A stretch of DNA of 13,371 bases from Naegleria gruberi (lineage: Eukaryota): assembly GCA_000004985.1 (NCBI GenBank), contig GG738995.1; one strand, given 5' to 3'. How positions within the stretch are numbered: position 1 is the first letter of the stretch; each line of letters begins with the position of its first letter. Made by a program: the position numbers and the translations under genes. Below are positions 1 through 13,371 of the stretch, one piece after another. Below the pieces are notes generated by a model. It saw only the letters and a program-made list of their open reading frames with translations, ran no database searches and had not been told where the DNA came from.

Positions 1-141
1 AAACACACATGCTTTTACATCTCAACACTTGGTAGATGTGTGTTGTATTTTTTGAAAATGTTTCAACAACAATTTATTTCGCGAAAGGTTTTGTGAGCCT
101 TAAAGTGTTGTTGATGGCTTTTTAGAATCACATGTATTTAT

Positions 142-281
142 TGCATGCATGTGGTGAAGCATCATGATGATGATCTAATTGTTTGTTTGATGCATGTATC
201 AAACTTGTAATCCATTGCATGCATCTAATAACACATCCATTCAACCTTCACATGCCGAATCATCATGGTTAAACATGCATG
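142..281. promoter_or_regulatory. Cluster of TGCATG-core motifs in the 5' flank of the large + ORF, including three 8-bp perfect palindromes (TGCATGCA/CATGCATG)
   Basis: Read directly from the sequence. tgcatgcatg at 142-151, tgcatg at 191-196, tgcatgcat at 216-224, catgcatg at 274-281. That is five TGCATG hexamers in 140 bp, against an expectation of ~0.05 for this base composition. CATGCATG and TGCATGCA are each their own reverse complement. TGCAT is the reported recognition core of APSES-type fungal regulators (Efg1 / Phd1 / Sok2 class). Confidence 0.35.
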
Positions 282-676
282 TCTATCATTTGTATTCGAA
301 TGGCTAATAGTCGGGCAATGGGAAATTAGAGAACTATTATTGAGAATAATTCCACTTATTTAATACTAACCACTTATAGACTTTCTAATTTAATCATTTG
401 ATTACATAACAACTCTCGCCAAGGCTTCATGACTTTGGTTTACAACAAAAAAATCATCAACAAGCATCTACATTCAATCCAGTTATTACATTGACCTATC
501 AATCTCAAATATCAATAATAGGTATGTTGATTGAAAACAACAACACTGTATCTATTGGAATGAATGTACATTTGGCATGTTCTATAATTGGTAATCAAAC
601 TTATTAAAGAAAGTCAAATAACAGCAACAACAAGAGTGATTAATTTTATTAAAAAATAATCAAGAACACATATCCA

Positions 677-3600
677 ATGAAGAAGAACCAGAATTCCAAC
701 AACATGTCATTCATTGATGAAACTAGCAATGTTACAAAGAAAGCAAAAGTGAAAAAGAGAAATAAGGAATTGAAAATTAAACAATCGAGATTGAGAAAAC
801 CATTACAAAATGATAATTTATTGAAAAATTATTTTGAATTTGATAAGCAACAATTAACAGAAAGTGATTTGACTATTTACAAAATTATTAATNNNNNNNN
901 NNNNNNNNNNNNNNNNNNNNNNNNNNNNNNNNNNNNNNNNNNNNNNNNNNNNNNNNNNNNNNNNNNNNNNNNNNNNNNNNNNNNNNNNNNNNNNNNNNNN
1001 NNNNNNNNNNNNNNNNNNNNNNNNNNNNNNNNNNNNNNNNNNNNNNNNNNNNNNNNNNNNNNNNNNNNNNNNNNNNNNNNNNNNNNNNNNNNNNNNNNNN
1101 NNNNNNNNNNNNNNNNNNNNNNNNNNNNNNNNNNNNNNNNNNNNNNNNNNNNNNNNNNNNNNNNNNNNNNNNNNNNNNNNNNNNNNNNNNNNNNNNNNNN
1201 NNNNNNNNNNNNNNNNNNNNNNNNNNNNNNNNNNNNNNNNNNNNNNNNNNNNNNNNNNNNNNNNNNNNNNNNNNNNNNNNNNNNNNNNNNNNNNNNNNNN
1301 NNNNNNNNNNNNNNNNNNNNNNNNNNNNNNNNNNNNNNNNNNNNNNNNNNNNNNNNNNNNNNNNNNNNNNNNNNNNNNNNNNNNNNNNNNNNNNNNNNNN
1401 NNNNNNNNNNNNNNNNNNNNNNNNNNNNNNNNNNNNNNNNNNNNNNNNNNNNNNNNNNNNNNNNNNNNNNNNNNNNNNNNNNNNNNNNNNNNNNNNNNNN
1501 NNNNNNNNNNNNNNNNNNNNNNNNNNNNNNNNNNNNNNNNNNNNNNNNNNNNNNNNNNNNNNNNNNNNNNNNNNNNNNNNNNNNNNNNNNNNNNNNNNNN
1601 NNNNNNNNNNNNNNNNNNNNNNNNNNNNNNNNNNNNNNNNNNNNNNNNNNNNNNNNNNNNNNNNNNNNNNNNNNNNNNNNNNNNNNNNNNNNNNNNNNNN
1701 NNNNNNNNNNNNNNNNNNNNNNNNNNNNNNNNNNNNNNNNNNNNNNNNNNNNNNNNNNNNNNNNNNNNNNNNNNNNNNNNNNNNNNNNNNNNNNNNNNNN
1801 NNNNNNNNNNNNNNNNNNNNNNNNNNNNNNNNNNNNNNNNNNNNNNNNNNNNNNNNNNNNNNNNNNNNNNNNNNNNNNNNNNNNNNNNNNNNNNNNNNNN
1901 NNNNNNNNNNNNNNNNNNNNNNNNNNNNNNNNNNNNNNNNNNNNNNNNNNNNNNNNNNNNNNNNNNNNNNNNNNNNNNNNNNNNNNNNNNNNNNNNNNNN
2001 NNNNNNNNNNNNNNNNNNNNNNNNNNNNNNNNNNNNNNNNNNNNNNNNNNNNNNNNNNNNNNNNNNNNNNNNNNNNNNNNNNNNNNNNNNNNNNNNNNNN
2101 NNNNNNNNNNNNNNNNNNNNNNNNNNNNNNNNNNNNNNNNNNNNNNNNNNNNNNNNNNNNNNNNNNNNNNNNNNNNNNNNNNNNNNNNNNNNNNNNNNNN
2201 NNNNNNNNNNNNNNNNNNNNNNNNNNNNNNNNNNNNNNNNNNNNNNNNNNNNNNNNNNNNNNNNNNNNNNNNNNNNNNNNNNNNNNNNNNNNNNNNNNNN
2301 NNNNNNNNNNNNNNNNNNNNNNNNNNNNNNNNNNNNNNNNNNNNNNNNNNNNNNNNNNNNNNNNNNNNNNNNNNNNNNNNNNNNNNNNNNNNNNNNNNNN
2401 NNNNNNNNNNNNNNNNNNNNNNNNNNNNNNNNNNNNNNNNNNNNNNNNNNNNNNNNNNNNNNNNNNNNNNNNNNNNNNNNNNNNNNNNNNNNNNNNNNNN
2501 NNNNNNNNNNNNNNNNNNNNNNNNNNNNNNNNNNNNNNNNNNNNNNNNNNNNNNNNNNNNNNNNNNNNNNNNNNNNNNNNNNNNNNNNNNNNNNNNNNNN
2601 NNNNNNNNNNNNNNNNNNNNNNNNNNNNNNNNNNNNNNNNNNNNNNNNNNNNNNNNNNNNNNNNNNNNNNNNNNNNNNNNNNNNNNNNNNNNNNNNNNNN
2701 NNNNNNNNNNNNNNNNNNNNNNNNNNNNNNNNNNNNNNNNNNNNNNNNNNNNNNNNNNNNNNNNNNNNNNNNNNNNNNNNNNNNNNNNNNNNNNNNNNNN
2801 NNNNNNNNNNNNNNNNNNNNNNNNNNNNNNNNNNNNNNNNNNNNNNNNNNNNNNNNNNNNNNNNNNNNNNNNNNNNNNNNNNNNNNNNNNNNNNNNNNNN
2901 NNNNNNNNNNNNNNNNNNNNNNNNNNNNNNNNNNNNNNNNNNNNNNNNNNNNNNNNNNNNNNNNNNNNNNNNNNNNNNNNNNNNNNNNNNNNNNNNNNNN
3001 NNNNNNNNNNNNNNNNNNNNNNNNNNNNNNNNNNNNNNNNNNNNNNNNNNNNNNNNNNNNNNNNNNNNNNNNNNNNNNNNNNNNNNNNNNNNNNNNNNNN
3101 NNNNNNNNNNNNNNNNNNNNNNNNNNNNNNNNNNNNNNNNNNNNNNNNNNNNNNNNNNNNNNNNNNNNNNNNNNNNNNNNNNNNNNNNNNNNNNNNNNNN
3201 NNNNNNNNNNNNNNNNNNNNNNNNNNNNNNNNNNNNNNNNNNNNNNNNNNNNNNNNNNNNNNNNNNNNNNNNNNNNNNNNNNNNNNNNNNNNNNNNNNNN
3301 NNNNNNNNNNNNNNNNNNNNNNNNNNNNNNNNNNNNNNNNNNNNNNNNNNNNNNNNNNNNNNNNNNNNNNNNNNNNNNNNNNNNNNNNNNNNNNNNNNNN
3401 NNNNNNNNNNNNNNNNNNNNNNNNNNNNNNNNNNNNNNNNNNNNNNNNNNNNNNNNNNNNNNNNNNNNNNNNNNNNNNNNNNNNNNNNNNNNNNNNNNNN
3501 NNNNNNNNNNNNNNNNNNNNNNNNNNNNNNNNNNNNNNNNNNNNNNNNNNNNNNNNNNNNNNNNNNNNNNNNNNNNNNNNNNNNNNNNNNNNNNNNNNNN

Positions 3601-5476
3601 NNNNNNNNNNNNNNNNNNNNNNNNNNNNNNNNNNNNNNNNNNNNNNNNNNNNNNNNNNNNNNNNNNNNNNNNNNNNNNNNNNNNNNNNNNNNNNNNNNNN
3701 NNNNNNNNNNNNNNNNNNNNNNNNNNNNNNNNNNNNNNNNNNNNNNNNNNNNNNNNNNNNNNNNNNNNNNNNNNNNNNNNNNNNNNNNNNNNNNNNNNNN
3801 NNNNNNNNNNNNNNNNNNNNNNNNNNNNNNNNNNNNNNNNNNNNNNNNNNNNNNNNNNNNNNNNNNNNNNNNNNNNNNNNNNNNNNNNNNNNNNNNNNNN
3901 NNNNNNNNNNNNNNNNNNNNNNNNNNNNNNNNNNNNNNNNNNNNNNNNNNNNNNNNNNNNNNNNNNNNNNNNNNNNNNNNNNNNNNNNNNNNNNNNNNNN
4001 NNNNNNNNNNNNNNNNNNNNNNNNNNNNNNNNNNNNNNNNNNNNNNNNNNNNNNNNNNNNNNNNNNNNNNNNNNNNNNNNNNNNNNNNNNNNNNNNNNNN
4101 NNNNNNNNNNNNNNNNNNNNNNNNNNNNNNNNNNNNNNNNNNNNNNNNNNNNNNNNNNNNNNNNNNNNNNNNNNNNNNNNNNNNNNNNNNNNNNNNNNNN
4201 NNNNNNNNNNNNNNNNNNNNNNNNNNNNNNNNNNNNNNNNNNNNNNNNNNNNNNNNNNNNNNNNNNNNNNNNNNNNNNNNNNNNNNNNNNNNNNNNNNNN
4301 NNNNNNNNNNNNNNNNNNNNNNNNNNNNNNNNNNNNNNNNNNNNNNNNNNNNNNNNNNNNNNNNNNNNNNNNNNNNNNNNNNNNNNNNNNNNNNNNNNNN
4401 NNNNNNNNNNNNNNNNNNNNNNNNNNNNNNNNNNNNNNNNNNNNNNNNNNNNNNNNNNNNNNNNNNNNNNNNNNNNNNNNNNNNNNNNNNNNNNNNNNNN
4501 NNNNNNNNNNNNNNNNNNNNNNNNNNNNNNNNNNNNNNNNNNNNNNNNNNNNNNNNNNNNNNNNNNNNNNNNNNNNNNNNNNNNNNNNNNNNNNNNNNNN
4601 NNNNNNNNNNNNNNNNNNNNNNNNNNNNNNNNNNNNNNNNNNNNNNNNNNNNNNNNNNNNNNNNNNNNNNNNNNNNNNNNNNNNNNNNNNNNNNNNNNNN
4701 NNNNNNNNNNNNNNNNNNNNNNNNNNNNNNNNNNNNNNNNNNNNNNNNNNNNNNNNNNNNNNNNNNNNNNNNNNNNNNNNNNNNNNNNNNNNNNNNNNNN
4801 NNNNNNNNNNNNNNNNNNNNNNNNNNNNNNNNNNNNNNNNNNNNNNNNNNNNNNNNNNNNNNNNNNNNNNNNNNNNNNNNNNNNNNNNNNNNNNNNNNNN
4901 NNNNNNNNNNNNNNNNNNNNNNNNNNNNNNNNNNNNNNNNNNNNNNNNNNNNNNNNNNNNNNNNNNNNNNNNNNNNNNNNNNNNNNNNNNNNNNNNNNNN
5001 NNNNNNNNNNNNNNNNNNNNNNNNNNNNNNNNNNNNNNNNNNNNNNNNNNNNNNNNNNNNNNNNNNNNNNNNNNNNNNNNNNNNNNNNNNNNNNNNNNNN
5101 NNNNNNNNNNNNNNNNNNNNNNNNNNNNNNNNNNNNNNNNNNNNNNNNNNNNNNNNNNNNNNNNNNNNNNNNNNNNNNNNNNNNNNNNNNNNNNNNNNNN
5201 NNNNNNNNNNNNNNNNNNNNNNNNNNNNNNNNNNNNNNNNNNNNNNNNNNNNNNNNNNNNNNNNNNNNNNNNNNNNNNNNNNNNNNNNNNNNNNNNNNNN
5301 NNNNNNNNNNNNNNNNNNNNNNNNNNNNNNNNNNNNNNNNNNNNNNNNNNNNNNNNNNNNNNNNNNNNNNNNNNNNNNNNNNNNNNNNNNNNNNNNNNNN
5401 NNNNNNNNNNNNNNNNNNNNNNNNNNNNNNNNNNNNNNNNNNNNNNTCAATACTATTAAAAAACAGTTTATTCTAA
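677..5476 (+). CDS. Large + strand ORF, partially visible. Only the N-terminal 72 codons (677-892) and a putative last 10 codons (5447-5476) are readable, and the rest is N-masked. The N-terminus is Lys/Arg-rich and NLS-like (KKAKVKKRNKELKIKQSRLRKP). Product unknown.
   Basis: ATG at 677 is the first ATG after an in-frame TAA at 650-652. The frame stays open for 72 codons until the mask begins. Mask length (4554) is divisible by 3, so the track frame continues to TAA at 5474-5476, but frame continuity across the mask cannot be verified. Composition (K/N/S/Q-rich) matches the other genes here. Confidence 0.45.
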   Translation: MKKNQNSNNMSFIDETSNVTKKAKVKKRNKELKIKQSRLRKPLQNDNLLKNYFEFDKQQLTESDLTIYKIINXXXXXXXXXXXXXXXXXXXXXXXXXXXXXXXXXXXXXXXXXXXXXXXXXXXXXXXXXXXXXXXXXXXXXXXXXXXXXXXXXXXXXXXXXXXXXXXXXXXXXXXXXXXXXXXXXXXXXXXXXXXXXXXXXXXXXXXXXXXXXXXXXXXXXXXXXXXXXXXXXXXXXXXXXXXXXXXXXXXXXXXXXXXXXXXXXXXXXXXXXXXXXXXXXXXXXXXXXXXXXXXXXXXXXXXXXXXXXXXXXXXXXXXXXXXXXXXXXXXXXXXXXXXXXXXXXXXXXXXXXXXXXXXXXXXXXXXXXXXXXXXXXXXXXXXXXXXXXXXXXXXXXXXXXXXXXXXXXXXXXXXXXXXXXXXXXXXXXXXXXXXXXXXXXXXXXXXXXXXXXXXXXXXXXXXXXXXXXXXXXXXXXXXXXXXXXXXXXXXXXXXXXXXXXXXXXXXXXXXXXXXXXXXXXXXXXXXXXXXXXXXXXXXXXXXXXXXXXXXXXXXXXXXXXXXXXXXXXXXXXXXXXXXXXXXXXXXXXXXXXXXXXXXXXXXXXXXXXXXXXXXXXXXXXXXXXXXXXXXXXXXXXXXXXXXXXXXXXXXXXXXXXXXXXXXXXXXXXXXXXXXXXXXXXXXXXXXXXXXXXXXXXXXXXXXXXXXXXXXXXXXXXXXXXXXXXXXXXXXXXXXXXXXXXXXXXXXXXXXXXXXXXXXXXXXXXXXXXXXXXXXXXXXXXXXXXXXXXXXXXXXXXXXXXXXXXXXXXXXXXXXXXXXXXXXXXXXXXXXXXXXXXXXXXXXXXXXXXXXXXXXXXXXXXXXXXXXXXXXXXXXXXXXXXXXXXXXXXXXXXXXXXXXXXXXXXXXXXXXXXXXXXXXXXXXXXXXXXXXXXXXXXXXXXXXXXXXXXXXXXXXXXXXXXXXXXXXXXXXXXXXXXXXXXXXXXXXXXXXXXXXXXXXXXXXXXXXXXXXXXXXXXXXXXXXXXXXXXXXXXXXXXXXXXXXXXXXXXXXXXXXXXXXXXXXXXXXXXXXXXXXXXXXXXXXXXXXXXXXXXXXXXXXXXXXXXXXXXXXXXXXXXXXXXXXXXXXXXXXXXXXXXXXXXXXXXXXXXXXXXXXXXXXXXXXXXXXXXXXXXXXXXXXXXXXXXXXXXXXXXXXXXXXXXXXXXXXXXXXXXXXXXXXXXXXXXXXXXXXXXXXXXXXXXXXXXXXXXXXXXXXXXXXXXXXXXXXXXXXXXXXXXXXXXXXXXXXXXXXXXXXXXXXXXXXXXXXXXXXXXXXXXXXXXXXXXXXXXXXXXXXXXXXXXXXXXXXXXXXXXXXXXXXXXXXXXXXXXXXXXXXXXXXXXXXXXXXXXXXXXXXXXXXXXXXXXXXXXXXXXXXXXXXXXXXXXXXXXXXXXXXXXXXXXXXXXXXXXXXXXXXXXXXXXXXXXXXXXXXXXXXXXXXXXXXXXXXXXXXXXXXXXXXXXXXXXXXXXXXXXXXXXXXXXXXXXXXXXXXXXXXXXXXXXXXXXXXXXXXXXXXXXXXXXXXXXXXXXXXXXXXXXXXXXXXXXXXXXXSILLKNSLF
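893..5446. other. N-masked block, 4554 nt. No sequence information.
   Basis: Run of n. Length is a multiple of 3. Confidence 0.99.
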
Positions 5477-6526
5477 ATGAAATGTCCAAACTGGAAAGTG
5501 AAATTCCATTTGAGTTTGTGCTGGATTTGTATTGGCTGAATTCTTTCTCTTTTGATATTTTCTTCTTCTTTTCAAATGTTTTGGATTTGAAATTACAATA
5601 CAATTTTTGAGTGGAGTTTTGAATGTTGTTGATAATGAACTGTTATTACCAATTGAGGATACATTACTTGTAGATGATGAGGAGGATGAAATTGAGATTT
5701 TTCTCTTTTCTGATTCGAATGAAGATACATTAGAAATCTTTCTCTTTCTCTTTAGAATACGATTATCATTGAATGTATTGTTTACATTAGTTTGTTGTTG
5801 GAGTGGCATCATGGATGTTTCAATTGATGATGATGGTGGTGATTGATCCACATATTGTTGATAAGGATTCTTAATGCTCATCAGAAATTGATATGATTCT
5901 AAATTGGGTAAAAGTACCTTATCAGCAGTGTCAGTATTAGAAATGGTATTGGTCAGGCTATTTTCGTTATGGTTATTGAATGGTTGAGGAGGTGAGGTGT
6001 TAAGAGTCAGAGATAATGTTTCTGTTGGTGATAGGAACAGTTGAGTTGATGGTTGAGGTGATGGAAATACAATATGGGATTTGGATAAGTGTGGTGGAGT
6101 GTCCTTCATATCATCATCATGATCATCAATAGGATTCATAACAGTTGAGCTGATGTTAGTACATTGGATATTATTGAAGGCTGACATTTGTTGAATAGAA
6201 GGCTTGTCATTAGGCTTTCTATTAAATAATTGTTGCTTTGGATTTGTCATCATCTTTAATAATTCCCAACTCTGCATAAAATCAATAACATCAAGATTCA
6301 GACTTGGTTCAACACATTGATTGTTAATTGAGTAGTTTGAGAATGATGATGAAAATTGAGTGACCATTCCACAAAGAACATCAACTGTACAGGTATGAGC
6401 AGGAGAGGAATATTCATTTATCCAACTTGAAGTCGAGTTATTGTTCATCATAATGTTTGTTTTTTTGAGAATATTCATTGAATATTTCTTCTGCATAAAC
6501 TCCAAAGAGAATTGCATCTCGCCCAA
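5447..6526. repeat. Tandem duplication, copy 1: gene A plus 21 nt of its 3' flank
   Basis: Colinear with 6878-7727. The offset is 1431 nt at the stop codons and 1419 nt at the MQSW codon. The 3'-flank fragments also match: actattaaaaaacagtttattc vs atattattaaaaaaacaatttattc. Confidence 0.8.
5468..6517 (-). CDS. Gene A, the complete tandem paralog. 349 aa, S/T/N/Q-rich protein with a bipartite-NLS-like KRKRKISNVSSFESEKRK motif and a C-terminal basic cluster KHLKRRRKYQKRK, ending ...MEFHFPVWTFHLE. Function unknown, probably nuclear.
   Basis: Long open frame on the minus strand, with stop TAA at 5470-5468. The track's start at 6526 is TTG, and the first ATG is at 6517-6515 (MQFSLEF...). An in-frame TGA lies 4 codons upstream of the TTG. 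The protein is ~75% identical to the visible part of gene B, and every indel between them is a multiple of 3 nt. This shows the frame is under coding constraint. Confidence 0.75.
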   Translation of the reverse strand: MQFSLEFMQKKYSMNILKKTNIMMNNNSTSSWINEYSSPAHTCTVDVLCGMVTQFSSSFSNYSINNQCVEPSLNLDVIDFMQSWELLKMMTNPKQQLFNRKPNDKPSIQQMSAFNNIQCTNISSTVMNPIDDHDDDMKDTPPHLSKSHIVFPSPQPSTQLFLSPTETLSLTLNTSPPQPFNNHNENSLTNTISNTDTADKVLLPNLESYQFLMSIKNPYQQYVDQSPPSSSIETSMMPLQQQTNVNNTFNDNRILKRKRKISNVSSFESEKRKISISSSSSSTSNVSSIGNNSSLSTTFKTPLKNCIVISNPKHLKRRRKYQKRKNSANTNPAQTQMEFHFPVWTFHLE

Positions 6527-6686
6527 TTTATTCTCTCATATTTCCAATACTTGATGTACTTGAAGAATAATGTTAGTAATTGAGGTCCTTAAAAATACAA
6601 AATCCTTAAACAACTATGCTGTGGCACTCCTTCTTAATAGAATGTCAGTAAGTGTTAGGGTAAATTCTGGTTCATCGTATTTCGAA

Positions 6687-6692
6687 ATTATA
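6687..6692 (-). promoter_or_regulatory. TATAAT on the minus strand, ~170 bp upstream of gene A's ATG
   Basis: Plus-strand attata at 6687-6692. It is the only TATA-like element in the 381-bp gap between the B stop and the A start. Confidence 0.2.
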
Positions 6693-6839
6693 CAATCTCA
6701 CTATTACTTGATCATAAATTGTATATTCTTTACAGAAGTTTATTTTCACTTTCATTATTTAATTCAATAAAATTGAAAATTGAAGATGAATTTAATAAAT
6801 TATCTGCTTCTTCAAGTGGTAATGAATAATTATCTTGTT

Positions 6840-6901
6840 GAATATTAAATTATTCGGACACACAGAGAATATAAAACAAATATTATTAAAAAAACAATTT
6901 A
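6840..6901 (-). terminator. Putative 3'-end formation signals of gene B
   Basis: Minus-strand sense reads ...TTTCATTTAGAATAAATTGTTTTTTTAATAATATTTGTTTTATATTCTCTGTG. AATAAA overlaps the stop codon and is followed by a TTTTATAT (TATATA-type) efficiency-like element. This is the yeast-type poly(A) signal pattern. Confidence 0.3.
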
Positions 6902-7727
6902 TTCTAAATGAAAAGTCCAAACTGGAAAGTGAAATTCCATTTGAGTTTGAGCAGGATTTGTATTGGCTGAATTCTTTCTCTTTTGATATTTTCTTCTTCT
7001 TTTCAAATGTTTTGGATTTGAAATTACAATACAATTATTGAATGATTGTTGTGAGTGTACATTTGTTGATAATGAACTATTATTACCAATTGAGGATGAA
7101 TTACTTGAACATGTTGTAGGTGGTGTGGTGGATGAAATTGAGGTTTTTCTCTTTTCTGATTCGAATGAAGATACATTAGAAATCTTTCTCTTTCTCTTTA
7201 GAATACGATTATCATCCTTCTTGTTGAATGTATTGTTTACATTAGTTTGTTGTTGGAGTGACATCATGGATATATCATTTGATGGTGGTGGTGATTGATC
7301 ATAATGTTCATGATAAGGATTCTTGGGAAATTGATATGATTCTAAATTGGTTAAAAGTACCTTATCAGCAGTGTCAGTATTAGAAATGGTATTGGCCAGC
7401 CTATTTTCAATAGCATTAGCATTGAATGGTTGCTGATGAGGAGATGGTGATGTGTTAAGTGTCAGAAGAGATAATGTCTCAGTTGATGATGGTAATACAA
7501 TATGGCATGTGGATGAGTGTGATGGAGTGCACTTAATATCAGCATCAATAGAATTCATAACAGTTGAGGTGATTTTAGTACATTGGATATTATTGAAGGC
7601 TGACATTTGTTGAATAGAAGGCTTGTCAAAAGGCTTTCTATTAAATAATTGTTGCTTTGGAGTTGTCATCATCTTTAATAATTCCCAACTCTGCATAAAC
7701 TCAATAACATCAAGATTTAGACTGTCA
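6878..7727. repeat. Tandem duplication, copy 2: visible part of gene B plus its 3' flank. Continues into mask 2.
   Basis: Same alignment as copy 1. Confidence 0.8.
6899..7727 (-). CDS. Gene B, the tandem paralog of gene A. The C-terminal 276 codons are visible and the 5' end runs into mask 2. Same architecture as A: conserved FMQSWELLKMMT.PKQQLFNRKP block, ANTISNTDTADKVLL block, KRKRK-X10-KRK, and an identical 45-aa C-terminus.
   Basis: Stop TAA at 6901-6899. The frame is open all the way to the mask edge (…DSLNLDVIEFMQSWELLK…). It is codon-colinear with gene A, with in-frame indels only. The track's start at 7696 is merely the first visible ATG. Homology to A residues 70-83 continues upstream of it. 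Confidence 0.7.
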
Positions 7728-10700
7728 NNNNNNNNNNNNNNNNNNNNNNNNNNNNNNNNNNNNNNNNNNNNNNNNNNNNNNNNNNNNNNNNNNNNNNNNN
7801 NNNNNNNNNNNNNNNNNNNNNNNNNNNNNNNNNNNNNNNNNNNNNNNNNNNNNNNNNNNNNNNNNNNNNNNNNNNNNNNNNNNNNNNNNNNNNNNNNNNN
7901 NNNNNNNNNNNNNNNNNNNNNNNNNNNNNNNNNNNNNNNNNNNNNNNNNNNNNNNNNNNNNNNNNNNNNNNNNNNNNNNNNNNNNNNNNNNNNNNNNNNN
8001 NNNNNNNNNNNNNNNNNNNNNNNNNNNNNNNNNNNNNNNNNNNNNNNNNNNNNNNNNNNNNNNNNNNNNNNNNNNNNNNNNNNNNNNNNNNNNNNNNNNN
8101 NNNNNNNNNNNNNNNNNNNNNNNNNNNNNNNNNNNNNNNNNNNNNNNNNNNNNNNNNNNNNNNNNNNNNNNNNNNNNNNNNNNNNNNNNNNNNNNNNNNN
8201 NNNNNNNNNNNNNNNNNNNNNNNNNNNNNNNNNNNNNNNNNNNNNNNNNNNNNNNNNNNNNNNNNNNNNNNNNNNNNNNNNNNNNNNNNNNNNNNNNNNN
8301 NNNNNNNNNNNNNNNNNNNNNNNNNNNNNNNNNNNNNNNNNNNNNNNNNNNNNNNNNNNNNNNNNNNNNNNNNNNNNNNNNNNNNNNNNNNNNNNNNNNN
8401 NNNNNNNNNNNNNNNNNNNNNNNNNNNNNNNNNNNNNNNNNNNNNNNNNNNNNNNNNNNNNNNNNNNNNNNNNNNNNNNNNNNNNNNNNNNNNNNNNNNN
8501 NNNNNNNNNNNNNNNNNNNNNNNNNNNNNNNNNNNNNNNNNNNNNNNNNNNNNNNNNNNNNNNNNNNNNNNNNNNNNNNNNNNNNNNNNNNNNNNNNNNN
8601 NNNNNNNNNNNNNNNNNNNNNNNNNNNNNNNNNNNNNNNNNNNNNNNNNNNNNNNNNNNNNNNNNNNNNNNNNNNNNNNNNNNNNNNNNNNNNNNNNNNN
8701 NNNNNNNNNNNNNNNNNNNNNNNNNNNNNNNNNNNNNNNNNNNNNNNNNNNNNNNNNNNNNNNNNNNNNNNNNNNNNNNNNNNNNNNNNNNNNNNNNNNN
8801 NNNNNNNNNNNNNNNNNNNNNNNNNNNNNNNNNNNNNNNNNNNNNNNNNNNNNNNNNNNNNNNNNNNNNNNNNNNNNNNNNNNNNNNNNNNNNNNNNNNN
8901 NNNNNNNNNNNNNNNNNNNNNNNNNNNNNNNNNNNNNNNNNNNNNNNNNNNNNNNNNNNNNNNNNNNNNNNNNNNNNNNNNNNNNNNNNNNNNNNNNNNN
9001 NNNNNNNNNNNNNNNNNNNNNNNNNNNNNNNNNNNNNNNNNNNNNNNNNNNNNNNNNNNNNNNNNNNNNNNNNNNNNNNNNNNNNNNNNNNNNNNNNNNN
9101 NNNNNNNNNNNNNNNNNNNNNNNNNNNNNNNNNNNNNNNNNNNNNNNNNNNNNNNNNNNNNNNNNNNNNNNNNNNNNNNNNNNNNNNNNNNNNNNNNNNN
9201 NNNNNNNNNNNNNNNNNNNNNNNNNNNNNNNNNNNNNNNNNNNNNNNNNNNNNNNNNNNNNNNNNNNNNNNNNNNNNNNNNNNNNNNNNNNNNNNNNNNN
9301 NNNNNNNNNNNNNNNNNNNNNNNNNNNNNNNNNNNNNNNNNNNNNNNNNNNNNNNNNNNNNNNNNNNNNNNNNNNNNNNNNNNNNNNNNNNNNNNNNNNN
9401 NNNNNNNNNNNNNNNNNNNNNNNNNNNNNNNNNNNNNNNNNNNNNNNNNNNNNNNNNNNNNNNNNNNNNNNNNNNNNNNNNNNNNNNNNNNNNNNNNNNN
9501 NNNNNNNNNNNNNNNNNNNNNNNNNNNNNNNNNNNNNNNNNNNNNNNNNNNNNNNNNNNNNNNNNNNNNNNNNNNNNNNNNNNNNNNNNNNNNNNNNNNN
9601 NNNNNNNNNNNNNNNNNNNNNNNNNNNNNNNNNNNNNNNNNNNNNNNNNNNNNNNNNNNNNNNNNNNNNNNNNNNNNNNNNNNNNNNNNNNNNNNNNNNN
9701 NNNNNNNNNNNNNNNNNNNNNNNNNNNNNNNNNNNNNNNNNNNNNNNNNNNNNNNNNNNNNNNNNNNNNNNNNNNNNNNNNNNNNNNNNNNNNNNNNNNN
9801 NNNNNNNNNNNNNNNNNNNNNNNNNNNNNNNNNNNNNNNNNNNNNNNNNNNNNNNNNNNNNNNNNNNNNNNNNNNNNNNNNNNNNNNNNNNNNNNNNNNN
9901 NNNNNNNNNNNNNNNNNNNNNNNNNNNNNNNNNNNNNNNNNNNNNNNNNNNNNNNNNNNNNNNNNNNNNNNNNNNNNNNNNNNNNNNNNNNNNNNNNNNN
10001 NNNNNNNNNNNNNNNNNNNNNNNNNNNNNNNNNNNNNNNNNNNNNNNNNNNNNNNNNNNNNNNNNNNNNNNNNNNNNNNNNNNNNNNNNNNNNNNNNNNN
10101 NNNNNNNNNNNNNNNNNNNNNNNNNNNNNNNNNNNNNNNNNNNNNNNNNNNNNNNNNNNNNNNNNNNNNNNNNNNNNNNNNNNNNNNNNNNNNNNNNNNN
10201 NNNNNNNNNNNNNNNNNNNNNNNNNNNNNNNNNNNNNNNNNNNNNNNNNNNNNNNNNNNNNNNNNNNNNNNNNNNNNNNNNNNNNNNNNNNNNNNNNNNN
10301 NNNNNNNNNNNNNNNNNNNNNNNNNNNNNNNNNNNNNNNNNNNNNNNNNNNNNNNNNNNNNNNNNNNNNNNNNNNNNNNNNNNNNNNNNNNNNNNNNNNN
10401 NNNNNNNNNNNNNNNNNNNNNNNNNNNNNNNNNNNNNNNNNNNNNNNNNNNNNNNNNNNNNNNNNNNNNNNNNNNNNNNNNNNNNNNNNNNNNNNNNNNN
10501 NNNNNNNNNNNNNNNNNNNNNNNNNNNNNNNNNNNNNNNNNNNNNNNNNNNNNNNNNNNNNNNNNNNNNNNNNNNNNNNNNNNNNNNNNNNNNNNNNNNN
10601 NNNNNNNNNNNNNNNNNNNNNNNNNNNNNNNNNNNNNNNNNNNNNNNNNNNNNNNNNNNNNNNNNNNNNNNNNNNNNNNNNNNNNNNNNNNNNNNNNNNN

Positions 10701-11837
10701 NNNNNNNNNNNNNNNNNNNNNNNNNNNNNNNNNNNNNNNNNNNNNNNNNNNNNNNNNNNNNNNNNNNNNNNNNNNNNNNNNNNNNNNNNNNNNNNNNNNN
10801 NNNNNNNNNNNNNNNNNNNNNNNNNNNNNNNNNNNNNNNNNNNNNNNNNNNNNNNNNNNNNNNNNNNNNNNNNNNNNNNNNNNNNNNNNNNNNNNNNNNN
10901 NNNNNNNNNNNNNNNNNNNNNNNNNNNNNNNNNNNNNNNNNNNNNNNNNNNNNNNNNNNNNNNNNNNNNNNNNNNNNNNNNNNNNNNNNNNNNNNNNNNN
11001 NNNNNNNNNNNNNNNNNNNNNNNNNNNNNNNNNNNNNNNNNNNNNNNNNNNNNNNNNNNNNNNNNNNNNNNNNNNNNNNNNNNNNNNNNNNNNNNNNNNN
11101 NNNNNNNNNNNNNNNNNNNNNNNNNNNNNNNNNNNNNNNNNNNNNNNNNNNNNNNNNNNNNNNNNNNNNNNNNNNNNNNNNNNNNNNNNNNNNNNNNNNN
11201 NNNNNNNNNNNNNNNNNNNNNNNNNNNNNNNNNNNNNNNNNNNNNNNNNNNNNNNNNNNNNNNNNNNNNNNNNNNNNNNNNNNNNNNNNNNNNNNNNNNN
11301 NNNNNNNNNNNNNNNNNNNNNNNNNNNNNNNNNNNNNNNNNNNNNNNNNNNNNNNNNNNNNNNNNNNNNNNNNNNNNNNNNNNNNNNNNNNNNNNNNNNN
11401 NNNNNNNNNNNNNNNNNNNNNNNNNNNNNNNNNNNNNNNNNNNNNNNNNNNNNNNNNNNNNNNNNNNNNNNNNNNNNNNNNNNNNNNNNNNNNNNNNNNN
11501 NNNNNNNNNNNNNNNNNNNNNNNNNNNNNNNNNNNNNNNNNNNNNNNNNNNNNNNNNNNNNNNNNNNNNNNNNNNNNNNNNNNNNNNNNNNNNNNNNNNN
11601 NNNNNNNNNNNNNNNNNNNNNNNNNNNNNNNNNNNNNNNNNNNNNNNNNNNNNNNNNNNNNNNNNNNNNNNNNNNNNNNNNNNNNNNNNNNNNNNNNNNN
11701 NNNNNNNNNNNNNNNNNNNNNNNNNNNNNNNNNNNNNNNNNNNNNNNNNNNNNNNNNNNNNNNNNNNNNNNNNNNNNNNNNNNNNNNNNNNNNNNNNNNN
11801 NNNNNNNNNNNNNNNNNNNNNNNNNNNNNNNNNNNNN
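7728..11837. other. N-masked block, 4110 nt. No sequence information.
   Basis: Run of n. Length is a multiple of 3. Confidence 0.99.
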
Positions 11838-11891
11838 AATAATTACTGTAAAGTCACCATTTCATCTTGTAGTTATTCTAATAGTAAGTAA
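11838..11891 (+). CDS. Possible last 17 codons (…NNYCKVTISSCSYSNSK*) of a + strand gene whose body lies inside mask 2
   Basis: The frame is open from the mask edge to TAA at 11889-11891. A TGTATAAAA poly(A) efficiency-type element follows ~80 nt downstream. The frame cannot be verified across the mask. Confidence 0.2.
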   Translation, partial: NNYCKVTISSCSYSNSK

Positions 11892-11965
11892 TATTGGTTT
11901 TGTTGTGCATTGATGTTATGGATTGATGATGAAATTTCCAACAATGACTTGAAGAATGTTCGTAC

Positions 11966-11980
11966 TTTGTATAAAAATTG
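11966..11980 (+). terminator. TGTATAAAA / TATAAA yeast-type poly(A) efficiency/positioning element
   Basis: tttgtataaaaattg, read from the sequence, ~80 nt after the TAA at 11891. Confidence 0.2.
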
Positions 11981-12066
11981 ACTTTTGTGATTTGTTTACT
12001 TGATTTGAATGATCATAAAAGATAGTACACCCTACCTACCTTGAACAACTTTACAATATTTTCTAA

Positions 12067-12082
12067 TACTACTACTACTAAC
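12067..12082. repeat. (TAC)4 microsatellite ending in TACTAAC
   Basis: tactactactactaac, read directly. Confidence 0.7.
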
Positions 12083-13371
12083 AATTAAACCAAAGAAGTT
12101 GACAATGTCTCCTTTACAGTCAATTAATATTAATTGTTTGGAATTGCAACTACGCAATTAGAGTAATTTTTTTGCTATTTGAAATATTGTTCCTTTTAAC
12201 AGAATGCTGTTGTTGGGTGAGATTTTTATAGTACGGTTCATTTCAGGCAAGGAAATCTATCAACTTGTTGTGGAAAGGTTCAAATTGATGCTTAATAGAT
12301 AGGTTGTGTGGATTGTTTCCAATTATTAAAATTAGAGGATGCTAGCATTTTCAAACTGTATTGGAAAATCTATTTATGGTTGTAGATATATTGGAGAATC
12401 AGTTAAAGGCACACTTGGTACTAAAAGTATTACAACGGACATCTTTGCAATTCTTTCAATGAGAATTATGGACAAGATGGTTTCCTTACCACAAGTTTAT
12501 TTTGAATAATATGTTCGACGGAGCAATTTCTCAAGTATTTAACTAGTACATTGAACTAATAATCACTGTTAGTGGTTTGTTGAAAATACTGTTTGGTTTA
12601 TCGAACAAAAATAATCACAACCACTACTTGATAGCGTAAGTATGTAATAATGCCAACACCGTTTACAAACGCATAATGCATATGGTTCACAGCTACATAG
12701 GTAAGTTATGCAGTCATATTTCCTCCAACATAGTGTATTCTTGCTACCAAACACAACTATTCGCTAATAAAATTGTTGATGGTAACTGTTGTTGTGGATG
12801 TGGGTGAATCATTAATTATCGAAATTTGTTGTTTTGGTGATTGTGCAGTTAATCAGGTCTTAGAGTATCATTGCCCGTTCCGTCGGTAAATTGTGTAAGG
12901 AAGATGCTTATCACACTATTCAGAATAGAGTTGGTTATGGTTGTATCATCGAATTATCTACAATACGCATGATTCTCAATAGTTTCGTTAATTGAGTGTA
13001 ATTATGTGGTACTAAATGGTATCTTGTAAATTATCAGGGTTTATATGGTTGATAAATAAGAACTATGCCAATTGTACTATATTTCATTTGTTTTGCTAAG
13101 TTGTTGTCGAATATCATTAGGAATCTCGCTCGTAGGTAACACAATTTTTAACACAAAAACGAATTTAACAGTTTTAGTCTCTTGTTGTGTTTTAAGTGAT
13201 ATGGAGATGATTATGAAGTTATTTACAATGCAAATATTTATGTATAGTAGATCTATTTACTGTGTGGAAAAAATCTAGATCCCCAAGCAATGGAGCTTTC
13301 TTTCCAAATAAAAGAATAAGAGTATTGAATGTTGGCTTATCACCAGCACCAACAATAACTTTCTACATTGT

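What the first reader, a model, noticed from the sequence alone, without database searches (positions are those of the whole stretch)
142..281. Dense array of palindromic TGCATGCA/CATGCATG sites 400-530 bp upstream of the large + ORF
There are five TGCATG hexamers in 140 bp (chance expectation ~0.05). Three of them form perfect 8-bp palindromes spaced ~60-70 bp apart, and a fourth (191-196, tgcatgta) is a degenerate copy. Flanking CACATG and CATGTG at 129-134 and 148-153 add a nested inverted repeat. TGCAT is the recognition core of APSES-type regulators (Efg1, Phd1, Sok2). The plant RY element is the identical CATGCATG but is not relevant to a fungus. This looks like a multimerised binding platform for a dimeric factor. 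It would place the downstream large gene in a morphogenesis or biofilm-type regulon if the host is a Candida-like yeast.
Basis: partly seen in the sequence, partly recalled or inferred. Interest (0 to 1): 0.55.

Follow-up and report, generated by a model that had tools for sequence, protein, structure and literature searches.

The report
Palindrome cluster upstream of Naegleria gene
A tight cluster of TGCATGCA-type palindromes really does sit in non-coding DNA, but the host is the amoeba Naegleria gruberi, not a yeast, and the "large gene" downstream is an assembly gap hiding a small orphan gene, so this is at most an untested candidate regulatory element.

Summary
The motif array is real. TGCATG starts at 142, 146, 191, 216 and 276 and nowhere else in the 4,707 readable bases. 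Three sites carry perfect 8-bp palindromes. A 3rd-order Markov null predicts about 0.02 such three-octamer clusters per 41-Mb genome.

The framing is wrong on two counts.
- **Organism.** The window is a complete 13,371-bp scaffold of Naegleria gruberi, not a Candida-like yeast. An annotated N. gruberi protein, on a contig listed as exactly 13,371 bp long, matches the window exactly.
- **The "large + ORF".** It is read through a 4,554-N run, most simply an assembly gap. Only 72 codons are real. They are identical to the start of a 187-aa N. gruberi orphan protein (NAEGRDRAFT_53199).

APSES factors are essentially fungal, so the Efg1/Phd1/Sok2 reading fails.

My best explanation, at moderate confidence, is a cluster of binding sites for an unidentified dimeric DNA-binding factor in the 5' intergenic region. 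The sequence matches the targets of ApiAP2 factors in apicomplexans and B3 factors in plants. No such factor is known in Naegleria.

Three paralogue promoters lack the motif, and no orthologous or allelic DNA could be fetched. A neutral origin is not excluded. Interest is low to moderate.

The parts
142..151 (.). Site 1: TGCATGCATG. It contains both 8-bp palindromes, TGCATGCA (142-149) and CATGCATG (144-151). Extended context is ATTGCATGCAT, shared exactly with site 3.
   Evidence: D3
185..204 (.). Site 2: ATGCATGT core (190-197; TGCATG at 191-196). It sits inside a 20-bp near-perfect dyad, GTTTGAT-GCATGT-ATCAAAC, with perfect 7-bp arms.
   Evidence: I15
216..224 (.). Site 3: TGCATGCAT, with the perfect palindrome TGCATGCA at 216-223. 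The 11-mer ATTGCATGCAT (214-224) is identical to 140-150.
   Evidence: D3
249..255 (.). Weak fifth site: CACATGC, which carries the CATGC core only.
273..282 (.). Site 4: ACATGCATGT, a 10-bp perfect palindrome with CATGCATG at 274-281. ATGCATGT is shared with site 2.
   Evidence: D2
129..153 (.). CACATG (129-134) and CATGTG (148-153), a 6-bp inverted repeat bracketing site 1.
156..166 (+). GAAGCATCATG, repeated as GAATCATCATG at 257-267. This is an accessory CATG-containing direct repeat. ATCATGAT at 161-168 is another 8-bp palindrome.
   Evidence: (D14)
1..676 (.). Non-coding 5' region holding the cluster. It has stops in all six frames. It shows no similarity to the rest of the scaffold or to seven Naegleria-like contigs. 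There is no tandem repeat and no Rfam, tRNA or RNA-structure signal.
677..892 (+). The real part of the downstream gene: 72 codons, 72/72 identical to the N-terminus of N. gruberi NAEGRDRAFT_53199 (P0009, 187 aa). The rest lies in the gap.
893..5446 (.). A run of 4,554 N, most simply an assembly gap. This run created the apparent 1,599-aa ORF.

Best explanation
The array is a homotypic cluster of four to five binding sites (core GCATGC / ATGCATG) for an unidentified sequence-specific DNA-binding protein of Naegleria gruberi. The palindromic sites suggest that it binds as a dimer.

The cluster lies in the non-coding region 396-535 bp upstream of a small Naegleria-specific orphan gene, an allele or near-identical copy of NAEGRDRAFT_53199. 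It would act as an upstream regulatory module for that gene, or for an unseen neighbour beyond the scaffold end.

Shown: the sites, their statistical excess, the non-coding context, and the identities of the organism and of the downstream gene.

Inferred: that a protein binds the sites, that it is a dimer, and which gene is regulated.
For: - All TGCATG/CATGCA hexamers of the 4,707 readable bases fall within 142-281.
- The expectation is 0.02-0.05 per 140 bp per strand.
- 20 Mb of Markov-3 simulation gave no cluster of 4 or more hexamer sites or 3 or more octamer sites. By Poisson estimate from the simulated site rates, that is about 0.02 three-octamer clusters per 41-Mb genome.
- The region is non-coding, is not a tandem repeat, and is not a structured RNA (z = -1.2 and -0.9).
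- The motif cores are perfectly conserved between sites: the 11-mer ATTGCATGCAT occurs twice and the 8-mer ATGCATGT occurs twice. Their flanks are close to random. With the cores held fixed, unit-versus-unit alignment gives p about 0.055. This pattern is expected if the cores are under constraint.
- Site 2 sits in a 20-bp dyad with perfect 7-bp arms.
- The same octamer is a proven protein-binding site in other lineages: PfAP2-EXP/PF14_0633 and TgAP2XII-8 (PMC2965767; PMC11358496), and plant B3 factors on RY CATGCATG (PMC3813988).
Against: - There is no comparative support. The allelic, orthologous and closest paralogous promoters could not be fetched.
- The three paralogue promoters that could be read, from a Naegleria-like metagenome organism, contain no TGCATG/CATGCA at all.
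- No Naegleria factor with this specificity is known, and no paper links Naegleria to the motif or to AP2/B3 domains.
- The A-B-A-B layout of the sites hints at an old ~80-bp tandem duplication. That would halve the number of independent sites. Pairs of octamers occur about 6 times per genome by chance.
- Each 8-mer is a two-unit tetranucleotide repeat, which 4-bp slippage can create.
- A coding-region cluster of five CATGCA in 228 bp in L002 shows that hexamer clusters arise for unrelated reasons.
- If the first stage scanned a whole genome for any palindrome, the look-elsewhere effect is large.
Confidence: 0.45

Rival explanations
1. Neutral sequence with no function. A CATG-rich patch acquired (CATG)2/(TGCA)2 octamers through 4-bp slippage, or through an old ~80-bp tandem duplication of a chance pair of sites. 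It was then picked out by a reader looking for anything unusual.
For: - Sites alternate as types A-B-A-B (140-163 / 190-217 / 214-237 / 275-302), with 74- and 85-bp offsets.
- The unit-versus-unit alignment is marginally better than shuffles, p about 0.055.
- Clusters of 2 or more octamers occur about 3 times per 20 Mb by chance.
- Paralogue promoters lack the motif.
- A CATGCA cluster occurs inside a CDS in L002.
Against: - Three octamer sites plus two more GCATG sites in 140 bp are far beyond the Markov null, at about 0.02 per genome.
- Tandem Repeats Finder finds no repeat.
- If a duplication did occur, the cores stayed 100% identical while the flanks randomised. That is not neutral behaviour.
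Confidence: 0.3
2. Part of a dispersed repeat or mobile element, for example subterminal protein-binding repeats. The motif density would then reflect a repeat family rather than a gene-specific promoter.
For: - The window is a small unplaced scaffold with two gaps. Such pieces are typically rich in duplicated sequence.
- The locus carries tandemly duplicated genes: 83% identity over 896 bp.
Against: - Bases 1-676 have no significant similarity to the rest of the scaffold or to about 18 kb of Naegleria-like contigs.
- No terminal inverted repeats flank the cluster.
- No viral or metagenomic relatives of the adjacent genes were found.
- The adjacent gene is a single annotated locus on a 244-kb scaffold.
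Confidence: 0.08
3. An RNA-level or 3'-end element. The region would be transcribed, either as the 3' UTR of an upstream + strand gene ending near base 96 or as a long 5' UTR. The UGCAUG/GCAUG repeats would be bound by an RNA-binding protein.
For: - Frame +1 is open from base 1 to a stop at 94-96, so an upstream gene could end there.
- GCAUG is a known RNA-protein recognition core in animals (own knowledge).
Against: - The 31-codon open stretch is short and not protein-like, and it could not be searched because it is below the tool's minimum length.
- Palindromy matters for double-stranded DNA, not for single-stranded RNA recognition.
- There is no folding signal on either strand.
- No such system is known in Naegleria.
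Confidence: 0.06
4. One reading: an APSES-type (Efg1/Phd1/Sok2) binding platform that places a large yeast gene in a morphogenesis or biofilm regulon.
For: APSES regulators bind TGCA-core motifs (PMC4862756), and the cluster contains TGCAT.
Against: - The organism is Naegleria gruberi.
- KilA-N/APSES domains are reported only from fungi among eukaryotes, apart from Trichomonas and two insects.
- The enriched core is CATGC/GCATG rather than TGCAT alone.
- The 'large gene' is a gap artefact.
Confidence: 0.01

Closest known systems
ApiAP2 TGCATGCA element (PfAP2-EXP/PF14_0633, Cryptosporidium cgd2_3490, Toxoplasma AP2XII-8 ribosomal-protein regulon motif)
   Same: The octamer TGCATGCA is identical. 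It lies in AT-rich upstream non-coding DNA of a protist. Its palindromic character fits dimeric binding.
   Different: The host is a heterolobosean, not an alveolate. No AP2-domain factor is documented in Naegleria, whose expanded family is the C6 finger. Genome-wide enrichment and regulon association, which define the apicomplexan motif, could not be tested here.
Plant RY/Sph repeat (CATGCATG), bound by B3-domain factors ABI3/FUS3/LEC2/VAL
   Same: The octamer CATGCATG is identical. As in the 4xRY tetramer reporter and probe, it occurs in several copies over a short stretch.
   Different: The B3 domain is, to my knowledge, a plant and green-algal family, and none is documented in Naegleria. 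The spacing here (26-74 bp) is wider than in the synthetic RY tetramers. There is no seed-type regulatory context.
Fungal APSES (Efg1/Phd1/Sok2/StuA) TGCA-core sites
   Same: They share the TGCA(T) core.
   Different: The host lacks the family as far as is known. The full conserved core here is ATGCATG/GCATGC, which is longer and symmetric.
Generic homotypic clusters of transcription-factor binding sites in eukaryotic promoters and enhancers
   Same: There are 3 or more copies of one short motif within about 150 bp of non-coding DNA upstream of a gene, far above the background rate.
   Different: No binding, accessibility, expression or conservation evidence is available for this one.

Membership tests
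APSES (Efg1/Phd1/Sok2) target promoter | The host is a fungus that encodes a KilA-N/APSES DNA-binding protein. | tested here: not met
   The host was identified as Naegleria gruberi. P0007 matches window 6899-7606(-) exactly, and its contig is listed as 13,371 bp, the length of the window. P0009 is 72/72 identical to window 677-892. The literature reports eukaryotic KilA-N only in fungi, Trichomonas and two insects. The N. gruberi proteome itself was not scanned.
APSES (Efg1/Phd1/Sok2) target promoter | The downstream gene is a morphogenesis- or biofilm-type target. | tested here: not met
   The downstream gene is a ~187-aa Naegleria-only orphan with no Pfam or PDB match. The 1,599-aa ORF is an N-run artefact.
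ApiAP2 TGCATGCA element | An exact TGCATGCA octamer lies in upstream non-coding DNA. | tested here: met
   TGCATGCA is at 142 and 216. The region is non-coding.
ApiAP2 TGCATGCA element | The host encodes AP2-domain factors with this specificity. | not testable with these tools
   The Naegleria proteome and genome are not searchable here. The literature names the C6 finger as the main Naegleria family. No paper pairs Naegleria with an AP2 or B3 domain.
ApiAP2 TGCATGCA element | The motif is enriched genome-wide upstream of a co-regulated gene set. | not testable with these tools
   Only 4.7 kb of N. gruberi and about 18 kb of Naegleria-like contigs were available. That background contains 15 hexamer hits and no upstream cluster.
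Plant RY/Sph (B3) element | A CATGCATG core is present, often repeated. | tested here: met
   CATGCATG is at 144 and 274.
Plant RY/Sph (B3) element | The host encodes B3-domain factors. | not testable with these tools
   The limitation is the same as for AP2. There is no literature link.
Homotypic transcription-factor binding-site cluster (cis-regulatory module) | The number of copies of one motif in about 150 bp is statistically excessive. | tested here: met
Homotypic transcription-factor binding-site cluster (cis-regulatory module) | The sites are conserved in orthologous, allelic or paralogous promoters. | tested here: inconclusive
   Three distant paralogue promoters (L002, L005, L006) lack the motif. 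Allelic and orthologous promoters could not be obtained.
Homotypic transcription-factor binding-site cluster (cis-regulatory module) | Protein binding or factor-dependent regulation has been demonstrated. | not testable with these tools
   This needs EMSA, DAP-seq, ATAC-seq or a reporter assay.
Tandem or dispersed repeat family | Head-to-tail copies, or further copies elsewhere. | tested here: inconclusive
   Tandem Repeats Finder finds nothing. No copy exists in the rest of the scaffold or in the held contigs. Unit-versus-unit similarity is weak, p about 0.055. Genome-wide copy number is untestable here.

The most novel reading that the evidence does not exclude
Naegleria, a discoban amoeboflagellate, uses a dimeric factor that recognises the same GCATGC/TGCATGCA palindrome as apicomplexan AP2 and plant B3 proteins. 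The factor could be an undetected AP2- or B3-like domain, or a convergent one such as a divergent C6 finger. This cluster would then be one of its enhancers, driving a lineage-specific orphan gene cluster.
Probability: 0.15. Interest if true: 0.45.

Novelty: new member of a known kind. Interest (0 to 1): 0.2.

Why it matters
Almost nothing is known about cis-regulation in Naegleria or any other heterolobosean. A validated motif with a cognate factor would therefore be a useful first handle. It would also bear on whether recognition of TGCATGCA is ancient or convergent across eukaryotic supergroups.

As it stands, the practical value is corrective. The window is a gapped N. gruberi scaffold, the long ORFs are N-run artefacts, and yeast-based regulatory inferences do not apply.

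Tried and rejected
- **Exact-protein look-ups** to fetch the allelic or paralogous N. gruberi loci (P0001, P0002, P0003, P0007, P0009) all failed, because this genome is not in the contig index.
- **Metagenome and viral scans** with both protein modules found no relatives. This argues against a viral or mobile origin but yielded no comparative DNA.
- **Paralogue loci** from a Naegleria-like metagenome (L001-L007) were fetched. Their promoters lack the motif, and no shared upstream k-mer beyond AT-rich noise was found.
- **RNA readings** were rejected. The only Rfam hit is sub-threshold (snR75, 17 bits against a cut-off of 40). There are no tRNAs, and fold z-scores are about -1.
- **Tandem repeat** was rejected by Tandem Repeats Finder. 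A MAFFT alignment of the two halves was out of register. A custom alignment test was marginal.
- **Bacterial promoter and terminator scan** was uninformative for a eukaryote.
- **Characterising the downstream gene family** gave no Pfam match, no meaningful PDB match (best hit E = 0.028) and an AlphaFold2 mean pLDDT of 56. I therefore ran no fold search.
- **Expression data**: no supplementary files were held for the Naegleria RNA-seq preprint.
- **The 31-aa open frame at the left edge** was too short for the protein search.
- **Literature searches** for Naegleria with the motif, or with AP2/B3, returned nothing.

Full report
**1. What is readable**

The window is 13,371 bases, but only 1-892, 5447-7727 and 11838-13371 are sequence, 4,707 bases in all. 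Bases 893-5446 and 7728-11837 are runs of N. The long ORFs listed mechanically (677..5476 +, 888..5603 -, 7623..11891 +) are almost entirely X, because they are read through those runs.

**2. The observation**

- TGCATG starts at 142, 146, 191, 216 and 276 on the + strand. CATGCA starts at 144, 218 and 274. Neither hexamer occurs anywhere else in the readable sequence.
- The independent sites are 142-151 (TGCATGCATG), 190-197 (ATGCATGT), 216-224 (TGCATGCAT) and 273-282 (ACATGCATGT). A weaker CACATGC lies at 249-255.
- Three sites carry a perfect 8-bp palindrome.
- Against about 18 kb of Naegleria-type background, the 126-290 segment holds 9 CATGC/GCATG pentamers (0.23 expected) and 10 CATG (0.69 expected).
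- In 20 Mb simulated from a 3rd-order model there were no clusters of 4 or more hexamer sites, none of 3 or more octamer sites, and three of 2 or more octamer sites per 140 bp.
- By Poisson estimate from the simulated site rates, a 41-Mb genome would hold roughly 1-2 four-hexamer clusters and about 0.02 three-octamer clusters.
- The array is therefore real and well beyond a compositional null. A scan over all possible palindromes and all windows of a genome would still weaken this.

**3. Organism and source**

- The minus-strand ORF 5468..6526 (349 aa from its first ATG) is 346/349 identical to N. gruberi NAEGRDRAFT_53197 (P0002).
- Cluster look-up showed that P0007 (EFC35884.1, NAEGRDRAFT_76456, 235 aa) lies on a contig of exactly 13,371 bp. 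It matches window 6899-7606(-) residue for residue.
- The window is therefore one complete small scaffold of the N. gruberi assembly, and the N runs are most simply its sequencing gaps.
- The gene models fit this reading. P0007 starts at the first Met after the gap. P0001, the related partial model on another small scaffold, is annotated as partial.
- The host is a heterolobosean amoeboflagellate, not a yeast.

**4. The downstream gene**

- The 72 real codons at 677-892 are 82% identical to the partial N. gruberi protein P0001.
- A full HMMER scan of 1.84 billion representatives found 21 relatives. Those whose source I looked up come from N. gruberi, N. lovaniensis or environmental metagenome contigs.
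- The best complete one, P0009 (EFC38202.1, NAEGRDRAFT_53199, 187 aa), is 72/72 identical to the window. It lies on the same 243,952-bp scaffold as P0002 and P0008.
- The true downstream gene is therefore a small protein of about 187 aa, whose remaining ~115 codons fall in the gap.
- The scaffold looks like an allelic or very recent copy of that region of the larger scaffold.
- The family has three conserved features:
  - an N-module, F(I/V)DET...RLRKxLQNxxLLxNYFE(W/F)...LTxYK;
  - a VTSEK motif;
  - in some members, a C-terminal LDLxDFIQS motif.
- P0008 (798 aa) fuses this N-module to the family of the window's minus-strand genes.
- There is no Pfam match and no meaningful PDB match. AlphaFold2 gives mean pLDDT 56, mostly disordered.
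- Nothing links this gene to morphogenesis, biofilm or any other known regulon.

**5. Context of the cluster**

- Bases 1-676 have stops in all frames. Only a 31-codon open stretch remains at the very left edge.
- There is no tandem repeat, no tRNA and no Rfam family. The single hit is 17 bits against a 40-bit cut-off.
- Neither strand folds better than shuffles, with z = -1.2 and -0.9.
- BLAST of 1-892 against the rest of the scaffold and seven Naegleria-like contigs matches only the coding part, 682-847.
- The cluster is therefore non-coding, apparently single-copy in what I can see, and not an RNA gene.

**6. Internal architecture**

- Sites 1 and 3 share the exact 11-mer ATTGCATGCAT. Sites 2 and 4 share ATGCATGT followed by weak similarity (D2 and D3).
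- This gives an A-B-A-B order with offsets of 74 and 85 bp.
- I aligned the two halves globally with the cores held fixed and the flanks shuffled. The score was 34 against 25.0 +/- 5.1, and 111 of 2,000 shuffles reached it.
- That is a hint of an old ~80-bp duplication, not a demonstration.
- If the duplication is real, the cores stayed identical while the flanks randomised, which favours constraint. It also means only two sites arose independently, which weakens the statistics.
- Site 2 lies in a 20-bp dyad, GTTTGAT-GCATGT-ATCAAAC.

**7. Comparative test**

- I could not obtain the allelic, orthologous or nearest paralogous promoters, because N. gruberi is not in the contig index. Both metagenome scans came back empty.
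- Five look-ups of family members from a Naegleria-like organism in public metagenomes gave contigs L002-L007.
- Three usable promoters were obtained: L002 1470-1979, L005 1-580 and L006 1-936. They contain no TGCATG/CATGCA and share no meaningful k-mer with the window's promoter.
- The cluster is therefore not a family-wide feature.
- L002 carries five CATGCA in 228 bp inside its coding region. This shows that hexamer clusters arise for unrelated reasons.

**8. Interpretation**

- The APSES reading fails on host. Eukaryotic KilA-N/APSES domains are reported only from fungi, Trichomonas and two insects (PMC4862756). The principal Naegleria transcription factor family is the C6 finger (PMC3537659).
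- By sequence, the closest known elements are two:
  - the ApiAP2 site TGCATGCA (PF14_0633/AP2-EXP, PMC2965767; AP2XII-8, PMC11358496);
  - the plant RY repeat CATGCATG, bound by B3 factors (PMC3813988).
- No paper connects Naegleria with the motif or with AP2/B3 domains.
- I therefore claim resemblance in how it may work, short palindromes bound by a dimeric factor and multimerised upstream of a gene. I do not claim membership of either system.
- My best explanation, at confidence about 0.45, is a homotypic binding-site cluster for an unidentified Naegleria factor.
- The main rival, at about 0.3, is neutral origin through slippage or duplication of a chance pair.
- A dispersed repeat (0.08), an RNA-level or 3'-end element (0.06) and the APSES reading (0.01) are minor. 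About 0.1 is left unassigned.

**9. Verdict**

The element is an ordinary kind of thing, a candidate cis-regulatory motif cluster, in an organism where such elements are uncharacterised. Its function is untested and cannot be tested with the data reachable here. Interest is 0.2.

Noticed in passing
window 893-5446 and 7728-11837: These are two N runs of 4,554 and 4,110 bases. The window length equals the listed contig length for the N. gruberi protein EFC35884.1, so the runs are most simply assembly gaps. All three ORFs above 1,400 aa in the mechanical list are artefacts of reading through N.
   Followed up: yes
window 5449-6304 vs 6879-7723 (minus-strand genes 5468..6526 and 6899..>7727): This is a tandem duplication, 83% identical over 896 bp, carrying two paralogous genes. 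Their C-termini are identical (KHLKRRRKYQKRKNSANTNPAQTQMEFHFPVWTFHLE). Copy 1 is 346/349 identical to NAEGRDRAFT_53197, and copy 2 is NAEGRDRAFT_76456.
   Followed up: partly
window 677-892 (+) together with 5468-7727 (-); proteins P0006, P0008, P0009-P0033: This is an orphan family found so far only in Naegleria and Naegleria-like metagenome contigs, built from short conserved motifs in otherwise low-complexity proteins. The motifs are FIDET...RLRKxLQNxxLLxNYFEW, VTSEK, and LDLxDFIQS / SLNLDVIDFMQSWELL. P0008 (798 aa) joins the N-module to the C-module that the window encodes on the opposite strand. There is no Pfam or PDB match, and AlphaFold2 gives pLDDT 56. The RxxL stretch resembles a destruction box, but that is only an impression.
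   Followed up: partly
L002 2487-2714: Five CATGCA hexamers, including one CATGCATG, lie within 228 bp inside the coding sequence of a family paralogue. They appear to come from ATG-CAx codon pairs. This is a useful caution that hexamer clusters need not be regulatory.
   Followed up: no
window 185-204: This is a 20-bp near-perfect dyad, GTTTGAT-GCATGT-ATCAAAC, centred on the 'degenerate' site. It is the longest symmetric element in the cluster.
   Followed up: partly
window 156-168 and 257-267: GAAGCATCATG and GAATCATCATG form a direct repeat 101 bp apart. The 8-bp palindrome ATCATGAT lies at 161-168. These add CATG-containing elements between the main sites.
   Followed up: no
window 11838-13371: These 1.5 kb have no ORF of 70 aa or more and no similarity to the other readable parts or to the held contigs. 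Their content is unknown.
   Followed up: no
window 5447-5476 vs 6886-6905: The few bases after the first gap resemble the sequence just downstream of the second minus-strand gene's stop codon. The apparent C-terminus of the 'large ORF' (SILLKNSLF*) is therefore simply the duplicated 3' flank of the minus-strand genes, read in the wrong strand and frame.
   Followed up: partly

What the first reader, a model, noticed from the sequence alone, without database searches (positions are those of the whole stretch)
5447..7727. Tandem pair of diverged paralogous genes, unknown family, kept coding by in-frame-only indels
Genes A and B sit head-to-tail on the minus strand, 381 bp apart. They are ~75% identical at the protein level across the visible 270 residues. 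The alignment has at least six indels, all multiples of 3 nt (+12 codons QPSTQLFLSPTE in A, +2 KK in B, +4 LMSI in A, and others). Substitutions cluster in S/T/P low-complexity stretches (A: ISISSSSSSTSNVSS; B: TSISSTTPPTTCSSNSS). This is the pattern expected for two functional, diverging duplicates, not a gene plus a pseudogene. I do not recognise the family from the FMQSWELLKMMT, ANTISNTDTADKVLL or FHFPVWTFHLE blocks. It may be lineage-specific.
Basis: seen in the sequence. Interest (0 to 1): 0.7.

Follow-up and report, generated by a model that had tools for sequence, protein, structure and literature searches.

The report
Naegleria orphan-gene tandem partial duplicate
The two neighbouring genes are real tandem copies from an uncharacterised gene family found only in the amoeba Naegleria gruberi and a close relative, not in a fungus; the shorter copy is a shortened duplicate of a longer gene, which is an ordinary kind of gene-family growth.

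Summary
Gene A (5468-6517, minus strand, 349 aa) and gene B (6899-7727, runs into an N run) lie head to tail, 381 bp apart. They are 71% identical by BLASTP, or 83% over aligned columns. There are 10 indels and all are in frame.

The source is not a fungus. The window is a complete 13,371-bp scaffold of Naegleria gruberi. The annotated protein EFC35884 is an exact substring of B. Gene A is not annotated on this scaffold.

The same B-then-A pair is annotated on two large scaffolds (EFC38149/38150 and EFC38099-38101). There the B-type protein is 798 aa. Gene A is therefore a 5'-truncated copy covering about aa 455-798. A 38-codon relic of the upstream part (6745-6846) survives between the two genes. 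A third member starts on the opposite strand at 677.

The family has no Pfam, PDB, viral or JGI-metagenome relatives. AlphaFold predicts disorder, apart from one short helix and an invariant C-terminal block, KHLKRRRKYQKRKNSA..NPAQ..MEFHFPVWTFHLE.

dN/dS between A and B is 0.82 (CI 0.51-1.41). Only the two motifs show clear purifying selection (about 0.12-0.2 against a distant paralogue).

The most likely function is a disordered nuclear regulator acting through short motifs; this is inferred, not shown. Overall the finding is ordinary and of modest interest.

The parts
5468..6517 (-). Gene A: 349-aa ORF including its stop. It is an A-type, 5'-truncated family member and is not annotated on this scaffold.
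   Evidence: ORF. It is 99% identical to EFC38150 (P0001) and 95% to EFC38101 (P0004). The exact sequence is absent from the protein collection.
6899..7727 (-). Gene B, visible 3' part: 275 codons plus stop. The gene continues into the N run at 7728-11837. It is a B-type (long-form) member.
   Evidence: tblastn places P0007 aa 526-798 at 7723-6902 with 96% identity. EFC35884 (P0006, 235 aa) is an exact substring, corresponding to 6899-7606.
6745..6846 (-). Relic or possible upstream exon, 'QQDNYSLPLEEADNLLNSSSIFNFIELNNES'. It is homologous to aa 455-492 of the long form and lies between B's stop and A's ATG. It has no ATG and is bounded by stops.
   Evidence: tblastn gives 74% identity over 38 aa, E = 3e-7.
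6518..6898 (-). 381-bp spacer. It holds B's 3' flank, the relic, and A's presumed promoter and 5' UTR.
5471..5581 (-). C-terminal family signature in A: KHLKRRRKYQKRKNSANTNPAQTQMEFHFPVWTFHLE, made of a basic cluster plus an aromatic tail that contains FHFP.
   Evidence: Nearly invariant across 11 family members. dN/dS is 0.14 against L001 with dS 0.53. pLDDT is 51-67, the highest region together with the helix.
6902..7012 (-). The same C-terminal signature in B.
   Evidence: dN/dS 0.12 against L001.
6257..6304 (-). N-block motif SLNLDVIDFMQSWELL in A, a predicted short helix.
   Evidence: Conserved in the family. AlphaFold helix at residues 77-91, and in P0010 at 39-58 with pLDDT about 76.
7676..7723 (-). 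N-block motif SLNLDVIEFMQSWELL in B.
5447..5467 (-). Start of A's 3' flank, homologous to B's 3' flank at 6878-6898. The repeat unit extends beyond the coding sequence.
   Evidence: repeat family D2: 5458-5613 versus 6889-7044, 96%.
677..892 (+). 5' end of a third family member, with a long-form N-terminal module, on the opposite strand. It runs into the N run at 893-5446.
   Evidence: 70% identical to P0007 aa 24-91, E = 7e-24. 82% identical to EFC35725 (P0016), which lies on another small scaffold.

Best explanation
The region is a tandem, partial gene duplication inside a Naegleria gruberi-specific orphan gene family. The ancestral B-type gene encodes a protein of about 800 aa. A segment running from about codon 455 to roughly 50 bp past the stop codon was duplicated head to tail. 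The downstream copy, A, lost its connection to the upstream exons. What remains of them is a 38-codon relic at 6745-6846. A now reads from a new ATG at 6517 and gives a 349-aa protein.

The duplication is older than the divergence of the three copies of this locus in the assembly, because A-types group with A-types and B-types with B-types. Both copies have stayed open through at least 10 in-frame indels.

The proteins are almost entirely disordered and rich in S, N, T, Q and P. They carry two classical NLS-like basic clusters (KRKRK and KRRRKYQKRK), one short conserved helix (LDVIDFMQSWELL), and an invariant C-terminal tail (NPAQTQMEFHFPVWTFHLE).

My inferred mechanism, which is not shown, is that they are nuclear regulators or adaptors. 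They would act through these short motifs while the linker drifts freely. A would then be a shortened isoform-like paralogue that keeps the motif set but lacks the N-terminal module.

Shown: the anatomy, the homology, the taxonomic restriction, the predicted disorder and the motif constraint. Inferred: nuclear localisation, motif-mediated binding, and independent expression of A.
For: Identity and taxonomy:
- The best hits are N. gruberi predicted proteins at 99% and 70% identity.
- EFC35884 lies on a contig of exactly 13,371 bp and is an exact substring of B.

Long form and truncation:
- P0007 is 798 aa.
- tblastn maps its aa 526-798 onto B, aa 493-798 onto A, aa 455-492 onto 6846-6745, and aa 24-91 onto 686-892 on the plus strand.
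- The relic has no ATG and is bounded by stops.

The same arrangement elsewhere:
- B-type and A-type proteins have consecutive accessions on two large scaffolds: EFC38149/38150, and EFC38099+38100/38101.

Duplication older than the locus copies:
- A against A is 95-99% identical and B against B is 96-100%, but A against B is only 81-84%.

Constraint:
- There are 10 in-frame indels, and at least two of them fall on A's own lineage when polarised with L002.
- There is no rate asymmetry between A and B: 10 versus 6 unique changes, p = 0.45.
- The motifs have dN/dS 0.12-0.27 at dS of about 0.5 against L001.
- The 47-codon stretch from the upstream in-frame stop, through A's ATG, to the start of homology with B would be open by chance only about 3% of the time.

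Disorder and motifs:
- Mean pLDDT is 37 for A and 51 for P0010. Only the helix and the C-terminal tail rise above 50.

Orphan status.
Against: - Overall dN/dS between A and B is 0.82 (95% CI 0.51-1.41), so purifying selection over the whole length is not demonstrated.
- No expression data for either copy could be reached, and no paper mentions these loci.
- The 5' part of B and the body of the third gene lie in N runs, so B's integrity on this scaffold is unknown.
- On the 261-kb scaffold the B-type gene is split into two models, P0005 and P0002. This could reflect a disruption or a modelling error.
- The N-block helix is not amphipathic (hydrophobic moment 0.03), so a simple binding-helix picture is unsupported.
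- The NLS and FxFP assignments are pattern matches only.
Confidence: 0.7

Rival explanations
1. Gene A is a young, non-functional partial duplicate, that is, a pseudogene-like relic. It has stayed open only because little time has passed. Only the long B-type gene would be functional.
For: - A lacks the first ~455 codons of the long form, and the upstream piece is a dead relic.
- dN/dS between A and B is 0.82 and not distinguishable from 1, with dS only 0.117.
- A is not annotated on this scaffold.
Against: - All three A-type copies keep the same 349-351-aa frame.
- At least two indels polarised to A's lineage are in frame.
- Ten of ten indels are in frame. That would be at most about (1/3)^10 if indel lengths were unconstrained.
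- A does not evolve faster than B.
- The A-specific N-terminal stretch is open although chance openness is about 3%.
Confidence: 0.17
2. A and B are not separate genes. They are duplicated alternative 3'-terminal exon blocks of one transcription unit. The relic at 6745-6846 would be a real exon, spliced in frame to the body of A (donor A|GTGAAA near 6748, acceptor TGTACAG| near 6386). The upstream long-form exons could then be joined to either tail.
For: - The relic keeps 74% amino-acid identity and an open frame over 38 codons.
- A GT..AG pair exists that would join it in frame, giving ...ELNNE-IDVLCGMV, which parallels ...ELNNESDVDVFCGMV in P0007 (read from the sequence and).
- An exon boundary after aa 450 is suggested by the shared 51-aa block in the fucosyltransferase model P0008.
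Against: - One chosen donor/acceptor pair being in frame has a 1-in-3 chance.
- Splicing would have to skip the whole B tail and its 3' end.
- The stretch that would be the intron carries a 44-codon open frame with an ATG that is conserved in all A-type models.
- No transcript data are available.
Confidence: 0.08
3. The pair is an assembly artefact, for example two haplotypes or two dispersed copies wrongly joined on a small, gap-rich scaffold.
For: - The scaffold consists of only three short sequenced pieces (892, 2281 and 1534 bp) separated by N runs of 4554 and 4110 bp.
- Several other tiny scaffolds carry family members (6,848 and 8,928 bp).
Against: - A, the spacer and B lie within one uninterrupted 2281-bp stretch.
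- The same B-then-A order is annotated on two large scaffolds.
Confidence: 0.02
4. The repeats are fragments of a mobile element or an endogenous viral element rather than cellular genes.
For: - The family is multi-copy, occurs on several small unplaced scaffolds, and a fragment is embedded in a neighbouring fucosyltransferase gene model.
Against: - No transposase, integrase, reverse transcriptase or viral domain was found in Pfam.
- No relative was found in IMG/VR or in JGI metagenomes.
- No terminal repeats were found around the unit.
- The copies are local tandem or cluster copies, not dispersed.
Confidence: 0.03

Closest known systems
N. gruberi predicted proteins EFC38150 / XP_002670894 (NAEGRDRAFT_53197) and EFC38101 (NAEGRDRAFT_53310), the A-type copies
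   Same: Same length (349-351 aa), same start, and 99% and 95% identity to gene A. Each lies immediately after a B-type gene.
   Different: They lie on the 243,952-bp and 261,328-bp scaffolds. The window copy differs at 3 and 16 residues respectively and is not annotated.
N. gruberi predicted protein EFC38149 (NAEGRDRAFT_53196, 798 aa), with EFC38099 + EFC38100, the B-type long form
   Same: The C-terminal 273 aa are 96% identical to the visible part of gene B, and the motifs are the same.
   Different: They carry about 500 further N-terminal residues. In the window that region would fall in the N run. The deposited model for the window copy (EFC35884) is cut to 235 aa.
More distant paralogues EFC40497 / EFC35612 (188 aa) and EFC38153 (158 aa), and the ENA metagenome proteins P0003, P0009 and P0015
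   Same: They share the LDVxDxxQSWELL block, a KKRK-S-rich block, and the invariant C-terminal KHL.RRRKY.KRK...NPAQ..MEF.FP.WTFH.E.
   Different: Identity is only 38-58% and the linkers cannot be aligned. EFC40497 has a 96% identical counterpart (P0015) in the metagenome, whereas P0009, the closest A/B-like protein there, is only 58% identical to A. The A/B branch therefore appears to evolve faster.
Generic class: intrinsically disordered nuclear proteins that act through short linear motifs (classical NLS; FxFP/DEF-type MAPK docking motif). This comparison is recalled from general knowledge.
   Same: Two K/R clusters fit the monopartite NLS pattern. An invariant F[HN]FP fits F-x-F-P. There are many S/T-P and R-K-x-S sites, and disorder is predicted.
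   Different: There is no sequence homology to any characterised protein. These are pattern matches of 4-5 residues, and no binding or localisation has been tested.

Membership tests
N. gruberi orphan family (D2VY74 / D2VY73 / D2VRP4 group; no Pfam entry) | Significant full-length sequence similarity to family members | tested here: met
   A against P0001, E = 3e-220. B against P0007, 96% over 274 aa. The profile search recovers P0002, P0003 and P0009-P0011 with E between 1e-18 and 1e-169.
N. gruberi orphan family | Invariant C-terminal signature H-L-x-R-R-x-x-Y-x-K-R-K ... A-Q-x-x-M-E-F-x-F-P-x-W-T-F-H-x-E at the extreme C-terminus | tested here: met
   Present in both A and B. The columns are invariant across 11 sequences.
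N. gruberi orphan family | N-block L-D-[VI]-x-[DE]-[FI]-x-Q-S-W-E-L-L | tested here: met
   Present in A (aa 75-87) and in B (visible aa 5-17).
Pfam SR-25 (PF10500, nuclear RNA-splicing-associated protein) | Score at or above the gathering threshold of 40 bits | tested here: not met
   14.4-14.7 bits, E about 0.02-0.03. The match falls on the K/R/S-rich low-complexity part.
CCT motif (CONSTANS/TOC1; PF06203). I recalled a resemblance between RRKYQKRKN and RYREKRKNR. | Match to the Pfam CCT profile | tested here: not met
   No CCT hit even at E <= 1 for A, B, P0003, P0004 or P0007.
Classical monopartite NLS-bearing nuclear proteins | K-[KR]-x-[KR] basic cluster, and importin-dependent nuclear import | tested here: inconclusive
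   The pattern occurs twice or more per protein: KRKRK, KRRRK and KRK. Import itself cannot be tested with these tools.
MAPK substrates or regulators with an FxFP (DEF) docking site | An F-x-[FY]-P motif that binds ERK-type kinases | not testable with these tools
   FHFP or FNFP is invariant in the family. This is only a 4-residue pattern match, recalled from knowledge of the motif.
Transposable or viral element genes | Transposase, reverse transcriptase, integrase or capsid domains; terminal repeats; relatives in viral contigs | tested here: not met
   No such Pfam domains. No terminal repeats. No relatives in IMG/VR.
Processed or unprocessed pseudogene | Frameshifts or premature stops relative to the parent gene | tested here: not met
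   None in the 349 codons of A or the 275 visible codons of B. The part of B in the N run cannot be tested.

The most novel reading that the evidence does not exclude
The cluster could be a hypervariable locus that differs between haplotypes and encodes fast-evolving nuclear regulators, for example a self/non-self or mating-type-like region in an amoeba whose sexual cycle has never been observed.

What is compatible with this reading:
- At least three distinguishable versions of the B-A pair exist, plus extra fragments on tiny unplaced scaffolds.
- Similarity between the versions is mosaic. A in the window is nearly the same as A on the 243-kb scaffold, while the B copies on the 243-kb and 261-kb scaffolds are identical and the window B differs from both by 4%.
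- dN/dS in the linker is close to 1.

Nothing here tests this idea.
Probability: 0.04. Interest if true: 0.7.

Novelty: new member of a known kind. Interest (0 to 1): 0.22.

Why it matters
It shows that the pair is one instance of an unnamed gene family restricted to N. gruberi and close relatives, which grows by local partial duplication.

It also gives a tidy example of a 5'-truncated duplicate that gained a new start codon and kept its frame. And it pins down the only constrained parts of the protein, a short helix and a 37-residue basic/aromatic C-terminal tail, which are the obvious handles for any functional study.

Beyond that it is ordinary. Tandem duplicates of orphan, disordered proteins are common in protist genomes, and near-identical copies are already deposited as 'predicted protein'.

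Tried and rejected
- **Pfam** on A, B, ORF C, P0003, P0004, P0005 and P0007 gave only sub-threshold noise: SR-25, DUF3134 and zf-C4pol.
- **PDB** profile search gave nothing; the best hit had E = 0.4 on a Ser-Asp repeat protein.
- **Word-indexed search with the 798-aa P0007** was swamped by low-complexity candidates. It returned only the fucosyltransferase model that shares one 51-aa block.
- **Profile search hits P0012 and P0013** are bacterial repeat proteins that match the linker many times. I rejected them as spurious.
- **JGI metagenome and IMG/VR scans** with the C-terminal motif found no relatives.
- **Exact-protein look-ups** for the N. gruberi genes (A, P0001, P0002) found no DNA. The big scaffolds could therefore not be read, and codon-level comparisons among the three loci were impossible.
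- **AlphaFold** on A and on P0010 gave low-confidence, disordered models. I did not run a fold search because it would be meaningless.
- **Amphipathic N-block helix**: I expected this, but the hydrophobic moment is 0.03 and 98% of shuffles score higher, so I dropped the idea.
- **L001 upstream ORF** ('EGIVELLTDEQ') looked to me like a match to 'EEIAKLLTNPDQ' in P0007. tblastn does not support it.
- **Inverted repeat 670-695 / 6663-6688** (77% over 26 nt) and other cross-contig blastn hits are at chance level.
- **tRNA and Rfam scans** of the window found nothing.
- **The bacterial promoter/terminator scan** is uninformative for a eukaryote.
- **Literature searches** for the locus tags and for the ENA project found nothing.
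Full report
**1. What is in the window**

The window has only three readable stretches: 1-892, 5447-7727 and 11838-13371. They are separated by N runs of 4554 and 4110 bases. The finding covers the whole middle stretch.

On its minus strand there are two long open frames:
- Gene A runs from 6517 (ATG) to 5468 (stop included) and encodes 349 aa.
- Gene B is open from the edge of the N run at 7727 down to its stop at 6899-6901, giving 275 visible codons.

The distance from B's stop to A's ATG is 381 bp.

**2. Checking the observation**

- BLASTP of A against B gives 206/291 identities (71%), E = 2e-114.
- Over columns where both have residues the identity is 83%.
- The DNA is 80% identical.
- A protein-guided alignment has 10 indels of 1-10 codons.
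- The plain DNA alignment gives the same picture: every net gap length is a multiple of three.
- The similarity runs past the stop codons into the 3' flank. The stretch 5458-5613 is 96% identical to 6889-7044, and repeat spacing is 1419-1458 bp.
- With this base composition, open frames of 349 and 275 codons have chance probabilities of about 4e-12 and 1e-9.

**3. Where the sequence comes from**

It is not fungal. The best protein hits are 'predicted protein [Naegleria gruberi]'.

The cluster look-up shows that EFC35884 (NAEGRDRAFT_76456, 235 aa) sits on a contig of exactly 13,371 bp. That protein is an exact substring of gene B, corresponding to 6899-7606. So the window is a complete small scaffold of the N. 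gruberi assembly.

The readable pieces have the size of one to a few Sanger reads. I therefore infer that the N runs are probably real assembly gaps. This is not shown.

Gene A's exact sequence is not in the protein collection, so A is unannotated on this scaffold.

**4. The same gene pair elsewhere in the genome**

A-type proteins:
- EFC38150 (349 aa) is 99% identical to A.
- EFC38101 (351 aa) is 95% identical to A.

B-type proteins:
- EFC38149 (798 aa).
- EFC38099 + EFC38100 (260 + 287 aa), which looks like one gene split into two models.

These have consecutive accessions on scaffolds of 243,952 and 261,328 bp. The B-then-A arrangement is therefore found independently of this small scaffold.

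A-types group together (95-99% identical) and B-types group together (96-100%), while A against B is 81-84%. The A/B duplication therefore predates the divergence of the three locus versions.

The relationships are mosaic. The window A is nearly identical to the A on the 243-kb scaffold. The B copies on the 243-kb and 261-kb scaffolds are identical to each other, and the window B is 4% different from both. This fits alleles or recent segmental copies that recombine or undergo gene conversion.

**5. A is a truncated copy**

tblastn of the 798-aa P0007 against the window gives four matches:

| P0007 residues | Window position | Strand | Identity | What it is |
|---|---|---|---|---|
| 526-798 | 7723-6902 | minus | 96% | gene B |
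| 493-798 | 6385-5471 | minus | 72% | gene A |
| 455-492 | 6846-6745 | minus | 74% (E = 3e-7) | relic in the 'intergenic' spacer |
| 24-91 | 686-892 | plus | 70% | third family member |

The relic reads 'QQDNYSLPLEEADNLLNSSSIFNFIELNNES'. It has no ATG and is bounded by stops.

The duplicated unit therefore began at about codon 455 of a long gene and ended roughly 50 bp past the stop. A's first 44 codons (MQFSLEF...HTCT) have no counterpart in the long form. Homology resumes at VDVLCGMV.

The 47-codon stretch from the upstream in-frame stop, through A's ATG, to the start of homology with B would be open by chance only about 3% of the time. It is kept in all three A-type models. This mildly favours a real, independent start.

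There is an alternative. A GT..AG pair (donor A|GTGAAA near 6748, acceptor TGTACAG| near 6386) would splice the relic in frame to the body of A. This cannot be excluded without transcripts.

**6. Other members and family limits**

- The plus-strand ORF at 677 is the 5' end of a third member that carries the long-form N-terminal module. It matches P0007 with E = 7e-24 and is 82% identical to EFC35725, which lies on an 8,928-bp scaffold.
- A fucosyltransferase model four genes before the pair on the 261-kb scaffold (EFC38095) contains 51 residues that are 88% identical to P0007 aa 400-450.
- An exhaustive HMMER profile search of 1.84 billion representative proteins found only family members: EFC40497 (with EFC35612 on a 6,848-bp scaffold), EFC38153 (three genes after the A-type on the 243-kb scaffold), and proteins from ENA contigs. 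It also returned two spurious bacterial repeat proteins.
- All three ENA contigs come from one sample, ERZ929261. This is presumably a related Naegleria.
- No Pfam family reaches threshold.
- There is no PDB relative.
- There are no relatives in JGI metagenome contigs or IMG/VR.
- No paper names these loci.

The family is a lineage-restricted orphan.

**7. Selection**

- Nei-Gojobori analysis of A against B gives dS 0.117, dN 0.096 and dN/dS 0.82. The bootstrap 95% CI is 0.51-1.41. Averaged over the protein, constraint is not demonstrable.
- Divergence is patchy. The motif regions are almost unchanged and the linker is about 15% diverged at both kinds of site.
- Against the distant paralogue on L001, the C-terminal block has dN/dS 0.12-0.14 at dS 0.5-0.6, and the N-block has 0.27-0.57. 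The motifs are under purifying selection.
- With L002 as outgroup, A-unique and B-unique changes number 10 and 6 (p = 0.45). At least two in-frame indels map to A's own lineage: loss of 'SQQ' and gain of 'LMS'.
- Ten of ten indels in frame, and no stop among about 74 substitutions, argue that both frames have been maintained.

**8. What the proteins look like**

- About 48% of residues are S, T, N, Q or P.
- AlphaFold with the family alignment gives mean pLDDT 37 for A and 51 for the short paralogue P0010.
- Only a helix over the N-block and the last ~35 residues rise above 50. The helix spans residues 77-91 in A, and 39-58 in P0010 with pLDDT about 76.
- The helix is not amphipathic.
- Each protein has basic clusters KRKRK and KRRRKYQKRK, an invariant F[HN]FP, several S/T-P sites and several RK-x-S sites.

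From general knowledge, these fit classical NLSs, an FxFP-type kinase docking motif and phosphorylation sites. They are short pattern matches and I treat them only as leads.

My best functional guess is a disordered nuclear regulator or adaptor that works through these motifs. I put the nuclear localisation at perhaps 50% and any specific partner at well below that.

**9. Verdict**

Three corrections apply:
- The organism is Naegleria gruberi, not a fungus.
- The two copies are not equivalent, because A is a 5'-truncated derivative of a gene of about 800 aa.
- The pair is part of a wider cluster or family whose members are already deposited as hypothetical proteins.

It is an ordinary mode of gene-family growth in an orphan family of unknown function. 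Interest is modest.

Noticed in passing
window 677-892 (+): An ORF starting 'MKKNQNSNNMSFIDETSNVT...' is 70% identical to the N-terminal module of the 798-aa B-type protein. It is 82% identical to EFC35725, which lies on another small N. gruberi scaffold. It is a third family member on the opposite strand and runs into the N run.
   Followed up: partly
window 144-281: The palindrome ATGCATG is clustered here: 6 strand-hits at 4 places, against 1.16 expected for the whole window. The cluster lies about 400-530 bp upstream of the ORF at 677 and may be a regulatory element.
   Followed up: partly
window 6745-6846 (-): A 38-codon relic of long-form residues 455-492 lies between B's stop and A's ATG. 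A GT..AG pair (about 6748 to 6386) would join it in frame to the body of A.
   Followed up: partly
window 893-5446 and 7728-11837: The N runs separate readable pieces of only 892, 2281 and 1534 bp. This looks like a mate-pair scaffold of read-sized contigs with real gaps, typical of an unplaced haplotype or repeat copy.
   Followed up: no
P0008 / EFC38095 (N. gruberi 261,328-bp scaffold; not in the window): A fucosyltransferase gene model (Pfam PF00852) carries 51 residues that are 88% identical to aa 400-450 of the long family protein. This is either a shuffled or duplicated exon, or a fused gene model, four genes before the B/A pair.
   Followed up: partly
L001, L002, L003 (ENA sample ERZ929261, project PRJEB11402): One metagenome sample holds three different family members. 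P0015 is 96% identical to N. gruberi EFC40497, while the A/B-like P0009 is only 58% identical to A. A related Naegleria is presumably present, and evolutionary rates differ strongly between paralogues.
   Followed up: partly
window 5447-5470, 6878-6901 and L002 about 845-880: The first ~25 nt after the stop codon (TAAAYTGTTTTTTTAATARTATT) are conserved between A, B and the metagenome homologue. This may be a 3'-end or polyadenylation signal.
   Followed up: no
window 5607-5846 (+) and 7038-7298 (+): Antisense ORFs of 79 and 86 aa (rich in D, E, L and F) lie opposite the S/T/N-rich parts of A and B. They are most likely a by-product of the biased composition.
   Followed up: no

What the first reader, a model, noticed from the sequence alone, without database searches (positions are those of the whole stretch)
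5468..5605. Invariant 45-aa C-terminal module with only synonymous differences, and a sharp switch from ~75% to 100% protein identity
The last 45 codons plus stop (NCIVISNPKHLKRRRKYQKRKNSANTNPAQTQMEFHFPVWTFHLE*) differ at 3 of 138 nt between the copies (A 5468-5605 vs B 6899-7036). All three are third-position synonymous changes (Thr ACA/ACT, Ala GCA/GCT, Pro CCA/CCT). The residues immediately upstream already differ (A …TPLK vs B …QSFN). Strong purifying selection on a C-terminal basic-plus-aromatic module would explain this. A recent gene-conversion tract followed by a few mutations would also explain it. In either case this is the functionally important part of the family: a second basic cluster (NLS or DNA/RNA-binding) followed by the aromatic FHFPVWTFHLE tail.
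Basis: seen in the sequence. Interest (0 to 1): 0.6.

Follow-up and report, generated by a model that had tools for sequence, protein, structure and literature searches.

The report
Conserved tail of Naegleria orphan proteins
Two neighbouring genes of the amoeba Naegleria gruberi encode fast-changing, mostly unstructured proteins whose last 41-45 amino acids (a basic stretch plus an aromatic end) are held almost constant by selection; this is a real but fairly ordinary conserved tail in an uncharacterised gene family seen so far only in the N. gruberi lineage.

Summary
Copies A (5468-5605, minus strand) and B (6899-7036) differ at 3 of 138 nt, and all three changes are third-position synonymous.

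The window is a complete 13,371-bp scaffold of Naegleria gruberi NEG-M. A and B are tandem paralogs of an unannotated family ("predicted protein") with no Pfam or PDB match.

- Synonymous divergence is the same in the tail (dS 0.13) and in the rest of the gene (0.11).
- Non-synonymous change is 0 of 110 sites in the tail against 54 of 510 elsewhere (p = 2e-5).
- At the nucleotide level the tail block (96% identity) is no more conserved than other blocks (95-96%).

Every complete family member found keeps the tail, ending at the same C-terminal residue. These are four paralog types in N. gruberi and three genes of a close relative in one metagenome. The most distant type has tail dS of about 0.8-1.5 with dN of about 0.12-0.18.

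The tail is not invariant across the family. It is also not the only conserved island: an LxLDVxDFMQSWELL helix and a KRKRK/Ser block are conserved too.

AlphaFold predicts a disordered protein. The best reading is a composite linear motif, a nuclear-import basic cluster plus a C-terminal aromatic docking peptide. The binding partner is unknown.

The parts
5468..5605 (-). Copy A: the last 45 codons plus the stop codon, which is the C-terminal module in the finding. The family-wide conserved core is SNPKHL...FHLE, at 5471-5590.
6899..7036 (-). Copy B: the same C-terminal module plus the stop codon.
5543..5572 (-). Copy A: basic cluster KRRRKYQKRK. It fits the classical monopartite NLS pattern. 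AlphaFold places it in a helix when the tail is folded alone. The B equivalent is at 6974-7003.
5471..5509 (-). Copy A: aromatic C-terminal peptide MEFHFPVWTFHLE-COOH. F-x-F-P sits at position -11 from the C-terminus in all 12 members. The B equivalent is at 6902-6940.
5468..6517 (-). Gene A: complete short-form CDS of 349 codons plus stop. It is 99% identical to N. gruberi EFC38150 (NAEGRDRAFT_53197).
6899..7727 (-). Gene B: the visible 3' part of a long-form CDS. The reading frame stays open up to the edge of mask 2. The related full-length model EFC38149 is 798 aa.
6248..6310 (-). Copy A: conserved island 1, EPSLNLDVIDFMQSWELLKMM, a predicted amphipathic helix. The B equivalent is at 7667-7723.
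5699..5803 (-). Copy A: conserved island 2, the first basic cluster KRKRK with flanking serines. It is a 35-aa block identical between A and B. The B equivalent is at 7145-7258.
677..892 (+). Start of a third family gene on the opposite strand. Its N-terminal module is 71% identical to the N-terminus of long-form EFC38149. The gene runs into mask 1.

Best explanation
A and B are tandem paralogs of a gene family detected only in the Naegleria gruberi lineage. The proteins are intrinsically disordered and probably nuclear. Most of each protein evolves at about the neutral rate, with many in-frame indels. Selection holds three short islands constant.

The C-terminal island has a conserved core of about 41 aa: C-x3-SN-x-[KE]HL-[KT]RRRK[YH][QK]KRK-x4-6-N[PS]AQ-x-[QM]MEF[HN]FP[VI]WTFH-x-E-COOH. 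I read it as a composite linear motif with two parts:
- a strongly basic cluster that serves as a classical importin-alpha nuclear localisation signal, and may also contact nucleic acid or chromatin;
- an aromatic peptide fixed at the very C-terminus, which docks into a hydrophobic groove of a conserved partner protein and folds on binding.

The upstream helix DFMQSWELL would be a second, effector-type interaction motif. On this reading the protein acts as a disordered adaptor or regulator.

What is shown: protein-level purifying selection on the tail, conservation of the tail across the family, its fixed C-terminal position, and predicted disorder. What is inferred: nuclear import, docking to a partner, and the identity of that partner (unknown).
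For: - **Selection within the window.** A versus B in the tail has 3 synonymous and 0 non-synonymous differences (dS 0.131). The rest of the gene has dS 0.111 and dN 0.114. Fisher tests give p = 2e-5 for non-synonymous and p = 0.73 for synonymous differences.
- **Both lineages changed.** Comparison with outgroup tails places the synonymous changes on both the A and B lineages, so both copies are constrained.
- **Family-wide conservation.** 22 of the 26 invariant columns in the 11-sequence family alignment lie in the tail.
- **Tail present in all complete members.** This covers the A, B, C and D paralog types and three genes from metagenome ERZ929261. All end at H-x-E-stop.
- **Old paralogs.** D-type versus the other tails gives dS 0.76-1.5 and dN 0.12-0.18.
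- **Disorder.** The whole-protein AlphaFold model has mean pLDDT 38. Only motif 1 and the tail rise to 52-60. Folded alone, the tail gives a helix over PKHLKRRRKYQKRKNSA (pLDDT about 86) and no regular structure for the aromatic end.
- **NLS pattern.** K[KR]x[KR] occurs in the tail of 11 of 12 members, and every member has a second such match upstream of the tail.
- **No RNA-level explanation.** Folding z-scores are -0.40 and +1.04, and there is no Rfam hit.
Against: - No localisation, binding or expression data exist. A search for the locus tags found no papers, and they are absent from one differentiation dataset.
- P0008 has a weakened tail cluster (KRREYQKRK) that fails the K[KR]x[KR] pattern.
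- AlphaFold often predicts helices for Lys/Arg-rich segments, and classical NLS peptides bind importin in an extended form. The predicted helix fits a nucleic-acid-binding basic helix just as well.
- Among the linked cluster paralogs (A/B-like versus C-like), tail dS is only 0.23-0.52 while the gene bodies are barely alignable. Some past 3'-end conversion between linked copies, in addition to selection, cannot be excluded.
- All estimates rest on 41-45 codons.
Confidence: 0.55

Rival explanations
1. The block is identical because gene conversion recently copied it from one tandem paralog to the other. The three differences are mutations that arose since then.
For: The copies are tandem, about 1.4 kb apart, with long blocks of 95-96% identity. 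Two of the three differences are 3 nt apart. Among linked cluster paralogs, tail dS (0.23-0.52) is lower than the near-saturated values seen against the unlinked D type.
Against: - Tail dS (0.131) is not lower than in the rest of the gene (0.111; Fisher p = 0.73).
- The segment with the lowest pS is aa 71-153 (0.023), not the tail (0.120).
- Conversion cannot explain why all the differences are synonymous. At the rate seen in the rest of the gene, about 12 non-synonymous changes would be expected in the tail.
- Conversion also cannot explain conservation in an unlinked paralog and in another organism.
Confidence: 0.05
2. The tail is a minimal nucleic-acid or chromatin-binding element. A basic alpha-helix would contact DNA, RNA or the nucleosome acidic patch, and the aromatic C-terminal peptide would act as a hydrophobic anchor. 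This is analogous in principle to arginine-rich motifs or to the CENP-C motif.
For: AlphaFold predicts a 17-residue basic helix with pLDDT about 86. The cluster carries a net charge of about +8 in 10 residues. There is already another NLS-like cluster upstream, so the second one may have a different job. The protein bodies evolve fast and are disordered while the basic-plus-aromatic motif is conserved.
Against: No similarity to any known DNA- or RNA-binding domain was found in Pfam or PDB sequences. Helix predictions for Lys/Arg-rich segments are weak evidence. The spacing and sequence do not match the CENP-C motif (my own knowledge of its consensus).
Confidence: 0.2
3. The F-x-F-P in the tail is a DEF-type docking site for an ERK-family MAP kinase, so the family members are MAPK substrates or scaffolds.
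For: F-[HN]-F-P is invariant and lies at the same distance (-11) from the C-terminus in 12 of 12 members. It sits in a disordered context.
Against: - No S/T-P phospho-acceptor lies 6-25 residues upstream in any member, and there is no D-site in the tail.
- Strict conservation extends well beyond FxFP (MEF.FP.WTFH.E), which implies a larger interface.
- A 4-residue pattern is easily matched by chance when many motif classes are considered.
Confidence: 0.08
4. The tail is a non-canonical C-terminal PCNA-interacting (PIP-like) peptide flanked by basic residues, as in p21 or FEN1.
For: Q-x-x-M-x-F-x-F with invariant Q, M and F residues lies near the C-terminus, next to a basic cluster, in all members.
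Against: The canonical PIP pattern Q..[ILM]..[FY][FY] is met in 0 of 12 members. Position 7 is His or Asn. The conserved residues after the motif (P.WTFH.E) are not a PIP feature.
Confidence: 0.04
5. The conservation acts on the nucleotide sequence, through an mRNA structure, a regulatory element or an overlapping reading frame, rather than on the protein.
For: About 23 nt of 3'UTR just after the stop codon are also nearly identical between B and the metagenome homolog L002. Codon identity in the tails exceeds a codon-usage saturation baseline.
Against: - The folding energy of tail plus 3'UTR is no better than that of shuffled sequence (z = -0.40 and +1.04).
- There is no Rfam hit.
- Differences fall precisely at synonymous positions.
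- The alternative-frame ORFs through the tail are changed by those substitutions.
- D-type tails differ at 23-31 of 123 nt yet keep the peptide.
Confidence: 0.03

Closest known systems
N. gruberi NEG-M 'predicted proteins': EFC38150/NAEGRDRAFT_53197 and EFC38101/53310 (A type); EFC38149/53196 and EFC38100/74200 (B type); EFC35884/76456 (the window's own B model); EFC38153/74018 (C type); EFC40497/71657 and EFC35612/76730 (D type)
   Same: True homologs. Copy A is 99% identical to EFC38150. All of them carry the tail, ending in FH-x-E.
   Different: None of them has a name, a domain or a published function. The sequences are in databases, but the family and its tail motif have not been described.
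DEF / FxFP ERK-docking motif (ELK-1, SAP-1, LIN-1, c-Fos type); consensus taken from my own knowledge
   Same: An invariant F-x-F-P in a disordered region, with a basic cluster upstream.
   Different: No S/T-P acceptor at the usual distance and no hydrophobic phi-x-phi D-site. The conserved block is 13 residues long and fixed at the C-terminus.
C-terminal PIP-box tails with basic flanks (p21, FEN1); consensus taken from my own knowledge
   Same: C-terminal Q-x-x-M ... aromatic residues next to Lys/Arg runs in a disordered protein.
   Different: The canonical di-aromatic positions 7-8 are not met (H/N-F). Extra invariant residues follow (P.WTFH.E).
Classical monopartite NLS (SV40 large-T type, K-K/R-x-K/R); from my own knowledge
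   Same: KRRRK / KKRK matches the pattern in the tail of 11 of 12 members.
   Different: This is a pattern match only. Import has not been tested. A second cluster upstream makes the tail cluster potentially redundant for import.
CENP-C motif (arginine anchor plus aromatic Y/F-W in a fast-evolving disordered protein); from my own knowledge
   Same: The overall logic is shared: a rapidly diverging disordered body and a short, conserved basic-plus-Trp motif.
   Different: There is no sequence match. The spacing between the basic and aromatic parts is roughly twice as long. There is no Pfam hit.

Membership tests
N. gruberi tail-bearing orphan family (defined in this report) | C-terminal core SN.[KE]HL.RR..[QK]KRK...AQ..MEF.FP.WTFH.E, ending at the stop codon | tested here: met
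   A and B both carry it. It is aligned with all the other members.
N. gruberi tail-bearing orphan family (defined in this report) | Upstream amphipathic motif L.LD[VI].[DE][FI][MVI][QK]SW[EK].L | tested here: met
   Present in A at 6248-6310 and in B at 7667-7723. Also present in P0003, P0010 and the extended L002 ORF.
DEF (FxFP) MAPK-docking motif | F-x-[FY]-P in a disordered region | tested here: met
   FHFP or FNFP at position -11 in 12 of 12 members. Disorder is shown.
DEF (FxFP) MAPK-docking motif | S/T-P phospho-acceptor about 6-20 residues N-terminal of the motif | tested here: not met
   The pattern [ST]P.{6,25}F.[FY]P matches in 0 of 12 members.
DEF (FxFP) MAPK-docking motif | Physical binding to an ERK-type kinase | not testable with these tools
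   Needs a binding assay or complex prediction.
PIP box (PCNA-interacting peptide) | Q-x-x-[ILM]-x-x-[FY]-[FY] | tested here: not met
   0 of 12 members match. Only the relaxed form Q..M...F is present.
Classical monopartite NLS | K-[KR]-x-[KR] basic cluster in an accessible region | tested here: met
   KRRR or KKRK occurs in the tail of 11 of 12 members. The region is predicted to lack a fold.
Classical monopartite NLS | Importin-alpha-dependent nuclear accumulation | not testable with these tools
   Needs localisation experiments.
SR-25 nuclear RNA-splicing-associated protein (PF10500) | Score above the Pfam gathering threshold (40 bits) | tested here: not met
   Scores are 14-20 bits and fall only over the Ser/Lys/Arg-rich stretches. 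This is a compositional match.
Gene-conversion tract | Synonymous divergence inside the tract lower than in flanking homologous sequence | tested here: not met
   pS is 0.120 in the tail against 0.103 in the rest. Per-segment pS ranges from 0.023 to 0.189.

The most novel reading that the evidence does not exclude
The tail is a previously undescribed composite C-terminal motif, a basic helix followed by the fixed aromatic end MEF-x-FP-x-WTFH-x-E-COOH. It would tether a Naegleria-specific family of very fast-evolving, disordered nuclear proteins to one conserved target, such as chromatin/nucleosomes or a core nuclear machine. The variable bodies and the FxxxWxxLL helix would diversify what is recruited to that target. 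This would make the tandem cluster a lineage-specific, rapidly diversifying regulator set.
Probability: 0.25. Interest if true: 0.45.

Novelty: new member of a known kind. Interest (0 to 1): 0.3.

Why it matters
The result defines an unannotated, lineage-restricted protein family in a model heterolobosean. It also pinpoints the 41 residues that selection protects, which gives a compact handle (a peptide) for finding the binding partner and the localisation signal.

It is also a clean example of an orphan disordered protein evolving at about the neutral rate while short linear motifs stay fixed. Beyond Naegleria biology the impact is modest.

Tried and rejected
- **Domain and structure searches.** Pfam scans of A, B, the tail alone and five relatives gave only sub-threshold compositional hits such as SR-25. 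The tail found nothing in PDB sequences, even at E <= 10.
- **Exhaustive HMMER search.** A family profile against 1.84 billion representative proteins found only five real clusters, all N. gruberi or one metagenome. It also returned one spurious bacterial repeat protein, P0011.
- **Collection scans.** JGI metagenome contigs and IMG/VR viral contigs hold no relatives. A viral or mobile-element origin therefore has no support.
- **DNA of the other N. gruberi copies.** It could not be retrieved; P0001, P0002, P0008 and P0010 are not on record. Comparisons between the scaffold copies are therefore at protein level only.
- **Structure prediction.** The whole-protein model is too poor (pLDDT 38) and the tail-only model is a single helix (pLDDT 66). 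I did not run fold searches because they would be meaningless.
- **RNA-level checks.** RNA folding, Rfam and tRNA searches were negative.
- **Literature.** No paper mentions the locus tags or the metagenome accession. One Naegleria differentiation dataset does not list the genes.
- **Motif patterns.** Canonical PIP box, APIM and D-site patterns are absent from the tail.


Full report
**Where the window comes from.** The window is 31% G+C and has two masked stretches, 893-5446 and 7728-11837. Copy A is 99% identical to N. gruberi EFC38150. The annotated model of copy B (EFC35884, NAEGRDRAFT_76456) sits on a contig of exactly 13,371 bp. The window is therefore a whole small scaffold of Naegleria gruberi NEG-M. 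Nearly the same tandem gene pair is also annotated on two large scaffolds of 243,952 and 261,328 bp. This scaffold is probably an alternative haplotype or a duplicated segment.

**The observation.**
- On the minus strand, 5468-5605 (A) and 6899-7036 (B) encode the same 45 residues plus a stop codon.
- Just upstream the proteins diverge sharply: 1 of 10 alignment columns is identical.
- The remaining alignable region is 80% identical over aligned residues, or 70% with gaps counted.
- A run of 45 identical residues is reached in 0.5% of column shuffles.
- A second block of 35 identical residues surrounds the first basic cluster, KRKRK.

**Selection or conversion.**
- Nei-Gojobori counts for the tail are 3.0 synonymous differences over 25.0 synonymous sites (dS 0.131) and 0 non-synonymous differences over 110 sites.
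- For the other 216 aligned codons they are 14.2 over 138.2 (dS 0.111) and 53.8 over 509.8 (dN 0.114).
- Synonymous divergence does not differ between tail and rest (p = 0.73). Non-synonymous divergence does (p = 2e-5).
- By segment, pS is 0.023, 0.189, 0.048, 0.124 and 0.120 (tail last). The tail sits in the middle of that range and is not a low-divergence tract.
- The gap-free repeat blocks tell the same story. The tail block is 96% identical at the nucleotide level, like blocks D1 (95%), D3 (95%) and D4 (96%).
- What sets the tail apart is therefore only that none of its substitutions changes an amino acid.
- Compared with three outgroup tails, the Thr change is private to A, while the Pro and Ala changes set B apart from its closest relatives. 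Both lineages have accumulated silent changes only. At the non-synonymous rate seen in the rest of the gene, about 12 such changes would be expected in the tail.

**The family.**
- Word-indexed searches and one exhaustive HMMER profile search of 1.84 billion representative proteins found only five real clusters.
- N. gruberi has four paralog types:
  - A type: 349-351 aa.
  - B type: 798 aa when modelled in full. Elsewhere it is truncated or split into two models.
  - C type: EFC38153, three gene models beyond A on the same scaffold.
  - D type: EFC40497 and EFC35612, on other scaffolds.
- One ENA metagenome (ERZ929261) holds three further genes: L001 (C-like), L002 (A/B-like) and L003 (D type).
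- The D-type protein of the metagenome organism differs from the NEG-M protein at only 8 of 189 aligned positions, so that organism is a close relative.
- Nothing was found in JGI metagenome contigs or in viral contigs.
- There is no Pfam domain, no PDB sequence match and no literature.
- Every complete member has the tail and stops at the same place, H-x-E-stop.
- 22 of the 26 invariant columns in the 11-sequence alignment lie in the tail.
- The tail is not invariant across the family. B-type copies elsewhere read NCIIIS. The other types differ from A and B at 5-15 of 45 positions, while the rest of the protein differs at 75-82% of columns.

**Deep comparisons.**
- D-type tails against all the others differ at 23-31 of 123 nt, with dS 0.76-1.5 and dN 0.12-0.18. 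This is long-term purifying selection on the peptide.
- Among the linked A/B/C-like genes, tail dS is lower (0.15-0.52), although the gene bodies are nearly unalignable.
- Two readings fit that pattern. The bodies may evolve extremely fast: B versus L002 has dS 0.39 and dN 0.26 in the 45 codons before the tail, with large indels further upstream. Alternatively, there may have been some older 3'-end conversion between linked copies.
- The available DNA cannot separate these two readings. Neither changes the conclusion for A versus B.
- The first 23 nt or so of 3'UTR are also shared by B and L002.
- RNA folding of the tail plus 3'UTR is unremarkable (z = -0.40 and +1.04), and Rfam finds nothing.

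**Anatomy and likely mechanism.**
- AlphaFold with the family alignment gives a mean pLDDT of 38 for A. The only features are a helix at residues 76-90 (DFMQSWELL, pLDDT about 52) and slightly raised confidence over the tail (52-60).
- Folded alone, the tail gives a 17-residue helix over PKHLKRRRKYQKRKNSA (pLDDT about 86). The aromatic end has no regular structure (66-71).
- The protein is therefore best seen as intrinsically disordered with three conserved linear motifs:
  - an amphipathic helix;
  - a KRKRK cluster with flanking serines;
  - the tail.
- The tail combines a very basic cluster that fits the classical NLS pattern (11 of 12 members) with an invariant aromatic peptide, MEF-x-FP-x-WTFH-x-E, anchored at the free C-terminus.
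- My working model is nuclear import through the basic cluster plus docking of the aromatic C-terminus onto a conserved partner. The upstream helix would be a second interaction surface. Only the selection, conservation and disorder are shown; the rest is inference.
- I tested motif-level leads as patterns:
  - F-x-F-P (ERK DEF-type) is present in all members, but without the usual S/T-P acceptor or D-site.
  - The canonical PIP box and the APIM motif are absent.
  - A role for the basic helix in nucleic-acid or nucleosome binding remains a serious alternative.

**Verdict.** The sequences are already in public databases as unnamed predicted proteins. The family, its restriction to the N. gruberi lineage and its tail motif appear to be undescribed. 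This pattern, conserved short motifs in a fast-evolving disordered orphan protein, is well known, so interest is moderate to low.

Noticed in passing
window 677-892 (+), continuing into mask 1: An ORF on the opposite strand starts with MKKNQNSNNMSFIDETSNVT...IKQSRLRKPLQNDNLLKNYFEFDKQQ. It is 71% identical (E = 4e-27) to the N-terminus of the 798-aa B-type protein EFC38149, and 82% identical to a partial N. gruberi model on an 8,928-bp contig. A third, long-form family gene, convergent with A, is therefore hidden in mask 1. Whether it carries the tail cannot be seen.
   Followed up: partly
window 6899-7727 (-) and mask 2: The annotated model of B on this scaffold (EFC35884, 235 aa) starts at an internal Met, but the reading frame stays open to the mask edge. 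The same gene is modelled as 798 aa on one large scaffold and split into two models (260 + 287 aa) on the other. The annotation here is probably truncated.
   Followed up: partly
window about 6056-6304 (A) and about 7487-7723 (B), aa 71-153: Between motif 1 and the middle of the protein, A and B differ by 16 non-synonymous changes but only 1 synonymous change (pN 0.084, pS 0.023). This could mean diversifying selection or a younger conversion tract. The difference is not significant on its own (p = 0.2).
   Followed up: partly
window 6876-6898 (B 3'UTR) versus L002 848-870: The first 23 nt or so after the stop codon (ATTGTTTTT.TAATAATATTTGT) are nearly identical between B and the metagenome homolog, and similar in A. 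All four cluster-type 3'UTRs begin A[CT]TGT. This may be a 3'-end processing signal.
   Followed up: no
window 143-282: There is a cluster of palindromic (G/A)CATGCATG motifs upstream of the plus-strand gene: 5 matches at up to one mismatch, counting both strands, falling at 3 distinct sites, against 0.98 expected. 3 of 200 shuffles reach this count. This could be a promoter element.
   Followed up: partly
whole window, compared with the N. gruberi scaffolds of 243,952 and 261,328 bp: The same A/B tandem pair is annotated three times in the assembly, with the copies differing at about 1-6% of protein positions outside the tail. This suggests uncollapsed haplotypes or a recent segmental duplication.
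   Followed up: partly
L001, L002 and L003 (ENA metagenome ERZ929261): One metagenome holds a close N. gruberi relative. Its D-type protein is about 95% identical to NEG-M, but its cluster-type genes are only about 56-57% identical in locally aligned stretches, with large indels. Evolutionary rates therefore differ greatly within one family.
   Followed up: partly

What the first reader, a model, noticed from the sequence alone, without database searches (positions are those of the whole stretch)
7728..11837. The ~1.42-1.43 kb duplication period predicts further copies of the unit inside mask 2
Copy offsets are 1431 nt at the stop codons and 1419 nt at the MQSW codon. If the duplication is simply tandem, B's counterpart of A's start codon would lie near 7950, making B also ~350 aa. 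The 4.1-kb mask could then hold up to ~2-3 more units. Alternatively, B is the 3' end of a much longer gene and A is a 5'-truncated duplicate that gained a new start. The in-frame TGA only 4 codons upstream of A's TTG/ATG would fit that second model. I also note that all three minus-strand frames are closed within 30 nt to the right of 11838. Any minus-strand gene extending through mask 2 must therefore start inside it.
Basis: inference. Interest (0 to 1): 0.5.

Follow-up and report, generated by a model that had tools for sequence, protein, structure and literature searches.

The report
Two-copy tandem gene duplication beside assembly gap
The window is a small, gap-ridden scaffold of the amoeba Naegleria gruberi carrying an ordinary two-copy tandem duplication of an uncharacterised gene, and sister scaffolds give no sign of the extra copies predicted to lie in the unreadable stretch.

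Summary
The visible facts are correct. Copies A (5468-6517, minus) and B (6899-7727+, minus) are head-to-tail duplicates: 91% identical, offsets 1419-1458 nt, every coding indel a multiple of 3. Positions 7728-11837 are N in the window itself. The window is a whole 13,371-bp Naegleria gruberi NEG-M scaffold, and the public gene model on it (EFC35884) starts at the first Met below the N run, so the "mask" is most likely an assembly gap of estimated length.

The content was inferred from two larger sister scaffolds. Each has exactly one B-type gene next to one A-type gene. What precedes the B unit there is unrelated coding sequence, not another unit. It is annotated as one 798-aa gene (EFC38149) on one scaffold and as a separate 260-aa gene (EFC38099) on the other.

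The sequence upstream of A's ATG (6745-6846) is a start-less relic of the B-type upstream exon. It is separated from A's main exon by about 360 nt that hold A's ATG.

"More copies in mask 2" is therefore unsupported. "A is a 5'-truncated duplicate with a new start" is favoured. The proteins are Naegleria-only, predicted disordered, NLS-rich orphans. This is an ordinary finding of low interest.

The parts
5447..5467 (-). 3' flank of copy A. It is still homologous to the 3' flank of copy B (about 6877-6898). The homology runs into N run 1, so the downstream end of the repeat unit is not visible.
   Evidence: Alignment after the two TAA stop codons.
5468..6517 (-). Copy A: an intact 349-codon ORF plus stop. 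It is the allele or paralogue of N. gruberi EFC38150 (P0001, 99.1%) and EFC38101 (P0004, 94.9%).
   Evidence: No Pfam family.
6386..6749 (-). Segment of about 360 nt in copy A that separates the parts homologous to P0007 aa <=492 and aa >=493. It is the equivalent of the intron predicted in the 798-aa B-type model. It starts with GT (6749-6748). An in-phase AG lies at 6386-6385. It contains A's annotated ATG (6517) and the in-frame TGA (6536-6538).
   Evidence: tblastn coordinates and the sequence read. The intron status is an inference from a gene model.
6745..6846 (-). Relic of the B-type upstream exon in front of copy A (FNIQQDNYSLPLEEADNLLNSSSIFNFIELNNES). It has no ATG, and there is a stop codon immediately upstream.
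   Evidence: P0007 aa 455-492, 74% identity, E = 1e-8. Frame translation.
6847..6877 (.). Zone that must contain the tandem-duplication junction. On one side is the upstream end of unit A. On the other is the 3' flank of B.
   Evidence: Homology limits.
6899..7727 (-). Copy B, visible 3' part (275 codons plus stop). The frame is still open at the edge of the N run. The GenBank model EFC35884 (P0006, 235 aa) covers 6902-7606.
   Evidence: 96% identical to P0002 and to the P0007 C-terminus.
7728..11837 (.). Run of 4110 N, most likely a sized assembly gap. Content inferred by homology with P0007, assuming equal lengths: about 100 nt of remaining last exon of B, then about 360 nt of intron equivalent, then about 1.47 kb of upstream coding sequence (N-terminal module, low-complexity region, fucosyltransferase-stem-like piece). 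That would place a B start near 9.7 kb. About 2.2 kb remains unknown.
   Evidence: the N run. (sister-scaffold proteins). The layout is inference, not observation.
677..892 (+). Start of ORF X, convergent with A. Its 72 visible residues are paralogous to the N-terminal module of the long B-type model (P0007 aa 24-91, 70%).
893..5446 (.). Run of 4554 N (gap 1). It hides the rest of X and the downstream end of unit A.

Best explanation
The window is a complete 13,371-bp scaffold of Naegleria gruberi NEG-M. It consists of three short sequenced pieces joined by two N-filled gaps.

The locus carries a recent head-to-tail duplication of a unit of about 1.43 kb, present in two copies only. The unit comprises four parts:
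- the last roughly 100-140 nt of an upstream exon;
- an intron-like segment of about 360 nt;
- the large 3' exon, which encodes a disordered, basic-cluster-rich orphan protein ending in KHLKRRRKYQKRKNSANTNPAQTQMEFHFPVWTFHLE;
- at least 21 nt of 3' flank.

B is the parental copy. Upstream of the unit it continues into unrelated coding sequence: an N-terminal module, a low-complexity stretch, and a piece copied from a neighbouring fucosyltransferase's stem region. A is the derived copy. It lost access to those upstream exons, because its relic exon has no ATG and is preceded by a stop. It is read instead from an ATG inside the former intron-like segment, which gives a 349-aa protein with 44 new N-terminal residues.

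Both copies remain open and probably functional. The unreadable 4.1 kb most likely holds B's 5' portion and its upstream intergenic DNA or a neighbouring gene, not further units.

What is shown: the duplication, the relic, the intact ORFs and the sister-scaffold gene content. What is inferred: the content of the gap, the reality of the intron, and which copy is parental. The nuclear, regulatory or adaptor-like role of the protein is a guess from its sequence motifs only.
For: Organism and scaffold identity:
- A is 99% identical to N. gruberi EFC38150.
- P0006/EFC35884 lies on a contig of exactly 13,371 bp and matches 7606-6902 at 100%.
- GC is 29-31%, against 33% for the genome.

The duplication:
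- Searches show it directly.
- All 10 coding indels are multiples of 3, while the single 1-nt indel lies after the stop codon.
- dS is about 0.11 and dN/dS about 0.8 overall, falling to about 0.35 in the last 62 codons.

Two copies per locus:
- Consecutive accessions EFC38149 (798 aa, B-type) and EFC38150 (A-type) lie on the 243,952-bp scaffold. EFC38099, EFC38100 and EFC38101 lie on the 261,328-bp scaffold.
- No other close copies were found among the annotated proteins in the searched collections, which include the N. gruberi set.

Non-unit sequence upstream of B:
- P0007 aa 1-454 has no similarity to the unit.
- It does match ORF X's N-terminus and the fucosyltransferase P0008.

Relic exon before A.

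No unit sequence in the flank to the right of the gap.

A 360-nt intron is plausible for a genome with a mean intron length of 203 bp and 1.7 exons per gene (PMC8296547).

AlphaFold2 mean pLDDT is 34.6, with a single helix over the QSW motif. There is no Pfam or PDB relative.
Against: - The gap itself was never read, so this haplotype could differ in copy number from the sister scaffolds.
- The three scaffolds are mosaics of one another, which shows that the locus is recombinationally active.
- The 798-aa model is an unvalidated automatic prediction. The other sister scaffold splits it into 260-aa and 287-aa models.
- All other family members are short, 158-197 aa. B may therefore be a short gene, and the 'relic exon' merely duplicated upstream non-coding DNA.
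- GT...AG borders at a predicted intron are there by construction of the gene model. In A the exactly homologous acceptor position reads CT, not AG.
- Unannotated copies on the sister scaffolds cannot be excluded from protein data alone.
- Both N runs are multiples of 3, and run 1 is in frame with the ATG at 677. That would be a 1-in-27 coincidence for true gaps.
Confidence: 0.62

Rival explanations
1. A and B are both complete short genes of about 290-350 aa, so the event was a whole-gene tandem duplication that included the promoter. Under this reading the 798-aa model on the sister scaffold is an over-merged prediction. It would fuse an independent upstream gene (the 260-aa N-terminal-module protein), a fucosyltransferase-derived fragment and the B gene. 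There are still only two copies.
For: - On the 261,328-bp scaffold the same region is annotated as two genes, P0005 (260 aa) and P0002 (287 aa).
- All other family members are short and carry their own Met 10-35 residues before the LNLD..QSW motif: P0003 197 aa, P0010 162 aa, P0011 188 aa, P0012 158 aa.
- The chimeric look of P0007, with 51 residues 88% identical to a glycosyltransferase stem, is typical of merged gene models.
Against: - The conserved V.CG.V segment sits directly after the predicted splice junction in P0007, with no Met before it.
- P0002 starts downstream of that conserved segment, so it looks 5'-truncated.
- The relic before A keeps an open frame and differs from P0007 only by in-frame gaps.
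- If P0007 aa 256-491 is one exon, a 236-codon open frame has a chance probability of about 1e-8 at this base composition.
Confidence: 0.3
2. One reading: the gap hides one to three further head-to-tail copies of the 1.43-kb unit, so the locus is a tandem array of 3-5 units in this haplotype.
For: - The period is regular, and the gap is nominally long enough at 4110 nt.
- Repeats are a common cause of assembly gaps.
- The locus is polymorphic between scaffolds.
- A diverged family member, P0012, does lie a few genes away on the 243,952-bp scaffold.
Against: - Both sister scaffolds have two copies, with unrelated coding sequence directly upstream of B.
- No further members at 90% or higher identity exist among the annotated proteins in the searched collections.
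- The flank to the right of the gap carries no unit sequence.
- By accession order, P0012 lies on the A side of the pair, away from gap 2. It is only about 45% identical, so it is not part of a periodic array.
Confidence: 0.06
3. The A-B arrangement on this small scaffold is an assembly artefact: reads from two haplotypes or paralogous loci were wrongly stacked head to tail.
For: - The scaffold is 65% N and built from pieces of 892, 2281 and 1534 bp.
- The identities to the sister scaffolds are mosaic.
Against: - A and B lie on one continuous 2281-bp piece, 5447-7727.
- The same B-then-A adjacency is annotated independently on two large scaffolds.
- A and B differ by 9% and by many indels, and each has its own closest counterpart.
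Confidence: 0.02

Closest known systems
Partial (5'-truncating) tandem gene duplication with recruitment of a new start codon from formerly non-coding sequence
   Same: There are two head-to-tail copies at 91% identity. The derived copy keeps only a start-less remnant of the upstream exon. Its ORF begins at an ATG inside the segment that is the predicted intron in the parental model, which adds 44 novel residues.
   Different: Transcript evidence is lacking. The parental 'long gene' rests on one automatic gene model that a sister scaffold contradicts.
N. gruberi predicted proteins NAEGRDRAFT_53197 (EFC38150), _53310 (EFC38101), _53196 (EFC38149), _74200 (EFC38100) and _76456 (EFC35884)
   Same: Copy A is 99.1% and 94.9% identical to the first two. 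Copy B is 96% identical to EFC38149 and EFC38100 and 100% identical to EFC35884, which is the model annotated on this very scaffold.
   Different: Copy A is not represented by an identical annotated protein: the closest has 3 substitutions. The public records call all of these 'predicted protein', with no family or function.
Short Naegleria-specific paralogues NAEGRDRAFT_71657 (EFC40497, 188 aa) and NAEGRDRAFT_74018 (EFC38153, 158 aa), plus metagenomic relatives P0003 and P0010
   Same: They share the same module set: the LNLD..DF.QSW helix (absent from the P0012 model, partial in P0010), a KKRK cluster, ISISS, and the invariant C-terminus HL.RRRKYQKRKN.A..NPAQ..MEF.FP.WTFH.E.
   Different: They are only 34-57% identical and much shorter. 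They are not arranged at a 1.43-kb period with A and B.
GT10 fucosyltransferase NAEGRDRAFT_81733 (EFC38095, PF00852)
   Same: 51 residues of its stem region (aa 146-196) are 88% identical to aa 400-450 of the long B-type model. It lies four gene models away on the same sister scaffold.
   Different: The catalytic domain is not shared, and P0007 has no Pfam hit. This is a copied fragment, not family membership.

Membership tests
Tandem array of three or more units with a 1.43-kb period | At least three head-to-tail copies at a constant period | tested here: not met
   Only two copies are present in the readable sequence, and the outer flanks carry none. The sister scaffolds carry two each. The gap itself cannot be read.
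Partial tandem gene duplication (5'-truncated daughter copy) | Two adjacent same-strand copies with high nucleotide identity | tested here: met
   741/811 nt identical, offsets 1419-1458 nt.
Partial tandem gene duplication (5'-truncated daughter copy) | The daughter copy retains only a fragment of the parental upstream exon and cannot use the parental start | tested here: met
   Window 6745-6846 matches P0007 aa 455-492. There is a stop directly upstream and no ATG in the relic.
Partial tandem gene duplication (5'-truncated daughter copy) | The parental gene extends beyond the duplication boundary | tested here: inconclusive
   This holds for model P0007 (798 aa). The other sister scaffold splits the region into P0005 and P0002. 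In the window this part is N.
Sized scaffold gap in a Sanger draft assembly | An N run in the public record that truncates gene models | tested here: met
   The contig length recorded for EFC35884 equals the window length. That model starts at the first Met (7606) below the N run, although the frame is open to 7727. I could not view the GenBank record itself.
GT10 fucosyltransferase (PF00852) | The Glyco_transf_10 catalytic domain scores above the gathering threshold | tested here: not met
   P0008 scores 91.7 bits. P0007, A and B have no hit.
SR-25 nuclear splicing-associated protein (PF10500) | Score at or above the 40-bit gathering threshold | tested here: not met
   14.4 bits for A and 19.7 bits for P0011. 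These are compositional matches of basic/serine-rich stretches.

The most novel reading that the evidence does not exclude
After a partial tandem duplication, copy A became a new functional gene whose first 44 codons were recruited from a former intron. The parental copy B is itself a young chimera that captured a neighbouring fucosyltransferase's stem-coding fragment and an N-terminal module shared with ORF X. On this reading the locus is a compact natural example of stepwise gene birth by exon shuffling and intron exonisation, in a Naegleria-specific family of disordered nuclear proteins.
Probability: 0.25. Interest if true: 0.3.

Novelty: new member of a known kind. Interest (0 to 1): 0.1.

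Why it matters
It matters little beyond annotation. The check shows three things:
- The 'mask' is an unreadable gap, so it is not a place where something can be discovered.
- The duplication has two copies.
- The three public versions of this locus are annotated inconsistently, as 235-, 287-, 260+287- and 798-aa models, and copy A on this scaffold has no identical protein in the collections searched.

The locus defines a small Naegleria-only protein family with a strikingly invariant C-terminal motif and no known function. It could serve as a minor example of new-gene formation by partial duplication, once transcript data are examined.

Tried and rejected
- Unmasking was impossible. The N runs are in the window itself.
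- I tried to fetch sister-scaffold DNA with the look-up of encoding contigs for A, P0001, P0002 and P0007. None is on record.
- Two metagenome scans found nothing: a protein-pattern scan and an exact 33-mer shared by A and B.
- A viral-contig scan found no relatives, so there is no hint of a giant-virus origin.
- The search with full-length P0007 was swamped by low-complexity words. It returned only the fucosyltransferase fragment match.
- Pfam, PDB-sequence and AlphaFold2 gave no fold or family. I did not run a fold search because the model is meaningless at pLDDT 35.
- No tRNA, Rfam family or meaningful tandem repeat is present in the window.
- The long 'ORFs' through the N runs (677-5476, 888-5603, 7623-11891) are artefacts of translating N. 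I disregarded them.
- I considered the idea that the N runs are codon-aligned masks over real ORFs, since both lengths are multiples of 3. I judged it less likely than true gaps because of the truncated public gene model, but I could not exclude it.
- The bacterial-style promoter and terminator scan was not run, because it does not apply to a eukaryote.
Full report
**What the window is.**
Reading the window shows two runs of N, at 893-5446 (4554 nt) and 7728-11837 (4110 nt). Only 1-892, 5447-7727 and 11838-13371 are readable.

The minus-strand ORF A (5468-6517) is 99% identical to a 'predicted protein' of Naegleria gruberi. A cluster look-up shows that GenBank protein EFC35884.1 (P0006, 235 aa) lies on a contig of exactly 13,371 bp, which is the window length. 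That protein matches window 7606-6902 at 100%. The window is therefore one whole small scaffold of the N. gruberi NEG-M draft genome. GC is 29-31% here, against 33% for the genome (PMC8296547).

The public model P0006 begins at the first Met below the N run. Yet the frame is open to the very edge, and its homologues extend further. I therefore take the N runs to be sized assembly gaps in the public record, not masks that could be lifted. That is an inference, because I could not view the record. A small oddity argues the other way. Both runs are multiples of 3, and run 1 is in frame with the ATG at 677.

**Checking the observation.**
All the visible parts of the finding are correct.
- The repeat finder gives collinear direct-repeat blocks. 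The spacing is 1431 nt at the stop codons and 1419 nt at the MQSW region, with 1428-1458 nt in between.
- A gapped alignment gives 741/811 identical bases, 91.4%.
- The ten indels inside the coding region are all multiples of 3. The only 1-nt indel lies just after the stop codon.
- dS is about 0.11. dN/dS is about 0.8 overall and about 0.35 over the last 62 codons.
- The TGA upstream of A's start is there.
- All three minus-strand frames are closed within 24 nt to the right of 11838.
- The unit has no significant match in either outer flank.

The region named in the finding, however, is pure N. Nothing can be observed in it.

**What can be said about the hidden part.**
I could not obtain Naegleria DNA from any collection, so I used the annotated proteins of sister scaffolds.

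The cluster look-ups give this picture:
- On a 243,952-bp scaffold: EFC38149 (P0007, 798 aa, B-type C-terminus), then EFC38150 (P0001, A-type), and three models further on EFC38153 (P0012, a diverged 158-aa family member).
- On a 261,328-bp scaffold: EFC38095 (P0008, a GT10 fucosyltransferase), EFC38099 (P0005, 260 aa), EFC38100 (P0002, 287 aa, B-type) and EFC38101 (P0004, A-type).

Each sister locus therefore has exactly one B-type and one A-type gene, side by side. Window B is 96% identical to the C-termini of P0007 and P0002. Window A is 99.1% identical to P0001 and 94.9% to P0004. Searches of 5.8 billion clustered proteins, and a profile search of 1.84 billion representatives, found no other close copy. 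They found only short, diverged paralogues and metagenomic relatives, all Naegleria-like.

In P0007, 525 residues precede the point where window B enters the gap. Those residues are not another unit:
- aa 24-91 is an N-terminal module that is 70% identical to the start of ORF X at 677-892 in this same window.
- aa 256-399 is low-complexity sequence.
- aa 400-450 is 88% identical to the stem region of the neighbouring fucosyltransferase P0008.
- aa 455-492 precedes the unit's main exon.

P0005 equals P0007 aa 1-254 at 95%. The other sister scaffold therefore annotates the same sequence as two genes.

It does. tblastn places P0007 aa 455-492 on window 6846-6745 (minus strand), with 74% identity and E = 1e-8. 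P0007 aa 493 onward resumes at 6385.

In A, the two homologous blocks are separated by about 360 nt. That segment starts with GT (6749-6748) and is followed by an in-phase AG at 6386-6385. The exactly homologous acceptor position reads CT in A. The segment contains A's ATG (6517) and the upstream in-frame TGA. The relic block itself (FNIQQDNYSLPLEEADNLLNSSSIFNFIELNNES) has a stop directly upstream and no ATG.

The duplicated unit therefore spans the full 1.43 kb:
- the tail of an upstream exon;
- an intron-like segment;
- the large 3' exon;
- at least 21 nt of 3' flank.

The junction lies somewhere in 6847-6877. A 360-nt intron is unremarkable for N. gruberi, which has a mean intron length of 203 bp and 1.7 exons per gene (PMC8296547). 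The GT...AG borders are a property of the gene model, so they are not independent proof of splicing.

**Best explanation.**
This is a two-copy tandem duplication.

B is the parental copy. Its unit is preceded by unrelated coding sequence, either as upstream exons of one gene of about 800 aa (model P0007) or as a separate gene (models P0005 and P0002).

A is a derived copy. It lost the parental upstream exons, and it is read from a new ATG in the former intron-like segment, giving 44 novel N-terminal residues. Its ORF is intact in all three haplotype-like versions: window A, P0001 and P0004.

If lengths match P0007, the gap would hold:
- about 100 nt of B's last exon;
- about 360 nt of intron equivalent;
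- about 1.47 kb of upstream coding sequence, which puts B's ATG near 9.7 kb;
- about 2.2 kb of unknown sequence.

I put about 0.6 on this overall picture and about 0.3 on the variant in which B is a short complete gene and the 798-aa model is over-merged. The variant is supported by the fact that every other family member is short, 158-197 aa. I put about 0.06 on hidden extra copies and about 0.02 on an assembly artefact. The artefact is unlikely because A and B lie on one continuous sequenced piece, and the same adjacency is annotated on two large scaffolds.

**What the protein is.**
No Pfam family reaches threshold, and no PDB sequence relative exists. AlphaFold2 gives mean pLDDT 34.6, with one helix over VIDFMQSWELLKMM.

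The family alignment shows:
- a conserved LNLD..DF.QSW helix;
- a KRKRK/KKRK cluster;
- an ISISS serine tract;
- an almost invariant C-terminus, C..SN.KHLKRRRKYQKRKNSA..NPAQTQMEF.FPVWTFHLE.

My mechanistic guess, which is inference only, is an intrinsically disordered nuclear protein. The two basic clusters would act as nuclear-localisation or nucleic-acid-contact signals, and the aromatic C-terminal motif would act as a docking peptide. The family appears restricted to Naegleria-like organisms. It has no relatives in viral contigs.

**Comparison with what is known, and verdict.**
The genes are already in GenBank as uncharacterised predicted proteins. The phenomenon is a recent tandem, probably partial, gene duplication in a heterozygous protist draft assembly. 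Naegleria is regarded as a heterozygous diploid (PMC9928731). This is ordinary.

The headline prediction of more copies in the mask is unsupported.

Two mildly interesting details remain. One is the apparent recruitment of intron-derived sequence as A's N-terminus. The other is the chimeric make-up of the long B-type model. Both need transcript data. Interest is low.

Noticed in passing
window 677-892 (+): ORF X starts with a module (MSFIDETSNVT...IKQSRLRKPLQNDNLLKNYFEFDKQQ...DLTIYKIIN). It is 70% identical to the N-terminus of the long B-type model P0007 and 82% identical to P0009 (EFC35725, a 'partial' protein on an 8,928-bp scaffold). P0009 breaks off within 6 residues of where X runs into N run 1. 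This looks like a second Naegleria-specific module of unknown function, and a spot that repeatedly breaks the assembly.
   Followed up: partly
sister-scaffold proteins P0007 aa 400-450 and P0008 aa 146-196 (the equivalent would lie inside window gap 7728-11837): A 51-residue stretch of the long B-type model is 88% identical to the stem region of a GT10 fucosyltransferase encoded four gene models away. The similarity ends at the same residue (NNRL) in both proteins, and P0007 continues with a Val (GTx) codon. This suggests a copied first exon that stops at a splice donor.
   Followed up: partly
window 893-5446 and 7728-11837: Both N runs are exact multiples of 3 (1518 and 1370 codons), and run 1 is in frame with the ATG at 677. 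The minus-strand frame aligned with run 2 hits TGA at 7727-7725 immediately. This is probably coincidence if the runs are assembly gaps, but it would also fit codon-aligned masking.
   Followed up: partly
window copies A and B versus P0001, P0004, P0002 and P0007: The identities are mosaic. A is 99.1% identical to the 243,952-bp scaffold's copy and 94.9% to the other scaffold's copy. B is 96% identical to both sister copies, which are themselves 99.65% identical to each other. That makes three haplotype-like versions in an organism regarded as diploid. It suggests gene conversion, recombination, or a segmentally duplicated locus.
   Followed up: partly
sister scaffold of 243,952 bp (EFC38153 = P0012); L001 1958-2560: A diverged short family member (158 aa) lies three gene models beyond the A-type gene, on the side away from gap 2. 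A related 197-aa protein (63% identical to P0012) sits on a 2.6-kb ENA metagenome contig. The family therefore forms a loose local cluster as well as the tight A/B pair.
   Followed up: partly
window 140-163, 214-237 and about 275-287: An ATTGCATGCAT(G/C) motif with a TGCATGCA palindromic core is repeated two to three times about 400-540 nt upstream of ORF X's ATG. It could be a promoter element, or it could be chance.
   Followed up: no
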